This document shows positions 1-64,000 of a stretch of DNA of 64,000 nt, piece by piece; within the stretch, counting starts at the first letter, position 1, and every line of letters begins with the position of its first letter. The notes beneath the pieces are model-generated. The model was not told the origin of the DNA. It did no database searches and saw only the letters and a program-made list of their open reading frames with translations. Source of the stretch: Elusimicrobiota bacterium (GTDB lineage Bacteria; Elusimicrobiota; Elusimicrobia; FEN-1173); contig JADKIY010000007.1 in NCBI GenBank assembly GCA_016722575.1, positions 5,276 through 69,275 of the forward strand, written 5' to 3'. The position numbers were made by a program, and so were the translations under genes.

Positions 1-1
1 T

Positions 2-775
2 AAACCGGACCCGGCTGCTCTGGAGTTCTCTGCACAGGTGGCTTGCCTTACTGCTTTGGCGGGGGCGATGCGTGCCAAGCTGAACCCCAACCCACCGGAT
101 ATTTCCAGCGTCATGGAAAAGATCAGCATGCTTTTGGACGATTCCATCACCGGGATGACAATCCGGGAGCAAGGGTCCCCACCGCTGGACCTTTCTAAGA
201 TAAATTTCAAGGCGCTTGCCCAACGATTTAATCGGTCAAAACACAAGAACACGGACCTGGAAGTTCTGAAGGCGCTAATCCGTGCCCAAATGGAGAAGCT
301 GATACGCTTGAATCGAACTCGGGCAAATTTTACCGAAAAGTTTGAAGAACTGATTGAGAGCTACAATTCCGGAAGTCGAAACATTGAACAGCTTTTTGAG
401 GAGTTATTTAAATTAAGCAATAGTCTGACTGAGGAAGAAGAACGTCACGTTAGGGAAAATCTTAGTGAGGAAGAACTTGCAATTTTTGACATTCTTACCC
501 GCCCTGCTCCCACGCTTAGCACCGCCGAGCGGGCCGAATTAAAGAAAGTCACGCGGGCCCTGTTGGAGTCCCTCAAGCGGCTTCTCGTCCTGGATTGGCG
601 TCAAAAACCCAGCGCTCGATCAAAAATAAAAGTAGCTATTGAGAGCGCTTTGGATTCTGGTTTGCCACGCGCATACCCTCCTGATCTTTATCGTAAGAAG
701 TGCGCCATCGTTTTCGAACATATCTGTGAAAGCTACCCGCAGCAGGGAACAAGCATCTATACCGTTGCTGCTTAA
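2..775 (+). CDS. hsdR: Type I restriction enzyme R subunit (HsdR), C-terminal fragment; the 5' end lies outside the window
   Basis: Frame 2 is open from nt 2. The translation (NRTRANFTEKFEELIESYNSGS, LSEEELAIFDILTRP, LDWRQK, LPRAYPPDLY) matches the HsdR C-terminal DUF3387 region as I remember it. GC is lower than in the rest of the window. Confidence 0.8.
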   Translation, partial: KPDPAALEFSAQVACLTALAGAMRAKLNPNPPDISSVMEKISMLLDDSITGMTIREQGSPPLDLSKINFKALAQRFNRSKHKNTDLEVLKALIRAQMEKLIRLNRTRANFTEKFEELIESYNSGSRNIEQLFEELFKLSNSLTEEEERHVRENLSEEELAIFDILTRPAPTLSTAERAELKKVTRALLESLKRLLVLDWRQKPSARSKIKVAIESALDSGLPRAYPPDLYRKKCAIVFEHICESYPQQGTSIYTVAA

Positions 776-823
776 CCCCTTCGACTTGACTGTGTGTAAT
801 GCAAGATGCCACACTACATCCAG

Positions 824-979
824 ATGGGCCGAACAAGCCGGAACCCCCGGGTAAAAGCGGTACAAATCCGCATGACGGAAGAGGAAGTCAAGACCTTACG
901 GGATCTTGCCAAAAATGACCGGCGCAGCATTTCCAATTTTGTGCGCTGGCTGATTGAAAAAGAGGCAAGGAAAACGTAG
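824..979 (+). CDS. Ribbon-helix-helix (CopG/Arc-like) small DNA-binding protein, 51 aa
   Basis: Hand-translated because it is below the ORF-track size cutoff: ATG 824 to TAG 977-979 gives MGRTSRNPRVKAVQIRMTEEEVKTLRDLAKNDRRSISNFVRWLIEKEARKT. It has the typical RHH pattern of a beta-strand (VQIRM) followed by two helices. Confidence 0.6.
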   Translation: MGRTSRNPRVKAVQIRMTEEEVKTLRDLAKNDRRSISNFVRWLIEKEARKT

Positions 980-1821
980 TGGATTTTTTTATATTTATAC
1001 GTGGTGCTATATGCACTACGTAATGAGAAGGAGTCCTCAAAATCTGTGTTTAAAACGGCATACGGCTTGACGAACATTGTCGAAACGCAAAACCGGCGGA
1101 CCCGACCGCCACGTTCCACGTGTCGGCCCGGTTCCGCCAAGAAATTCAAAACCGCGCGCGCCTGGACCGGGAGGGCGAGGGCAAGACCTTCAGGGCTTGG
1201 CCTTCTCCAGCTAACGGAGCAGGCCGCCCAGCGGGGGCGGGTGAAACGGAGCGCAGGGGCGGCGGCGTTCTAGGCCGACGCGGCGGAGCGACCCGGTTTG
1301 GGGGGGGGTGTCGAATCAGGCGGAGCGGCGACCGTCCTATCCCTCGGGTGACCAAGCGAGCCGGGCGGCGGCGGGGGTTCTCCTGCCGACGCGCGGCGAG
1401 CGCCCCGGGGTGGAACGATTAACCGAAGTGCCCGGCGCAGGGGTTTTCCAGGGAGGTCGAATCAACCGGAGCGGAGACTTCTTTCTTTTCCAGCCCCAGG
1501 CTTACGGGTTTCCAGGCTCGGGTTTTAATGGGACAGCGCGGCGATGACAGAGCGACGCGCCATCACCGCACGCCGTTGTCCCAGCGTTGCGCCGCGCGGG
1601 GAGAGTTCCGCCCGCGATAGCGGTCGACGGTCAAAGGGAATGGTCGAATGACGGAAAAGAAACGGAGCGGGGAGAAAAGGAGGGCCCTTCGGCCGACGAT
1701 GTGTTGGCTGAATCGGCAGACAAGGCCCCACAATCCGGGTCCTGCCCGCAAGGTAGGGCGCGGCTTCCTGCGCCGCGCCAGGGCCAAGCCTTGGGGTGGC
1801 CCCCAAGGCCAGCGGGGCCGC

Positions 1822-1870
1822 AATCGTGGTCGCAATCACACCGAGGGTTCAATCCCTCCCCTTGGGTTCC
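1822..1870 (+). pseudogene. Degenerate copy of the 3' half of tRNA-Ser
   Basis: AATCGTGGTCGCAATCACACCGAGGGTTCAATCCCTCCCCTTGGGTTCC aligns by eye to the anticodon-stem, variable-arm and T-arm part of the intact tRNA-Ser at 4076-4165, in the opposite orientation. It lacks a matching 5' half of proper length. Confidence 0.45.
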
Positions 1871-1967
1871 GGCAGGTAATAGTCCCCGGTCAGGCGGTAG
1901 TTTTCCCAGTATTCGTGCGCAATATTGGGGAACGTCAGTGGAACAATGGTTGGACCCGTGTCGGTTT

Positions 1968-2318
1968 TTCCGCCATTTGCTGAAATCACAAACTGTGGCA
2001 AAAGAGCCCAACGGATCCCCTCCGCTGGGCTTTTTTGTTTTGACCGAATTCTGTCCCAAACCGTCCGAGCCGGGTCGTCCCACTCCCAAATTTCCAACCA
2101 AAGCGGTGGAATTCGTCTGATCGAACGCGCTCCGCGCGACGGGGCGGGAGTCGCTCCGAATGTCGCTAACGTCGTCGGAAGAAACACCGCCATTTGCGCC
2201 CGGGGTCCGTCCGCTTTTGCCGCCCGAGAAGGAACCGAAGGCGTAGTCCACGCGGACGCTCCTTTTGGAATAGTGAATCCGCCGAATCCCCCGCCGCACC
2301 GCATACACTTTTTCTATC
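1968..2318. repeat. Inverted repeat, left arm (IR-L)
   Basis: Its reverse complement matches 3726-4083 at roughly 93-95% by eye, with one 9-nt indel and one 1-nt indel. It starts with TTCCGCCA (the tRNA 3' end), contains a hairpin plus T6 (2006-2036), and carries a minus-strand copy of the recombinase C-terminus (GIEKVYAVRRGIRRIHYSKRSVRVDYAFGSF). Confidence 0.85.
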
Positions 2319-2467
2319 CCAACACCGCGCGCAACCCCAGGGAGGTGGCCCACTCCCGTCACCCTCGCCCCCACGGGGCAAGGGTCCAATGGTTCCCCAC
2401 TCCGACTCGCCCCGCCGGGGCAAGCCATGAAAATCAAACTGGGGAAAAATATCGGCCCGAAATTTCC

Positions 2468-2488
2468 TACAATGCAACAAAATAGGAG
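2468..2488 (+). promoter_or_regulatory. Putative -10 (TACAAT, 2468-2473) and Shine-Dalgarno (AGGAGG, 2483-2488) of the recombinase gene
   Basis: AGGAGG lies 8 nt before ATG 2497 and TACAAT lies 24 nt upstream of that ATG. No clear -35 box was found. Confidence 0.3.
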
Positions 2489-2496
2489 GTGTTCAT

Positions 2497-4097
2497 ATGT
2501 ATAGTATTGCCCCGGAACCTTCTGTCATTTCCTCCGTCACCAAGTGCGCTATCTACACCCGCGTTTCGACGGATTTACAGGCGGAAGTTGTGTTTAACTC
2601 CTGCGAAGCCCAGGAGGACCGCATCCGTTCTTTCATCGCCAGCCAAGCCGGTTTCGAAGTGGTTAAAGTTTATTCCGATCCCGGCTACAGCGGAGCAAAC
2701 ACGGAGCGTCCTGGGCTTCGGCAAATGGTCGACGACATTCGGGTTGGGCTCATCAAAATGGTGATCTCCTATAAAATCGACCGCCTGACCCGCTCGCCCA
2801 AAGATTTCTACGACCTCATTGAACTTTTTGAAGCCCACGGGGCATCCTTTATTTCCGTCACGGAACGCTTTGACACGTCGACGCCGTCGGGCCGACTTTT
2901 GCGCAATATCATGCTGACCTTTGCTCAGTTCGAACGCGAGCTGATTTCCGAGCGCGTTCGTGACAAGTTGATCCAGCGGGTTAAGCGCGGTCTCCATGGG
3001 GTTGGTTCGCCGCCCTTTGGTTATGTGAAGAATGAGAAGGGTGTCCTGGTTTTTGATTCTCCGCGCGACGCGCACGTGGGGCTGATTTTTGAAACTTATC
3101 TCAAGACTCGCTCGATCCGCGCCATTCTCAAAACCCTTCGGGGAAAAGGAATCCTTTCCCGAAAAGGGAAACCTTTTTGCGATTCGGCCATTTGGAACCT
3201 GTTAAGGAACCAGGTTTACACGGGCAAGATTGTCCACCGGGGACCACTTATCCCGGTCAACATGAGCCCATCGTTAGCCCGGAGCTGTTTAACGATGTCC
3301 AACGCTTGATGGCCGAATCCCCTCGTCAGACGGCCAATCCCGATAACCACTTGCCCTTCGCCGGGATTGTCCGCTGCCAGGAGTGTGGAAGCGCCATGAG
3401 CGTCGCGTTCACCAACAAACAGAACAAAGGGGGGAAGAAGAAATATTTTTACTACCGGTGCGGCAGCGTGGGGCACAAAGGCAAAGACGCTTGCCGCACC
3501 AAACAGATCGGTGCGGATCGTTTGCACGACATGGTCTATAAAAACCTGATCCGCCTTTCGGTTGATGGGGAAAACCTGAAAAATCTCGTGTTTTCGCTGA
3601 AAAATCAAACCCGTGGAGAGTCTGGAGAGGGATTTGAACCGTTACAAGATTTACAACGTTTGACGCCCCAAAACCTTCAAAAAGACCTTACGGCATATAT
3701 AAAAACATGTGCGCGCAAAACCGGGATTGAAAAAGTGTATGCGGTGCGGCGGGGGATTCGGCGGATTCACTATTCCAAAAGGAGCGTCCGCGTGGACTAC
3801 GCCTTCGGTTCCTTCCCAGGTGGCAAAAGCGGACGGGACACGTCCCCAATGGGCGCAAATGGCGGTGTTTCTTCCGACGACGTTAGCGAATTTCGGAGCG
3901 ACTCCCACCCCGTCGCGCGGAGCGCGTTCGATCAGACCAATTCCACCCCTTTGGTTGGGAATTTGGGAGTGGGACGACCCGGCTCGGACGGTTTGGGACA
4001 GAATTCGATCAAAACAAAAAAGCCCAGCGGAGGGAATCCGTTGGGCTCTTTTGCCACAGTTTGTGATTTCACAAATGGCGGAAGGGGAGGGATTTGA
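2497..4097 (+). CDS. Large serine recombinase, interrupted by one frameshift in a G-run at 3239-3242; C-terminal limit uncertain
   Basis: The N-terminus has the resolvase catalytic core (AIYTRVSTD, SYKIDRLTRS, FAQFERELISERV). After the shift the sequence continues TTYPGQHEPIVSPELFNDVQ, then a zinc ribbon (CQECGS...YYRCG). Adding one G restores ...KIVHRGTTYPGQHEP.... The open frame runs through IR-R into the tRNA. Confidence 0.8.
3624..3650 (-). other. tRNA-Ser T-arm-like fragment inside the recombinase coding region
   Basis: GGAGAGGGATTTGAACCGTTACAAGAT compared with the genuine GGGGAGGGATTTGAACCCTCGAGGAT at 4084-4109 (about 22/27 identical by eye, same orientation). Confidence 0.3.
3726..4083. 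repeat. Inverted repeat, right arm (IR-R)
   Basis: It is the reverse complement of 1968-2318. It includes the recombinase C-terminal codons, the terminator hairpin at 4022-4046, and the last 8 nt of tRNA-Ser. Confidence 0.85.
4011..4052. terminator. Bidirectional rho-independent terminator between the recombinase and tRNA-Ser
   Basis: A 10-bp stem GCCCAGCGGA/TCCGTTGGGC (one G-U pair) with loop GGGAA is flanked by an A-rich run upstream and a T-rich run (TCTTTT) downstream. Confidence 0.6.
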
Positions 4098-4165
4098 ACC
4101 CTCGAGGATCTTGCGACCCTACACGATTTCCAGTCGTGCCGATTCAGCCGCTCTCGCACCCTTCC
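4076..4165 (-). tRNA. tRNA-Ser (anticodon GGA), class II with a long variable arm and encoded CCA
   Basis: Hand-folded: acceptor GGAAGGG/CCCTTCC, anticodon arm CACGA-CTGGAAA-TCGTG, T-arm GAGGG-TTCAAAT-CCCTC, discriminator G, then CCA. Confidence 0.9.
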
Positions 4166-4166
4166 A

Positions 4167-4220
4167 AAAGGAAAAAAAGATCAATGAAGTGGTGCGATAG
4201 CGGCGAGCCGCTCAACGCGC
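4167..4220. repeat. Direct repeat copy 1 (about 53 bp), immediately upstream of the tRNA-Ser 5' end
   Basis: AAAGGAAAAAAAGATCAATGAAGTGGTGCGATAGCGGCGAGCCGCTCAACGCGC recurs at 4357-4409 with about 5 differences. Confidence 0.8.
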
Positions 4221-4356
4221 CCGGCGCTACGTGGAGCGGAGGCCCCCGCTGTAAGTCGGCGGTCCGAAAGACCGCCGAAGGCCACCGCGCACCCTTCCAT
4301 CGGGAATGCGGGCCCTCTGGGCCCGCCGATGGTCCCAAGGCTCTGCTCTTGGGGCC

Positions 4357-4409
4357 AAAGGAAAAAAGATCAATGAAGTGGTGCGATAGCGGCAAACCGC
4401 TTGACGCGC
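4357..4409. repeat. Direct repeat copy 2, 45 nt upstream of dinB
   Basis: Near-identical to 4167-4220. The 12-nt tRNA 5' end string CGCACCCTTCCA is also duplicated (4155-4166 and 4289-4300). Confidence 0.8.
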
Positions 4410-4453
4410 ACCCTACGGAAGGGAAGATTTTACCTTTTTAAACGGATAATTCG

Positions 4454-5677
4454 ATGGATCGCGTGATTCTTCATCTCGACATGAACGCCTTTTTCGCCTC
4501 GGTGGAACAGCGGGAGAACCCCGCTTTGCGGGGGAAGCCTGTGGTCGTCGTGGGGGGCCTCGGCCGTCGGGGAATTATCCTCACGGCGTCCTACGAAGCC
4601 CGGCCCTACGGGATCAAAACGGGGATGCTCCTTCATCAAGCCCAGGCCCTGTGCCCGACGCTGGTTCCGGTGGCGGGGGATTTCCGAAAATACGTTGAGG
4701 CTTCCAAAATGCTTTTTCCTCTCCTGGAACGCTTTACGGAAAAAGTGGAAATGACCTCCTGCGACGAGGCGTTTATGGACGTCACGGAAGCCCGGCGCGC
4801 GCCGGATTGGGACCAGGCCCTCGAGACGGCGGCGGCGGTCCAACGTTTGGTCTTGGACGAGCTGTCCCTCCCCTGTTCGATCGGGATCGCGCCCAACAAG
4901 TTATTGGCCAAATTGGCCTCGGACATGAAAAAACCCCGGGGGCTGACGCGGATTCGTCCGACGGAGGTGGAGAGTCTTTTGGCCGCTCTTCCGGTCGAAT
5001 CCCTTTGCGGCATCGGGCCCCGGATGAAGAAAAACTTGGAGGCGATGGGCGTTCGAACCTGCGGGCAGTTGGCGGCCATGGATTTCGAAACCCTCTACAC
5101 GCGTTTCGGCGCCTGGGGCCATTGGCTGAAACGCATGGGGCAAGGACGGGACGACGCGCCCGTGGCCCGGGTGGACGCGGTGGACACGGTCAAATCCGTC
5201 GGTCACGCCACGACCTTCCCCTCCAACACCCGGGACCCGGACGTGTTGAAGGGCTACTTGATGTTTTTGTCGGAGAAAGTCGGCGCCCGGGCCCGGCGCT
5301 ACGGGTTGGCCGGGCGGGAAGTGGCGCTCACGGTGCGGGACGCGGATTTTAAAACCCGCACCCACCACCGGGCTCTGGGGGAGGCGATTATGACCGACGA
5401 GGCCATTTTCGCCGCCGCCGCGGGGCTGTTGGCGGAAAAGGAACGCCTTGAAAAACCCATCCGACTGGTCGGGGTGTGCCTCGCGCGCCTGGAACCCCAC
5501 ACGGGCCAAGCTTCCCTCTTTACGGAGTCGGATCGCCCCCGGAAGCTGGCGGAAACCCTGGACCGATTGAACGCCCGCTACGGCAAAGGCACCGTGGGCC
5601 GGGCCCGGTCCGCTCTGGCCAAAAAGCACGGCGTCTTGGCCCCGCCGGTTCCCCCAGCCCTTCGCGCGGCGGATTGA
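4454..5677 (+). CDS. dinB: DNA polymerase IV (Y-family translesion polymerase)
   Basis: [40 protein letters not shown] and [20 protein letters not shown] are typical DinB motifs. Confidence 0.9.
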   Translation: [407 protein letters not shown]

Positions 5678-5726
5678 CGGCCATTGAAAAATAAAAAAGG
5701 AGGGGTATACACAAGGGGGGGGTCTC

Positions 5727-6248
5727 TTGCGCCGACGAACGTCCAAAGGTTTCACGTTAATTGAACTGATGCTCGTGGTGGCCATCATCGGCCTCCTCAC
5801 GGCCATCGCCCTGCCCAAATTCGCCGGCCTTATCCAAAAGGCCCGCGACGCGGCCGCGAGGGGAGGGCTCGGAACTCTTCGTGCCTCGCTTCGGATTTAC
5901 ATATTGGACAACGATGGGAGGTATCCTTGGACCTATGGGGAATTGGCGCCAAAATATTTAGATAAATGGCCTTCCATCAATCTTACCCACCATGACGGAT
6001 GGTCGCGTGGGCTCGGCGATGGGCCCTTTCCTTGTTGTGCAATGGTCGCGCTTTTTCAGCCGTCGACAATGGAGGATGCTTTGGTTCAAGCCCACGTGAC
6101 GGAACTCCACCCCTTCTGGCCAGCGCCATGGGGCAACTACCAATTTGTCGCATTACAGGACCCGACAAGGACTTTCAATGTGGATGCGGCTTTTACGGTC
6201 CTTTGCACCCATACGGACGCCCGGGGAGTTCTTTGGTCGGAATATTGA
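5727..6248 (+). CDS. Type IV pilin-like protein (prepilin N-terminal cleavage/methylation domain), paralogue 1
   Basis: TTG start with leader MRRRTSKG, then [25 protein letters not shown]-terminal motif CTHTDARGVLWSEY is shared with the paralogues at 6436, 24086 and 36589. Confidence 0.8.
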   Translation: MRRRTSKGFTLIELMLVVAIIGLLTAIALPKFAGLIQKARDAAARGGLGTLRASLRIYILDNDGRYPWTYGELAPKYLDKWPSINLTHHDGWSRGLGDGPFPCCAMVALFQPSTMEDALVQAHVTELHPFWPAPWGNYQFVALQDPTRTFNVDAAFTVLCTHTDARGVLWSEY

Positions 6249-6264
6249 GCGGAAATGGCCCGCC

Positions 6265-6415
6265 GGAACTCCAGGGGAAATACGTGGACTTGGATAAAAT
6301 CCATTTTCGTTCCCCCGGCTACATCCACACGCCTTCCCTCACTCGGCCCGGGGGCGCCACCATCGGCTTCGAAAGCTTTGGGCCCGCCCGGTTCTCGACC
6401 CCATCGTGCCGGATC
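6265..6415 (+). pseudogene. Promoterless, start-less partial copy of an internal segment of pilin paralogue 2
   Basis: 6265-6343 matches 6669-6747 with 1 mismatch. 6344-6415 matches 6748-6819 at about 80%. It lies after the stop of paralogue 1 and in a different frame. Confidence 0.7.
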
Positions 6416-6435
6416 CGAAGTGCCGGGTGGGGGTC

Positions 6436-6945
6436 ATGAAAAAAAATGGATTCACCCTGATCGAATTGATGCTGGTGGTGGCCATCATCGCCTTGCTGGC
6501 GGCCATCGCCCTCCCCCAATTCGCCAATCTGATCGAAAAATCCCGGGAAGCCAGCAACCGAGGCAACATGGGGACGGTCCGAAGCGCGCTGGAAATTTAT
6601 TACGTGGACAACGACGGCATTTATCCGCGCTACGCCATGGGCCCCACCTGCTGGGGAAACGGCACACTGGAACTCCAGGGGAAATACGTGGACTTGGATA
6701 AAATCCATTTTCGTTCCCCCGGCTACATCCACTCGCCTTCCCTCACTCTTCCCGGGACCGCCATCATCGGCTTCGGAAACTTCGGGCCCACCCCGGTTCT
6801 CGATCCCATCACGCCGGACCTTTGGTTGCCCCAGTACGACTATTACGCCACGGGCCCCATCGGCTGCGGGCCGGTCCCCCTGGCCCGGGTGGGTTTTTAT
6901 TGCACCCACACGGATTTGTCGGGACGGACCTGGAGCACGTGGTAA
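6436..6945 (+). CDS. Type IV pilin-like protein, paralogue 2
   Basis: ATG 6436 gives MKKNG, then [24 protein letters not shown]. It also has YYVDNDGIYP and the C-terminal motif CTHTDLSGRTWSTW. Confidence 0.85.
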   Translation: MKKNGFTLIELMLVVAIIALLAAIALPQFANLIEKSREASNRGNMGTVRSALEIYYVDNDGIYPRYAMGPTCWGNGTLELQGKYVDLDKIHFRSPGYIHSPSLTLPGTAIIGFGNFGPTPVLDPITPDLWLPQYDYYATGPIGCGPVPLARVGFYCTHTDLSGRTWSTW

Positions 6946-7006
6946 AAAAGACCGATCGGGGGAATGGATTTTCCGATGGTCCGGCCCGAGGCGGGTCGGA
7001 CCGGCG

Positions 7007-7414
7007 TCAGAAGAGGTAGCGCCCCGCGTCGGGAACGAAGGCGTTGGGCAGATGGGCGATTTCCTCGCCCGATAGGCCGACCACGTCGAAACGCAAGGGA
7101 CGGTCCGCCAAACCCCGCACCTTGACGAAATCCAGGGCCGCTTTGGCCACCCGGGCCTGCTTGGCGCGGGTCACGAACTCCTCCGGCCGGCCGAAATCCG
7201 TCCCGGACCGAGCTTTCACCTCGACAAACACCACCGTCGCCCCCTCTTCCATCACCAAATCCACTTCGCCGAATCGCGTGCGGTGGTTGGCCGCGAGGAA
7301 TCGAAACCCCTTTTTCTCCAAATGGCGGCGGGCGGTTTGCTCGGCCCGCGCGCCGGGCGATATTGTCGGGGCGCGGCGAAACCAGCGCGTCAAGGGATGG
7401 CCTCGCCGGTCCAA
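7007..7414 (-). CDS. yraN: YraN-family endonuclease (UPF0102)
   Basis: GEVDLVMEEGATVVFVEVKARS and RFDVVG motifs. It is last in the rplS-rnhB operon, as in many bacteria. Confidence 0.75.
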   Translation of the reverse strand: MDRRGHPLTRWFRRAPTISPGARAEQTARRHLEKKGFRFLAANHRTRFGEVDLVMEEGATVVFVEVKARSGTDFGRPEEFVTRAKQARVAKAALDFVKVRGLADRPLRFDVVGLSGEEIAHLPNAFVPDAGRYLF

Positions 7415-7490
7415 GCTCGGCCCCCATTCGCACCGGGCTTTGACCCGTGCGAATACGGGAGGCTCTTTTTATCCAGGCGGTCCCTCCGCG

Positions 7491-8144
7491 TCAGTTGGGC
7501 GAACACGTCGGGGGCAGGGGGAATTGGGGGGACAGGGTGGCCCGGACGGGGGCGAAACTTTTCCGATGCAGGGCGCAGGGGCCGTGCCGTCGAAGAGCCT
7601 CGGCGTGATCCGGGGTGCCGTAGCCTTTGTGGCGGTCGAACCCGTAGGCGGGGTATTGGCGGTGGGCGTCGGCCATCCAGCGGTCCCGCGTCACTTTGGC
7701 CAGTACGCTGGCCGCCGCAATGGAGGCGCTTAACCCGTCGCCCCCCACGACGGTTTTTTGAAGTCGGGCGGGAAGTTGGGGAATGGTTTGATTGCCGTCC
7801 ACGAGGATGAGGGACGGCGCGGCGCCCAGCTTCTCCACCGCTTCGGCCATGGCGCCCAGGGAGGCTTTCAAGATGTTTTTCGCGTCGATGATTTCCGCCG
7901 AGGCGAAAGCCACCGCGTGAAACAGGGCTTCGGACCGAATGAGATCGTAGAACCGGTCCCGGGCGGCGGGCGTCATTTTCTTGCTGTCGTTCAATCCGGT
8001 CCAATCGGTTTCGGGCTTGAGGACCACGGCGGCGGCCACCACCGGGCCGGCCCAGGGGCCGCGCCCGGCTTCGTCCACCCCCGCCAAAATAAAAAACCCC
8101 TTTTCGCGCCAACCGGAATCGAACGCGAAAAGGGGTTTTGACAC
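7491..8144 (-). CDS. rnhB: Ribonuclease HII
   Basis: AGVDEAGRGPWAGPVVAAAV, DSKKMT and the DGN..IP motif. Confidence 0.9.
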   Translation of the reverse strand: MSKPLFAFDSGWREKGFFILAGVDEAGRGPWAGPVVAAAVVLKPETDWTGLNDSKKMTPAARDRFYDLIRSEALFHAVAFASAEIIDAKNILKASLGAMAEAVEKLGAAPSLILVDGNQTIPQLPARLQKTVVGGDGLSASIAAASVLAKVTRDRWMADAHRQYPAYGFDRHKGYGTPDHAEALRRHGPCALHRKSFAPVRATLSPQFPLPPTCSPN

Positions 8145-8153
8145 GAAACGATG

Positions 8154-8570
8154 TTAGCGCGTAGCGGCGGGCTCCAGCGGGGCGGGTCCGGCGTTCTTGC
8201 CTTCCGCCGCTTTGGCGACGGGGGACGCGATTTCTTCCTCGATGCGGGCGGCTTTGCCCGTGAGGTCCCGGAGGTAATAAAGTTTGGCGCGGCGCACTTT
8301 GCCCGAGCGAAGCACCTTGAGGCTTTCGATGCGGGGGCTGTGGAGCGGAAGAGTCCGCTCGACGCCCACGCCGAAGGACATTTTGCGCACGGTGAAGGTC
8401 GAGGCGATGCCGTGGCCGCGTTTGCGGATCACGACGCCTTCGAAGGCCTGAATACGCTCGCTCTCTCCTTCGACGATCTTGATGTCGACGCGAACGACGT
8501 CGCCCACGCGGAAGGCGGGCGGGTTCTTTTTCAAAAAGGCGCTTTCAACTTTTTCGAGAATGGGGTTCAT
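8154..8570 (-). CDS. rplS: 50S ribosomal protein L19
   Basis: [33 protein letters not shown] and RRAKLYYLR. Confidence 0.95.
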
Positions 8571-8577
8571 GGCAATC

Positions 8578-9276
8578 TCACTTTTTAATTTTCAATAAAT
8601 CCGGCCGCTTCTTTTTGGTGGCCGCCGCCGAGGCGGCTTCGCGCCAGGCGGCGATGGCTTTGTGGTCCCCGCCCAAAAGAACGGGGGGCACTTTCCGTCC
8701 GCGCCAATCGGCGGGCCGGGTGTAGTGGGGGCAGTCCAACCGTCCCCGCCAACCGTCGGCGAAGGAATCCCAGGCCAAACTGTCGGCTTCCTTCACCGTG
8801 CCCGGAATCTTCCGCACGACCGCGTCCACAACCGCCATGGCGGGAATTTCCCCGCCGGTCAAGACGACATCCCCGAGAGACACTTCGAGGTCGATCCACT
8901 CAAAAATTCGTTCGTCCACGCCTTCGTAATGCCCGCAAATCAACGCGAGGCGTTTCTTTTTCGCCAGCCGGTCGGCCAGGGCTTGGGTGAAGGGGCGTCC
9001 CTGGGGCGACAAGTAAATCACAAAAGGTTTGGTCCGGCCTTTTCCCGTGGCCCCGATGGATTTCAAGGCCCGGTGGAGCGGCTCGGCCTGAATCACCATC
9101 CCGGGTCCGCCGCCGTAGGGCCGGTCGTCCACGGTGCGGTGCTTGTTGTCGGCGAATTCGCGAATGTCGTGGACCCGAAGGTCGGCCAGGCCCTTAATCC
9201 GGGCCTTGCCCAGCAGGCTTTCGCCGAACGCCCCCTCGAACATCCGGGGGAACAGTGTCAAAACGTCAACGCGCAC
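8578..9276 (-). CDS. trmD: tRNA (guanine37-N1)-methyltransferase
   Basis: [27 protein letters not shown] and [10 protein letters not shown]. Confidence 0.95.
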
Positions 9277-9304
9277 GGTCCACGCGTCCGCCGGTCGCCC
9301 GGCC

Positions 9305-9541
9305 TTACTCTTCCAAAAGCTTGATGTCGATGCGCGCGTCGTCCGCGCCGAAGGCCGCGTTGGCCACGATGCGGAGCGAGTCGATGGTTTTGCCGCGTCG
9401 GCCGATGATTTTGCCCCGGTCCTCGGGGGCCACGCTCAACTCGACGGTCCGTTCGGCTTCCGCCCAGCGGGCGTGAACGTCGTCCGGCCGTTGGACCAGA
9501 TTTTTCGCGACGGACAGAACCCAGTCGAGGGCGGACGGCAT
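9305..9541 (-). CDS. KH-domain RNA-binding protein (YlqC/UPF0109-like), 78 aa
   Basis: I chose the start at MPSALDWVLSVAKNLV (cat at 9539-9541). It has the EDRGKIIGRRGKTIDSLRIV KH motif. The upstream part of the 158-aa track ORF is low-complexity and overlaps rpsP. Confidence 0.8.
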   Translation of the reverse strand: MPSALDWVLSVAKNLVQRPDDVHARWAEAERTVELSVAPEDRGKIIGRRGKTIDSLRIVANAAFGADDARIDIKLLEE

Positions 9542-9554
9542 GGGAAAAAAGAGC

Positions 9555-9836
9555 TTAGTTGGCGGCCGCGGTGGCCCGGGGCGCCGATTCGGACGGGACC
9601 AGGGAACCGGCGTTTTTGAGGGCCGTGCGGAGGGTGTCGGACGCCTGGGCGCCTTGGGAAAGCCAGTATTTGAGGCGCTCGACGTTGACGGTGATCCGGT
9701 TGGCTTTGTCCTTGGGGTGATAATGGCCGAGGACTTCCAATCCGGCGGCATCGCGGGCCTTGCGGCTGTCGATGGCGACAATGCGGAAATGGGGCGTTTT
9801 CGGGCGCCCGACTTTTTGAAGACGAAGGCGAACCAT
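9555..9836 (-). CDS. rpsP: 30S ribosomal protein S16
   Basis: MVRLRLQKVGRPKTPHFRIVAIDSRKARD and LGHYHP. Confidence 0.95.
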   Translation of the reverse strand: MVRLRLQKVGRPKTPHFRIVAIDSRKARDAAGLEVLGHYHPKDKANRITVNVERLKYWLSQGAQASDTLRTALKNAGSLVPSESAPRATAAAN

Positions 9837-9933
9837 GTGTGTGGGATCCTCTCGATTAAATTCGGGTTATTTTACCTCAGGGGGAGACCCCCTGTCAAGC
9901 GAAAATCCCCCGAAATTCATAAAATGGCGCGCC

Positions 9934-12663
9934 ATGGACGCCACGCTGAGAGACGACGTTCGAACCCTGACCACCTGGTTGGGCCGTATCATCCGGGAAC
10001 AGGAGGGGGAAGCCTTTTTTACCAAATTGGAGCGACTTCGCCAATTGGCCAAGGCCACCCGGACGCGTCCCGGCGCCTCGCCCCGGGCGGCCCTACGGGT
10101 TTTCGTTGAACGCTTGTCCGCCCGGGAGGCCCAAAGCATGGCCCGGGCCTTCACGCTCTATTTTCAGCTGGTCAATCTGGCCGAGGAGCACCACCGGTTG
10201 GAACGCCTGCGCGCCCGGGAGCGGGATTCCGGGGCCCCCCCTTTGTCCATCGAAAAAGCCCTCGAAAGTTTTCGGCGGGCGGGCGTGTCCCGGGCGCGCG
10301 TCGCCCGGGCCGTGGCCGACCTTCGCCTGGAGCCCGTGTTTACCGCCCACCCCACCGAAGCCAAGCGCCGGGTGGTCCTTCGCCACCTGCTCCGCGTGGC
10401 CGAATTGTGGGAGGAGCACCGGCGGGCCGACCGGTCGCCGTCGGAGCGGCGTCGGTCCGAAAACGCCCTGCTGGAGTCCCTGGAAGCCCTTTGGCAAACC
10501 CAACCGGTGCGCCAGCGGCGCGTGACGGTGGAGGACGAAGTGCGGAACGTCCTTTTTTTCCTGATCGGCACGGTGCCCCGGGCGGCGGCGGATTTTTGGG
10601 ACGCTTGGACGGAGGCCGCGGCCTGCCTCGCCCCCGGCGCGGCGCCCTCTCCCCGGCTTTTGACTTTTGGAACCTGGGTGGGGGGGGACCGGGACGGCAA
10701 CCCCTCCGTCACCCCCGACGTGTCCCGATGGGCCTTGGCCGAACAACGGCGAACCGCCCTGGCGTTTTACCGGACGGCGGTGCGGGACCTTCAATCCCTG
10801 CTGACCTCCTCCGCCTCGGCCGCCCGGGTGGACCCGGCGGTGGTGAAATCCTTGAACAAAGACCGGCGGGCCCTCCCGGAGCTGGAGGACCGCCTCCGTC
10901 ATTGGGAACGGGGGGAATACTACCGCGCCAAGCTTTGGGCCGTGGAGGCCCGTCTGGTCCGGGCCCAATCCGGGGACAAAGGCGGCTACCCGGGCCCCGC
11001 GGGGTTGGTCGACGACTTGGTTCTCCTTCGACGGAGCTTGGAAAAAAACGGGGGCGCCCGCACGGCCCACGGCGCGCTCCGGACCCTGGAGCGCCAGGTC
11101 CGGCTGTTCGGTTTTCACCTGGCCCGGCTGGATTTTCGCCAGCACAGCGGTCGGGTGCGGGCCGCGGCCGAAGCCCTGGCCGGCGGGCGGCCGACGACCG
11201 CCGAATGGCCCGCCCGGGTGGCGGCGGGCGCCCCGCGGGCGGTGCCCCGGATCGCGGGCGACGGGTTGGCCCTCCGGGAGATGGAAACCCTGGCGGAATT
11301 GCAAAAAATCCATGGAACGCGGGCCGCCGACCACTACATTTTGTCCATGACGGGCTCCGCCGACGACCTGTGGGCGGCGCTCTTTTTGGCCCGGCGCGCG
11401 GGGCTCGTCCGCCGGGAGGGAAACCGTTGGCGTTCGACGGTGGACATCGTCCCGTTGTTCGAGACGGTGGAGGACTTGTCCCGGGCCCCCGCGCTGATGG
11501 CGGCTTTGTGGCGTCACCCCTTGTATCGGCAAATCCTGGACTCCCGGGGCGGGGCCCAGGAAATCATGCTCGGGTATTCCGATTCCAACAAAGACGCGGG
11601 GTATTTGGCCGCCAATTATCATTTGTATCGCGCCCAGGACGCCCTGGGCCGGGCCGCGGAAAAAGCCGGCGTCCGCCTGCGGTTCTTTCACGGGAAAGGC
11701 GGGACCATCGACCGGGGCGGGGGTCCGGCGCACCGGGCCATTTTGGCCGCGCCGCGCTCGGTTCCCGGGGGGCGGCTTCGAATCACCGAGCAGGGCGAGG
11801 TGATCGCCTACAAATACGGCCGCCCGGCGGTGGCCCGGCGGAATTTCGAGCAAATGGCGAGCGCGGTGCTGACCGCGGAGCTGATGCCGCCGGGGGCCGC
11901 CCTCTCGACCGCGCGACGGTCGGTCTACGAAGGGGTCCTGGGCGAAATCGCCGAGGCCTCCCGCCGCCACTACCGGGCGTTGGTGTACGAGACCCCGGGC
12001 TTCGCCGATTACTTCGCGCAGGCGACGCCCATCGATTTGATCGCGCGGGTGGAAATCGCCAGCCGGCCGGTGTTTCGAAGCGGAAAAACCAAGGAAGGAT
12101 CGCCGCGGGTTGCCGCGGCCCCGTCGCTCGCCGACATGCGCGCCATCCCCTGGGTTTTTTCCTGGACCCAATCCCGAAATCTTCTTCCGGCGTGGTTCGG
12201 CGCCGGGAGCGCCCTGGGAAATTTTTTAGAGGAAAAGGGGGCCTTTGGGCGGGGGGTGCTCGCCGACATGTACGCCCGGTGGCCTTTTTTCGCGGCCTTG
12301 CTCGACAACCTCGAGCTGTCCTTGGCCAAGGCCGACTTAACCATCGCCGAGGGCTACGCGGCGCTGGTCAAGGACCGTGGTCTTCGATCCTCGATCTTTG
12401 AACGAATCCGAGAGGAGCACCGACGAACCGTCAGCGCCCTTCGGTCGATCACCGGGCACGCCTCGCCGCTGGAGCGGTCGCCGGTCCTTCGGGAATCCAT
12501 CGCCCTGCGAAATCCCTACGTGGACTCCCTGAGCGCTCTGCAGACGCGTTTCTTGCGTTTGTGGCGGGACCCTCGTCGGTCGCCCGCGGAGCGGGAGAAG
12601 GCGCTCGGCGTGCTGCTGGTCACCCTCAACGGGATCGCGGCGGGCATGAAAAGCACGGGGTGA
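9934..12663 (+). CDS. ppc: Phosphoenolpyruvate carboxylase
   Basis: VFTAHPTE, GYSDSNKDAG and FHGKGGTIDRGGGP motifs. I prefer the start at ATG 9934 (MDATLRDDVR) over the upstream GTG 9835, which overlaps rpsP. Confidence 0.9.
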   Translation: MDATLRDDVRTLTTWLGRIIREQEGEAFFTKLERLRQLAKATRTRPGASPRAALRVFVERLSAREAQSMARAFTLYFQLVNLAEEHHRLERLRARERDSGAPPLSIEKALESFRRAGVSRARVARAVADLRLEPVFTAHPTEAKRRVVLRHLLRVAELWEEHRRADRSPSERRRSENALLESLEALWQTQPVRQRRVTVEDEVRNVLFFLIGTVPRAAADFWDAWTEAAACLAPGAAPSPRLLTFGTWVGGDRDGNPSVTPDVSRWALAEQRRTALAFYRTAVRDLQSLLTSSASAARVDPAVVKSLNKDRRALPELEDRLRHWERGEYYRAKLWAVEARLVRAQSGDKGGYPGPAGLVDDLVLLRRSLEKNGGARTAHGALRTLERQVRLFGFHLARLDFRQHSGRVRAAAEALAGGRPTTAEWPARVAAGAPRAVPRIAGDGLALREMETLAELQKIHGTRAADHYILSMTGSADDLWAALFLARRAGLVRREGNRWRSTVDIVPLFETVEDLSRAPALMAALWRHPLYRQILDSRGGAQEIMLGYSDSNKDAGYLAANYHLYRAQDALGRAAEKAGVRLRFFHGKGGTIDRGGGPAHRAILAAPRSVPGGRLRITEQGEVIAYKYGRPAVARRNFEQMASAVLTAELMPPGAALSTARRSVYEGVLGEIAEASRRHYRALVYETPGFADYFAQATPIDLIARVEIASRPVFRSGKTKEGSPRVAAAPSLADMRAIPWVFSWTQSRNLLPAWFGAGSALGNFLEEKGAFGRGVLADMYARWPFFAALLDNLELSLAKADLTIAEGYAALVKDRGLRSSIFERIREEHRRTVSALRSITGHASPLERSPVLRESIALRNPYVDSLSALQTRFLRLWRDPRRSPAEREKALGVLLVTLNGIAAGMKSTG

Positions 12664-12735
12664 TTTTTGTCCGGCCCTGCGTGGGTCGGGGAGACGAAAG
12701 GATTTGGTCCGGTTCGGGGAAAGCCGACGGACGGC

Positions 12736-13284
12736 TTACCAGGGTTTGGGGCGGCCCTCGCCTTCCCAGGGGATTTCGAGGGATTTGTTTCCCGGGTCCC
12801 GCCAGACGGCTTCGAGCATCCATACGCGGGGGTGGCCCAGGAAGGCAATTTGGGGGAGGGCCACGTCGGTCAGGGCAATCCGGCGGGTGGGGTAAAAAGA
12901 GTTGGTGCAATACAGGAGAAGCCGCGACTTCGTGCTCGGGAGGATCGCGGCCAATCGTTCCTGGGTGATGTCGGAACCCAAATGAACGGCGCCCGCGACG
13001 TGCCCCCGGTCGAATTCTTCCCGGGTTCGGAGATCGGCCACCACGACGTCTTTTTCGCCCCGCCATTTGCGAAACTCCCGCAGCGTGGCCGTGTGTTTTT
13101 TGTAATTGAAGGACGCCACGAAACGGGCGTAATCCTGGGGCGTGGCCGGTTTGACGGGCGGATTGGCGTCCCGAGGGTCGGCGAGCGGCCGGTCTTCCGG
13201 AAGCGGCGAGGGGGAGGCGGCCGCGAGCCACAACGGCGCCGCCATCAAGGCGGCCAGCGCTCCCATCGAACCCCGGTGTCTCAT
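12736..13284 (-). CDS. Secreted rhodanese-domain protein
   Basis: Start MRHRGSMGALAALMAAPLWLAAA is signal-peptide-like. It has DLRTREEFDRGHVAGAVHLG and the active-site loop LLLYCTNSF. Confidence 0.7.
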   Translation of the reverse strand: MRHRGSMGALAALMAAPLWLAAASPSPLPEDRPLADPRDANPPVKPATPQDYARFVASFNYKKHTATLREFRKWRGEKDVVVADLRTREEFDRGHVAGAVHLGSDITQERLAAILPSTKSRLLLYCTNSFYPTRRIALTDVALPQIAFLGHPRVWMLEAVWRDPGNKSLEIPWEGEGRPKPW

Positions 13285-13446
13285 GGGAAAATCATACACC
13301 CTTTTCCGACCTTCTTCAAAAGGAAAGCGCTCCGCTCCCCGCTCGGTTTGACGGTTCTTGCCGCCTTTGGTAGACTGGTGCGGGTCCGACAACCGTTGGT
13401 CCCCACCCTCCGCCCGCTCCGGGCGGTCACATAGGAACAAAAACCC

Positions 13447-15045
13447 GTGAACGCCGAGTCTGCCGTGGCCGACGCCGCCGACCAAAGGCTTTACCCCTCC
13501 CCCGAACCCCTGGTTCGGCTGGCCAACGCGTTCCACGACCCTTTAAACAACGCCGTGGCCACCGCGCGGACCTGCTATTCCCCCCGGGTGATCACCGCCG
13601 AGGAAGTGGGCCGGGACGAAAAATCCCGGGCCCAGCGGGACGCCATCGCCGACAGCACCTACAAAGCCGGGCACCACACCACCCTGCAGCACGCCACCTT
13701 TCAATTCGTCCTGGAGCGGGTGTCCCGCCAATTCATTTGGTCGTTCCTGCACAGCCATCCCTTTTACAATTCCGAGCAGGTGAGCCAGCGTTACGTCACC
13801 GTGGGGCCCGACACGTTGGTGACGCCGCCCTTGGCCGGCCGGGCCCTGGACCTCTACCGAGAGACGGCCGCCCGGCAGATGGACGCCTACCTTCGATTGA
13901 CCGACCTGCTCCGTCCCGCGGTCGAGCGGGAATACAAAAAGATCTTTCCCCTGCGCAACCCGGCCGAAAAACCCTGGGCCAAGTTCGTCCAACGCAAAGC
14001 CCAGGAGGTGGCCCGCTACGTGTTGCCGGTGGCCACCCACGCGCACCTCTACCACACCGTGAGCGGGTTGACCCTCCATCGCTACCACCGAATTTGCCAA
14101 AGCTTCGACACCCCGCTGGAGCAACGGGTCGTCGTGGGCAAAATGATCGACGCCGTGCGGGCGGTGGACCCCGCCTTTGTCGACCGCATGGAAGACCCGA
14201 TCCCCCTGGACCAAACGCCCGAATACCGGTGCTTCCAGGAATTCCACGGGTCGGCGTCCCCCGCCCGGGCGTTCCTGAAAGAATTCGATCTTCGTTTGGG
14301 CGGTTTGAGCTCCAAAATGGTGGACCACAAAGCCAACGGCGAAGCCGTCTTGGCCCAGGCGGTGCGGTCGGTCCTGGGCGTGCCCCGGGCGGCCTTGTCC
14401 GACGACGACGCCATCGACCGCGTGTTGAACCCGGCCCGGAACCCCTATTTGTCCGAAGCCCTCAACCTGGGCGGTCACGCGAAACTGCTCCGCACCATGG
14501 TCCACATGCATTTCACCTTCGCCAAGAAGATTTCCCACACGGCGGACAGCCAGGACCAGCGCCACCGGATGACCCCGGCCTCCCGCCCCGTGCTTTCGGG
14601 CCACTTCGTGCCCGACACGCCCGATTTCATCACGCCGGAATTGATCCGCCATTCCCCGGAGGCCCAGGCCTTTTACGAGGGGAATCTCACGGCCCTCTGG
14701 GGCAAGATCGGGGAATTGCTGAACCTGGGCGTGTCCCGGGAAGACGCCCTCTATCTTCTGCCCAACGCCGTCAGCGTCCGGTTCGAGGAATCCGGCGATT
14801 TGTTGAATTTCCACCACAAATGGACCAAACGGTTGTGCTACACCGCCCAGGAAGAAATCTGGCGGACGTCCAAGGAAGAAGTGGATCAGCTGGCCCGGGT
14901 GGCCCCGCGCGTCGCGCGGCACCTGGGCGCCCCCTGCGCGCTCCGCGCGGCGGCGGGCGTCCGTCCCTTCTGCCCCGAGGGCGATCGGTTTTGCGGGGTG
15001 CTCGTTTGGAAAAAACCCGTCGCGGCTTACGAAAGGATTCTGTAA
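13447..15045 (+). CDS. thyX: FAD-dependent thymidylate synthase ThyX, long (~530 aa) two-lobed form
   Basis: ThyX-like elements HHTTLQH, SEQVSQRY and QRHRM. The length matches my memory of the long ThyX forms. It is followed directly by purA. Confidence 0.6.
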   Translation: MNAESAVADAADQRLYPSPEPLVRLANAFHDPLNNAVATARTCYSPRVITAEEVGRDEKSRAQRDAIADSTYKAGHHTTLQHATFQFVLERVSRQFIWSFLHSHPFYNSEQVSQRYVTVGPDTLVTPPLAGRALDLYRETAARQMDAYLRLTDLLRPAVEREYKKIFPLRNPAEKPWAKFVQRKAQEVARYVLPVATHAHLYHTVSGLTLHRYHRICQSFDTPLEQRVVVGKMIDAVRAVDPAFVDRMEDPIPLDQTPEYRCFQEFHGSASPARAFLKEFDLRLGGLSSKMVDHKANGEAVLAQAVRSVLGVPRAALSDDDAIDRVLNPARNPYLSEALNLGGHAKLLRTMVHMHFTFAKKISHTADSQDQRHRMTPASRPVLSGHFVPDTPDFITPELIRHSPEAQAFYEGNLTALWGKIGELLNLGVSREDALYLLPNAVSVRFEESGDLLNFHHKWTKRLCYTAQEEIWRTSKEEVDQLARVAPRVARHLGAPCALRAAAGVRPFCPEGDRFCGVLVWKKPVAAYERIL

Positions 15046-17449
<2,404 letters not shown>

Positions 17450-17453
<4 letters not shown>

Positions 17454-19063
17454 ACAAAGCGGCGGTCCTCCTGGTTCTGGCCTTGGGCGCGGCGCCGGCC
17501 GCGGCGGCGGTGTCGACGGACACCGTGGCCGCTTCCGTGGCCGTTTCGTCTTCCGTGTTTATGCAGACCGGGGTGGCCATCGATACCCGGAACAACGTCC
17601 ATTTGGTTTACGTGGACACGGCCACCTTGACCTTGAAATACGCCCAACTGGCCAACGGAACGACGACCTGGACCCTCTCCAGCGTATCGGCCGCCCAAGT
17701 CGGTCCCCAATGCGCCCTGGCCCTGGAGGGCGGGTTGTCCCCCCACGTGGTCTATTACCAAACGAACGGCACCCCGGCGGTGATGCACGGCCGGCTGAGC
17801 GGCGGTTCCTGGTCCACCGACACGGTGGAGGCCTTCACGGGCACGAACACCTTTGTCTCCATCGCGGTGGGCGCCGATCGGAATCCCCGGGTGGCCTACT
17901 ACAACAGCGTTTCCTCTTCCACGGTCTTCGGCGCCCGGAGCGCCGGGGTGTGGAGCACGTTCACCGTGGTGACGAGCACTTTCGGCGGCCCGGTGGACCT
18001 GGCCCTGACCTCCGCCGACAGCGCCCGGATCGCTTTGGTGAACGGGTCGACCGTCACGAGCTTCCGGGAATTGTCCTACGCCCGGCAAACCGGCCCATCG
18101 GCCTTCTCGGTTTCCACCCCGTTTTTCATCGGAACGGACACCACCACGCTGGGGGGCCTGGCCCTCGCCCTGGACAGCCTGGGCCAGGCGCACGTGGCCG
18201 TCTACGACACCTTCAGCGACGGCTTGGACTACGTCGAATTCGACGCCGCGGGGAGCACCATCGCGGCCGTCGTCGTGGATTCCGGCCCCGGCACGGGTTT
18301 TTTCTGCGACATCGCGGTCAATTCCGCGGACGACCCGCGAATCGTTTATTTTTCCACCGCCGGGTTGAAAACAGCGACCCGGAGCGGTTCCTGGGCCCCA
18401 ACGGTTTTGGACACGGGGACGGTGGTGGGCGTGGGCGCCGCCCTCGCGTTCAATCGGTTCGATCACTATCTCGCCGGTTACTTGAACGCGGACCTTTCGG
18501 AAGCCAAGTTTTTGACCGACGCGATCCGAAACTTGTCCATTGCCGGGACCGTGTTGGATTTCTCTTTCGCCCCCATCCCGGGGGTGACGTTGTCCCTGTC
18601 GGGGAACATCGCTTCCACGGCCGTTTCCATTTCCTCGGTGACCGGGGCCTATTCGGCCGACCACCTGTTTGAGGGGACCTACGGGATGGCGCCCACGTTG
18701 GCCGGCTACTCCTTTCAGCCCACGGGGCGGTCCTACAGCGTCTTGCAGTCCAGCCAAGCGGGACAAAACTATCAAGGCGGACCGGTCTCGGTGAGCACGG
18801 TGGGAAATCTTTTCAATCCCTTGGCGGGGGAATCGGCGACGCTCAATTTTTCGGTCGTGCCGGGCCGCGTTTTTGCCGGGGTGTATACCCTTCAGGGGCG
18901 GCCGGTCAAAACCTTGTTGGACGAGGACAAATCCGCCGGCAATTACAGCGTGACCTGGGACGGCCGCACTTCGGACGGCGACGTGGTGGCCAGCGGGATT
19001 TACCTGGTGCGGTTTGAAACCGACGCGCTGAAAAAGATCGTGAAAATGGCGGTGGTGAAGTAA
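17450..19063 (+). CDS. Secreted repeat protein with a CarboxypepD_reg-like domain and a FlgD-Ig/T9SS-type C-terminal domain
   Basis: ATGA overlap with the carA stop. Signal peptide MNKAAVLLVLALGAAPAAAA. Reiterated ..V.Y......L.Y......W.. units. C-terminus NLFNPLAGESATLNFSV...GIYLVRFETDALKKIVKMAVVK. Confidence 0.65.
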
Positions 19064-19064
19064 C

Positions 19065-20033
19065 ATGCGGCGCGTCGCGCTTTGGGCCGTCGTTCTGGCG
19101 CTCGGCGCCTCCCGGGTTTGGGGGGCTTCCGATCCCCGAACGGCCGGGAATTCGCTTTTGGAAACCGCCGACGCCCGGGTGACGGGTCTTTCCGGAGCCG
19201 CGACGGCTCTCACGGGGGACGTGGGGGTCTCGGCCGTCAATCCCGCCGCCGTGCCCACCCTGGTGGGCGCCGAAATCTCAACCCAATTCGAGTCCGCGCC
19301 GGGCGACGTTCGAACGGGCTTGGCCAGTTTCGGCCGTGGGAACGGGCGCGCGGGCTGGGCGCTCACGGCGGTTTATTTCGATGCCGGAAAAATCGATATT
19401 GTGCCGGTGAGCGGGTCGCCGTACACCCGCCGGGCCCAGCAGGACCTGGTGGGCGCCCTCACGGGCGGGTTTACCCTCGGGGAAAGCCTCCGACTGGGGG
19501 TGGCCGCCAAAGTCCTTTCCTCGACCTTGGTGGGCGACTATCACGCCGCGGCCTTCGCCGGGGACGGCGGGTTTCAGTGGGACCTGTCGAAACATCTCGC
19601 CCTGGGAGCGGCCGTGACGAACGCGGGGTCCGAATTGACCTACCGGGACCAGGGCGATCCCCTGCCCACGGAGTACCGGGCCGGGGCGGCCTTGAAGTTC
19701 GAGATGGGAAGCGGCGACGAGTCCGATAATACGGACGCGCCGTGGTACACGAAGGTCCGGTCGGATAAAAACTATTTGACGATCACCGGCGACGCGATCA
19801 CCGACCGTTTCGGCGGTGTGACGGGGGCGGTCGGCCTGGAATGGGATTACGCCCACCGGGCGATTCTGCGGGGCGGCGCGCGGGTGGGGCAAGCGGGCGA
19901 CAGCTTTTCGGCCGGACTCGGTTTTTGGATGAAGGGGGGACGGCTGGATTACTCCTTCCAGGCGGTGGGGGATTTGCCGGACCGCCACCGCGTGACCGTG
20001 TCGTGGTTTTGGAAAAAGAAATCGGAACAATAA
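19065..20033 (+). CDS. PorV/PorQ-like outer-membrane beta-barrel protein
   Basis: It has a signal peptide. The N-terminal motif LLETADARVTGLSGAATALTGDVGVSAVNPAAV resembles the PorV-family signature, and the rest has an alternating beta-strand pattern. Confidence 0.55.
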   Translation: MRRVALWAVVLALGASRVWGASDPRTAGNSLLETADARVTGLSGAATALTGDVGVSAVNPAAVPTLVGAEISTQFESAPGDVRTGLASFGRGNGRAGWALTAVYFDAGKIDIVPVSGSPYTRRAQQDLVGALTGGFTLGESLRLGVAAKVLSSTLVGDYHAAAFAGDGGFQWDLSKHLALGAAVTNAGSELTYRDQGDPLPTEYRAGAALKFEMGSGDESDNTDAPWYTKVRSDKNYLTITGDAITDRFGGVTGAVGLEWDYAHRAILRGGARVGQAGDSFSAGLGFWMKGGRLDYSFQAVGDLPDRHRVTVSWFWKKKSEQ

Positions 20034-20100
20034 ATTTTTGACCCGGCCCGGGGGAATCCCCGCGGCGCGGATTTGGAAGTTGACTCAAAACCGCTCTTCG

Positions 20101-20214
20101 GAAACGGGATTCATTTCTCCGGCCTGCGTCGTCGCTGCTCGTCGGTTTCAGGCCGCAAAAGGGCCTGCTCCCTTCTCGCGCCTCGACTCGGCGCGGATAA
20201 ATGAATCCCTTTCT
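20101..20214 (+). promoter_or_regulatory. Candidate structured leader upstream of carB
   Basis: A perfect 11-bp inverted repeat GGGATTCATTT (20106-20116) / AAATGAATCCC (20199-20209) is extendable by GAAA/TTTC and encloses about 82 nt that contain a further hairpin, CAGGCC-GCAAAAG-GGCCTG. Confidence 0.25.
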
Positions 20215-20263
20215 CGACGATCGGTTTCGAGGCAACTTCTAGGAAAGCGAAGGCTCGTTTCCC

Positions 20264-23587
<3,324 letters not shown>

Positions 23588-24085
23588 GTCCTTGGAGGGG
23601 CCGCCCCTTCCTTCGCGGGAGGCCGCGCAAAGGTGGACCGTCTTCTTCTCCGATCGGTGGGCCCCAATCGGATCCCGTCCATTCTTTCCAATCACGGCTT
23701 TTTTTCGTTCCCGGTGCTCGTCCCGAGCCGATCGGCGGCGACCGTCCAATTCGCTAAAGAGGGAAAGCCGGTGCCCCCGTTGGCCTTAATTGTCCGCTGT
23801 TTGATTGCGACTCCACAGGAGGTTTTTATCTCCTGACGGTGAAAGGCCTCCGGAAGGCCCGGAGTCGGTTCCTCCGAGGGCTCACCGCCGCGGGATTCCC
23901 CAACCCGTCTTTGCCGGTTCCCTGGCTGTCGCGGAACGCCTCCCCGCCCTCATTGATCGAAGCGAATCGTTGGAACTTTTTTCCCTTGCGCATTCGCCCA
24001 AACCCGTTAAATAAGACAAATTTTGCCAGCTATTGCGCCCGGGCCGAAGGGGGGATACGCTTGGGGAGACGAGTCCGGGGGGGGT

Positions 24086-24562
24086 ATGGGGTCCTTCAAG
24101 CCGAGGCGGGGGTTTACTCTCATTGAGTTGATGTTGGTGGTCGCCATCATCAGCCTTCTGGCGGCCATTGCCATCCCGAAGTTCGGCAATCTGGTCATCA
24201 AAGCCAAAGAGGCCGCCATCAAAGGGCACCTCGGCTCCCTCCGTTCCGCCATCCACATTTATTACTCAAACAACGAAGGGTTTTATCCGCAAAATATCGT
24301 GGGAATGCTCCTGGACCAGCAAGCCATTCGAAAATGCCTGGTCCCGAATTACATCGACAATATTTCGTTGTTCGAAATTCCGACGGTTCAACACGCCTAC
24401 GGCCTTTCAAGCATGGACGCCCAGGGGGTCCTCAATTACACCGTAACCGATTTTTGGTATGCGGCCGGCTGCAGCACATGGAAATACAACCAATCGATAG
24501 GGTTGCTCTCGGCCAGTTGTTCCCACCAAAACACCTCCGGAAAAACCTGGAGTTTGGAATAA
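24086..24562 (+). CDS. Type IV pilin-like protein, paralogue 3
   Basis: ATG 24086 gives MGSFKPRRG, then [24 protein letters not shown]. It also has YYSNNEGFYP and C-terminal CSHQNTSGKTWSLE. Confidence 0.8.
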   Translation: MGSFKPRRGFTLIELMLVVAIISLLAAIAIPKFGNLVIKAKEAAIKGHLGSLRSAIHIYYSNNEGFYPQNIVGMLLDQQAIRKCLVPNYIDNISLFEIPTVQHAYGLSSMDAQGVLNYTVTDFWYAAGCSTWKYNQSIGLLSASCSHQNTSGKTWSLE

Positions 24563-25001
24563 TGGAATCCCCCTCGCCCCATTCCGGGGGTCCGCTTGGC
24601 CCGAGTTTTAAAATGCCGAGGGTCGGGGCGTTCTGCTATTAAGGTAGGCCTGGAAGGCGGGTGTCTCTATCCGTCCAAAGACGACCGGAGGCCCTCCCGG
24701 CTATTAAGCGACGGCACCCCGGCTGGGGAAAAATCAAGGCTCCGGGGAATCCGAATTTCCATTTCGGGCCACAAGCGACGGCTTGTCAACTCGCCCCAGC
24801 CACTCCATGCAAAAAGATGGCCGGGTGGATTTCGTTGTCTCCTTTTTCCGAAAATAAGCCATTTAAAGCGTCCAATCGCCTTCCCAAGATCCTTTTCACC
24901 AATCCATTTACAATATATTTGAAAGTCCGTTAAATTCGATTTACATTTTATTTGCGTGCATTTTACCGTTTGTTAAGAAATCATTAAGCCCCATGGCGCA
25001 T

Positions 25002-25007
25002 TATAAT
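25002..25007 (+). promoter_or_regulatory. Putative -10 box (TATAAT) in the AT-rich region upstream of the tandem-repeat gene
   Basis: A perfect TATAAT lies 52 nt before ATG 25060. GGAGGA (25050-25055) lies 4 nt before that ATG. Confidence 0.3.
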
Positions 25008-25059
25008 CCCCGCATCTCGGTGGTTGCACGTGTTTCAAAATCGCGTGACGGAGGATCAA

Positions 25060-28000
25060 ATGCGAAAATTAACGTTGGGGACTCTGTTTCAAGTTCCTTC
25101 GGTGATTGTTAAACCCTTGAGTTTCCTAATTACGGCCGCCATGGCTTTCCCCCAAACCGCCTTCGCTCTTTCCGCGCTCGATCCCCGCGGGAACCGGGAA
25201 TCCCGGGGAAGCTCCGCCCAGACCATCTCGGAGCAAGAAGCCGACCAAAACAGGAGATTGGAAACCCTGCAGGGATCCACCGAGAACCAGGGGTTCCAAC
25301 TGCCGTCGGCCGAATCCCTGAACGCGATCCTTTCGGCGGAGGATATGAAGGACGGGCGGGTCGTGAATCCCGCGACGCCGGGTCAACAGGCCGCTTCGGA
25401 TTTAAACGACAGGGTTCGAGCCAACCGAAAACTGACCCCCCGGGGCCCCGCTCGTCTTTCGCCTCGAGGTCGTTCCCCTCAGCCTCCGGCGTCTCTCCCG
25501 CGCACCCAGGCAGGCCAGACGCAAACCACGATGCATTTTACGACGCCGATGGACGTGGGCATTCCCGGAGTCCTCGCGACCGGAAAGTCCGAAGTGTCCA
25601 CCCGGTCGACGGGGTCCGGCGGGGTCCAAGTGGAGGACGCGCGGGCCACGATCGATATTACGGATGGGACAAAAGCCACCCAGGTCCGGCAACGGAGAAT
25701 CCAACCGGACGGTTCCTGGACCGAGACTTCCGTTTTAACTCTTTCGGAAGGAACGAAGCTGGAAAGCGTGACGCGGATGGCGGGGGGCCGTGGGACGACG
25801 TCGTCAATGTTGACGAAGGCGGACGGGACGGTCGTTCAAACGGAATCGGTGTTGGACGCGGCGGGGCGAGTGACGCAAAGCCGGTCGACCGGACCGGAGG
25901 GAACGACGCTTCGAACGGACTACACGTATGACGCCAACGGACGGTTGACGGGTTTTAAGGAGGAAACGCGGAAGGAAACGCGGACGCAAACGCGATTCGA
26001 CCGGCCGGCGGACCTGGGGATTCCGGGGAAGCTCGTGAACGAGACGACGCGGGTGAGCCGGGAGAAGACGGTCGACGGGGTGAAGGCGATCCAGACCGAC
26101 GACGTATAAGTTCGCGGACGGGACGACGGGGACGGGGCGGTCGGAAGAGGTGGTGGAAAGGACGGAACGTCGACCCGAAACGACGTGATAACGATGTCCG
26201 ATGGGGCGCGGCTGGAAAGCGTGACGCGGATGGCGGGGGGTCGCGGGACCGGGACGTCGGTGTTGACGAAGGCGGACGGGACGGTGATCCGGACGGTGGT
26301 GGAGTTGGACGCGGCGGGACGCCTTCAGCGGAGCGAATCGGCCGGACCGGAGGAACGACGCTTCGAACGGACTACACGTATGACGCCAACGGACGGTTGA
26401 CGGGTTTTAAGGAGGAAACGCGGAAGGAAACGCGGACGCAAACGCGATTCGACCGGCCGGCGGACCTTGGGATTCCGGGGAAGCTCGTGAACGAGACGAC
26501 GCGGGTGAGCCGGGAGAAGACGGTCGACGGGGTGAAGGCGATCCAGACCGACACGACGTATAAGTTCGCGGACGGGACGACGGGGACGGGGCGGTCGGAA
26601 GAGGTGGTGGAAAAGGACGGAACGTCGACCCGAAACGACGTGATAACGATGTCCGATGGGGCGCGGCTGGAAAGCGTGACGCGGATGGCGGGGGGTCGCG
26701 GGACCGGGACGTCGGTGTTGACGAAGGCGGACGGGACGGTGATCCGGACGGTGGTGGAGTTGGACGCGGCGGGACGCCTTCAGCGGAGCGAAGTCGACCG
26801 GACCGGAGGGAACGACGCTTCGAACGGACTACACGTATGACGCCAACGGACGGTTGACGGGTTTTAAGGAGGAGACGCGGAAGAAACGCGGACGCAAACG
26901 CGATTCGACCGGCCGGCGGACCTGGGGATTCCGGGGAAGCTGGTGATCGAAATCAAGCGAGTGACGCAGGAGACGACGGTCGACGGGGTGAAGGCGATCC
27001 GCACGACGATGACGTACAAGTTTTCGGACGGATCAACGGGCGAGGGACGGTCGGAAGAGGTGGTGGAAAAGGACGGAACGTCGACCCGAAACGACGTGAT
27101 AACGATGTCCGATGGGGCGCGGCTGGAAAGCGTGACGCGGATGGCGGGGGGTCGCGGGACCGGGACGTCGGTGTTGACGAAGGCGGACGGGACGGTGATC
27201 CGGACGGTGGTGGAGTTGGACGCGGCGGGACGCCTTCAGCGGAGCGAGTCGACCGGACCGGAGGAACGACGCTTCGAACGGACTAACGTATGACGCCAAC
27301 GGACGGTTGACGGGTTTTAAGGAGGAAACGCGGAAGGAAACGCGGACGCAAACGCGATTCGACCGGCCGGCGGACCTGGGGATTCCGGGGAAGCTCGTGA
27401 ACGAGACGACGCGGGTGAGCCGGGAGAAGACGGTCGACGGGGTGAAGGCGATCCAGACCGACACGACGTATAAGTTCGCGGACGGGACGACGGGGACGGG
27501 GCGGTCGGAAGAGGTGGTGGAAAGGACGGAACGTCGACCCGAAACGACGTGATAACGATGTCCGATGGGGCGCGGCTGGAAAGCGTGACGCGGATGGCGG
27601 GGGGTCGCGGGACCGGGACGTCGGTGTTGACGAAGGCGGACGGGACGGTGATCCGGACGGTGGTGGAGTTGGACGCGGCGGGACGCCTTCAGCGGAGCGA
27701 GTCGACCGGACCGGAGGGAACGACGCTTCGAACGGACTACACGTATGACGCCAACGGACGGTTGACGGGTTTTAAGGAGGAGACGCGGAAGGAAACGCGG
27801 ACGCAAACGCGATTCGACCGGCCGGCGGACCTGGGGATTCCGGGAAGCTGGTGATCGAAATCAAGCGAGTGACGCAGGAGACGACGGTCGACGGGGTGAA
27901 GGCGATCCGCACGACGATGACGGCAAGTTTTCGGACGGATCAACGGGCGAGGGACGGTCGGAAGAGGTGGTGGAAAGGACGGAACGTCGACCCGAAACGA

Positions 28001-29240
28001 CGTGATAACGATGTCCGATGGGGCGCGGCTGGAAAGCGTGACGCGGATGGCGGGGGGTCGCGGGACCGGGACGTCGGTGTTGACGAAGGCGGACGGGACG
28101 GTGATCCGGACGGTGGTGGAGTTGGACGCGGCGGGACGCCTTCAGCGGAGCGAATCGGCCGGACCGGAGGGAACGACGCTTCGAACGGACTACACGTATG
28201 ACGCCAACGGACGGTTGACGGGTTTTAAGGAGGAAACGCGGAAGGAAACGCGGACGCAAACGCGATTCGACCGGCCGGCGGACCTTGGGATTCCGGGGAA
28301 GCTCGTGAACGAGACGACGCGGGTGAGCCGGGAGAAGACGGTCGACGGGGTGAAGGCGATCCAGACCGACACGACGTATAAGTTCGCGGACGGGACGACG
28401 GGGACGGGGCGGTCGGAAGAGGTGGTGGAAAGGACGGAACGTCGACCCGAAACGACGTGATAACGATGTCCGATGGGGCGCGGCTGGAAAGCGTGACGCG
28501 GATGGCGGGGGTCGCGGGACCGGGACGTCGGTGTTGACGAAGGCGGACGGGACGGTGATCCGGACGGTGGTGGAGTTGGACGCGGCGGGACGCCTTCAGC
28601 GGAGCGAGTCGACCGGACCGGAGGAACGACGCTTCGAACGGACTACACGTATGACGCCAACGGACGGTTGACGGGTTTTAAGGAGGAGACGCGGAAGGAA
28701 ACGCGGACGCAAACGCGATTCGACCGGCCGGCGGACCTGGGGATTCCGGGGAAGCTGGTGATCGAAATCAAGCGAGTGACGCAGGAGACGACGGTCGACG
28801 GGGTGAAGGCGATCCGCACGACGATGACGTACAAGTTTTCGGACGGATCAACGGGCGAGGGACGGTCGGAAGAAGTGGTGCAGCGGAATGGATCGTCGGT
28901 CCGAAACGACCGGATCGCGTTGGCGGACGGGACGAAGTTGGAAAGTGTGAGGCGGATGGGTTCCCGGGGCGGAACGGTGTCGTCGGTGTTGACGACGGCG
29001 AACGGAACAATCTTCCGGACGAATACGCAGTTGGACAGGAAGGGGCGGATTGTCCGGAGCGAGTCGACGTGGCCGAAGGGGACGACGCTTCAAACGGACT
29101 ACACGTACGACACCGCCGGGCGGTTGACCGGGTATAAATATATTACGAAGGAGGGGAAGAACAATGAGACGCGGGGGGTGATGCGATTCAATCCGCCGGT
29201 CCAAATCTACGATTTCGCCGGGAGGATAACGGGTATCTGA
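25060..29240 (+). pseudogene. Large secreted YD/RHS-like tandem-repeat protein, reading frame broken at least 8 times (true pseudogene or repeat-assembly error)
   Basis: Signal-like N-terminus MRKLTLGTLFQVPSVIVKPLSFLITAAMAFPQTAFA. The pieces 25024-26109, 26185-26400, 26397-26840, 26943-27293, 27307-27552, 27549-27854, 28002-28460 and 28668-29240 all translate to the same ~152-aa unit, which contains RTDYTYDANGRLTGF. Confidence 0.7.
25730..29240 (+). repeat. Tandem array of about 7.7 units of 453-456 bp
   Basis: The marker string GTGATAACGATGTCCGATGG recurs at about 26185, 26640, 27096, 27549, 28002 and 28457. The flanking units (25730-26184 and 28912-29240) are more divergent. Confidence 0.9.
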
Positions 29241-29271
29241 AAAGTGGGGCGGGCGGCCGCCGCCGGAAAGG

Positions 29272-31876
29272 TCAATTAAACCCGTAGCGGCGGATGTAGA
29301 ACTTTTTGGCGCTCTGCACGGTGAATAAATAGCCGATCACCAAGACGGCCAGGGCCTCTACGAGTCCGGCGGGAGGGCGGACGAAGCCCAGGGCGGGGGC
29401 GAAGGGCGAGTAGGGGAGCGACCAGGCCAGGGCCAGGAGGCCGAGGCTCGAGGCCAGGAGCGGTCGGCTGGGCCGGCTGTCGATCCACGGGCGCCCGTCG
29501 GTGCGGATCACGTGGATCACGAGGGTTTGGCTGGCGATGGATTCCAGGAACCATCCCGTGTGAAACAAGGCCGCGTCGGCGTGGAACCCTTTGAGCAGGA
29601 CCCCGAAGGTCAAAAAGTCGAAGAGCGAACTGATGGGGCCGAAGAAAAACATGAACGACCGCAAGCGCGCGATGTCCCAGGGGCGGGGCCCCGTGGTTTG
29701 GGATTCGTCCACCCGGTCCGTGGGGATCGCGAGCTGGGAGAGGTCGTAAAGGAAGTTGTTCACCAGCACCTGAAGGGGCAGCATGGGCAGGAAGGGGAGC
29801 AGGAGGCTCGCCCCGGTCATGCTCAGCATGTTGCCGAAGTTGGAGCTCGCGCCCATCCGGATGTATTTGAGGATGTTGGCGAAGGTCCGCCGGCCCTCGC
29901 GCACGCCGTCGGAAAGGATCATCAGGCTTTTTTGAAGTAAAATCAAATCGGCGGATTCCTTGGCGATGTCCACCGCCGTGTCCACCGAGATGCCGACGTC
30001 GGCGGCCTTGAGCGCCAGGGCGTCGTTGATCCCGTCCCCCAGGAACCCCACCACCCGCCCCCGGCTTTTAAGCAACCGCACCAGTCGTTCTTTTTGAAGA
30101 GGCGAAAGGCGGGAAAGCACGTTGACCGTCGCCAGCTTCTCCGATAGGACGTCGTCGGTCAGGTCGTCCAAATCCGTGCCGGTCAAAGTGCCGCGCACTT
30201 CCAACCCCACCTGTCGGCACACGGTCTCGGTGACGAGCGAATTGTCCCCCGTGAGAATCTTGCATTCCACGCCCTGGGCCGCCAGGGCCCGAAGGGCCTC
30301 CCCCGCCGAGGGCTTGGGCGGGTCCAGGAAGGCCAAATACCCCTTGAGGGTTAGATGGGCTTCGTCTTCTTTCCCGTAGGCCGGGCGGGCGTCCATGTCC
30401 CGGTAGGCCAGGGCCAACACCCGGAATCCGGCGCGGCTCAATTCGTCCTGCTCGCGCCGAAGGTCGGCCAACAGCAGGGCGTCCATGGGCAGGGTTTCGT
30501 CGTCCAATTCAAAAAAATCGCACCGCTTGTAGATTTCCTCGGGAGCGCCCTTGATCAGGAGGCGGTGCCGGGCTCCGTTGGTCACCACCACGGACATGAG
30601 CCGGCGGGAGAAATCGAAAGGGATTTCGTCGACCTTCTCGATCCCTTCGACGGAAATGTCGGTGTGGCTCAAGATGGCCCGGTCCAGCAGGTTTTTCAGG
30701 CCCGTCTGAAAATGGCTGTTGAGATAGGCCATACGAAGGACCGATTCGTCCTCGTGCCTCACCACGTCGCAATGGCTTTCCAGCACGACCTTGTCCTCGG
30801 TCAAGGTGCCCGTTTTGTCCGTGCACAGGACGTCCATGGCGCCCAGGTTTTGAAGGGCGTTCAGGCGTTTGACGATCACTTTTTCCGGCCAGGGCCAACG
30901 CGCCCCGGGACAAATTGAGCGTCACGAGCATGGGCAGCATCTCCGGGGTGAGGCCGACCGCCACGGCCAAGGCGAAAAAGAAAGCCTCGGGCAGGTTGCG
31001 CCGGGCGAAGAGGTTGATCAGGAAGATGACGCTTACCAAGACCCCCATGGCCCGGACCATGAACCAGACGAAGCGCTGAACGCCGCGGTCGAAGGCCGAG
31101 TCCTCGCCCCGTTCCGCCAGGCGCCGCACCACCGCGCCGAATTGGGCCCGGTTCCCCGTGGCCACCACCAGGCCCAGCCCCGTGCCGCTCACCACCGAGG
31201 AGCCCATGAAGGCGATGTTGGTTAAATCGGAAAGAGCGGGGCGGGCCGCCGTCGGCCCGGCGGGGGATTTTTCCACCGGGAGGGACTCGCCCGTGAGGGC
31301 CGACTGGTTTAAAAAGAGGTCCTTGGACTGAAGAACCCGGAGGTCGGCCGGGATCATGTCCCCGGCGTAGAGATCGACCACGTCGCCTTCGACCAAATCC
31401 CGGAAAGGGAGTTCGACGGACCCGCCGTTCCGCAAGACCGTGGCCCGGGCCCGAACGACTTGGCTCAATTTCTCCGCGGCGCGGCCGGCCCGGGCTTCCT
31501 GGAAGAACGACAATCCCACGCTGATCAAGGACATTCCCAGGACGATGGAAGCGCTCACCCGATCGCCGAAGAAAAGCGACGCCCCGGCGATCACGAGCAA
31601 AACGACGATCAAAGGGTCGGCCAACTTGGACAGGAGTTGAAGCAGGAGACCGCGCTTTCGTTTTCGGGAGGGCTCGTTGGGGCCGGTGGCGAGACGCCGG
31701 GTTCGGACTTCTGCTTCGGAAAGTCCGGCCGGGGTCGCTTTAAATTCGGCGAAAAGGTCCGGAAGCGGGGCCGAGGCCCAATGGGCGGGGGAGAGAGGGC
31801 CCCGGTCGGAAACGTCGGGGAATTTAAAAGCGGGGGTCGTCAATCGGCCGCTGGCGGCAAAACCACGGTGAAACAA
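29272..31876 (-). CDS. mgtA: Mg2+-importing P-type ATPase (MgtA-like), one frameshift in a T5 run (A5 on the coding strand) at 30880-30884
   Basis: CTDKTGTLTEDKV, TGDN, GDGINDALALKAADVGISV and the MgtA-like tail HTGWFLESIASQTLVIHVIRT. Removing one A joins ...LALAGK to VIVKRLNALQNLGAMDVL. Confidence 0.8.
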
Positions 31877-32950
31877 CTTCCCGCGTCCGGGGCGCTTTGG
31901 ACCGACACCCGACCGCCGTGGTTTTCCACGATGTGTTTGACGATGGAGAGCCCCAGGCCGGTTCCGCCGGTTTCCCGGGCGCGCGCCTTGTCCACCCGGT
32001 AGAAGCGTTCAAACAGCCGTTCTTGGTCCTCCGCGGCGATGCCCACGCCGGTGTCGTTGACTTTCACCACAATGGTCGCGCCGACCCGTTGGGCCGAAAG
32101 GGTCACCCGGCCGTTTTCGCGGTTGAATTTGATGGCGTTGTCGATGAGGTTCATGAGGATCTGGGTCAATTCGTCCGAAGGGAGGGCGACGCTCAACCCG
32201 GGAGGGGCGTCGCCCAGCGAGATCGAAACGTTCTTCTTCCGGGCCAGGGGGCCCAGGGCCGTCGCCACCCGGCGGGCGATTTCGGCCACTTCCGCCCGGG
32301 CGCCGACCGGGGACGCGGAGCCCGGTTTTTCCAACCGGGACAGGGTGAGGAGGTCGTCGATCAGCCGCTGGAGGCGGTCCACTTGGTCCTGGGCGGTCGA
32401 AAGAAAATCCTTGGCCGCGACCGGGTCGTCCACGGCGCCGTCGACCAAGGGTTTCCAGGGCGGCCCGGAGCGCGGTGAGCGGCGTTTTAAGTTCGTGGGA
32501 AACGTTGGCGACGAAATCTTTCCGGACGTTTTCCAACCGCCGGGCGTGGGTGAGGTCGTCGAAGGTCAACCACACGCCAAGCCCTCCCCGGTGTTGAAAA
32601 GGGAAAGAGCGCACCCGGTAGAGGCGCTCGGGGGAGGTTTGGAGAACGATTTCGCGCTCCTCGGCGCGGCCCGCGAGGCCCCGGTCCGCCAGGTCGGTGA
32701 CGTCCCGTTGGCGAAGGACCTCCCACAGCCGTAGGCCGATCGTTTGTTCGGGCGGGCGGTTTAAGACGGGGGAGAGGGCTTCGTTGGCCAACAACACGCG
32801 GCCGCCTTCCCCCAGAGCCAGCGCCCCCTGGGAGAGGGCGTTTAACAGAGAGGCCAAAAAAGGATCCAGGGCGGGGGCGGAGGCGGTCGGGTTTTCGGGG
32901 GCGCGAGGGGGCGTTCGGCCGGAAGATTTCCAGCGTTTCCAGAAGGTCAC
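31840..32950 (-). CDS. Sensor histidine kinase (PhoR-like, PAS + HisKA + HATPase_c), one frameshift near 32445-32446
   Basis: H-box FVANVSHELKTPLTAL and N/G boxes LMNLIDNAIKF and DTGVGI...GGTGLGLSIVKHIV. Removing one G joins ...RAALETL to VDGAVDDP. Confidence 0.8.
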
Positions 32951-33636
32951 GGCTCGAGGAGAAACCGATAGCCGACGTTTTTGACGGTGCGCACGCGCTT
33001 TTTCTCGGCGCCCAGCTTGGACCGCAAACGCGCGACGTGTTGATCCACGGTGCGGGTGTCGATGTCCATGGCCCGGTCCAGGCCCCAGACTCGTTCCAGC
33101 AGGTCTTCCCGAGAGAGGGCTTTGCCTCCCGCGGCCCAGAGGGTTCGGAGCAATTCGAATTCCTTGCCGGTCAAGGAAAGGGGTTTTTTGGCCAGGCGCA
33201 GTTCGTAGCGCTCCGGGTCCAGTTCGAGGGCGCCGACGGCGAGCGGCGCGCCCGCGGCCGCCGGGGCGGCGGTTCGACGGAGAAGCGTTTTGATCCGGGT
33301 CAGGACTTCCCGGACGGAAAAGGGCTTGGTCACGTAGTCGTCCGCGCCCATTTCCAAACCGACGATCTTGTCGATTTCCGCGCTTTTGGCGGTGAGCATC
33401 AAGACGGGAACGCCCGGGTCCGTTTGGCGGATCAGGCGGCAGACCTCCAGGCCGTCCACCTTGGGCAACATGAGGTCCAGGACGACCAGGCGGGGTTTTT
33501 CCCGGCGGAAAAGGGCCACCCCCGCCTCGCCGTCCTCGGCGTGGGTGACGTGGTAGCCGTCTTTTTCCAGGTTGTAGCGGAGGATTTTGGCGATGGCCCG
33601 GTCGTCTTCCACCAGGAGGACTTTGGTCTTGGCCAT
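32947..33636 (-). CDS. OmpR/PhoB-family response regulator
   Basis: Receiver motifs (LLVEDD, VLDLMLPKVDG, LTAK) plus a winged-helix C-terminus (LTGKEFELL, VDQHVARLRSKL, TVKNVGYRF). Confidence 0.9.
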   Translation of the reverse strand: MAKTKVLLVEDDRAIAKILRYNLEKDGYHVTHAEDGEAGVALFRREKPRLVVLDLMLPKVDGLEVCRLIRQTDPGVPVLMLTAKSAEIDKIVGLEMGADDYVTKPFSVREVLTRIKTLLRRTAAPAAAGAPLAVGALELDPERYELRLAKKPLSLTGKEFELLRTLWAAGGKALSREDLLERVWGLDRAMDIDTRTVDQHVARLRSKLGAEKKRVRTVKNVGYRFLLEP

Positions 33637-33655
33637 GGGGGAGGGCCCGAGGGGG

Positions 33656-34036
33656 CTAGCGGTTCGGGCGCCGGAAGAGGGAGCGGACCCGGGCCATCAA
33701 TTCTTTTTCCCCGAAGGGCTTGGTGAGGTAATCGTCGGCGCCGACGGAAAGCCCGGTCACCTTGTCCGATTCCTTCTTTTGCCCGGTCAGCATCAAAATG
33801 AGCACGCGGTCGTCGTCCCGGCGGATTTCGTCGCAGACGGTGACGCCGTCTTTGAGCGGCATGGAGACGTCCAGGATCACCAACTGGGGTTTTTCCCGGC
33901 GGTAGAGGTCCAGGGCGGCCTGGCCGTCGTTGGCGGCCCAGACGGTGTAGCCTTCCAGCTCCAGCATGCGTTTGACGATGTGGGTGATGTCTTCCTCGTC
34001 GTCGGCGATGACGATTTTTCCTTTGGATTCGGTCAT
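33656..34036 (-). CDS. Single-domain (CheY-like) response regulator
   Basis: 126 aa, receiver domain only: IVIADDEEDI, ILDVSMPLKDG, LTGQ and ADDYLTKPF. Confidence 0.85.
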   Translation of the reverse strand: MTESKGKIVIADDEEDITHIVKRMLELEGYTVWAANDGQAALDLYRREKPQLVILDVSMPLKDGVTVCDEIRRDDDRVLILMLTGQKKESDKVTGLSVGADDYLTKPFGEKELMARVRSLFRRPNR

Positions 34037-34043
34037 GGGGTCC

Positions 34044-34688
34044 TCACGCGGGCACCGCCCGGCGGCCGGAGAGCGCCTGGGCGAGAGTGTGTTCGTCGGC
34101 GTACTGGATGACGCTGCCGGAGGGAAGCCCCGACGCCAGGCGCGTCACGCGGACGCCGCGGTTTTTAAGAAGGTCGGCCAGATAGGCGGCCGTCGTTTCG
34201 CCTTCCACCGATGGGTTGGTGGCCAAAATCACTTCGTCGGTGGTGCCGCCGGCCACGCGGCCCAGGAGGGCCTCGATGCGGAGCTCCTCGGGGCCCACCC
34301 CGTCCAGGGCCGAAAGCACGCCGCCCAGCACGTGGTATTTCCCGCCGAAGGCGCGGCTGCGTTCCAGGGCCGCCAGGTCGCCCACGTCCTCCACGACGCA
34401 GAGCAGGCGGTCGTCCCGGTGGGGGTCCCGGCAACGGTTGCAGGGGCCGTCGGCTTCGGGCAGGCCCGCGGCGTCGGCCGCCTCCAGCGGAGCGCCCTCC
34501 ACGAAGTCGCCGCACAGAGGGCAACGGCGCATGCGGGCCCGGGCGTCGGCCAGGGCCAGGAGCAGGGCGTCCCCGGCGTCCCGCCGGCGGATCAAATGGA
34601 GGGCCGCGCGTTCCGCCATTTTGGGGCCCACGCCGGGCATCCCCAAGAGGGCCGACACCAAACGGTCCCAGGCGCCGGTCCCGTTCAT
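34044..34688 (-). CDS. recR: Recombination protein RecR
   Basis: LPGVGPKMAERAALHL, the C4 zinc finger and the Toprim region EVILATNPSVEGETTA. Confidence 0.9.
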   Translation of the reverse strand: MNGTGAWDRLVSALLGMPGVGPKMAERAALHLIRRRDAGDALLLALADARARMRRCPLCGDFVEGAPLEAADAAGLPEADGPCNRCRDPHRDDRLLCVVEDVGDLAALERSRAFGGKYHVLGGVLSALDGVGPEELRIEALLGRVAGGTTDEVILATNPSVEGETTAAYLADLLKNRGVRVTRLASGLPSGSVIQYADEHTLAQALSGRRAVPA

Positions 34689-36491
34689 GCCCCGGGTTTC
34701 CCTTCCACGCGGGGTTTGGCCGCGGCGGCGGGGACGGATTCCGCCGGGTCGGCCTTTCGGATTTTGCCGGGAAATTTATCCAAAACTTTTTTGAGCCCCG
34801 CGTCCAGGGCGCCCAGGGCCCGGGGGTCCTGCTCTTCGCCTTCCGAGGCGGGGCTCTCGACGGGAGGGGGAGCGTCGGCTTCCTCGTCCACGACTTCCTC
34901 CGCTTCCTCGACCACCGGCGCCGGTGGGGGGCGCGGGGCGGCCGGCGCGGGGGGCGGCGCGGCGGCGACCGTCAAAGTGATGATCACCGGACGGCCGGCG
35001 TGGGCGCGCAGGAGGTCCGACCAGAAGGCCTGTTGGTTCACGATCTGTTGTTTCTGGAATTCCTGGGCGCAGGCCAGTTCCAGGCCGCCGCTGGTATCGA
35101 ACCGCGGCCGGGCGCTGGAGAGAAAAGGAGCGAGCGAGGGCTTTTTGATTTCGATGTCGGCCAGGGTTTTGACCCAGGCGGCCCGAAGGCCGTCGGGCCC
35201 GACGGCGGGGGCGACCGGGGCGGGCGCCGGTGTCTCGGCCACGCGGAGAACCGGGGACGCGGCGGTCGGCGCAAAGCCCACACGGGGGGACGCCGCCGGC
35301 GTTGAAACGGTGGGCGCCGCCGGAGGCGCCGGGGCGCGAAAGGCCGCGGGGGGCGGCGCCCCGGCCGACAGTCGCTTTTCCAAATCTTCCAAACGCTCGA
35401 TCAGTTCGTCCACGGGCGTGAGCCCCTGGGAAAGTTCCAGGCAGGCCAATTCGAAGGCGACCCGGGGGGATTCGCTTCGACGCAAATCCGAGGCGGCGCG
35501 GGCGGCGACGCCCAGGTCGCGCTCCAGCCGTTCCACCGTGTAAGCGGCCGCGTCGACTTCCAGGTCCCGGGCGTCGGCGGCCCGGGGGTCCCGCACGCCG
35601 GCTTTCCACAAGAGAAGCCGGTGGAAATGGTCCACCAGGGCCTCGGTCAGCTGGCCCAAATCGAACCCGTCGGCGACGGCGCGGTCGATGGCCTGAAGGG
35701 TTTTGACGGGGGATTCCTCCCGCAGGGTCGCCGTGAACCCCCGCACGAGCTCCCGGGGCAGAAGCCCCAGCAGTTTTCGAACGTCCTCGGCCGTGGCGCC
35801 CTGGGGGGCGTAGGCGATCACCTGGTCCATGAGCGACAGCGCGTCCCGAAGGGAGCCGTGGGCCGCCCGGGCCACTTCGTCCAGGGCCGCGTCCTCGATC
35901 ACCAGGCCGTCGGCGGAAATGATTTTCCGCAGCTGGTCGGCGATGTCCGTCGGGGAAATGGCCCGCAGTTGGAAGCGCTGGCACCGGGACAAAATGGTTT
36001 CGGGGATTTTCAGGCTCCGTCGTGGCCATCATGAAGACCACGTGGGGAGGCGGCTCCTCCAGGGTTTTGAGGAGGGCGTTGAAGCCGTCTTTGGAAATCT
36101 GGTGGGCTTCGTCGATGATGATGACGCGGTAGCGGGAGCGGGCGGGGGCGTATTTGACGGTGTCCCGCAGTTCGCGGATTTGGTCGATGCCGCGGTTGGA
36201 GGCGCCGTCGATCTCCAGCACGTCGTCGGTGGAGGACCCGGCCGCGATCTCCCGGCACTGGGGGCACTCCCCGCAGGGCGTGGCCGTGGGGCCTTTCACG
36301 CAGTTCAGGGCCTTGGCCAGGATGCGGGCCGTCGTGGTCTTGCCGCAGCCCCGGGGGCCGGAAAAAATATAGGCGTGGGCCAGGCGCTGGCTTTTGAGCG
36401 CGTTGGTCAGCGTCTGGGTGACGTGTTCCTGGCCCACCAGCTCTTCAAAAAGCTGGGGCCGGAACTTGCGGGCAAGGACGAGATAGGGCAT
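34685..36491 (-). CDS. dnaX: DNA polymerase III subunit tau/gamma, one frameshift in a T4 run (A4 on the coding strand) at 36007-36010
   Basis: [33 protein letters not shown], a zinc module and IIDEAHQIS. Removing one A joins ...ATTEPE to [14 protein letters not shown]. The C-terminus is Pro/Ala-rich. Confidence 0.85.
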
Positions 36492-36588
36492 GGCGGGGCC
36501 TCGGAAAACGACGAAAAGGACTTTATCAATTTCCGTCGGAGCGGTCAATTGATGGGGCGGCCCGGGAGGATAGGGGGCGCCGTATCTA

Positions 36589-37089
36589 TTGAAAATCGGG
36601 GGGGGAGGGGGTAGCCTTAAACGGGGAGTCTCCGATGAAAAAAATGGATTCACGCTGATTGAGCTCATGCTGGTGGTGGCCATCATTGGCCTGCTGGCCG
36701 CCATCGCCTTGCCGAAGTTCGCGAACCTTGTGATCAAGGCGCGGGAAGCGACGGCCAAAGGACAAATGGGGGCAATACGAAGCGCCCTCTCGATTTATTA
36801 CGCGGACAACGAAGGCCTGTATCCCGATTTGATCACCCCCTCCTGCTTGAGCCAGGACGACAACCCTTCGGTCTTCGACGGAAAATACATCGACAAGGTT
36901 CCCGCGCTTCGGCATCCCACCAAGAGGGACGACGGTCATAATGGGAATTGCGTCCCGACATGGACGGGTTCCTTGGATGGCTACCACCCTTGGGTGTATT
37001 TGGTGGATGGCATGACTCATCCGGTGGGCGCCATCTTCCTCAATTGCGACCACACCGACACCCGGGGGATGACTTGGAGTTTTTATTGA
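36589..37089 (+). CDS. Type IV pilin-like protein, paralogue 4; the canonical ATG (36635) is one A out of frame
   Basis: ...NG, then [34 protein letters not shown] and C-terminal [20 protein letters not shown] precedes ATG 36635 by 7 nt. ATG+A7 here compares with ATG+A8 (MKKNG) in paralogue 2. The only in-frame start is TTG 36589. Confidence 0.7.
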
Positions 37090-37144
37090 TCCCAAGCCCG
37101 GACGGGCGGGGGGCGCATCGAGGGGGGCCGGCGAGAGTCCGGTT

Positions 37145-38649
37145 TCAAAGTTGAATTTGTCGGTCGATCGAGCCGCTCCCGTCGCTCCAAAAAACCTTGT
37201 CCGGAAGGGGGGGCAAGGGATTATCGAAAGCGCTTCCCGCGACGAGCCGAAGGGCGTTGACCGGCGTGATGGAATCGTGGAATTGCCTTCGAAGTTCGGG
37301 CGGCCCCGCCACCGCGAGGAGTATGCTGGTCCGCTCCTCCATCAACCGCGGGTCGGCGTCCCCCACCCGGCCGCGAAAACAGGACCCGTGGTCCGACACC
37401 AACAGGATCATCGGGGGAACTTTGGCGCGGGCGAATATTTCATCGATCGCCTCCAAAAGGCGGGAGTTCAGGAACCGCAATTGCTCAACGTAGCCCCCGG
37501 GTTCCTTCCAGGGGCCCATTAAATTGAAATCGTTGGCCCGCCGGGGATCCTTCCCTCGGGCATCGAAGAGATAGGGGGGGTGGGGAAGCACGATGTGGGC
37601 GACAACGCATTTGGGGCGTTCCGGCCGATCGGGCAGCGCTCGCAATTCCCGAAGATTCCGTTCCAAGGCGTGGCGCTGGTCGTTTCGGGCCATCAAAGGA
37701 AAAAGTCTCCCCAACACGGTGACATCGAGAAACGCCCGCTCGAATTCGCTCAGCCGCCACAGGGACCGGATTTCGACGTCGGAGAGGGGAAACGACGAGG
37801 TGATGAGCCACCCGGAGTCGAAAGAAAAAAGAGTGTATCCCGCTTGCCGGGCCAACCGTTGATATCGGTTGGCCCGAATGAGCGCCGGGGGGTCGGTCCG
37901 GGCGCCGGCGATTCCCCGGGTGTAGTCCAGATTGAGCATCGTCGCGATGGCGTCGGGGGTGACGGGGTAGTTGCTTCGGCTCCGGGCGGAGACCCAAAAC
38001 CCCCTTTTTTCAAGCTCGCGGAGGAAGGGCGCGTTGTCAAAGGAGAGGACGTCTTTCAGCGCCTCGGCGCCGCCGTAACCGTCGACGATGATCAGGTAGA
38101 CGTCCGGGGCGCCCGGCGCCGCCCGCCGCCGGGGGCCTTCGGCGGGGGCGGCGGCGACCCAGGGATTTCGACCCGCCGCGACGAGTCCAAGAAACGTGGT
38201 GGAGAAGAAAAGGGCCGCCGCGCCGATCGCCACCGCGTTGTTGAGTGGGCCCCACCAGCCTCGCGTCGGCGGGCGGGCGGCTCGAAGCAGGCCGAGGTAA
38301 GAGACCAGCAGGGTCAGGAGCGCTCCCAATTCCGCAACGGCGCCAAGGGGGAGTCGGGGAGGCGTCCGTCGAGAGCGCCGAAGGCCGCCCCTCCCCCGGC
38401 GAACACCAGAACGAAAAAGGACGCATGGACGGAGGCGATGGATCGGTCGGAGAAGAAGGTTCGGAACACCAACGAGGCCGCCCCCCCGAGGACGGCCATC
38501 GTCGCCAACGAACGGACGACGGCCCCGGGGGGGCATTCGGTCGCGTTTTGATGGTAGAGGCTGAGGACGGGCCAAAGGGCGAGCAGCAGGGGGGATAACC
38601 CCCCGGAACGGATTTCCGTCCAAATTCGGGAAAGAAATTTACCCGCCAT
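37145..38649 (-). CDS. Membrane-anchored sulfatase/alkaline-phosphatase-superfamily protein, one frameshift in a G5 run (C5 on the coding strand) at 38347-38351
   Basis: The N-terminal TM segments lie in ORF 38314-38649. The catalytic part has YLIIVDGYGG, HIVLPHPPY and LLVSDHGS. One extra C joins ...GRLPDSP to LGAVAELGALL. Confidence 0.65.
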
Positions 38650-38696
38650 GCGTTGAAAGGAGGCCGATTCTGCGCGCGTTTGTTGTTTTCCTGTGG

Positions 38697-38882
38697 GTGA
38701 CGTTGCTTTTGCCGCACAGCGCCCGGGCGTACATCGATGTCAACGCCGGGAGTTTGTTGACCCAGTTCGTGTTGGCCGGGCTGGGGGGCCTGGGAGCCCT
38801 GTTGAAAATTTTGTGGTCCCGTCGGCGACCCCGGGCCGGCGGCGGCGAGCCCAAAAAGCCCGCGCCCCCCGCCCCGCGGTGA
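38697..38882 (+). CDS. Small membrane protein with a YIDxNxGS N-terminal motif; start codon unresolved
   Basis: ...ARAYIDVNAGSLLTQFVLAGLGGLGALLKILWSRRR. AAGGAGG at 38657-38663 suggests a start upstream of GTG 38697, but only non-canonical codons (ATT 38667, CTG 38670) are in frame. Confidence 0.35.
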   Translation: MTLLLPHSARAYIDVNAGSLLTQFVLAGLGGLGALLKILWSRRRPRAGGGEPKKPAPPAPR

Positions 38883-38892
38883 TCCCGGGATT

Positions 38893-40299
38893 TCATCGGC
38901 CCCGGGGGTGGGCGAAAAACAACACCCGGGTTCCCGGTTCAAGCGTCGTTTCTTCCCGCACGTCGAAAGACTCCCCAAGGCATTTCCGGAAATTCACCAA
39001 GTCATAATCGGGCCGGCGATCCCCGACTTTTTTCCCCAGGAGATCCCGCACCCGGGGATCCTCGCGCGTGGCAAACTCAATGACGATCGGCGCCCCGAGG
39101 CCGCCCAACCATTCCACCCACTCCCGGAGGGGGACGTTCCGCGAAAGGACTAGGTGGTGGGTCAACGCCAGGCACAGAACGAGGTCCGGTGCCGATCGCT
39201 CTTCCAAGGTTCGTCGCTCGCTCCCCCGCCAGCCCTGGGCCGGGGAGGGGTCGGCCAGATCCTGGACGAGGGGAAGGACGTTTTCAACGCCCTCCCGGGC
39301 CAGCCGGCCGCGAAGGCCTTCCACGACGCCGGGATCGGCGTCGAGGGCCAAAACCCATTCGGCGGAGCGGGCCGCCTGAACGGTGAATTCACCATCGTTG
39401 CACCCCAAATCCCAAACCCGGCGGGTCCGTTGGCGGTCCAAGGCGCGCTCGACAAATCGCGCCTTCTCCCTCCGGCCCGATTCGGAATAACTTTCACTTC
39501 GACGGTAATCCGCCCAGGCGGCCCGCGGGGCGCCGGACCGAAGCCCCGCCACGATGCCCCGGAGGCGGGCGACGTTTTGGAGGACCCCGGATAGGGGAAC
39601 CGCCTTCTTCATTTCCTTCTGGAGGGCCGCGGGATCCAGGCGGTCGCTCCAGCCTTCCAAAAGAGACTGCACGACGACGTCCCTGAACACCCCGGCCTTG
39701 ACCCAATCCCGCCAGGGGAGAAGGCGGGCCATTTCCCGGGCTCGGAAACCTTCCAGGGCCCCCCGCATCCAGCGCTGGAAAGGAACGCCCCGGTAAGCCT
39801 CCAACAGGAGGGGATAAAGGAACAAACGGCAAAAATCCCCGTACCCCGGCCAACCCGTGGCGTCGCCCCGGGGTTCAAAGGAAGGCACATCGATGAAGAC
39901 GGGGCGAAGTCCGCGAAACTGAACGTTGTAGGGGGTCGCGTCCCGAAGGTCAAACCCGTGCTGGAGCGCCTCGGCCAGCAAATCCAGAAAAAAAACGGCC
40001 GCCTCTTGAAGCGCACCGAAGCTCCATTCGTAGGGGTACGACACCATCGGAAGCGGTTCGTGCTCCAAAACGCCGGCCCAATCGCCCGGAGGCAGAGCGA
40101 GATCGGTCCGGCCGTCGGCCAGGGGGCGGGTTTCGATTAGACGCTTTGATTCCGAGAGTCGAGCGAAAAGTTCCGATCCGCTGAATTGACGCCAGGCCGA
40201 CCACCCCTCGGCCGACAAGGCCCGAAAAACACGCCCGTCTTGAAAAAAAACGCGACCCCGGGGGTCCCGAAAGGAACCGGGATCGGAGGTCATCGCCAA
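38893..40299 (-). CDS. Class I SAM-dependent methyltransferase with a large N-terminal domain
   Basis: VWDLGCNDGEFTV (motif I), LALDADP and LCLALTHHL. The N-terminus begins SFRDPRGRVFFQDGRVFR. Confidence 0.65.
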   Translation of the reverse strand: MAMTSDPGSFRDPRGRVFFQDGRVFRALSAEGWSAWRQFSGSELFARLSESKRLIETRPLADGRTDLALPPGDWAGVLEHEPLPMVSYPYEWSFGALQEAAVFFLDLLAEALQHGFDLRDATPYNVQFRGLRPVFIDVPSFEPRGDATGWPGYGDFCRLFLYPLLLEAYRGVPFQRWMRGALEGFRAREMARLLPWRDWVKAGVFRDVVVQSLLEGWSDRLDPAALQKEMKKAVPLSGVLQNVARLRGIVAGLRSGAPRAAWADYRRSESYSESGRREKARFVERALDRQRTRRVWDLGCNDGEFTVQAARSAEWVLALDADPGVVEGLRGRLAREGVENVLPLVQDLADPSPAQGWRGSERRTLEERSAPDLVLCLALTHHLVLSRNVPLREWVEWLGGLGAPIVIEFATREDPRVRDLLGKKVGDRRPDYDLVNFRKCLGESFDVREETTLEPGTRVLFFAHPRGR

Positions 40300-40303
40300 T
40301 GCC

Positions 40304-40753
40304 TCAAGGCGCTTCCGCGCCGTTTTGAAAGGAAAAGGGCAGGGCGTCTTTAAAGGCGGGAAGGCGGCGGAGGGCGGCGACCAGGGCGTCCACGTCCCGG
40401 AGGGTCCGGCGCCGCTGGGGATCGGGGAGGCGGATTTCCAGAACGTCCTGACCTTCGACCATGCCGACGATGGCGGCGTTCATGGATTTAAGCGCGGCGT
40501 TCGCCTGGCCGACCGTGGCCCGGGGCTTGAGGACCACGATGAAATGGGTGGTGGAGACGAAGGGGCGGCCCTTTTCGTCGAAAAGAATCTCGGTGTCGGG
40601 GACGCCGGGGGAGGTGCGATCCACCACGGCGGCGAGGGCCTGGGCGGACGCCGGGCCCTCCAACAACACCCCGGGGGGGGCTTCGCCCAAAGCCGGCAGG
40701 CCGGCCAACATTAGCGCCGCCCAAAGAACGGTCGCCGGCCGGGACGGGTTCAT
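40304..40753 (-). CDS. Secreted hypothetical protein
   Basis: The start [23 protein letters not shown] is signal-peptide-like and overlaps the upstream stop as ATGA. I recognise no motifs. Confidence 0.5.
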   Translation of the reverse strand: MNPSRPATVLWAALMLAGLPALGEAPPGVLLEGPASAQALAAVVDRTSPGVPDTEILFDEKGRPFVSTTHFIVVLKPRATVGQANAALKSMNAAIVGMVEGQDVLEIRLPDPQRRRTLRDVDALVAALRRLPAFKDALPFSFQNGAEAP

Positions 40754-41265
40754 CCCTTGATCGGGGCGGGCGGTTCCACGCGCGTCATGCCCCCGGGCAG
40801 TCGCGCGGCGATGCGGTTGTACTGCTCGGCGAATTTCGGATCGGGGTGGGACCAGGCGTCGATGTAGCACACCCGGCGGATTTTGGCCTGGAGCATTTCC
40901 TTAAGGCAGCCGAAGCAGGGCTGGAGCGTGGTGTAAGCCGTGCCGCCCGCGACCGCGATGCCGAAACGCGCGGCGGCCAAGAGCGCGTTTTGCTCCGCGT
41001 GGACGCAGATGCAGAGGTCGTAGCCCGTGCCCTTGGGGTATTTGTCGCGGTTCAGGCACCGTTCGCAGCCGCCGTCGGTGCAGTTGGGCATGCCTTCGGC
41101 GGTGCCGTTGTAGCCCGTGGAGACGATGCGGCGGTCCACCACGACGATGGCGCCGACCCGGCTTCCGCGGCAATCGGCCCGGCGGCAGACGGCCTGGGCG
41201 ATGCCCATGAAGTAAGAGTCGAAATCCGGCCGGGAAAAACCGGGGGTCTTAATTTTTTTTGTCAT
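40750..41265 (-). CDS. dCMP deaminase (ComEB/CDA zinc-deaminase family)
   Basis: VHAEQNAL and PCFGCLKEM zinc-binding motifs, and GYNG. Confidence 0.85.
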
Positions 41266-41740
41266 GTTTTTTGAAGGCCAAGGAGGCGGAGTTGATGCAG
41301 TAGCGGAGGCCGGTGGGTTTCGGGCCGTCCGGGAAAAGGTGCCCCAGATGGGCGCCGCAACGGGCGCAATGAACCTCGGTGCGGGTCATTCCAAAAGATT
41401 CGTCGCTGTCGGTTTCAACGTGGAGGTCCTCGGCCGGACGCCAAAAGCTGGGCCAGCCGGTGCCGGAGTCGAATTTCGTTTCCGAGGAAAAAAGTGTCAG
41501 GCCGCAGGCGCCGCAGACGTATTCGCCCGTCTCGTGGTTGTTCCAATATTTGTTTTGAAAGGCCGGCTCCGTGCCCTTCTCCCGCATGACGTGGTAGGCC
41601 TCGGGGGGGAGGGCTTTCTTCCATTCGGCGTCGGTCTTGGCGATTTTTTGGTCCAGGGGAAACCTCTTTTCCGCGGCGAAGCCGACGGCCGTCCACAGGG
41701 CGACGGCCAGCAGGGCGGCTGGCCTTACTCGAAGGAGCAT
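41249..41740 (-). CDS. msrB: Peptide-methionine (R)-S-oxide reductase with a signal peptide
   Basis: [36 protein letters not shown] and RYCINS. Confidence 0.9.
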
Positions 41741-42048
41741 AGATATTCGGCGAGCCCCTTGTCCACCGCGATCTCAAAGGAGGATTTGCCCGGCACCTTG
41801 AAAAACGTGCCCGCGGCGTAGTTGGTCCAAGCGGCGGCCCCGGCAATTTTGACCCGGCAGACGCCGCCCGTGATGTCCATGCGCTCGGGGGCGTCGGTGT
41901 TGAAGGTGTAGCTCCCGGGGTAAATGAGGCCCGCGGTTTTCTTGGACCCGTCCTTCAACAAGAGCGTGTGGCTGACGACTTTTCCGTCGAAGTAGACGTT
42001 CGCTTTGGGTTTGACGCTGACGTTGTCGAATTGCTCGGGGACGCTCAT
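41725..42048 (-). CDS. ppnP: Pyrimidine/purine nucleoside phosphorylase PpnP (DUF1255)
   Basis: [22 protein letters not shown] and [13 protein letters not shown]. The size (107 aa) fits. Confidence 0.8.
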
Positions 42049-43907
42049 GGCCGCCTTTTCTTGAAGAGGGATTTGATGTTTTTGAGATCGGGAGACGCGC
42101 CCGGGCCGGCGGCGCCGCGGATGGAATTTTCCAGTCGGTCTTTGATGGCGTCCAGGGACTTTTCCTGCCCGCCCAGCTTTTCCCCGATGGGTTTCAGCCG
42201 TCCGTCCAGAAGGCCCGCCAGTTGGGAGCGGTCGCCGTCCACCAGGCCGCTCACCCGGGATTTGAGTTTTCCTTCCAGGGCGTCCATTTCGCCTTTGGCG
42301 GCGTTTTTCAGGATGCCGTTCAGCTCCTTGTCCAGGGTGGAGGATATCTTGATGCGGGGTTGGGTCGCCGTTCCCGAGACTTCGAACGTCACGCGGGTGT
42401 GGGTCACCCCCGCCAGGGCGTTCTTGAGCGCCCGGGCCACGGCGTCCTTGTCCGGAGACTCGCCGATTTTAAGGCGAAGGCCCGAGAGGTCCAGGTCGAT
42501 GGTCCCGTCGATGTTTTCCCCGGCGCTTTTAAGGCGCGCGGTCAGGCGGCCCACCCCTCGGTCCACGGTCACGGGTCCGCCGACGTTCCCCAGGGCGACG
42601 CCGGCCAAGGAAAGGCCGTTAAAGGCCAAAGCGGCCGTTCCTCGTGCGGGGTGGGGCGCCAGGTCTAACGAGGCGTCCAATTGAAGAGCCTGGGTCGCGG
42701 ATTTGCCCGCCAAGTTCAGCGTGATGGGGCGGCCCAGGCCTTCGGGATCGGAGGAAACATCCTTCAGGGCGCCGTCGTAGTGGATCCCTTCGGCCGTTTC
42801 CATCCTCGCCAGGTCCCGGTCCGCCACGTGGAGGGTCGATCCGCTCACGTCGGCGGTTTTCAAAAGGAACGTCGGCCAGCGGTAATGGAAGGGAAAAGCG
42901 ATGTCCTGGCCCCGGGGCGCCGGGGCGGGGGCGTTCGCCGTTTTTGTTTTCTTATCGCCGGCGCCGCGAAGTTTTTGAATCTTGTGGAACCACCCCAGGG
43001 CCGTTTGAATTTTGCCCATCCAGACGGGCCCCACCAACGCCCGGGTCACGCCGTCGGCGGAAAACCCGGAGCGGACCAGGGCCAGGCGGCGGTCGATGTC
43101 TTCTTTTTTAAGCCGTTCGATGTCCGCCAGGGCGACTTTGCCCGCGGCCGCCTCCCGGTCGAAGGCCGACCGAGCTTCCCGGAGAGAGTTTTGGAATTTC
43201 TCCACATCGGCCCGGAGGCTTTTGCCCTCGTCCAACAAATCCTTGGCTTTCTTGACCCCTTCCACGCCGGAAAACTTTTCGTTCTTCACTTTGTCGGAAT
43301 AGGTCCGCACCCGGTCGGCCAGGGCCGCGCTGTCCAGGGCCCGCCAGCGGTCGGGCCATTCGTCCTTGGCCTTGGCCAGGCGGTCCTTTTCCTCCTGGAT
43401 CCGCTTATAGGAGGCGAGGCTGTCCAGGGTGACCCATTTGTCGGGATCGTATTGGTCTTTGATATTCCCCAGGGCGAAGCCCCCGGCGTTCCGGGCGGCT
43501 TCGGCCACGGCGGAGGGGGACTCTTTTTCGGCGCCTCCGGCGGGCGCTCCGGGCAGGGCCCCCGACCGGCTTCGGGGCGTGCCGGTTCGAACGCCCAATA
43601 TTTGGGCGCTGTCGACGACGCATTTCTTCCAGAAGAGCGGTTTGGGGGCCAGCTTGAAGCGCAGGGTTTCAATTTGGACCGCGTTGGTCAGGGGGTTGTT
43701 GGCGTCGGTCACCCGGAGGTCCGACAAGGCGAGGGTGAGGCCCCAAAACCGGGTCGACACGCCGCCCAATTCCACCCGGGCGCCGTTGGCGGCGGTGCCG
43801 GCCTTCTCGAGACCCAAGCGAAGGCCCCGGTCCAAAAAGAAGTGGGTCCCGGCCCAAATTAGAGCCAGGGGGACGAGGATTATCAATAGCCGTTTCCAGC
43901 GAATCAC
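42045..43907 (-). CDS. TIGR03545-like large membrane-anchored protein of unknown function
   Basis: The N-terminus IRWKRLLIILVPLALIW...LGLEKAGTAANGARVELGGV resembles TIGR03545 as I recall it. It is paired with the small DUF2062-like gene upstream. I prefer GTG 43907 (GTGA overlap) to the track start at 43967. Confidence 0.55.
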   Translation of the reverse strand: MIRWKRLLIILVPLALIWAGTHFFLDRGLRLGLEKAGTAANGARVELGGVSTRFWGLTLALSDLRVTDANNPLTNAVQIETLRFKLAPKPLFWKKCVVDSAQILGVRTGTPRSRSGALPGAPAGGAEKESPSAVAEAARNAGGFALGNIKDQYDPDKWVTLDSLASYKRIQEEKDRLAKAKDEWPDRWRALDSAALADRVRTYSDKVKNEKFSGVEGVKKAKDLLDEGKSLRADVEKFQNSLREARSAFDREAAAGKVALADIERLKKEDIDRRLALVRSGFSADGVTRALVGPVWMGKIQTALGWFHKIQKLRGAGDKKTKTANAPAPAPRGQDIAFPFHYRWPTFLLKTADVSGSTLHVADRDLARMETAEGIHYDGALKDVSSDPEGLGRPITLNLAGKSATQALQLDASLDLAPHPARGTAALAFNGLSLAGVALGNVGGPVTVDRGVGRLTARLKSAGENIDGTIDLDLSGLRLKIGESPDKDAVARALKNALAGVTHTRVTFEVSGTATQPRIKISSTLDKELNGILKNAAKGEMDALEGKLKSRVSGLVDGDRSQLAGLLDGRLKPIGEKLGGQEKSLDAIKDRLENSIRGAAGPGASPDLKNIKSLFKKRRP

Positions 43908-44416
43908 GAGAATTTCTCGATCAGGGCGTAGTATTTGGAGGCTTTGATGAGTTGGAAAATCTTCCACTGCCGGGCCTTGGCCAGGACGACGTCCCGGTAG
44001 CGAACAACGCCCCGCTCGGACAAAAGGAAGATGGGAACAAAGAGAGCCAGAGCGACCACCAGGCTTCCCAGGGTGAGGGTGTTGTTGAATTTGGTCCAGG
44101 GCAGGACCGGGGTGTTGTAAAGGGTTTCCCAGAATCCCGCGAGGGCACGGACATCGACCAATAGGAAGCGGCCGACGGCATTGAAGAGGGGCGCCAGCAG
44201 GAGGGCGGGGAGGGATAGGACCGCCGCCGCAAAGAGGGCCGCGCTCTTGTTCACGGGCAAAAGGAATATCAGGAAAAGGATCAGGGCGTTGTGAAGGCTC
44301 CCGGTGGGGGTCAGGCCGATCACGGCTCCCAAGGCCGCGCCCCCGGCGATGGCCCGGGGAGAGGCCTTTTCGTTCAGGACTTGAATAAAGTTGATGAGAA
44401 GTTTCAGCAGAATCAT
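43904..44416 (-). CDS. DUF2062/TIGR03546-like small membrane protein
   Basis: PRAIAGGAALGAVIGLTP and 3-4 TM helices. It is adjacent to the TIGR03545-like gene. Confidence 0.5.
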   Translation of the reverse strand: MILLKLLINFIQVLNEKASPRAIAGGAALGAVIGLTPTGSLHNALILFLIFLLPVNKSAALFAAAVLSLPALLLAPLFNAVGRFLLVDVRALAGFWETLYNTPVLPWTKFNNTLTLGSLVVALALFVPIFLLSERGVVRYRDVVLAKARQWKIFQLIKASKYYALIEKFS

Positions 44417-44480
44417 AGGGGGATTTTAGGTTACCGGGCGGCGGATCGTCAAATGAACGGCGGCGCGGACGGGCAGGGGG

Positions 44481-44897
44481 TCAGGCGGCGGGCCGTTGGC
44501 TTTGTTCGGCGAGGCGATGGGCGTTCAGATGATACGAAGCCACGGAGACGGTTCCCGAGAGCATAAAGTTTCCCAGGGCGGAAAGCCCCAGGGGGGAGGG
44601 ACCGACGCCCTGTCCGATCGCTTCGATGGACACCGAAAGGATCGGCATCATAACCCCCAGGACCAATATGAAAATGTTGGCGGAGGACTCCACCATTCCG
44701 ATCACCGCCGACGACCGGGGCCAGCGGTACATCACGACGGCCGCGGCGGTGCAGAGCGAGTAATAAAGAGTCCGCGCCCAAGGGGCGCCGATGAAGGGCC
44801 CCACCCGCAAGGGAACGTGAAAAAGAAGGTCCGCGACGCCGAACAGCGGTGTGGCGGCGTAGTAGCGGCGAAGCCAGTCGATGGAACGGGGAGTCAT
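44481..44897 (-). CDS. Hypothetical multi-pass membrane protein
   Basis: Four hydrophobic segments. ATG 44897 forms an ATGA overlap with the stop of the upstream gene. Confidence 0.5.
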   Translation of the reverse strand: MTPRSIDWLRRYYAATPLFGVADLLFHVPLRVGPFIGAPWARTLYYSLCTAAAVVMYRWPRSSAVIGMVESSANIFILVLGVMMPILSVSIEAIGQGVGPSPLGLSALGNFMLSGTVSVASYHLNAHRLAEQSQRPAA

Positions 44898-45622
44898 TTG
44901 GCCCCGAAGAGGGCGCCGACCCTGTCCCAAAAGGAGAGGTCCCCGTCGGTGGGGTCCGCCGTCGTGTGGGGGCGGTATTTGACTTTGGTGCCGTAGGTCC
45001 GCAGGTGGTCCAGGAGGTCGGGGGTGACCTCGTTGGTCGCTAAATAGTCGAACAGGGCTTTGACGTCCGGCGGGAGGTCCTTGTCCAGGGAGGTGTGGGT
45101 TTGCCCGTCGATGGTGATGACCGAAACCCGTTGGCCACGAAAAAGTTTCACCTCTTTCTCGCCCTGGACGGGGGGCCCGCCGGCGGATTCTGTTTTTTCA
45201 CGGTAAATCGCCTGGTTGCGGGTGGCCCGCCATTGGCGCCATTTGGCCAGGAGTTCGGGGCTGAAGCCGTCCCGTTGGATCCACTCCATAAGGCGCTGGA
45301 CGTCCTCCGGCACATTGGCGTCGCCGGGCCGGTAGGTTTTGCCGTCCAAAATGAGCTCCAAGGCCGGGGGCGGCGCGGCCGGGGCGGGGGCGTTGGAACC
45401 CACCCAGCGGTAACAGGCCCAGCAATGGGTCCGGACCCGCTCGTTGTATTGCCCGCAATGGGCGCAAAGCACCCGATCCACTTCCTGGGTCGTTTCGAAA
45501 CGGAGCTCGCCGATTTCCAAATGATCGAAGCGTTTAAGGCGGTCCAGGGCGGAGCGCACGTCCTCCGGCAGGGCCGGACTCCGGGGAGGTTCCAGGTGGT
45601 CGAAACGGTCGGCGTTACCCAC
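44894..45622 (-). CDS. Zinc-ribbon protein with two tandem ~40-aa repeats, unknown function
   Basis: CAHCGQYNERVRTHCWAC. Repeats LILDGKTYRPGDANVPEDVQRLMEWIQRDGFSPELLAKW and ITIDGQTHTSLDKDLPPDVKALFDYLATNEVTPDLLDHL. It overlaps the AAA+ gene by 8 nt. Confidence 0.55.
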   Translation of the reverse strand: MGNADRFDHLEPPRSPALPEDVRSALDRLKRFDHLEIGELRFETTQEVDRVLCAHCGQYNERVRTHCWACYRWVGSNAPAPAAPPPALELILDGKTYRPGDANVPEDVQRLMEWIQRDGFSPELLAKWRQWRATRNQAIYREKTESAGGPPVQGEKEVKLFRGQRVSVITIDGQTHTSLDKDLPPDVKALFDYLATNEVTPDLLDHLRTYGTKVKYRPHTTADPTDGDLSFWDRVGALFGAK

Positions 45623-47114
45623 GGGCGCGGGCGGCGGGCCGGGTGCGTTGGGCGGCCCAGGTCCTCAGGGCCTCGATTTCTTCGCTCATGGTCCGGGACA
45701 GGGGCACCAGGTCGGCCGCGCTCTGATTCAGGTCTTCGGAAGTCACCTCGCGTCGGGCGGCGAAGGCTTCGTGGAGGGCGGCGACCACCACCTGTTCGAT
45801 CTCGGCGCCGGAGAAACCCGCGGTGGCGGCGACCACCGACGCGGTGTCGAAGGCCGCGGGGTCGCGTTTCTTCTTTTTCAAATGGATGGCCAAGATGGAT
45901 TCCCGCTCGGCGGCGGTGGGAAGGTCGACGAAGAATATTTCGTCCAGGCGCCCCCGGCGCAGAAGTTCCGGCGGCAGGGATTGGATATTGTTGGCGGTGG
46001 CGGCCACGAAGACCGGCTTCGTTTTTTCCTGGAGCCAGGTCAAGAAGGTCGAGAAAACCCGCGCGGTCGTGCCCGCGTCGGAAAAATTGGACGATTGGGT
46101 GCCCGCCAAGCCCTTCTCGATTTCGTCCAGCCACAGGACGCAGGGGGCCACGGATTCGGCGGTCTTGAGGGCCCGGCGCATGTTCTCCTCGGACTGGCCG
46201 ATGAACCCGCCGAAGAGCGCCCCCATGTCCAAGCGCAGGAGGGGCATTTTCCACAGCCCCGAAATGGCTTTGCAAACGAGGGATTTGCCGCACCCCTGAA
46301 CGCCCAGAATCAGGACGCCCCGGGGGGCGGGCAATCCGAACTCCCGGGCGCGGGCGGAAAAGGCGTCGCCCCGCTTGTGGAGCCAATCCTTGATCTCCTC
46401 CATGCCGCCGACCTGGGCGAAGGGAACCTGGGCCTCGAAATATTCCAATATCCGGGACTTTCGAATGACCTGACGGGTCTCCTGAAAAATCATTTCCAGG
46501 GCGCCCAGGTCCAGTTTGCCGTTGGCGACGATGGCTTTGGCGAGGACGTTTTCCATCTCCGCGATGGTGAGTCCCAAAGCCCCTTGAATGAGGCGGTCGC
46601 GGTCCTCCTCCGACAAAGAGACTTCAAAACGGTTGTTGGCCCGTCCGGCGGCAATGACATCCGCGAAGACTTTTTTCAATTCCTCGGGCCCGGGAAGATC
46701 AAAATCGACCACCGTGACCTCTTTTTCAAGCTCGATGGGCACGTTGAGGAGGGGAGATATCAGCGCCAAGGTCCGATGGCTGGCCTTGAACGCCACGGAC
46801 AGTTCGCGGAGCCGGCGCACCACGAGGGGGTCCGCAAAGAACGCGTGGAGGTCCCGAAAAACGAACACAGCCTTGGACGCGAGGGAAGGAAGTTTGTCGA
46901 GCGCGACTTTGGGGTCCCGGGTGGCCGCGTCGGGAGCGCCCGCGGCGTCGGTCAGTCCGGCGGCCGCGGACCAGGTGAAGACCTCTTTGCCCAACCGGGC
47001 GGCGATGTCGCGCAGCAAGCGCTCGGCCCGTTCTTCTTCCCATGAAACAAGTTGAAGGAGGGGGTACCGAGCGCGGATCAGGGTTTCGATTTCCGTCTCT
47101 TGGGGGGAGGCCAT
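45615..47114 (-). CDS. AAA+ ATPase (Ycf46-like)
   Basis: Walker A GVQGCGKS, Walker B LWLDEIEK and second region of homology ATANNIQSLPPELLRRGRLDEIFFVDLP. About 500 aa with a long N-terminal domain. Confidence 0.8.
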   Translation of the reverse strand: MASPQETEIETLIRARYPLLQLVSWEEERAERLLRDIAARLGKEVFTWSAAAGLTDAAGAPDAATRDPKVALDKLPSLASKAVFVFRDLHAFFADPLVVRRLRELSVAFKASHRTLALISPLLNVPIELEKEVTVVDFDLPGPEELKKVFADVIAAGRANNRFEVSLSEEDRDRLIQGALGLTIAEMENVLAKAIVANGKLDLGALEMIFQETRQVIRKSRILEYFEAQVPFAQVGGMEEIKDWLHKRGDAFSARAREFGLPAPRGVLILGVQGCGKSLVCKAISGLWKMPLLRLDMGALFGGFIGQSEENMRRALKTAESVAPCVLWLDEIEKGLAGTQSSNFSDAGTTARVFSTFLTWLQEKTKPVFVAATANNIQSLPPELLRRGRLDEIFFVDLPTAAERESILAIHLKKKKRDPAAFDTASVVAATAGFSGAEIEQVVVAALHEAFAARREVTSEDLNQSAADLVPLSRTMSEEIEALRTWAAQRTRPAARARG

Positions 47115-47297
47115 GGAAACCCAAGTCTAACGGCAATCGGTGTTTTCGTCAACGGTGGGGGGGCGCCTTCGCGGCCCGGGGAAAGCCCCGAGGCGTATTT
47201 TAAGGATTGAATATATGACAAAATTGGTATACTATTGAAAGGACAAAGCACCGTCCGCTGGGGAATTGCGAAAACGAAGGCAAATTTTCATGGCTTC

Positions 47298-47327
47298 TTG
47301 ACAGTTTCGGCCGGCGGTTGATATACT
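47298..47327 (+). promoter_or_regulatory. Putative sigma70-type promoter of the PFOR gene
   Basis: TTGACA (47298-47303), an 18-nt spacer, then TATACT (47322-47327). A second candidate with an extended -10 (TGGTATACT) lies near 47225-47233. Confidence 0.4.
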
Positions 47328-47398
47328 TACGACGATACGAACGCACTGCGGCCTTTCCTCTCTGCCATAAGAGCCATCCCCTTAAGTATGCACGTTGA

Positions 47399-51077
<3,679 letters not shown>

Positions 51078-51101
51078 GCTTCAACGGTTGATTTGAACGA
51101 A

Positions 51102-51143
51102 AGATCCCGGGGGACACATGGCCCTCCGGGATCTTTTTATTTG
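51102..51143 (+). terminator. Rho-independent terminator after the PFOR gene
   Basis: A 9-bp stem AGATCCCGG/CCGGGATCT with a 15-nt loop, followed by TTTTATTT. Confidence 0.6.
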
Positions 51144-51283
51144 GGGGGATCTTATTCGATCGTCCGGAGGAACGGAGGGACGGGAAAATCCCGGAGCCAA
51201 CGGATCTTCCTCAGAGGGGAGGGCTTTTTTGGGGGGGGGTGAATCTTGACAAACCGGCCTTTTGGGTCTAGCCTTGGGGTGTC

Positions 51284-51607
51284 ATGAAACTTATACCCGA
51301 AGCGCATTGTCCCCAGTGCAAGGGCCCCATCACGTTTTTCGACGTTCTGGGCATTGTCACCCCCTTCCAATGCATCTATTGCGTTTCCTGCGGGGAGATG
51401 GTTTTCCTTAAGCACCGGTGGACCTTTCTGGTGGTGGCGGTGCTGGCGGGGGCGACGATGTTGATGTTTTCCATCGAGCTCGTCACCAAAAGCCTGGCCT
51501 CGCTGTTGGCGACGCTCTTGGGGGCCTTCGCCGCCCTCGTGGTATTGGAAATCGTCATGACGGGATACGTGGTCAAAAAGAACGACTTGGTGGTGCGGCG
51601 CCGCTGA
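51284..51607 (+). CDS. Small zinc-ribbon membrane protein, unknown function
   Basis: CPQCKG...CIYCVSCG followed by two TM helices. A clean terminator lies downstream. Confidence 0.5.
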   Translation: MKLIPEAHCPQCKGPITFFDVLGIVTPFQCIYCVSCGEMVFLKHRWTFLVVAVLAGATMLMFSIELVTKSLASLLATLLGAFAALVVLEIVMTGYVVKKNDLVVRRR

Positions 51608-51643
51608 CGCCCGGATGCGGTGTTGGTGGTGGAGGAAAATCGG

Positions 51644-51669
51644 ACCCCGCCTTCGGGCGGGGTTTTTTA
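51644..51669 (+). terminator. Rho-independent terminator between convergent genes
   Basis: An 8-bp stem ACCCCGCC/GGCGGGGT with a TTCG loop and a T6 run. Confidence 0.7.
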
Positions 51670-52596
51670 TTTCGGAAGGGGTTGCGGCGCCCGGGTCTTG
51701 AGGTAGGCGACGTAGTCGGCGATGCCTTTTTCCGGCGGGAAAGCGGCTTTGAAGCCCATTTTGGTTTCCGATTTCGTCATGTCGGCGCGTGTGGCTTCCT
51801 GATAGAACCCATACGGGTTGTCGAAATACTCTGTTTTCGGCGAAACCCCCAGGGCGCGGCCCAGGTGGGCGATCAGGTCGTTGAAAGGGGTCCCCAGCCC
51901 CGTGCCGACGTTGAAAACGCCGTTGTCGGGATATTCCCAGGCTTTCCAATTGGCGGCCACGACGTCTTTCACGTAAACAAAATCGCGGTACTGTTCGCCC
52001 CATTTGAAAATGCGGGGGGATTTCCCGGCGGCGATTTGAAGGTAGAGCTGGTAAATCATGCTGGCCGCGGCTTTTTTGTGAAACTCCAGAGGGCCGTAGA
52101 CGTTGAAATAGCGCAGTCCCACGGTTTTGACCGCCGGGTGGGCGTCGGTGAAGGTTTTGGCGGCCTGTTCCATTTCGACTTTGCTCACGCCGTAAATATT
52201 GGCCGGGGCCGGCGTCTGGTCCTCGCGGTTGGGCACCGGACCTTTCCCGTAGGTGGCGGCGCTGGAGGCGTAGACGACCTTGGGGGTCCCGGTGCGGTGG
52301 GCGGCGTCCAGGATGCGCACGAAGGCCCGAACATTGACGTCCCGCATCAGCTTTTCGTCCATGACGGTGGTGTCGGTGATGGCGGCCTGGTGGAAGACCC
52401 CGTCGAAGCGGCCCAAACCCCCAAAATCGAAATCCCGAATGTCGCCGGCGTGGACGGTGCCTTTGAAATCGGCCAAATTTTCGCGCCGGCCGACGCCGAA
52501 ATGGTCCAAGGCGTGGACCTCGTGGCCCTGTTGGGCCAACGTCAACGACACGTTGGCGCCGATCAAACCGCCGGCGCCGGTGACTAAAAACCGCAT
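51667..52596 (-). CDS. hldD: ADP-L-glycero-D-manno-heptose 6-epimerase-like SDR
   Basis: Start MRFLVTGAGGLIG, then ASSAATYG, YGVSK, GLRYFNVYGP.E.HK, RDFVYVKDV and YQEATRADMTK. It parallels E. coli HldD as I remember it. Confidence 0.7.
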   Translation of the reverse strand: MRFLVTGAGGLIGANVSLTLAQQGHEVHALDHFGVGRRENLADFKGTVHAGDIRDFDFGGLGRFDGVFHQAAITDTTVMDEKLMRDVNVRAFVRILDAAHRTGTPKVVYASSAATYGKGPVPNREDQTPAPANIYGVSKVEMEQAAKTFTDAHPAVKTVGLRYFNVYGPLEFHKKAAASMIYQLYLQIAAGKSPRIFKWGEQYRDFVYVKDVVAANWKAWEYPDNGVFNVGTGLGTPFNDLIAHLGRALGVSPKTEYFDNPYGFYQEATRADMTKSETKMGFKAAFPPEKGIADYVAYLKTRAPQPLPK

Positions 52597-52677
52597 GGAC
52601 GACTCCTTGATTGGGGAATGGGGCCATTTTACCAAATCGGGGGATTGGCGACTCTTGAAATACGGTGAATCGGGGCT

Positions 52678-53232
52678 ATGCTTAAAGCCGACACCATGGG
52701 AACCCTTTTCGATCGATTAACCCCCAAACATTTCGCCCGCGGTTGGCCCATTTTCTGGCGGATGAACCTGCCCCATTGGGTGAGCCTGCTTCATCTCGGG
52801 GGCTCCCTTTCGGCGGCCTACGGGGCCGAGGGCCTTCTGGCCGACGGACTTCTTCGGCGATGGCCCTCGGTGTTGGATTGCCCGTTGTGGACGACGGCCG
52901 CGCTCGGGGGATTGATTTTCGTCGTGTCGTGGCCCTTCGTCCGGTGGTTCCAGCGCGTTCTTCAACGGTGGAGCGACGCGGAGTTTTGGAAATCCCAGTT
53001 CGCTCTCCTCGCCGGGTTGGGAAAGTTGAGCCGCGGAATCGCCACGCTTTTGGGGGTTCTGACGTTGCTGTTTCTTCTGGGAATCGACGGCGTTTTGGCG
53101 GGCGGGTCCTGGTTGAAGGCCTTGTTCTTCCTGTTCGCGTTGGTCCTGGTCGCCGTTCTCAGCGTGATCGTGGGGTTGTACGGGTGGTTGGCCGCCCAAT
53201 GGAGCGAATTGAAAGCGGAGAAAGCCCCATGA
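52678..53232 (+). CDS. Hypothetical membrane protein
   Basis: Four or five hydrophobic segments. Its stop overlaps the pilT ATG (ATGA). The start is ambiguous (52678 or the ATG at 52696). Confidence 0.45.
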   Translation: MLKADTMGTLFDRLTPKHFARGWPIFWRMNLPHWVSLLHLGGSLSAAYGAEGLLADGLLRRWPSVLDCPLWTTAALGGLIFVVSWPFVRWFQRVLQRWSDAEFWKSQFALLAGLGKLSRGIATLLGVLTLLFLLGIDGVLAGGSWLKALFFLFALVLVAVLSVIVGLYGWLAAQWSELKAEKAP

Positions 53233-54299
53233 ACGAAATCAAACCCCTGTTGGCCAAATTGGCCGCGAGCGAGGCGTCGGATCTCCACCTGTGCGCCGGG
53301 TCGCCCCCCTGTTACCGCCTGAACGGCCGCATCGAACCCATCGAACCGGGGGAAAACCCCCTGGAGTTTCGGGACCTGGAACAAATGATTTTCCACGTCC
53401 TCACGGAGGACCAGCAGGCGCGCCTCATGGCGGACCACGAACTGGATTTCTCCGTTGGGTTTTCCGAAATCGGACGCTTCCGGGGCAACGTCCATCGCCA
53501 GCGGGGCACCTGGGCGGTCGTTTTTCGGAAAATCCCCCTGGAAATCCCTTCCATGATCGAACTGGGGGTGCCCGACATCGCCAAAACCTTGGCGCTCAAA
53601 GAGTCGGGGTTGGTGTTGGTTACCGGGCCCACGGGCAGCGGAAAATCCATGACGCTCGCGGCCATGATCGAAACGATCAATCGCGAGCGGGCCTGCCACG
53701 TGATCACGGTGGAGGATCCCATCGAATTCCTCTTCAAAAATCAAAAAGCGCTGATCAAACAGCGGGAAATCGGGTCGGACACCGACGGATACACGACGGC
53801 CCTCCGGCATTCCTTCCGCCAGGATCCGGACGTGCTGATGATCGGAGAGATCCGGGACCGGGAAACCATTTCCATGGCCATCACGGCGGCCAGCACCGGC
53901 CGCCTGGTGTTGGGCACGCTCCACACCATGGACGCCGTGTCCACGGTGGACCGCTTGGTGGAAAGTTTTCCCGCCGACCAACAAAATCTGGTCCGCAACC
54001 AAATCGCGGGCAGCCTGGAGGGGGTGATTTCCCAGCAGCTTGTCCGGAAATCCCACGGAACGGGCCGGGTGCTCGCCGTGGAAATCCTGGTGTCGACCCC
54101 GTCGGTTCGGAATCAAATTCGAACGGGGAAAACCTTTCAGGTCATCAGCGATATCGAAACCGGCAAGCGTTTCGGCATGCAATCCATGAACCAAGCCTTG
54201 CAAGCCCTGGTGACGACCGACTACATCAAGCTGGAGGAAGCCATCCGGCACACGCGCTTCCCCGATCAACTTCTTCAGAAGCTGGGCGTCCCCCAGTAG
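53229..54299 (+). CDS. pilT: Type IV pilus retraction ATPase PilT
   Basis: ASDLHL, Walker A GPTGSGKS, ITVEDPIEF, RQDPDVLMIGEIRD, GRLVLGTLHT and the AIRNLIR-like VRNQIRTGK. Confidence 0.9.
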   Translation: MNEIKPLLAKLAASEASDLHLCAGSPPCYRLNGRIEPIEPGENPLEFRDLEQMIFHVLTEDQQARLMADHELDFSVGFSEIGRFRGNVHRQRGTWAVVFRKIPLEIPSMIELGVPDIAKTLALKESGLVLVTGPTGSGKSMTLAAMIETINRERACHVITVEDPIEFLFKNQKALIKQREIGSDTDGYTTALRHSFRQDPDVLMIGEIRDRETISMAITAASTGRLVLGTLHTMDAVSTVDRLVESFPADQQNLVRNQIAGSLEGVISQQLVRKSHGTGRVLAVEILVSTPSVRNQIRTGKTFQVISDIETGKRFGMQSMNQALQALVTTDYIKLEEAIRHTRFPDQLLQKLGVPQ

Positions 54300-54308
54300 G
54301 GCCTCCGC

Positions 54309-54737
54309 GTGATTCTCAACATCGTGATCGGGGCGTTGTTGTTGGGGGGATGGGCGGCGGGGGCCCATCAGCGCCGGTTGTTGGAGGGGAAAGAGTTCGT
54401 CCAGGGGCGGGTGGTGGAGTTGCCCGAAGGGCGGGGGTCCAAAGGCGGGCGGATCTACGGCGTGAAGGCCGAATTCAAAGACCGCGCGGGGCGTCCGCAC
54501 ACGTACGTTTCGAATTGGAAATCGTCCAGCCCCGGTTACGCCGTGGGCGATCCCATTCGGCTTTTTTTCGATCCCCAAAGCCCGGACCGGTGCGGCGTAG
54601 CGACTTTCGGAATGCGTTTCGGCCTCGCGGCGGGGTTGTGGTTGGCCGGGGCGATCCTTCTGGCGGTCCGGTGGGGGCTTCCGGCGGGGCAATCCTGGTT
54701 TGAGCGGGCTTACCCGCTGACCCGGGGGCCCCAGTGA
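54309..54737 (+). CDS. DUF3592-like membrane protein
   Basis: GTG start. An N-terminal TM helix, a central beta-rich segment and a C-terminal TM helix. The family call is from memory only. Confidence 0.4.
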   Translation: MILNIVIGALLLGGWAAGAHQRRLLEGKEFVQGRVVELPEGRGSKGGRIYGVKAEFKDRAGRPHTYVSNWKSSSPGYAVGDPIRLFFDPQSPDRCGVATFGMRFGLAAGLWLAGAILLAVRWGLPAGQSWFERAYPLTRGPQ

Positions 54738-54756
54738 AAAATTCGAAGGAGGTTCG

Positions 54757-55467
54757 ATGACCGATCATTCGACGCGCTACCGTGTGGTTTTGGCGGACGA
54801 TCATCCGTTGCTGCGGGAATCCATCGCTACTTTTATCGAGGACCACGCGGCCGATCGATTGCAGGTGGTCGCCCAGGCGGCCGATGGGTTGGGAGCCCTC
54901 GAGGCCGTTCAAAAGCACGAACCGCACCTGGTCCTCCTGGATCTCTCCATGCCGCGTTTGGGCGGGCTGGAGGCCATCGGACGGTTGCGGGCCCTGGGCA
55001 AACCCCTGTTGATCCTGGTGCTCTCCAGTTACGACGATCAGGCCCACATCCTCGACGCCATTCGGGCGGGGGCCGACGATTACCTCTTCAAAAAATACGC
55101 AACGGCGGAAGTCGTCGTGGGAAACATCCTCCGAGCGTTGGGCGAACGGCCCTTGTCCCGGGTGGGGACCTTCCAGAAATTGATCCAGTCGGTGCGGGAC
55201 GCCGGATTGACGGTGGTGGAGGGCGCCGAGGGGGTGCTGACCGGGCTGGATCTTGAAATTTTGAAAAAGGTGGCCTTCGACGGGGCCTCCAACGCGGAAA
55301 TCGTCGCGGACTTGGCCCGAAACGGCGCCCCGCTATCGGAAGAAGCCGTCGCCAAGAAACTGGCGCAGGTGATCGAAAAGCTGGGGGCCCGAACGGCCGC
55401 CCACGCCGTCTGTTTGGCGATCAAAAACAATCAGCTGAGCGCCGACGACGCCCGACGGGCGGGCTAG
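54757..55467 (+). CDS. NarL/FixJ-type response regulator (receiver + LuxR-type HTH)
   Basis: VVLADDHPLLRE, LLDLSMPRLGG and the C-terminal HTH LTGLDLEILKKVAFDGASNAEIVADL...TAAHAVCLAIKN. Confidence 0.8.
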   Translation: MTDHSTRYRVVLADDHPLLRESIATFIEDHAADRLQVVAQAADGLGALEAVQKHEPHLVLLDLSMPRLGGLEAIGRLRALGKPLLILVLSSYDDQAHILDAIRAGADDYLFKKYATAEVVVGNILRALGERPLSRVGTFQKLIQSVRDAGLTVVEGAEGVLTGLDLEILKKVAFDGASNAEIVADLARNGAPLSEEAVAKKLAQVIEKLGARTAAHAVCLAIKNNQLSADDARRAG

Positions 55468-57173
55468 CGGGGCGGCGGGGGCCGGGGGCTCTCGTCGTCC
55501 GCGGCCGCGGGGAAAAGCAGGGTGAGGGTCGTTCCCCGGCCTTCCGCGCTCGCGATGTCGACTCGCCCGCCGTGTTGGTCCATGACTTTCTTGATCACCA
55601 GCAGGCCCAGCCCCGAACCGGTTTCCTTGGTCGTCGTTTCTTCAAAAAGGTGTCGGCGCTTTTCCTCCGGAAACCCCGCCCCGTTGTCCCGAACCCAGAT
55701 CGCCACCCCCTCCGCGCGCGTTTCGGTCCCGATGACCACCTCCCCCTGGCTCCCAATGGCCTCCAGGGCATTTTTGGCCGCGTTTAAGAGCGCCTTGCGG
55801 GCTTCGCTTTCCTCCATCCAAGCCAGGGGGGCGGGCGACGCCAGGAGGGTGGTGAGCCGGCAACCGTCGGGCGGGCGCAATTTGGGGACCAGGCGTTGAA
55901 CGAAATGATTGGCGTTGGTTTTTTTGGCGTTCAGGGGCCGGTCCCGGCCGATGGTCAAAATATCCTCGATGAAATCCTCCATCCAATCCAACGTTTCGTA
56001 ACTCAATAAAAAGTGCTTCGCCGCCTGGGCGTCGGGTTCGTTGACGTGGGACAAGATCGCGGCCAGGGAGTTGCGAAGGGCCTGGACCAGCTGGCGCAAA
56101 TCGTGGCCGATGAAGCGCGTCATGCGGCCGAGCACCGAGTCCCGGGCCCTTTTTTCCAATATGGGTTGGGCGTCTTTGAGCAAATGGGCCAGGTCGCCCA
56201 GCTCGTCGTGGGATTGAATGGTGATCAGGGACCCGAAGTGTCCGGTGGTCCACCGTTGGACCGCGTCCATGAATTGGTGCAGGGACTTGGTGATGAAAAC
56301 GCCGAAGAAAACGGCCAACAAAACGGCGAATCCGGTGGCGAAGGCCAGCGAACGCCAAACGCGGCGGCGCACTTTGTCCGCCACCGCCAGGGCGGTCGCC
56401 CGGGGTCGTTCAAACACCACCCACCCCTTGAGGCCCCGAAGCGGTTTCTTGACGCCCAGAACCCGGGAGCCGTCTTCCCGCTTGTACTCCCCCTGGGTCC
56501 ACCGCGGGTCGGTCCAGGGCGCGGGGGCGCGGGGGGGGCGCTCGGGCTTGTCGTCGTTGGATTCGGCCCAGGGCGCCCCCTGGGGGTCCAGGAGGTAGGC
56601 TTTTCCGCCCGCCCCTTCGGCCAAGGTGCCCAGGGATTGCGCGAGGACGAACAAGTTAAGACGCGCGACCAAATAGCCTTCAATGTTATTGGCGGGGGAC
56701 AGGATCGGGACGCAGGTCAGCAACCGGGGATGGGAGGGCGGGACGATTTGCACGCGCCCCAGGAACACCCCGTCTCTGTCCACCGCGGCGCGAAGACGCG
56801 GCCATTCGCTGGACGACACCGGCCGTCCTTTTTTAAAGCGGTGCAGGGCGTGGAGGAGCCGTCCCGCCCGGTCGTGGACCCACAAGTCCGTTAAAATCGG
56901 TTGGGTGTTGAGGGCGGACCCGAGCGTCCGGCTCACCACCGCCCCGGGGGATCGCACGGACAGGTTTCGTCCCATGCCCGTTAGGAGATTGACGGCCGCG
57001 TCGATCTGGCCGTTGACCATGTCCACGGTCCGATCGGCGAGGCCGCTTTGGATTTGAAAGCTGGACGCGGTGAGCGAACGGCTCACCTCCCGTTCCAACC
57101 GAAAGCCGAGCCACCCCAGGGGAACCCAGGCGATGACCAACGACACGAAGATGAATTTTTGCCAGAGCCGCAC
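55464..57173 (-). CDS. Sensor histidine kinase with a periplasmic sensor domain and HAMP
   Basis: Two TM segments, the H-box region FIGHDLRQLV, and HATPase_c motifs VRDNGAGF and GSGLGLLVIKKVMDQHGGRV. Confidence 0.8.
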   Translation of the reverse strand: MRLWQKFIFVSLVIAWVPLGWLGFRLEREVSRSLTASSFQIQSGLADRTVDMVNGQIDAAVNLLTGMGRNLSVRSPGAVVSRTLGSALNTQPILTDLWVHDRAGRLLHALHRFKKGRPVSSSEWPRLRAAVDRDGVFLGRVQIVPPSHPRLLTCVPILSPANNIEGYLVARLNLFVLAQSLGTLAEGAGGKAYLLDPQGAPWAESNDDKPERPPRAPAPWTDPRWTQGEYKREDGSRVLGVKKPLRGLKGWVVFERPRATALAVADKVRRRVWRSLAFATGFAVLLAVFFGVFITKSLHQFMDAVQRWTTGHFGSLITIQSHDELGDLAHLLKDAQPILEKRARDSVLGRMTRFIGHDLRQLVQALRNSLAAILSHVNEPDAQAAKHFLLSYETLDWMEDFIEDILTIGRDRPLNAKKTNANHFVQRLVPKLRPPDGCRLTTLLASPAPLAWMEESEARKALLNAAKNALEAIGSQGEVVIGTETRAEGVAIWVRDNGAGFPEEKRRHLFEETTTKETGSGLGLLVIKKVMDQHGGRVDIASAEGRGTTLTLLFPAAADDESPRPPPPR

Positions 57174-57175
57174 GT

Positions 57176-58444
57176 TTATTCGGGCTCGAGGAAGGAAACC
57201 ACCGCTTTTTGCGCGGATCCCCCTCGGTCGGAATCCCGAGGGCTGCGGGCGACGGTTTTAACGCGTCCGGGGTCGATCCCGTAATCCCGCACCAGAACGT
57301 ATTTGATCCGTTGCGCCCGGGCGGCGGCCAAGGACTCGGCGTTGTTTTCCCGCTCCTCGGCCATCCCTTCGATCAAAGCCAATTGTTCGGGAAAGGCGCG
57401 GAGGTTGTTGGCCAGCTGCCGCACTTCCAGCTGAGCGGCCCCGGCCAAATCGCTGGAGTTTCGTCGGAAATGCAATTCCTGCGCCCATTGCCGGTTGGGC
57501 GGCGGTTCCGGGGCTTCGTCCCGGGGGGCGGGTTTTCCCCGGCCGGCGCTTTTGGGCCCGAGGAGGACGAATCCTTCGCTGTCGGTGAGCGCGCCCCCGG
57601 TCCAGGGAAAAGCCGTCAAGAAGGCCCGGTAAGTCCCCGGGCGGGCGGGATTCCCGTGGGCGCCGAGCCCGTCCCAGTCCAAAGTCGCCGCCAGTTCACG
57701 GGTGCCGGAAAAGGTCCGCATCAATCGCCCGGATTTCATTTCCACCAAACGGACCGACCAGCGTCGGATGCGCAGGGGTTCAAAGAGAAAAAGGGAAACC
57801 GAAACCCGGGTCTCTCCGTCGGGAGACACGGGCCCCGGGGCCGTGTGAACGTGCACGGTGGGGCCCTCCGTTTCACTTTTCCGCAACGGCGGTTTGACGG
57901 GTTGTATGGCCAGCCGAAATCCTTCAAAACCCTCGGCGGTCCCGCTGGCGAACCGAAGGTAAAAGGAAGCCGGCGGCAGGGAGAGGGGGAGAAACACCTC
58001 GGCCCCAAGACGGAAGGCCTGCAAGGAGCGCTTTCGATCCTTTTCGGTGGAGCGGGCCGGGCGGACGATGGTCACCCCCACGGCCGCGTCCGGAAACGTG
58101 AGGGCGTAGTCCCGGCAAAGGGCCAGGAGGGTCCGGGCGCGATCGGTCAAGGCTTCCCCGTCGTTGGCGAACAGCGATTCCGAATACAGCGCCAGCGACG
58201 CGCCCCCGCCCCGACGATCCACGCGGAGTCCGGAATAGAAATTGTCCATTTTCGAAAGGAGGGATTCCCGGTTCTTGGTCAGTTCGTCGGTTTTGACGGC
58301 GTTGTCGACGGGCCCGGGCGAAGAGGGGTCCGCCGCGACGGACCGTCCTCCGGCGCGGGCCGCCCCGGCGGCGGGGGCGGCCGACGCGGGCCCCCGGACG
58401 GAGGCCATCAGCATGAACAAGAACAGCGCGCGGTGTCGGATCAC
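57176..58444 (-). CDS. Secreted protein with a FlgD-Ig-like middle domain and an OmpA-like C-terminal domain
   Basis: I chose the GTG 58444 start (V)IRHRALFLFMLMASV as a signal peptide. It has DWDGLGAHGNPARPGTYRAFL and the C-terminus FRRNSSDL...AQRIKYVLVRDYGIDPGRV. The upstream part of the 619-aa track ORF looks non-coding. Confidence 0.6.
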   Translation of the reverse strand: MIRHRALFLFMLMASVRGPASAAPAAGAARAGGRSVAADPSSPGPVDNAVKTDELTKNRESLLSKMDNFYSGLRVDRRGGGASLALYSESLFANDGEALTDRARTLLALCRDYALTFPDAAVGVTIVRPARSTEKDRKRSLQAFRLGAEVFLPLSLPPASFYLRFASGTAEGFEGFRLAIQPVKPPLRKSETEGPTVHVHTAPGPVSPDGETRVSVSLFLFEPLRIRRWSVRLVEMKSGRLMRTFSGTRELAATLDWDGLGAHGNPARPGTYRAFLTAFPWTGGALTDSEGFVLLGPKSAGRGKPAPRDEAPEPPPNRQWAQELHFRRNSSDLAGAAQLEVRQLANNLRAFPEQLALIEGMAEERENNAESLAAARAQRIKYVLVRDYGIDPGRVKTVARSPRDSDRGGSAQKAVVSFLEPE

Positions 58445-58591
58445 AGAGTGGGTCCTTTGGGTTCCTCCTCCAAGTGTACTGCTCCCCCGGAAAATTGCAA
58501 GGACCCCCTTGAATATCCGTTCGGGGATGCCCATACTGGGGGGGGCCGTCCCGGGGGGTTTCCGGCGGCCACTTTTTGCGACGCGAGGTCG

Positions 58592-59788
58592 ATGGTGAAA
58601 GTCAAAGTGGGTCCCGAGCACGTCAGCCGGTTGCGCGATGGGTTGATGCGGCAATTGTTGCGCGCCCGCCTGGAAGGGAGGTCCGAACCCGAAAAGCTGC
58701 TGGAAATCGGTCGAGGGGAATTCGCCGAAGAACTCATCCGGCAAATTCCCCACCTGACGGTTTCCGCCCACGACCCCGCCCTTCGGACCGACGCCGACGT
58801 GGTCCGCCCTTTCCCCTACCCGGCCCACACGTTCGACGCGGTGTTCGCCGAGGAAGTCCTCGTGGGGTTCGATCACTTCTACCACTTGTTGGGTGAAATC
58901 GCCCGCGTGCTGCGCCCGGGCGGTGTGTTGTTCCTTTGGGATCTGAAAGCCCGCCTGCACGAATGGACGGTCCCGGAACTGATCGGCCTGCTGAAGCCGC
59001 CGCCTCCCCCGCCGCCGGCGTCGCCTCTGGACCAAGCGACGTTAAACGAGAAGCTTCACCGGGTCGAAGCGATTCCGGATTCCACGGTGGGCGTGTTCAC
59101 CTTTAAAATCGCCAAGACGCCGGTCGAACGGATGTCGATTCATCGCCTTCGCCACGCGGTCTACGTGGAAGAGATGGGTTGGGAACGGGACAACCCCGAA
59201 CACCCCGGTCTGGAAATGGACGAGATGGACCCCGTGTCCGTCCTTCTCGGGGCCTACACCTCGGACGGGGAGGCGGTCTCCACCATCCGACTGATCCTGC
59301 CTCTCGGCAAAAACCTTCCCTTTCAGAAGTATCCGGGGGGCGTCGGGGTCGCCCCGCCCGCCCCCGAGCGCATGGCCGAATTGTCGCGATTCACCACGAA
59401 GAAGGATTTCCGTCGACGGGGATCCGACGGCTTGTTTGCGCCGCTTCACGACGCGGCGACTTCCGGGGAGTCCTCCGCCGGGGTGGCGTCGGAGCGGTTG
59501 CTGATCGTCCTCGGATTGTTTCGATTGGTGTTTGAAGTCAGCGGGGTGTTGGGCCTGTCCCATTGGTTCGCTCACATGGAGAAGCGGCTGGCCCACAGCC
59601 TGAAGCGGTTGGGACTCTTTTTTGAGGAAGTGGGGCCGGAGGTCGTCTGGCCGGATTGCCGTCGACGGTTGACCTACCGCGGAGACATCGAATCGATGCA
59701 CCACCGCTGCCTGGCCCATTCCAGCGAATTGGTGGAACTCTTGACGGGACGAAAAGCCTTGGCCCCGAAACCCGGAGGTCCCGTTTGA
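58592..59788 (+). CDS. Fusion protein: class I methyltransferase-like domain, poly-Pro linker, then a LuxI-like/N-acyl amino acid synthase-like acyltransferase domain
   Basis: ATG 58592. N-terminal LLEIGRGEF...FDAVFAEEVL...LRPGGVLFL, linker KPPPPPPPASP, C-terminal IHRLRHAVYVEEMGWE...STIRLILP...AELSRFTT...GLSHWFAHMEKRLAHSLKRLG. Confidence 0.65.
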   Translation: MVKVKVGPEHVSRLRDGLMRQLLRARLEGRSEPEKLLEIGRGEFAEELIRQIPHLTVSAHDPALRTDADVVRPFPYPAHTFDAVFAEEVLVGFDHFYHLLGEIARVLRPGGVLFLWDLKARLHEWTVPELIGLLKPPPPPPPASPLDQATLNEKLHRVEAIPDSTVGVFTFKIAKTPVERMSIHRLRHAVYVEEMGWERDNPEHPGLEMDEMDPVSVLLGAYTSDGEAVSTIRLILPLGKNLPFQKYPGGVGVAPPAPERMAELSRFTTKKDFRRRGSDGLFAPLHDAATSGESSAGVASERLLIVLGLFRLVFEVSGVLGLSHWFAHMEKRLAHSLKRLGLFFEEVGPEVVWPDCRRRLTYRGDIESMHHRCLAHSSELVELLTGRKALAPKPGGPV

Positions 59789-60660
59789 CGGGCGGAGCGG
59801 GGTTCTCGCGCGACGCGGCGTTTTCCCGAACCCTCGGGTGGGTGACGGCCCCCGAGTTGGAGCGGTTAAGGACCGCCCGGGTGGCCGTGGCCGGCCTGGG
59901 GGGGGTGGGGGGCGGGCACGTCCTGGCCTTGGCGCGCCTCGGCGTCGGGCGGCTCGCGCTCGCCGATTTCGACCGTTTTGAAATTCACAACTTCAACCGC
60001 CAGTCCGGCGCCTTTTGCTCCACCGTCGGCCAAACCAAGCTCGAGGTCCTCTCCCGAATGGCCCGGGACATCAATCCGGAAATGGACCTGCGGGCGTTCC
60101 CCGACGGGGTCACCGAAACCAACGTGGACGCCTTTTTGGACGGGGTGGATCTTTACATCGACGGGCTCGATTTTTTTCAATTGGAAATACGGCGAAAGGT
60201 CTTTGCGGCCTGCCGGGCCCGCGGAATCCCGGCCGTGACCGCCGCCCCCCTGGGATTTGGAACGGCGATGATCACGTTCCTGCCGGACGGGATGAGTTTT
60301 GAATCCTATTTCCGACTGGAGGGTCGTTCGGAGCCCGAGCGCTACGCCCGCTTCTTGGTGGGTCTGTCCCCGGCTCTCCTTCACATCAAATACCTCGTGG
60401 ATCCGTTGGCGGTCGACTTTGCCCAACGGCGGGGCCCTTCCACCGGGGTCGCTTGCGAGCTTTGTTCCGCGGTGGCGGTCGCCCAAGCTCTGAAATTATT
60501 GCTGAAGCGCGGACCCGTCCGCGGCGCCCCCTGGATCCTCCAGTTCGACGCCTACCGCCAAGTGGCCCGCTGGTCCTACCGGCCCGGGGGAAACGCGAAC
60601 CCCCTGCAACGGCTTCTCATCCATCTGATTCAACGGCGACTCAAGGCGAAGGCGTTTTGA
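59785..60660 (+). CDS. ThiF/MoeB/HesA-family adenylyltransferase-like protein
   Basis: The TTG 59785 start forms a TTGA overlap with the upstream stop. It has VAVAGLGGVGGGHVLALARLGVGRLALADFDRFEIHNFNRQ. Confidence 0.7.
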   Translation: MTGGAGFSRDAAFSRTLGWVTAPELERLRTARVAVAGLGGVGGGHVLALARLGVGRLALADFDRFEIHNFNRQSGAFCSTVGQTKLEVLSRMARDINPEMDLRAFPDGVTETNVDAFLDGVDLYIDGLDFFQLEIRRKVFAACRARGIPAVTAAPLGFGTAMITFLPDGMSFESYFRLEGRSEPERYARFLVGLSPALLHIKYLVDPLAVDFAQRRGPSTGVACELCSAVAVAQALKLLLKRGPVRGAPWILQFDAYRQVARWSYRPGGNANPLQRLLIHLIQRRLKAKAF

Positions 60661-61733
60661 CCGGGCGCGGCGCGATCGATCAAGTGTTGGAGCGGGCCCG
60701 TTGGGCCCCCTCCGGCGACAACACCCAGCCGTGGCGTTTTGAGCGGGTTTCCCCCGATTCCGTTCGGATCGTCGTCCGCGACACGCGCCGCCATTGCGTG
60801 TACGATCTGGACGGTCGTCCGACCCAGTTGTCCGCCGGCGCGTTGCTCGAATCGATGTTTTTGGCCGCCGGCGCCATCGGTCGTCGGTTGGAATGGAAGC
60901 GACTGCCCTCCGGCACGGAGGAGCGCACGGTGTTGGAGGTCCGTTTGGGGGGGGCGTCGGAAAGCCCGCCCGACCCCCTTCACGCGTATCTGGAAACCCG
61001 GTCGGTTCAGCGCGGGCTCCTCCGCCCCCGTCGGCTGACCTCGGCGGAAAAAAGCCGGATTGAAAGCGCGGTGGGGGCGGACCACCGCGTCGTTTGGCTG
61101 GAGTCGGCGGTTTCCCGGTGGCGAACCGCCGTTCTGCTGTGGCGTGTGGCGCATTTTCGTCTGAGCCTCCCCGAAGCCTACGACGTGCACCGGGACGTCA
61201 TTGAATGGGGGGCCGAGGTCAGCGAAGACCGGATGCCCGACCGATCGATCGTCTCCAACGCCGCTTTGCGGTGGGCCATGCGTTTCGTCCTTAAGAGTGC
61301 GGCGCGCGTGCGGTGGTTCAACCGTTGGCTGGGGGGGGCCTGGTCCCCGGGTTTCTTGATGGATTTCCTGCCCCAGTTGGCCTGCGGCGCCCAGGTTCTT
61401 CTCCTCGCCGAACGGCCGCCGTCGACGGTGGACGATTTCCTGGAATCGGGCCGGGCGGTTCAGCGTTTTTGGCTGGCCGTTACGCGGGAAGGGCTCTGGC
61501 ACCAACCGGCTTACACGCCGATCCAATTCAATCGATACCTCCGCGAAGGCCGCGCGTTTACGGCCGACGGGGCTGTGGAGAAGCTGGCGCGCCGGTTGAA
61601 CGCCGCCTACGAACGCTGGTTGCCGACCGATCCGGCCCGGGTGGTCTGGTTGGGGCGCGTGGGGGCGGGGTCGGGGCCCCGTTTCCGTTCCCTCCGAATT
61701 CCCCTCGAACGACTCTGGAGTTCCCCGGCCTGA
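60657..61733 (+). CDS. Tandem-nitroreductase-fold protein (Acg-family FMN-binding oxidoreductase-like)
   Basis: The TTG 60657 start forms a TTGA overlap. RWAPSGDNTQPWRF is a nitroreductase signature. The ~358-aa two-lobe length fits. Confidence 0.6.
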   Translation: MTGRGAIDQVLERARWAPSGDNTQPWRFERVSPDSVRIVVRDTRRHCVYDLDGRPTQLSAGALLESMFLAAGAIGRRLEWKRLPSGTEERTVLEVRLGGASESPPDPLHAYLETRSVQRGLLRPRRLTSAEKSRIESAVGADHRVVWLESAVSRWRTAVLLWRVAHFRLSLPEAYDVHRDVIEWGAEVSEDRMPDRSIVSNAALRWAMRFVLKSAARVRWFNRWLGGAWSPGFLMDFLPQLACGAQVLLLAERPPSTVDDFLESGRAVQRFWLAVTREGLWHQPAYTPIQFNRYLREGRAFTADGAVEKLARRLNAAYERWLPTDPARVVWLGRVGAGSGPRFRSLRIPLERLWSSPA

Positions 61734-61741
61734 AAACCCTC

Positions 61742-62923
61742 TTGTTTGTGGCCGAAGGCGCCACTTTGAGCCACATCGCGCGGCCCCTGGCCTTGATCCG
61801 CGGCCTGGACCGTTCCCGATACCGACCCCTCATCGCCTGCGCTCCCTGGCACGCGAAATGGGTCCGGGCCGAGGGCCTGGACCCGTTGCCGCTCGACTGC
61901 CGCTCGAGCGAGGAATTCCTGCGGGCCCTGGAGACCGGACGGCCGGTCTTCGACCTGGACACCCTTCGGCGGTACGTGCAAAACGACCTCCGCCTCCTGG
62001 GCCGCCACCGGCCGGACCTCGTGATCGGCGATTTCCGACTTTCGCTCTCCGTGAGCGCGCGCCGCGCTCGCGTGCCCTACGCCGCGCTCGCCAACGCCCA
62101 CTGGAGCCCCGCCGGCGGGCCGCGGCCTTGGATTCGACCGGTGTTGTCGGGCTGGAATTGGCTGCCGTCCGCCGTGCTCGACGTCGTCGGCCGGGCGGCG
62201 TGGCCTCTCGTTGAGCGGCTTCACGCCGCCCCGCTGAACCGGCTTCGGCGGGAAAACGGGATGGCCCCGCTGAAGCCCGATTTGAGGTGGATTTATACGG
62301 AGGCGGACCACGTCCTCTACGCCGATCCGCCCGCCCTTTACCCCGATCTTCGGTGCCCGGACCGCCACCGGTTCCTGGGCGCGGTGCTGTGGTCTCCCGA
62401 GAAGAATCCGGCCCCGGGCCCCCGTCCGGGCCGGGAGGGCGAGCGCGTCTACGTCGCTCTCGGGAGCTCGGGCAGCCCGGGTTCGTTGGACCCTTTGCTG
62501 CGGGCGCTCGAGGAATGGCCCTGCACGGCCGTCGTCTCCACCGCGGGGGGGCCGGCCCCCTCCGGTTTTCCTCGGGCGCAATTCGCTCCCTATTGGGACG
62601 GGGGGGAACAATCCGCCGGCGCGCGTTTGGTCGTTTGCAACGGCGGCGCCGGAGCGGTTCATCAGGCGCTGGCGGTGGGCGTCCCGGTCCTCGCGGTGTG
62701 CCGGAATCTGGATCAACTGTTGTGCATGCGCGCGGTGGAAGCGGCGGGAGCGGGGCGGGTCCTTCGGGAAGATCGATTGACGGTTCAACGGATCAAGGCC
62801 GCTCTGCGCGAAATTTGGGAAAACCCGAAAATGCGGGCCGCGGCGGGGCGCCAGTCCGCCGGAATCTCCGTTCGAGAAACCGACGCGCGGTTCGGCGCGT
62901 TCCTGGAAGAGATTTTTCGTTAA
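61742..62923 (+). CDS. GT1-family (MGT/UDP-glycosyltransferase-like) glycosyltransferase; start ambiguous (CTG 61730, TTG 61742 or GTG 61748)
   Basis: N-terminus (K)TLLFVAEGATLSHIARPLALI. C-terminal nucleotide-sugar motif VVCNGGAGAVHQALAVGVPVLAV. Confidence 0.65.
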   Translation: MFVAEGATLSHIARPLALIRGLDRSRYRPLIACAPWHAKWVRAEGLDPLPLDCRSSEEFLRALETGRPVFDLDTLRRYVQNDLRLLGRHRPDLVIGDFRLSLSVSARRARVPYAALANAHWSPAGGPRPWIRPVLSGWNWLPSAVLDVVGRAAWPLVERLHAAPLNRLRRENGMAPLKPDLRWIYTEADHVLYADPPALYPDLRCPDRHRFLGAVLWSPEKNPAPGPRPGREGERVYVALGSSGSPGSLDPLLRALEEWPCTAVVSTAGGPAPSGFPRAQFAPYWDGGEQSAGARLVVCNGGAGAVHQALAVGVPVLAVCRNLDQLLCMRAVEAAGAGRVLREDRLTVQRIKAALREIWENPKMRAAAGRQSAGISVRETDARFGAFLEEIFR

Positions 62924-62932
62924 GCGGGGCGG

Positions 62933-64000
62933 TTAGAAGAAAAAGCGAATGGTCAGATACGCTTGGTCCGCGGCGTCGTAGAATCCCGCGGCCGAACTGG
63001 GGGGGCCGCCGTAAAGGTCCACGCCGGTTTCAAGCGTCACGTTGGGAATGTAATAAACGGTGACGGCCGGATTTTGGTAGTAACTTTTGTCCGCAAAATC
63101 ATAAAACCCCCGGAACGTCGGTCGAACATGGCCGCCGAACATTTCAAAGCGCAATTCCCCGCTCAACTGGGTGGTTCGCGGGTGAAGCGGGGCCAGGGTG
63201 GGATCGAAGTTCTGAATGAAAATTTGTTGCACGGCCACGTTGAGATAGCTTTTGGCCGGTCCGTTGTAGTCCACGCCGACCAAGTAACGGAGCTCGGGTT
63301 TCCGGACCTCCGTCAAGGCGGCGGAAATGTAGCTTTGACTGGACACGTAGGCCACGTCGCCTCTTAACCCCAGATCGCCCAGAACCGTTTCAAACTCCGC
63401 CCCCCAAACCTCTTCCCGAACATACCGCAGTCGAATCTTTTGGCCCGAAACGACGGCCCACTGGACCATGTCTTCCAGGGTGGGGGATCGGCCGGGCGAC
63501 GGCGGGGGGGGGATGGCAAAACCGCGAAGCGTCGGAAGATCGCGGTAGCGCGACAGATAGCTGAACGCCAGGTCGACCCGCCACAGGGAACCGGAAATTT
63601 TGACGCCTCCCGCGGCGTCGCGGAGCGTTTTGGGCCGCTCCTCCAGCGCCACGGGCAAGGGCCCGTAACGCCGCTCCAGGTGACCGAACAGCGCCCAGTC
63701 GCTCCCGTACAGCTGGATTTCGGAAGGCGTAAAGTAGGGGATGTAAATGCCTTGAACGGAAACGGCGTCCGAGTGGATGTCCAATTTGGCCATGGGCACG
63801 GGAATTTTCCGGTCGGCGCGGTCCCGGGTGAGACCCAGGCGGAGATCCTCGGGGTTCAGGTTGTCCAGGGGGCTCTGTTCGTCGGACTTGCCCCAGCGGA
63901 CGATTTGATTCCCGATCCGCAGGCCCAGATGGTCGGAGGTGAAATTGGCGTAGATGTTGTAGGGGCGCGCTTTGCCTTCCTGGATCCACTCGCCGGCGAC
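62933..64000 (-). CDS. Outer-membrane beta-barrel protein (DUF1302-like); the 5' end lies outside the window
   Basis: The frame is open to nt 64000. The N-terminal part has LRIGNQIVRWGKSDEQSPLDNLNPED. The C-terminus ends ...AYLTIRFFF, an aromatic OMP terminus. Confidence 0.6.
   Translation of the reverse strand, partial: VAGEWIQEGKARPYNIYANFTSDHLGLRIGNQIVRWGKSDEQSPLDNLNPEDLRLGLTRDRADRKIPVPMAKLDIHSDAVSVQGIYIPYFTPSEIQLYGSDWALFGHLERRYGPLPVALEERPKTLRDAAGGVKISGSLWRVDLAFSYLSRYRDLPTLRGFAIPPPPSPGRSPTLEDMVQWAVVSGQKIRLRYVREEVWGAEFETVLGDLGLRGDVAYVSSQSYISAALTEVRKPELRYLVGVDYNGPAKSYLNVAVQQIFIQNFDPTLAPLHPRTTQLSGELRFEMFGGHVRPTFRGFYDFADKSYYQNPAVTVYYIPNVTLETGVDLYGGPPSSAAGFYDAADQAYLTIRFFF

Follow-up and report, generated by a model that had tools for sequence, protein, structure and literature searches.

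A second, inverted 3' end beside the large serine integrase of a probable tRNA-Ser(GGA) island in an Elusimicrobiota bacterium

A recombinase gene that runs into tRNA-Ser(GGA)

The window analysed here, a stretch of 64,000 nucleotides from an Elusimicrobiota bacterium, has near its left edge an intact tRNA-Ser(GGA) gene, a large serine recombinase gene that reads into this tRNA from the opposite strand, and an inverted copy of the 3' end of the recombinase gene. The features are listed from left to right.

38-979, plus strand: cargo of low GC content, running off the window
38-775, plus strand: C-terminal part of a type I restriction R subunit (Pfam T1RH-like_C, 4e-34)
806-979, plus strand: ribbon-helix-helix protein (weak RHH matches, below the Pfam cut-offs)
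1686-1872, plus strand: element X, conserved and structured, which resembles tRNA-Ser and has D-arm-like and T-arm-like parts
1852-1967, minus strand: P' half-site and tail, KTDTGPTIVPLTFPNIAHEYWENYRLTGDYYLPEPKGRD, followed by a stop codon at 1849-1851
1968-2333, minus strand: left arm, which repeats the integrase 3' end in inverted orientation and without a promoter, with a hairpin (2005-2030) and the P half-site
2334-2496, plus strand: unique spacer with the integrase Shine-Dalgarno sequence AGGAGG (2484-2489) and the presumed promoter
2497-4097, plus strand: large serine recombinase gene, whose frame crosses the attachment site, enters the tRNA and closes with NGG-RGGI before its stop codon
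3710-4083, plus strand: right arm, comprising the integrase 3' end, a low-complexity linker, a hairpin, the P half-site and the crossover region
4076-4165, minus strand: tRNA-Ser(GGA), intact (ARAGORN; Rfam tRNA, 50.8 bits)

The recombinase, of about 530 aa, has Resolvase (PF00239, E 6.4e-40, residues 18-165), Recombinase (PF07508, 3e-11) and Zn_ribbon_recom (PF13408, 5e-13) domains, and its homologs are 45-88% identical. Its catalytic domain is of the nucleophilic-serine type, with the Ser of the YTRVSTD segment invariant among 16 relatives; the four zinc-ribbon Cys are likewise invariant in the aligned relatives, and an AlphaFold model of the homolog P0001 places the helices of a coiled-coil insertion at residues 338-418. 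Foldseek matches include Bxb1 (9iu2), SprA (9dxh), PhiC31 and A118 (4kis), with full-length E-values of 1e-19 to 1e-14. By its sequence the enzyme is a large serine recombinase, and attP x attB catalysis is predicted for it. The segment GEGFEP (3623-3642) was considered as an older tRNA remnant and instead judged a conserved protein motif, GxEP at the tip of the coiled coil. In the window a 1-nt deletion in the G-run at 3239-3242 disrupts the frame and leaves two pieces, 2497-3309 and 3177-4097. An earlier note on this DNA had assigned a promoter, a Shine-Dalgarno sequence and the catalytic domain to the interior between the repeats; the strong AGGAGG before the ATG and the Resolvase domain bear out the last two, whereas a search of 2334-2496 for a sigma-70-like promoter on the plus strand was negative.

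The two arms are inverted copies of each other, about 94% identical. Self-comparison gives two blocks, 1981-2201 against 3851-4071 (221 nt, 96%) and 2188-2333 against 3710-3855 (146 nt, 88%), while BLAST joins 1968-2320 with 4083-3723 over 362 columns at 93.9% identity and a MAFFT alignment contains 21 mismatches, one 9-nt indel and one 1-nt indel. This similarity is far beyond chance, and it confirms the inverted repeat that the earlier note had drawn between 1968-2318 and 3726-4083 (about 93-95%, with indels of 9 nt and 1 nt). The same note had proposed a formal alignment with dN/dS; substitutions between the arms of the window copy are near-neutral (pS 0.069, pN 0.051). Each arm also contains, as had been claimed, a terminator-like hairpin (4022-4046 on the right, 2005-2030 on the left) with a folding z of about -5 and then a U-run on the tRNA strand, and the tRNA terminus, the terminal octamers TGGCGGAA (4076-4083) and TTCCGCCA (1968-1975) being the tRNA 3' end. 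The estimate of some 60 recombinase codons per arm holds for the presence of the coding end and falls short of its extent, which takes in the conserved beta-hairpin segment GIEKVY..RVDYAF (3723-3815 in the right arm) and about 90 linker codons.

Homology between the arms stops at 4083, which lies 8 nt inside the tRNA. The right arm does, as first described, run straight into an intact tRNA, with an overlap of 8 nt, and the reading frames of homologs likewise terminate inside tRNAs. It is the island that provides these last 8 nt of the tRNA (plus-strand TGGCGGAA), which make up the B' side of attR; attR as a whole consists of the components of the right arm. An intact tRNA thus stands at one boundary with its 3' end drawn from an island-borne arm, as at a tRNA island. 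The left arm is without a start codon of its own and, together with 1852-1967, makes up an unrecombined attP-like site. Dyad symmetry of the putative attP is not significant overall (0.28 vs 0.26 +/- 0.016); only a local AGTT(C/T)G motif, about 18 nt to each side of its centre, occurs in the Patescibacteria-type elements.

Beyond the left arm, the tRNA-like piece reported at 1822-1870 proves real but belongs to the larger element X. Similarity of element X to the tRNA begins exactly at the crossover position, with matches of 1828-1861 to 4085-4118 (74%) and of 1842-1863 to 4104-4082 (96%); it is 94% identical to positions 2508-2671 of a related locus (L001), recurs in another (L167), and has no Rfam family at E<=1. 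Composition and cargo on this side are foreign: positions 1-1000 have a GC content of 0.49 and the window as a whole one of 0.63, and left of the tRNA the value is 0.49-0.57 except in a GC-rich stretch (0.63) at about 1000-1970. The cargo of relatives includes restriction-modification, Hachiman and OLD-type systems.

One proposal of the earlier note was a recombinase unit bounded by terminal inverted repeats. The repeats would then be the ends of a recombinase-only transposon (1968-4083) sitting at the tRNA end or, in a related version, a fold-back assembly artefact, and the compactness of the 2.1-kb unit and the same 8 nt at both arm ends suit such accounts. An empty site, however, would be without the last 8 nt of the tRNA, and the DNA outside the left arm belongs to the element: it continues the integrase frame into the tail and leads into element X, a flank common to L001 and L167, and it is not host DNA, which separates the locus from elements with terminal inverted repeats of the IS607 and Tn4451/Tn5397 types. 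In relatives, moreover, a direct attL sits 1-6 kb further out than the left arm. A fold-back chimera had already been judged unlikely, and rightly so, since the arms differ and the repeat is present in independent assemblies and, at about twice the depth, in unitigs from four other samples. Both versions are scarcely credible.

The comparison data were Logan k=31 unitigs from four sludge samples, and these cannot bridge the arms. In three samples (X1-X3) a single arm-length unitig has about twice the depth of the interior, and the interior unitig in other samples covers exactly 2291-3752. The integrase frame is intact in X2 and X3, related strains having an additional G behind 3238, and the left arm is in frame in X1 and X3, which do not have the 1-nt insertion near 1979 that in the window breaks the frame from left arm to tail. 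Because of the integrase frameshift, the left-arm frameshift and the 6% divergence between its arms, the window copy looks decayed, unless the two frame-breaking 1-nt changes are assembly errors.

Relatives across phyla and the C-terminal tail

The survey comprised 54 evaluable relatives of at least 41% identity from Elusimicrobia, Patescibacteria, Omnitrophota, Planctomycetes, Nitrospirae and other phyla. An inverted integrase 3' end lies just upstream of the gene in 45 of them, and in 41 the gene runs into an opposite-strand tRNA (34 intact, 7 remnants); at least 12 tRNA identities are targeted, and at 22 of 30 loci the right arm reaches 3-11 nt into the tRNA. The arms of relatives are 130-490 nt long (median 149 nt, 97% identical), and the gap from left arm to integrase has a median of 212 nt. 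The closest parallel in setting, L167, has the same tRNA-Ser(GGA), the syntenic genes yraN-rnhB-rplS-trmD, the same tail and element X, and arms of 266 nt that are 100% identical, as are the 358-nt arms of L168. In relatives, too, the left-arm frame is open and a conserved start codon is missing; the left arm was therefore dismissed as an independent small gene, its frame opening a few codons past the inner edge of the arm.

These comparisons bear on the idea that the locus is the relic of two head-to-head integrations. The left arm would in that case be the functionless remainder of a second head-to-head or duplicated element, decaying in the source genome, and the near-neutral 6% divergence of the window arms and the frame-breaking 1-nt change in both integrase and left arm are what such decay would leave. 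Several facts speak against it: 45 of the 54 relatives, from many phyla and with at least 12 tRNA identities among their targets, share the layout; the arms are up to 100% identical in elements that differ among themselves by 20-55%; and a remnant of a second catalytic domain is never present. A single recent ancestor of the surveyed loci is excluded by protein identities of 41-48%. This account is very improbable.

Outside every left arm the frame continues in a C-terminal tail, with the motif FPNIAHEYW in the window and ILPNLIHKSKK elsewhere. The same tail follows the integrase itself, with synonymous changes, in P0001, P0010, L167 and L168; third-position changes are seen among the window, L001 and L002, and in a sample chosen by the motif the tail is kept despite near-saturated synonymous divergence (pS 0.75, pN 0.12). 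The called protein includes a fused tail in about 22 of 120 homologs, and most others finish in tRNA-antisense peptides. AlphaFold models the linker of P0001 as disordered and its tail as a strand (pLDDT about 72). Judged by these comparisons and by the model, the tail is a real, selected protein segment. Tail-fused integrases were found in L120, L095 and L134, the first of which is about 90% identical to tRNA-fused relatives, the homology ending at the crossover.

The gene of the free form can be read from these loci in the order catalytic core, disordered linker (housing the tRNA terminator hairpin and the P half-site), crossover, P' half-site and a tail of 25-40 aa. On integration the gene is fused to the tRNA through the right arm (attR), and a few tRNA-antisense codons take the place of the tail. 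A direct-orientation attL with the same P' and tail is present in nine relatives (L008, L019, L087, L088, L091, L094, L096, L099 and L106), whose islands measure 3.2-9 kb. The geometry that had seemed unusual, inverted repeats where direct attL and attR are the rule, is therefore not a substitute for the normal pair: the inverted copy is additional to it. No second copy of P' and tail occurs within the window, and the island runs off its start; an attL past the left edge would be a direct copy of AAACCGACACGGGTCC with the FPNIAHEYW tail.

We regard it as highly probable that the region is the tRNA-proximal end of an island in tRNA-Ser(GGA), with the attachment site of the integrase inside the integrase reading frame; that the tail has moved to a direct-orientation attL at the other end of the island, past the left edge of the window; and that the left arm is a family-wide extra site, inverted, promoterless and unrecombined, just upstream of the integrase promoter. 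The architecture appears to mark a widespread and apparently undescribed family of tRNA-inserting mobile islands, and the literature searched contained no description of a serine integrase with an inverted spare end.

Possible roles of the inverted copy

Integration, on the reading proposed here, would disarm the integrase by removing its tail. A reciprocal exchange between the arms, either through RecA at any point along them or site-specifically at the crossover, would invert the 1.4-kb core, that is, the spacer 2334-2496 together with 2497-3709, and would link the integrase once more, in frame, with the spare tail, leaving tRNA, attL and attR intact. The tRNA-derived ending would thereby be swapped for the conserved, protein-selected tail, and the element would have a rare, reversible route to re-arm its integrase for excision. 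Among the three ideas of the earlier note, an invertible segment that swaps C-termini is the one that survives, in sharpened form.

That inversion across the arms re-arms a tail-less integrase is the reading that we favour, tentatively. The arm identity could stem from gene conversion without crossover, and an integrase without its tail may be fully active. Among the 54 evaluable loci, as assembled, 41 are tRNA-fused and 2 tail-fused, which means that flipping, if it occurs, is rare or transient. Canonical large serine integrases are not known to recombine attP with attR, and the site-specific route would for this reason be unorthodox. For the combination of tRNA island structure and re-arming by inversion we are somewhat more confident, and we take it to be probably the best explanation as a whole.

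A different role would be played mainly in the excised circle, where two perfectly inverted attP regions (P and P', 330-650 bp) would delimit a cargo arc and an integrase arc; the selected function would be flipping there, or integration through either site, and the chromosomal repeat would be left over from integration through one of them. In keeping with such a circle, the cargo is flanked by a second inverted pair (P', tail and about 100 nt; 177-302 nt, 99-100% identical) in 7 of the 9 attL-mapped islands, and the loci L001, L004, L164 and L165 have a tail on each arm and lack a tRNA. Yet the arms of these double-tail loci are less similar (82-93%), the smallest islands hold no replication genes and have a cargo of 1-2 kb of unassigned ORFs, and either site should serve, whereas the core adjoins the tRNA in 41 and is tail-fused in 2 of the 54. 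Recombination of attP with attP, moreover, is not a known activity of large serine integrases. We consider this account unlikely. A CTXphi-like folded single-stranded circle that makes one duplex attP was considered and rejected: double-strand exchange would leave hairpin-capped chromosome ends, and the order of the islands is that of an ordinary double-stranded circle integrated through one site.

The left arm could also be a cis-regulatory module, in which a strong terminator would shield the integrase from cargo transcription and a decoy or looping site for the integrase would serve autoregulation. The left-arm hairpin followed by TTTTTTGTTTTG on the plus strand makes a good terminator for rightward transcription, and the arm always lies just upstream of the integrase. 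About 50 nt would suffice for this purpose, though, and not 130-490 nt of near-identical, open coding sequence with a protein-selected tail, so that a purely regulatory role is improbable.

Comparison with known systems and significance

The yeast 2-micron plasmid carries FLP and its FRT sites within 599-bp inverted repeats, and flipping amplifies the copy number of this replicon. Re-arming by inversion, our favoured reading, aside, the circle deduced by joining attL and attR of the mapped islands, and from the double-tail loci, would resemble it in having a recombinase gene and two site-bearing inverted repeats that delimit two invertible arcs; unlike it, the enzyme here is a serine rather than a tyrosine recombinase, and the small islands contain no replication genes. 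In the mycobacteriophages BPs and Charlie, attP lies in the repressor gene and integration alters the C-terminus of the repressor, by a tyrosine integrase and with no inverted spare; the likeness is an attP inside a coding region, so that integration changes the C-terminus and behaviour of a protein. As in the Hin, Gin/Cin and R64 shufflon systems, an inversion at this locus would exchange the C-terminal end of a gene, and the recombinase gene would, as with hin, lie within the inverted segment. Those systems depend on small invertases or the tyrosine recombinase Rci, on short crossover sites and on an enhancer, and what they diversify is a surface or tail-fibre protein; at this locus it is the integrase that would vary. 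With its recombinase and zinc-ribbon domains and a length of about 530 aa, the enzyme is not a small invertase of the Hin/Gin kind with a C-terminal helix-turn-helix domain, and the arms are 130-490 nt long in the family and about 365 nt in the window.

Bxb1, PhiC31, A118/LI, TP901-1 and the SPbeta enzyme SprA share with this integrase the order of resolvase domain, recombinase domain and zinc ribbon with coiled-coil insertion, and the hybrid attL and attR. The family differs from these phage integrases in its target, a tRNA 3' end that the element rebuilds; in an attP that lies within the integrase frame, after a long disordered linker that houses the tRNA terminator; in a tail encoded past the crossover; and in the second, inverted attP copy. 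According to the Islander paper of 2014 (PMC4383910), serine-family integrases are not known to target tRNA genes. A preprint on tycheposons and related cryptic integrative elements lists a large serine recombinase in 27 of 937 elements and does not give an anatomy of this kind (10.1101/2020.12.28.424599).

The 'suicidal' integrases of SSV1, pTN3 and pT26-2 have the attachment site within the integrase gene, and integration into a tRNA partitions that gene; these enzymes are tyrosine recombinases restricted to archaea, and their exit is put down to the arrival of a related element (PMC8371274). The present family shares with them the attachment site inside the integrase frame, the splitting of the gene on integration and the same paradox of exit. 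The window holds a bacterial serine recombinase and not an archaeal tyrosine recombinase (Phage_integr_3), and where the SSV type leaves two large gene halves and has no spare copy, only a tail of 25-40 aa is lost here, with an inverted spare end built in. With still more reserve than for the inversion itself, we suggest that the family may be a bacterial counterpart of these integrases that brings its own rescue: removal of a required tail would lock the island in place, and the inverted spare end would re-arm the enzyme. At that same tentative level, directionality would be set by the geometry of the DNA and not only by a separate directionality factor, and the double inverted site might also lend the excised circle a flip-flop like that of the 2-micron plasmid.

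One consequence is practical. Near-identical arms of 130-490 nt break short-read assemblies beside tRNAs, and the integrases then receive spurious tRNA-antisense endings, which calls for caution in annotation. If the account given here is true, tRNA genes can be added to the targets known for large serine integrases, across many phyla that have been little studied, and the islands appear to move defence systems (restriction-modification, Hachiman and OLD). Self-splitting integration would not be limited to archaeal tyrosine recombinases, and the question of how such an element escapes would have a testable answer. Serine integrases are major tools of genome engineering, and an enzyme whose C-terminus is swapped by its own reaction, with an inverted spare part at hand, would embody a new principle of directionality and offer a ready-made switch, one-shot or resettable.

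The paired inverted arms and their tRNA border

The inverted repeat that the earlier note described around the recombinase is real, as a repeat search, BLAST and MAFFT all show paired arms. The repeat search of the window found two collinear inverted pairs (1981-2201/3851-4071, 221 nt, 96%; 2188-2333/3710-3855, 146 nt, 88%), which BLAST joined (1968-2320 versus 4083-3723, 362 columns, 93.9%), and in the MAFFT alignment the arms differ by 21 mismatches, one 9-nt indel and one 1-nt indel.

1968-2333, minus strand: left arm, an inverted copy upstream of the integrase gene
3710-4083, plus strand: right arm, the integrase 3' end running into the tRNA
4076-4165, minus strand: tRNA-Ser(GGA)

Both arms are closed by the last 8 nt of tRNA-Ser(GGA), TGGCGGAA at 4076-4083 and its complement at 1968-1975. 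Each also carries a stable hairpin (z about -5) followed on the tRNA strand by UUUUUUGUUUUG, which identifies the hairpin as the intrinsic terminator of the tRNA. This terminator of a convergent tRNA gene (4015-4053, copy 1998-2036) sits within the integrase frame, in a ~90-aa linker of predicted disorder that seems to be under constraint as DNA (terminator and half-site) and not as protein. Left of the tRNA the GC content is lower and a type I restriction R-subunit fragment is present, while to the right lies core genome (dinB, pilins, yraN, rnhB, rplS, trmD), placing an island left of the tRNA that extends past the window edge.

Several repeats lie on the core side. Just 5' of tRNA-Ser, 4168-4409 holds two tandem copies (89% over 53 nt, spaced 189 nt), and because a contig of one sludge strain in run X4 (X1-X4 are activated-sludge sequencing runs) omits exactly 189 nt (4172 to 4362), the copy number evidently varies. 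Two neighbouring paralogous prepilin-type genes (N-methylation motif; 5727-6945) have common internal direct repeats (139 nt/90%, 107 nt/78%). Farther on, a tandem array at 25758-29133 (453 nt x 7.4 copies, 91% matches) gives rise to a marked purine skew (GC skew 0.30, AT skew 0.32) and codes for repeated YD/RHS-like peptide units (..TDYTYDANGRLTG..), its frame being interrupted into several ORFs.

The integrase, its detachable tail and the family layout

The gene between the arms encodes a large serine recombinase (domains Resolvase, Recombinase and Zn_ribbon_recom); loss of one nucleotide from the G-run 3239-3242 cuts the gene in two. Homologs align over the full-length protein at 45-88% identity and come mostly from Elusimicrobia MAGs; judged by its domains and by Foldseek matches, the enzyme is in all likelihood a bona fide large serine integrase. 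Called homolog frames likewise terminate in '..NGG..GI*' or GFEP/GIEP-type peptides, endings that are the translated antisense strand of a tRNA 3' end. Past NGG, the frame of two homologous integrases (P0001 and P0010) extends into a tail, ..FPNV.H.YW..Y.LTG.YYL, and the 95 nt immediately outside the window's left arm, read outward, encode the same peptide (NGG-KTDTGPTIVPLTFPNIAHEYWENYRLTGDYYLPEPKGRD*). The three DNA versions of the tail differ mainly at third codon positions, which marks the tail as a selected peptide. Synonymous sites in motif-bearing tails are near saturation (pS 0.75) with few replacement changes (pN 0.12), a ratio biased by the choice of the sample by motif, though the synonymous spread is real all the same. 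About 22 of 120 homologous proteins were called in tail-fused form.

Since the tail is encoded beside the left arm, this arm and its flank represent the unrecombined gene end (P, crossover, P', tail, where P and P' are the half-sites of the element's attP), and the right arm represents the recombined end (P, crossover, tRNA). The AlphaFold model of P0001 has a confident core, a disordered linker (residues 445-531) and a tail forming a short strand (pLDDT about 72), a prediction that fits a tethered docking motif. Separately, the integrase codons at window positions 3623-3642, which specify GEGFEP, agree with the T-arm region of the tRNA in 17/20 nt; they were considered as an old tRNA fragment and rejected, as GxEP is conserved in the family at a predicted coiled-coil tip and the match is thus probably a protein motif.

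The layout recurs widely. Among 160 related loci (L numbers) gathered from genome and metagenome collections and analysed with tblastn, ARAGORN and self-BLAST, 54 were evaluable (identity at least 41%, 3' end and flanks present), and in 45 of these the integrase 3' end is present a second time, inverted, upstream of the gene (35-488 nt long, median 149; median identity 97%; median distance from the gene 212 nt), a recurrence that disposes of the idea of a relic of two head-to-head integrations. The integrase runs into an intact opposite-strand tRNA in 34/54 (Asn, Lys, Gln, Ala, Ser, Glu, Ile, Thr, Leu or Val) and into a tRNA remnant in 7/54; tRNA-Gly (L093) and tmRNA (L142, at 1455-1871) are additional targets at loci outside the 54, their upstream flanks being too short. 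The right arm stops 3-11 nt into the tRNA at 22 of the 30 loci with both features complete. Among more distant proteobacterial relatives (33-40% identity), the combined tRNA and inverted-copy layout was not seen: L031 and L042, where the match reaches the gene 3' end without an adjacent tRNA, lack the inverted copy, L032 adjoins tRNA-Asn yet also lacks it, and most of the others gave no position for the 3' end.

Beyond every left arm, the integrase frame runs on into a tail sharing a motif, ..QTFxIILPN(L/T)IH(K/G)(S/C)KKxxL* in Patescibacteria/Omnitrophota and ..FPNI.H.YW..Y..TG.YY.. in Elusimicrobia. The left-arm frame is open in all cases and its start codon is not conserved; the arm is a gene fragment rather than a separate gene. 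Public contigs very often terminate within the left arm or 46-49 nt past it, and the arms and duplicated P' segment disrupt short-read assembly beside tRNA genes.

Contigs breaking at or near the left arm
Starts: L009, L013, L095, L109, L113, L118, L120, L135, L143, L159
Also: L010, L011, L025, L061

Island anatomy, proposed circle form and decay

Nine loci whose upstream sequence is long enough have P' and tail once more, 1-6 kb past the left arm and in direct orientation to the integrase. Upstream of this second copy the sequence is unrelated, with a different terminator hairpin and terminal tRNA nucleotides in L019, and the copy has the look expected of an attL. The earlier suggestion of a unit bounded by terminal inverted repeats must be abandoned, for the integrase frame continues into the tail outside the left arm and the direct attL lies farther out. 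Islands with attL span 3.2-9 kb. Cargo in the family includes restriction-modification, Hachiman and OLD-type genes and unknowns. A second inverted pair is formed by the attL and left-arm copies of P' and tail, including ~100 nt beyond (177-302 nt, 99-100% in seven islands; shorter or more diverged in two decayed islands). From the direct attL and inverted left arm, the integrated island reads B / P'-tail> cargo <tail-P' / P<fragment, promoter, integrase>P / B'(tRNA), B and B' standing for the attB sides. Closed end to end, the island would become a circle whose cargo and integrase arcs are separated by two attP regions in inverted orientation, resembling the yeast 2-micron plasmid in geometry only.

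Beside the tail lies element X, a conserved structured segment of ~180 nt (window 1686-1872, plus strand; L001 2504-2690 and 5513-5700; L167 9186-9374) in which parts resembling the D-arm and T-arm of tRNA-Ser enclose a ~110-nt multi-hairpin insert. Its similarity to tRNA starts exactly at the crossover position, its consensus fold has 4 compensatory pairs among 4 copies, and it matched no Rfam family. Window and L001 versions are 94% identical, their integrases only ~67%. Between an RHH gene and element X, 980-1690 is GC-rich without a convincing ORF and has in common with L001 1868-2224 two ~50-nt patches of ~90% identity, in conserved order.

L167 (78-80% DNA identity), at the same tRNA-Ser(GGA) with syntenic yraN-rnhB-rplS-trmD, has 100% identical arms of 266 nt and the same tail and flanking element X; L168, on a 2.5-Mb Elusimicrobia contig, has 100% identical arms of 358 nt at tRNA-Ser(CGA). 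Logan unitigs of the four sludge runs were placed on the window. In X1-X3, one unitig of 359-361 nt equals the arm at ~2x the interior depth (18.4 versus 8.5, 6 versus 3.3, 47 versus 18.9), and the interior unitig is limited to exactly 2291-3752. X2 and X3 have an additional G after 3238 that leaves the integrase frame intact, and at 1979 the surplus base is missing from X1 and X3, which keeps left arm and tail in one frame there. The window arms are 6% diverged by near-neutral substitutions (pS 0.069, pN 0.051), with integrase and left-arm frames both broken; barring assembly errors at the two 1-nt changes, the window copy is a family member in decay. Older relatives (L008, L019, L027) have arm identities of 75-82% and degenerate tails or tRNA remnants. 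Near-perfect arm identity inside elements differing by 20-55% from one another reveals ongoing homogenisation; dead copies have lost this identity.

Possible re-arming of the integrase

The window locus is one somewhat decayed case of a conserved architecture of which the literature searched gave no description. The attP lies inside the integrase reading frame, so that on integration tRNA-antisense codons take the place of the conserved tail. From the element come the last 3-11 nt of the tRNA and also, at least where this was examined (the window and L019), the terminator. The left arm is a further copy of attP, internal and inverted. The tRNA target, attP within the gene, detachable tail and inverted spare site set the system apart from described large serine integrases. 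According to the Islander paper (PMC4383910), no serine-family integrase was known to target tRNA genes, and a tycheposon preprint reports a large serine recombinase in 27/937 tycheposons and related cryptic integrative elements, their anatomy not being given (10.1101/2020.12.28.424599). The mode of working is like that of the archaeal 'suicidal' tyrosine recombinases (PMC8371274), to whose family this system does not belong.

Of the earlier proposals, a swap of C-termini is still viable; the inversion itself is something we infer. A single reciprocal exchange between the arms would give the integrase a tail again, fused in frame, for which the geometry is exactly suited; the flipped segment would include the promoter and leave tRNA, attL and attR unchanged. 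The complete flipped order (integrase>P-P'-tail>cargo<tail-P'-B) is present on a single contig, L120, which is ~90% identical to tRNA-fused relatives, with homology ending at the crossover. The main rival holds that the double site acts in the excised circle, and the double-tailed loci without a tRNA (L001, L004, L164, L165) are consistent with a two-attP circle form. In the assemblies, 41 loci are tRNA-fused versus 2 tail-fused, which counts against frequent flipping. The favoured reading, possible if somewhat short of probable, is a rare inversion that re-arms the integrase, via RecA or a site-specific route, and an inverted instead of a direct copy would avoid deletion of the gene.

Follow-up and report, generated by a model that had tools for sequence, protein, structure and literature searches.

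What does the four-gene operon at positions 58592-62923 of an Elusimicrobiota metagenome-assembled genome make, and is its pathway a new one? From the window (the whole 64,000-nucleotide stretch of DNA analysed here), the original prediction had proposed an N-acyl or glycosylated small molecule, made by an enzyme set with no described pathway. Our analysis supports an N-acyl small molecule from a translationally coupled operon. By analogy with known enzymes, we put at about 72% the probability that the product is a tailored N-acyl aromatic-amino-acid lipid of the acyl-oxazolone/N-acyl-dehydroamino-acid class. Coordinates taken straight from the sequence place four overlapping or coupled genes on the forward strand: gene 1 (58592-59788, 398 aa) runs from ATG 58592 to TGA 59786-59788, gene 2 (59785-60660, 291 aa) from TTG 59785 to TGA 60658-60660, gene 3 (60657-61733, 358 aa) from TTG 60657 to TGA 61731-61733, and gene 4 (61742-62923, about 393 aa) starts at TTG 61742 or GTG 61748. 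As had been predicted, the first two junctions are TTGA stop/start overlaps (59785-59788 and 60657-60660) and the third is an 8-nt junction, CTGA...TTG, at 61730-61744. A GAGG lies 4-8 nt 5′ of the gene 1 ATG (58584-58588), and the forward-strand frames are backed by a GC3 of 0.77-0.80 against a GC2 of 0.44-0.55. Public gene calls agree: an independent call yields an identical 291-aa product for gene 2 (P0001), and gene 1 is called as a single 398-aa product in public assemblies (P0121). The 147-nt divergent intergenic region between an OmpA-like gene and gene 1 (58445-58591) is the presumed promoter region; no sigma-70-like site was found in it.

The domain calls predicted for the four genes all held in HMM scans, that of a methyltransferase in gene 1 in reduced form. 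The N-terminal part of gene 1 (58592-58993, aa 1-134) does match Methyltransf_11 (33.5 bits, cut-off 21.2; partial coverage), but the match is confined to the second half of the profile (positions 49-95 of 95). PDB matches to solved methyltransferases such as MitM align only over aa 68-120, and in an alignment with canonical methyltransferases gaps stand in place of the Gly-rich motif I (E/DxGxGxG) and of the stretch that follows beta-5. A complete seven-stranded class I SAM-dependent methyltransferase fold is thus absent. Judged by its sequence, the domain retains only the middle of the class I fold; the SAM-binding Gly loop is missing, as are the C-terminal strands, and the domain is probably degenerate and non-catalytic. 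Its AF2 model is of low confidence (pLDDT 34-69), and a word search for homologues of this part returned none. Past a PPPPPPP linker seen in the translation (58994-59014, aa 135-141) lies a GNAT/LuxI-like N-acyl amino acid synthase (NAS) domain (59084-59761, aa ~165-390), which matches FeeM (33.6 bits, cut-off 27) and Acetyltransf_5 (35.2 bits, cut-off 22.4). The top-scoring curated model for this domain is the exosortase-associated acyltransferase family TIGR03694, spanning aa 168-386 at 109.6 bits, slightly under the cut-off of 111.95 that proteobacterial homologues pass (e.g., 145.5 bits at locus L007). Craig, Cherry and Brady reportedly linked NasY-type N-acyl amino acid synthases with this family in 2011. 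The AF2 model of the NAS domain has pLDDT >90 across most of its length (<50 at aa 278-295), and its top Foldseek matches are BjaI, TofI, LasI and FeeM (2G0B). The domain retains 18 of 20 family-conserved positions and is very divergent, its closest relative beyond its own cluster being 33-38% identical. The operon thus encodes a FeeM/GNAT-type amino-acid N-acyltransferase together with ThiF and oxidase genes.

Gene 2 is predicted from sequence to be a ThiF-like ATP-dependent adenylating enzyme or cyclase, similar to TyzB and to the ThiF domain of OxzB and TrzS. It matches ThiF (PF00899, 142 bits) and NF006077/PRK08223 (428 bits, cut-off 266), and its nucleotide-binding loop and adenylation-motif Asp are intact: GLGGVGG, D126 and D129 are invariant in an alignment with 22 homologues (A1). 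Its closest solved structure is TcdA (66 bits), whose VIDAID aligns with the YIDGLD segment of gene 2, and we infer that the adenylation-motif Asp corresponds to D217 of TrzS. Gene 3, whose reading frame overlaps that of gene 2 by 4 nt, is a putative monomeric, double nitroreductase-fold flavin-dependent oxidase, similar to TyzC and to the oxidase (FDO) domain of OxzB and TrzS. It matches the nitroreductase superfamily (PF00881, 34.9 bits, cut-off 23.5), has Acg (2YMV) as its closest solved structure, and retains the RWAPSGDNTQPWRF motif as well as 75 of the 89 positions conserved in its family. Both genes hit the Rv1355c (TrzS) family model, gene 2 with E 3.7e-21 (75 bits) and gene 3 with E 1.7e-20 (73 bits; its aa 6-352 covering model positions 376-716 of 722). 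As these scores lie far under the equivalog cut-off of 476, the two genes probably belong to a subfamily different from TrzS. They are homologues and not demonstrated orthologues of the described enzymes, since gene 3 also scores below the Acg-family cut-off (NF047509, 101.5 bits against 199) and OxzA/B, TyzA/B/C and TrzA/S were compared by description.

The trio of N-acyltransferase, ThiF-like enzyme and flavin-dependent oxidase is the acyl-oxazolone pathway, which has been biochemically reconstituted with OxzAB (bioRxiv 10.1101/2020.06.11.147165), TyzABC (PMC10404671) and TrzAS (PMC12856293), so that three of the four genes map to a characterised cluster and the claim that the enzyme set has no described pathway falls. 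OxzA/OxzB were described in Pseudoalteromonas in 2020-21, and TyzA/B/C and TrzA/S in Mycobacterium tuberculosis in 2023 and 2025, respectively. Compared by description, the operon resembles TyzA/TyzB/TyzC (Rv2336/Rv2338c/Rv2337c), which make N-acyl tyrazolone, in dividing the work among three separate proteins. The N-acyltransferase is FeeM/AHL-synthase-like, the ATP-dependent cyclase is ThiF-like, and the flavin-dependent oxidase is a single chain with a lid (Acg-like fold). Next to each system stands a gene for a lipid transporter (mmpL9 for TyzABC, a DUF1302-like barrel for the operon, RND in related loci). Unlike TyzABC, the operon has all its genes on one strand and translationally coupled, adds a GT1 gene and the N-terminal methyltransferase-like remnant, and resides in Elusimicrobiota. 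OxzA/OxzB of Pseudoalteromonas rubra and other Proteobacteria (de Rond, Asay and Moore) follow the same logic, an acyltransferase and then ThiF and nitroreductase-fold activities, but OxzB is a fusion. The Rv1355c-family model of TrzA/TrzS (Rv1356c/Rv1355c; N-acyl tryptazolone) is matched by gene 2 over its ThiF half and by gene 3 over its oxidase half, and the adenylation-motif Asp residues are conserved, whereas TrzS is also a fusion and genes 2 and 3 are separate. TcdA, the tRNA ct6A dehydratase, likewise closes an oxazolone ring with ATP, but acts on tRNA and has no associated oxidase or acyltransferase.

The same trio has been inferred for the stieleriacines, kyonggic acids and thalassotalic acids, whose producers carry it together with a methyltransferase (PMC12479983). 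As here, these candidate clusters are operon-like with overlapping reading frames, and the order described for M. kyonggiensis, NAS>ThiF>oxidase, is that of the Massilia polaris locus L082 in our set. In Stieleria a methyltransferase gene adjoins the ThiF gene; the methyltransferases of these clusters are full-length, in contrast to the gene 1 remnant, and the clusters have no glycosyltransferase. Their products are ring-opened N-acyl dehydrotyrosines and no oxazolone was seen in the producers (PMC12479983), so the end product of the operon may be a ring-opened form as well. The operon is therefore a putative variant of a known pathway and not a new one, set apart by an added glycosyltransferase gene and the crippled remainder of a methyltransferase. 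Its Elusimicrobiota host extends the pathway beyond the Pseudomonadota, Actinomycetota and Planctomycetota reported so far.

Beside the degenerate remnant and the host, it is the conserved GT1 tailoring step that is new, a modest novelty; for this step the expectation of undescribed chemistry was borne out, as the step has no characterised precedent. De Rond et al. mentioned glycosyltransferase genes in the clusters of some oxzB genes and did not study these (bioRxiv 10.1101/2020.06.11.147165). Gene 4 is assigned to GT1 (GT-B) by a C-terminal nucleotide-sugar-binding domain above the Pfam thresholds (EryCIII-like_C, PF06722, 44.9 bits, cut-off 31.7; Glyco_tran_28_C, PF04101, 34.4 bits, cut-off 22), a match to MGT (43.8 bits), and its conserved residues: of 99 positions that do not vary across 13 cluster-linked relatives or are conserved in them, it keeps 77, the N-terminal His (H11) being one. 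CalG4 and CalG2 are its closest solved structures.

Conservation of the gene neighbourhood was assessed in 80 beta- and gammaproteobacterial loci anchored on a ThiF homologue, and the genes proved to be co-conserved in other genomes. An oxidase gene lies within 3 kb of the ThiF gene in 52 of the 80 loci, and in 13 loci the two are fused as one ORF in the OxzB-type architecture; the L017 fusion, for example, aligns over its full length with PRK08223, PRK14851 and the Rv1355c family. The acyltransferase occurs within 10 kb in 47 loci, a GT1 gene is present in 16, and all three accompany ThiF in 11. The GT1 relatives, 38-44% identical to gene 4, adjoin the oxidase or ThiF gene in those 16 loci and in L085, and locus L036 has the same order as the operon, NAS>ThiF~FDO>GT1. 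We also observed that in 51 of the 80 loci the module sits within XrtA/PEP-CTERM exopolysaccharide loci, in the company of export genes of the LolA-like, DUF1302, RND and LolCE-like kinds. Our literature search found no paper tying oxazolone synthesis to such loci. Most related loci are XrtA loci, whereas the scanned ORFs of the window include neither PEP-CTERM tails nor XrtA-system families.

Only one of the two cell-envelope genes that had been put forward as flanking context recurs elsewhere. The DUF1302-like outer-membrane barrel (62933-64000, reverse strand; PF06980, 41.2 bits, cut-off 23.2) converges on gene 4 at 9 nt from its stop, with its 5′ end beyond the window, and 23 of the 80 loci have a DUF1302-like gene no more than 10 kb from their ThiF homologue. 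It is probably associated with the operon, helping to export the lipid or to handle it at the outer membrane. The divergent OmpA-like gene (57176-58444, reverse strand; PF00691, 33.4 bits, cut-off 27.2), on the other hand, is kept solely in near-identical contigs (L001, L083) and has no matches among the 80 related loci.

All steps of the proposed pathway are drawn from homology. The gene 1 C-terminal domain, an OxzA/TyzA/FeeM-type synthase, would acylate the alpha-amine of a free amino acid (Tyr, Phe or Trp being the likeliest by analogy), with acyl-CoA or acyl-ACP as donor of the fatty acyl group, and the methyltransferase-like piece would probably take no catalytic part. Gene 2 would then adenylate the free carboxylate with ATP, and attack by the amide oxygen would give a 5(4H)-oxazolone ring, into which gene 3, using O2, would introduce an alpha,beta double bond. 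The result would be a conjugated oxazolone or, once hydrolysed, an N-acyl-dehydroamino acid. Gene 4 would transfer a sugar from an NDP-sugar to yield a glycolipid, at a guess most likely by way of one of the lipid's oxygens, phenolic or carboxyl. The DUF1302-like barrel would probably aid the passage of the hydrophobic product to the outer membrane or through it.

Other readings of the same genes would change either the substrate or the role of the ring. The ThiF and nitroreductase pair had been compared to azoline/TOMM chemistry, and azoline-forming systems do contain E1-like and FMN dehydrogenase proteins, which could suggest that the pair modifies a ribosomal peptide. We give this reading almost no credence: YcaO is absent from the operon and the scanned neighbours, and, in agreement with the original prediction, the operon, its flanks and the intergenic region yielded no YcaO and no precursor peptide. 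No ORF is confined to 58445-58591, and those that overlap it all run into the flanking genes. The operon, moreover, has an amino-acid N-acyltransferase fused into it, and its ThiF and oxidase families are those fused in small-molecule oxazolone synthetases. The analogy was a red herring, as the acyl-oxazolone pathway has free N-acyl amino acids as its substrates and can do without YcaO and a precursor peptide. It is also very improbable that gene 1 is an acyl-homoserine-lactone-type synthase using SAM as acyl acceptor through the fused remnant, with the other genes modifying the signal. The top structural neighbours of its NAS domain are indeed the AHL synthases BjaI, TofI and LasI, but TyzA, with the same reported neighbours (BjaI, FeeM), is an amino-acid N-acyltransferase (PMC10404671), and Pfam Autoind_synth is not matched where FeeM, Acetyltransf_5 and TIGR03694 are. 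Nor does the N-terminal domain have the SAM-binding Gly loop, and the ThiF step requires a free carboxylate, which a lactone does not have.

A tenable but unlikely alternative is that the oxazolone is not the end product but a built-in activated acyl donor (azlactone), captured by water (giving N-acyl-dehydroamino acids like the stieleriacines and kyonggic acids), a sugar hydroxyl, an exopolysaccharide or a protein, the real role being lipid attachment at the cell surface and GT1 providing or altering the sugar partner. Consistent with this, a ThiF gene is also carried by producers in which the dehydrotyrosines found are all ring-opened (PMC12479983), oxazolones hydrolyse at pH 8 within hours (bioRxiv 10.1101/2020.06.11.147165), and in TrzS, of which the variants D217A and R540A have been studied, cyclisation must come before desaturation (PMC12856293); the XrtA/PEP-CTERM setting of most related modules, with its export genes, points the same way. 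Against it, acyl-oxazolones accumulate intact in Pseudoalteromonas, Colwellia, M. tuberculosis, M. smegmatis and Rhodococcus, the window holds no XrtA or PEP-CTERM genes, and a transferase for the capture step was not identified. More speculative still, and doubtful, is that the acyl-oxazolone serves as a reactive lipid donor at the cell envelope, the proteobacterial azlactone, or its glycoside, being the long-sought lipid partner anchoring exopolysaccharide or exosortase-processed proteins, with the Elusimicrobiota operon a stand-alone lipid-anchor module. If true, this would give oxazolones a physiological role, which each primary paper states as an open question, and would account for the co-occurrence of N-acyl amino acid synthases with the exosortase system.

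For the acyl-oxazolone pathway itself, the placement of the proteobacterial module in XrtA/PEP-CTERM exopolysaccharide loci, beside outer-membrane lipid-handling genes, offers a testable context for function, and this side observation may outweigh the operon in importance. The conserved subset of the pathway with a dedicated GT1, to which the operon belongs, predicts a glycosylated oxazolone or dehydroamino-acid lipid so far undescribed.

The plus-strand operon at 58592-62923 was originally predicted to specify a small-molecule pathway with an enzyme set found in no described pathway. [quoted passage not shown] In M. tuberculosis, C12:0-tyrazolone is made by TyzA, an acyltransferase of FeeM/BjaI-like structure, TyzB, a ThiF homologue and ATP-dependent cyclase, and TyzC, a flavin-dependent oxidase whose lid is Acg-like and which carries out an O2-dependent desaturation (Grigg et al.; PMC10404671). 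TrzA and TrzS (Rv1356c/Rv1355c) yield N-acyl tryptazolones, a route in which TrzS depends on Asp217 in the adenylation motif of its ThiF part and on Arg540 in its oxidase part, and in which cyclisation comes before desaturation (Kleetz et al.; PMC12856293). The trio is also present in producers of stieleriacine, kyonggic acid and thalassotalic acid, with a neighbouring methyltransferase in Stieleria (Sauer et al.; PMC12479983). Architecture, adjacency, fusion and HMM homology together support the assignment of the window operon to this pathway type.

Reading the sequence confirmed the predicted coordinates of all four genes. Gene 1 runs from ATG 58592, with GAGG 4-8 nt upstream, to TGA 59786-59788; gene 2 from TTG 59785, within TTGA, to TGA 60658-60660; gene 3 from TTG 60657, again within TTGA, to TGA 61731-61733; and gene 4 from TTG 61742 (or GTG 61748), 8 nt past the gene 3 stop, to 62923. 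A divergent OmpA-like gene lies upstream, and a convergent gene for a DUF1302-like barrel lies 9 nt downstream and extends past the window edge. The plus-strand frames are backed by codon-position GC, and public annotation of near-identical metagenomic contigs has the same 398-aa and 291-aa products. Looking up the exact gene 3 product retrieved no contig. The longer contigs of the same lineage (L001 and L083) cover the upstream context only, not the region beyond the DUF1302-like gene. A promoter scan returned one promoter-like site, on the wrong strand, and terminator-like hairpins (16, shuffled expectation 10.3 +/- 3.5) were in no clear excess, so we make no regulatory claim for the operon. 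Recent horizontal transfer was considered and rejected, as the operon GC of 0.662 is no outlier among same-size windows (0.632 +/- 0.024) and its GC3 is like that of its neighbours.

Further upstream, at 54757-57173, the OmpA-like gene is adjoined by genes for a response regulator of the NarL/LuxR type and a dCache histidine kinase; the kinase matches the XrtA-system kinase PrsK weakly (74 bits, cut-off 300), and the arrangement recurs only in L001 and L083. The remaining scanned window is ordinary chromosome, with genes for pyruvate:ferredoxin oxidoreductase, heptose epimerase, PilT, PurA (15046-16335), CarB (20264-23587), PEP carboxylase, DnaX and MgtA. PurA and CarB group at 90% identity with MAG proteins labelled 'Elusimicrobiota bacterium', which places the window, on an 82.5-kb contig, in an uncultivated Elusimicrobiota genome. 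A 532-aa ORF at 13447-15045 (+) aligns to the ThyX model (211 positions) over two separate stretches and is apparently an FAD-dependent thymidylate synthase that has been duplicated or fused. At 17450-20033 (+), a 537-aa protein (FlgD_ig and CarboxypepD_reg-like) precedes an outer-membrane protein of the PorV/PorQ family (99 bits), a pair that is type IX secretion-like. ARAGORN reported a tRNA-Ser (GGA) at 4076-4165 (-); a scan of the whole window at Rfam gathering thresholds gave no match, tRNA family included.

The family assignments of genes 2 to 4 rest on profiles, motifs and structural relatives. Gene 2 belongs to the ThiF family (PRK08223, an NCBIfam 'hypothetical' family; 428 bits, cut-off 266), and its Gly-rich loop and both Asp residues in YIDGLD do not vary across the aligned homologues. 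As in the known pathway, oxazolone formation is in reach of its fold: the closest solved relative is TcdA, the ThiF-like protein responsible for closing the ct6A oxazolone ring. The product of gene 3 has the Acg-type double nitroreductase fold (NF047509, 101.5 bits), and Acg is its only significant solved relative; the RWAPSGDNTQPWRF motif of the flavin site is retained, as are 75 of the 89 positions conserved among cluster-linked homologues. Genes 2 and 3 match the two halves of three long models for ThiF-nitroreductase fusions, PRK14851, PRK14852 and the Rv1355c family; with scores against the Rv1355c model far below the equivalog cut-off, they are homologues and at most candidate orthologues of a particular characterised enzyme. 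Gene 4 encodes a glycosyltransferase of the GT1 family (EryCIII-like_C, 44.9 bits).

Gene 1 carries the NAS as its C-terminal domain (FeeM, 33.6 bits; Acetyltransf_5, 35.2 bits), and scored 109.6 bits against TIGR03694, the 'PEP-CTERM/exosortase system-associated acyltransferase' model with a cut-off of 111.95. It did not match the triple-length model PRK14852, and we therefore claim no NAS-ThiF-oxidase triple fusion. The NAS domain has a confident AlphaFold model (pLDDT > 90), whose best structural matches are the AHL synthases BjaI, TofI and LasI, plus FeeM, the neighbours reported for TyzA as well. The AF2 model of the N-terminal domain is uninformative (pLDDT < 60). Only residues 68-120 of this N-terminal domain align to solved methyltransferases, its Pfam match covers the second half of the profile only, and alignment with canonical methyltransferases from L084 and six other loci showed neither the Gly-rich motif I for SAM binding nor any of the fold past beta-5. 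A word-based search with this domain alone returned no homologues, and no further methyltransferase-NAS fusion was seen among the best 150 of 859 matches when 1.84 billion representatives were searched exhaustively with HMMER; the two-stretch matches that we checked were NAS-NAS tandems. In our reading the 'methyltransferase' is probably what is left, in degenerate form, of a tailoring gene that was once a neighbour. The nearest NAS relatives, all distant (P0122, P0126, P0129, P0130, P0131, P0145, P0175 and P0223), include tandem NAS-NAS fusions (414-536 aa), an NAS-HDOD/HD fusion and an SduA_C (Shedu)-NAS fusion.

Co-conservation was evaluated in 80 loci, every one beta- or gammaproteobacterial, that an alignment of gene 2 homologues had retrieved at 55-65% identity; their called ORFs were searched with the proteins of the window and with locus-derived profiles. 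A gene 3 homologue lies within 3 kb of the ThiF gene in 52 of the 80 loci, and in 13 the two form one continuous ORF. An NAS was found within 10 kb in 47 loci, and a gene 4-type GT1 (38-44% identical) in 16, always with the oxidase; NAS, oxidase and GT1 occur jointly in 11, and L036 shares the window's gene order of NAS, ThiF, oxidase and GT1. Given these counts, the operon genes are co-conserved in proteobacterial loci. Envelope and transport genes recur as well, namely the DUF1302-like barrel (23/80), a LolA-like protein (29/80), an HAE3/MMPL-like RND transporter (12/80) and LolCE/FtsX-type permeases (24/80); the OmpA-like gene, initially noted as a flank of the operon, falls outside the conserved set. 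In 28 of the 80 loci (e.g. L006, L009, L012 and L021) a ThiF gene 55-60% identical to that of the window has no Acg-like oxidase within 3 kb.

The most likely mechanism, by homology, is a four-step route. A free, probably aromatic, amino acid would be N-acylated, then adenylated with ATP and closed to an oxazolone, which would undergo O2-dependent alpha,beta-desaturation and finally glycosylation by the GT1; the DUF1302-like barrel would aid outer-membrane handling. AHL synthesis, a sulfur-carrier role and a RiPP/TOMM pathway are each unlikely. No ORF lies wholly within the gap at 58445-58591, where a precursor peptide was looked for, and acyl-oxazolone chemistry does not require such a peptide.

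A different possibility concerns the product, as the oxazolone might be a transient activated intermediate on the way to a ring-opened N-acyl-dehydroamino acid or conjugate. There are producers without an observed oxazolone (PMC12479983), and this scheme is consistent with the envelope and export context; it is the main alternative, of fairly low probability and well behind the four-step route.

In 51 of the 80 proteobacterial loci the ThiF gene is contained in an XrtA/PEP-CTERM exopolysaccharide locus (related loci L003-L082, L084 and L085, e.g. L003:7554-20362 and L085:75-16885); by contrast, no XrtA-system genes or PEP-CTERM tails were found in the window. The XrtA loci carry PrsT, the XrtA export protein, a chain-length determinant, a tyrosine kinase, the TIGR03016 outer-membrane protein, an ATPase, a deacetylase and an stp1 glycosyltransferase, all named families scoring above equivalog cut-offs, and the embedded module is often accompanied by LolA-like, DUF1302-like, HAE3/MMPL-like RND and LolCE/FtsX genes. 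Near the ThiF gene, and directly upstream of it in most cases, seven loci have a canonical stand-alone class I methyltransferase (L084:7268-7927, L007:7974-8693(-), L009:9263-9979, L010:9093-9962, L016:9217-9987, L023:6984-7661 and L031:9245-9931), 58-69% identical among them and mostly without an adjacent oxidase; this looks like a second, uncharacterised methyltransferase-ThiF subtype within XrtA loci. Full-text literature searches found no paper joining oxazolone synthesis with exosortase systems. A link between NAS and exosortases was reportedly made by Craig et al. in 2011, going by the title. The proteobacterial XrtA setting of the module is a more interesting lead than the window operon itself.

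That some oxzB genes cluster with glycosyltransferases was remarked in one sentence by de Rond et al. (bioRxiv 10.1101/2020.06.11.147165), and we found no characterisation of a module-linked GT1 in the literature. The linked GT1 recurs in Burkholderiales, Rhodocyclales, Hydrogenophilales and Gammaproteobacteria, and in L085 a single operon holds GT1, oxidase, ABC transporter, LolA-like protein and an NDP-sugar epimerase/dehydratase. A glycosylated product of the GT1-bearing operon is therefore a reasonable, if unproven, prediction. The pathway has been reported so far from Pseudomonadota, Actinomycetota and Planctomycetota; the window operon is a new, GT1-tailored variant with an apparently degenerate methyltransferase fusion, in a host outside these phyla, Elusimicrobiota.
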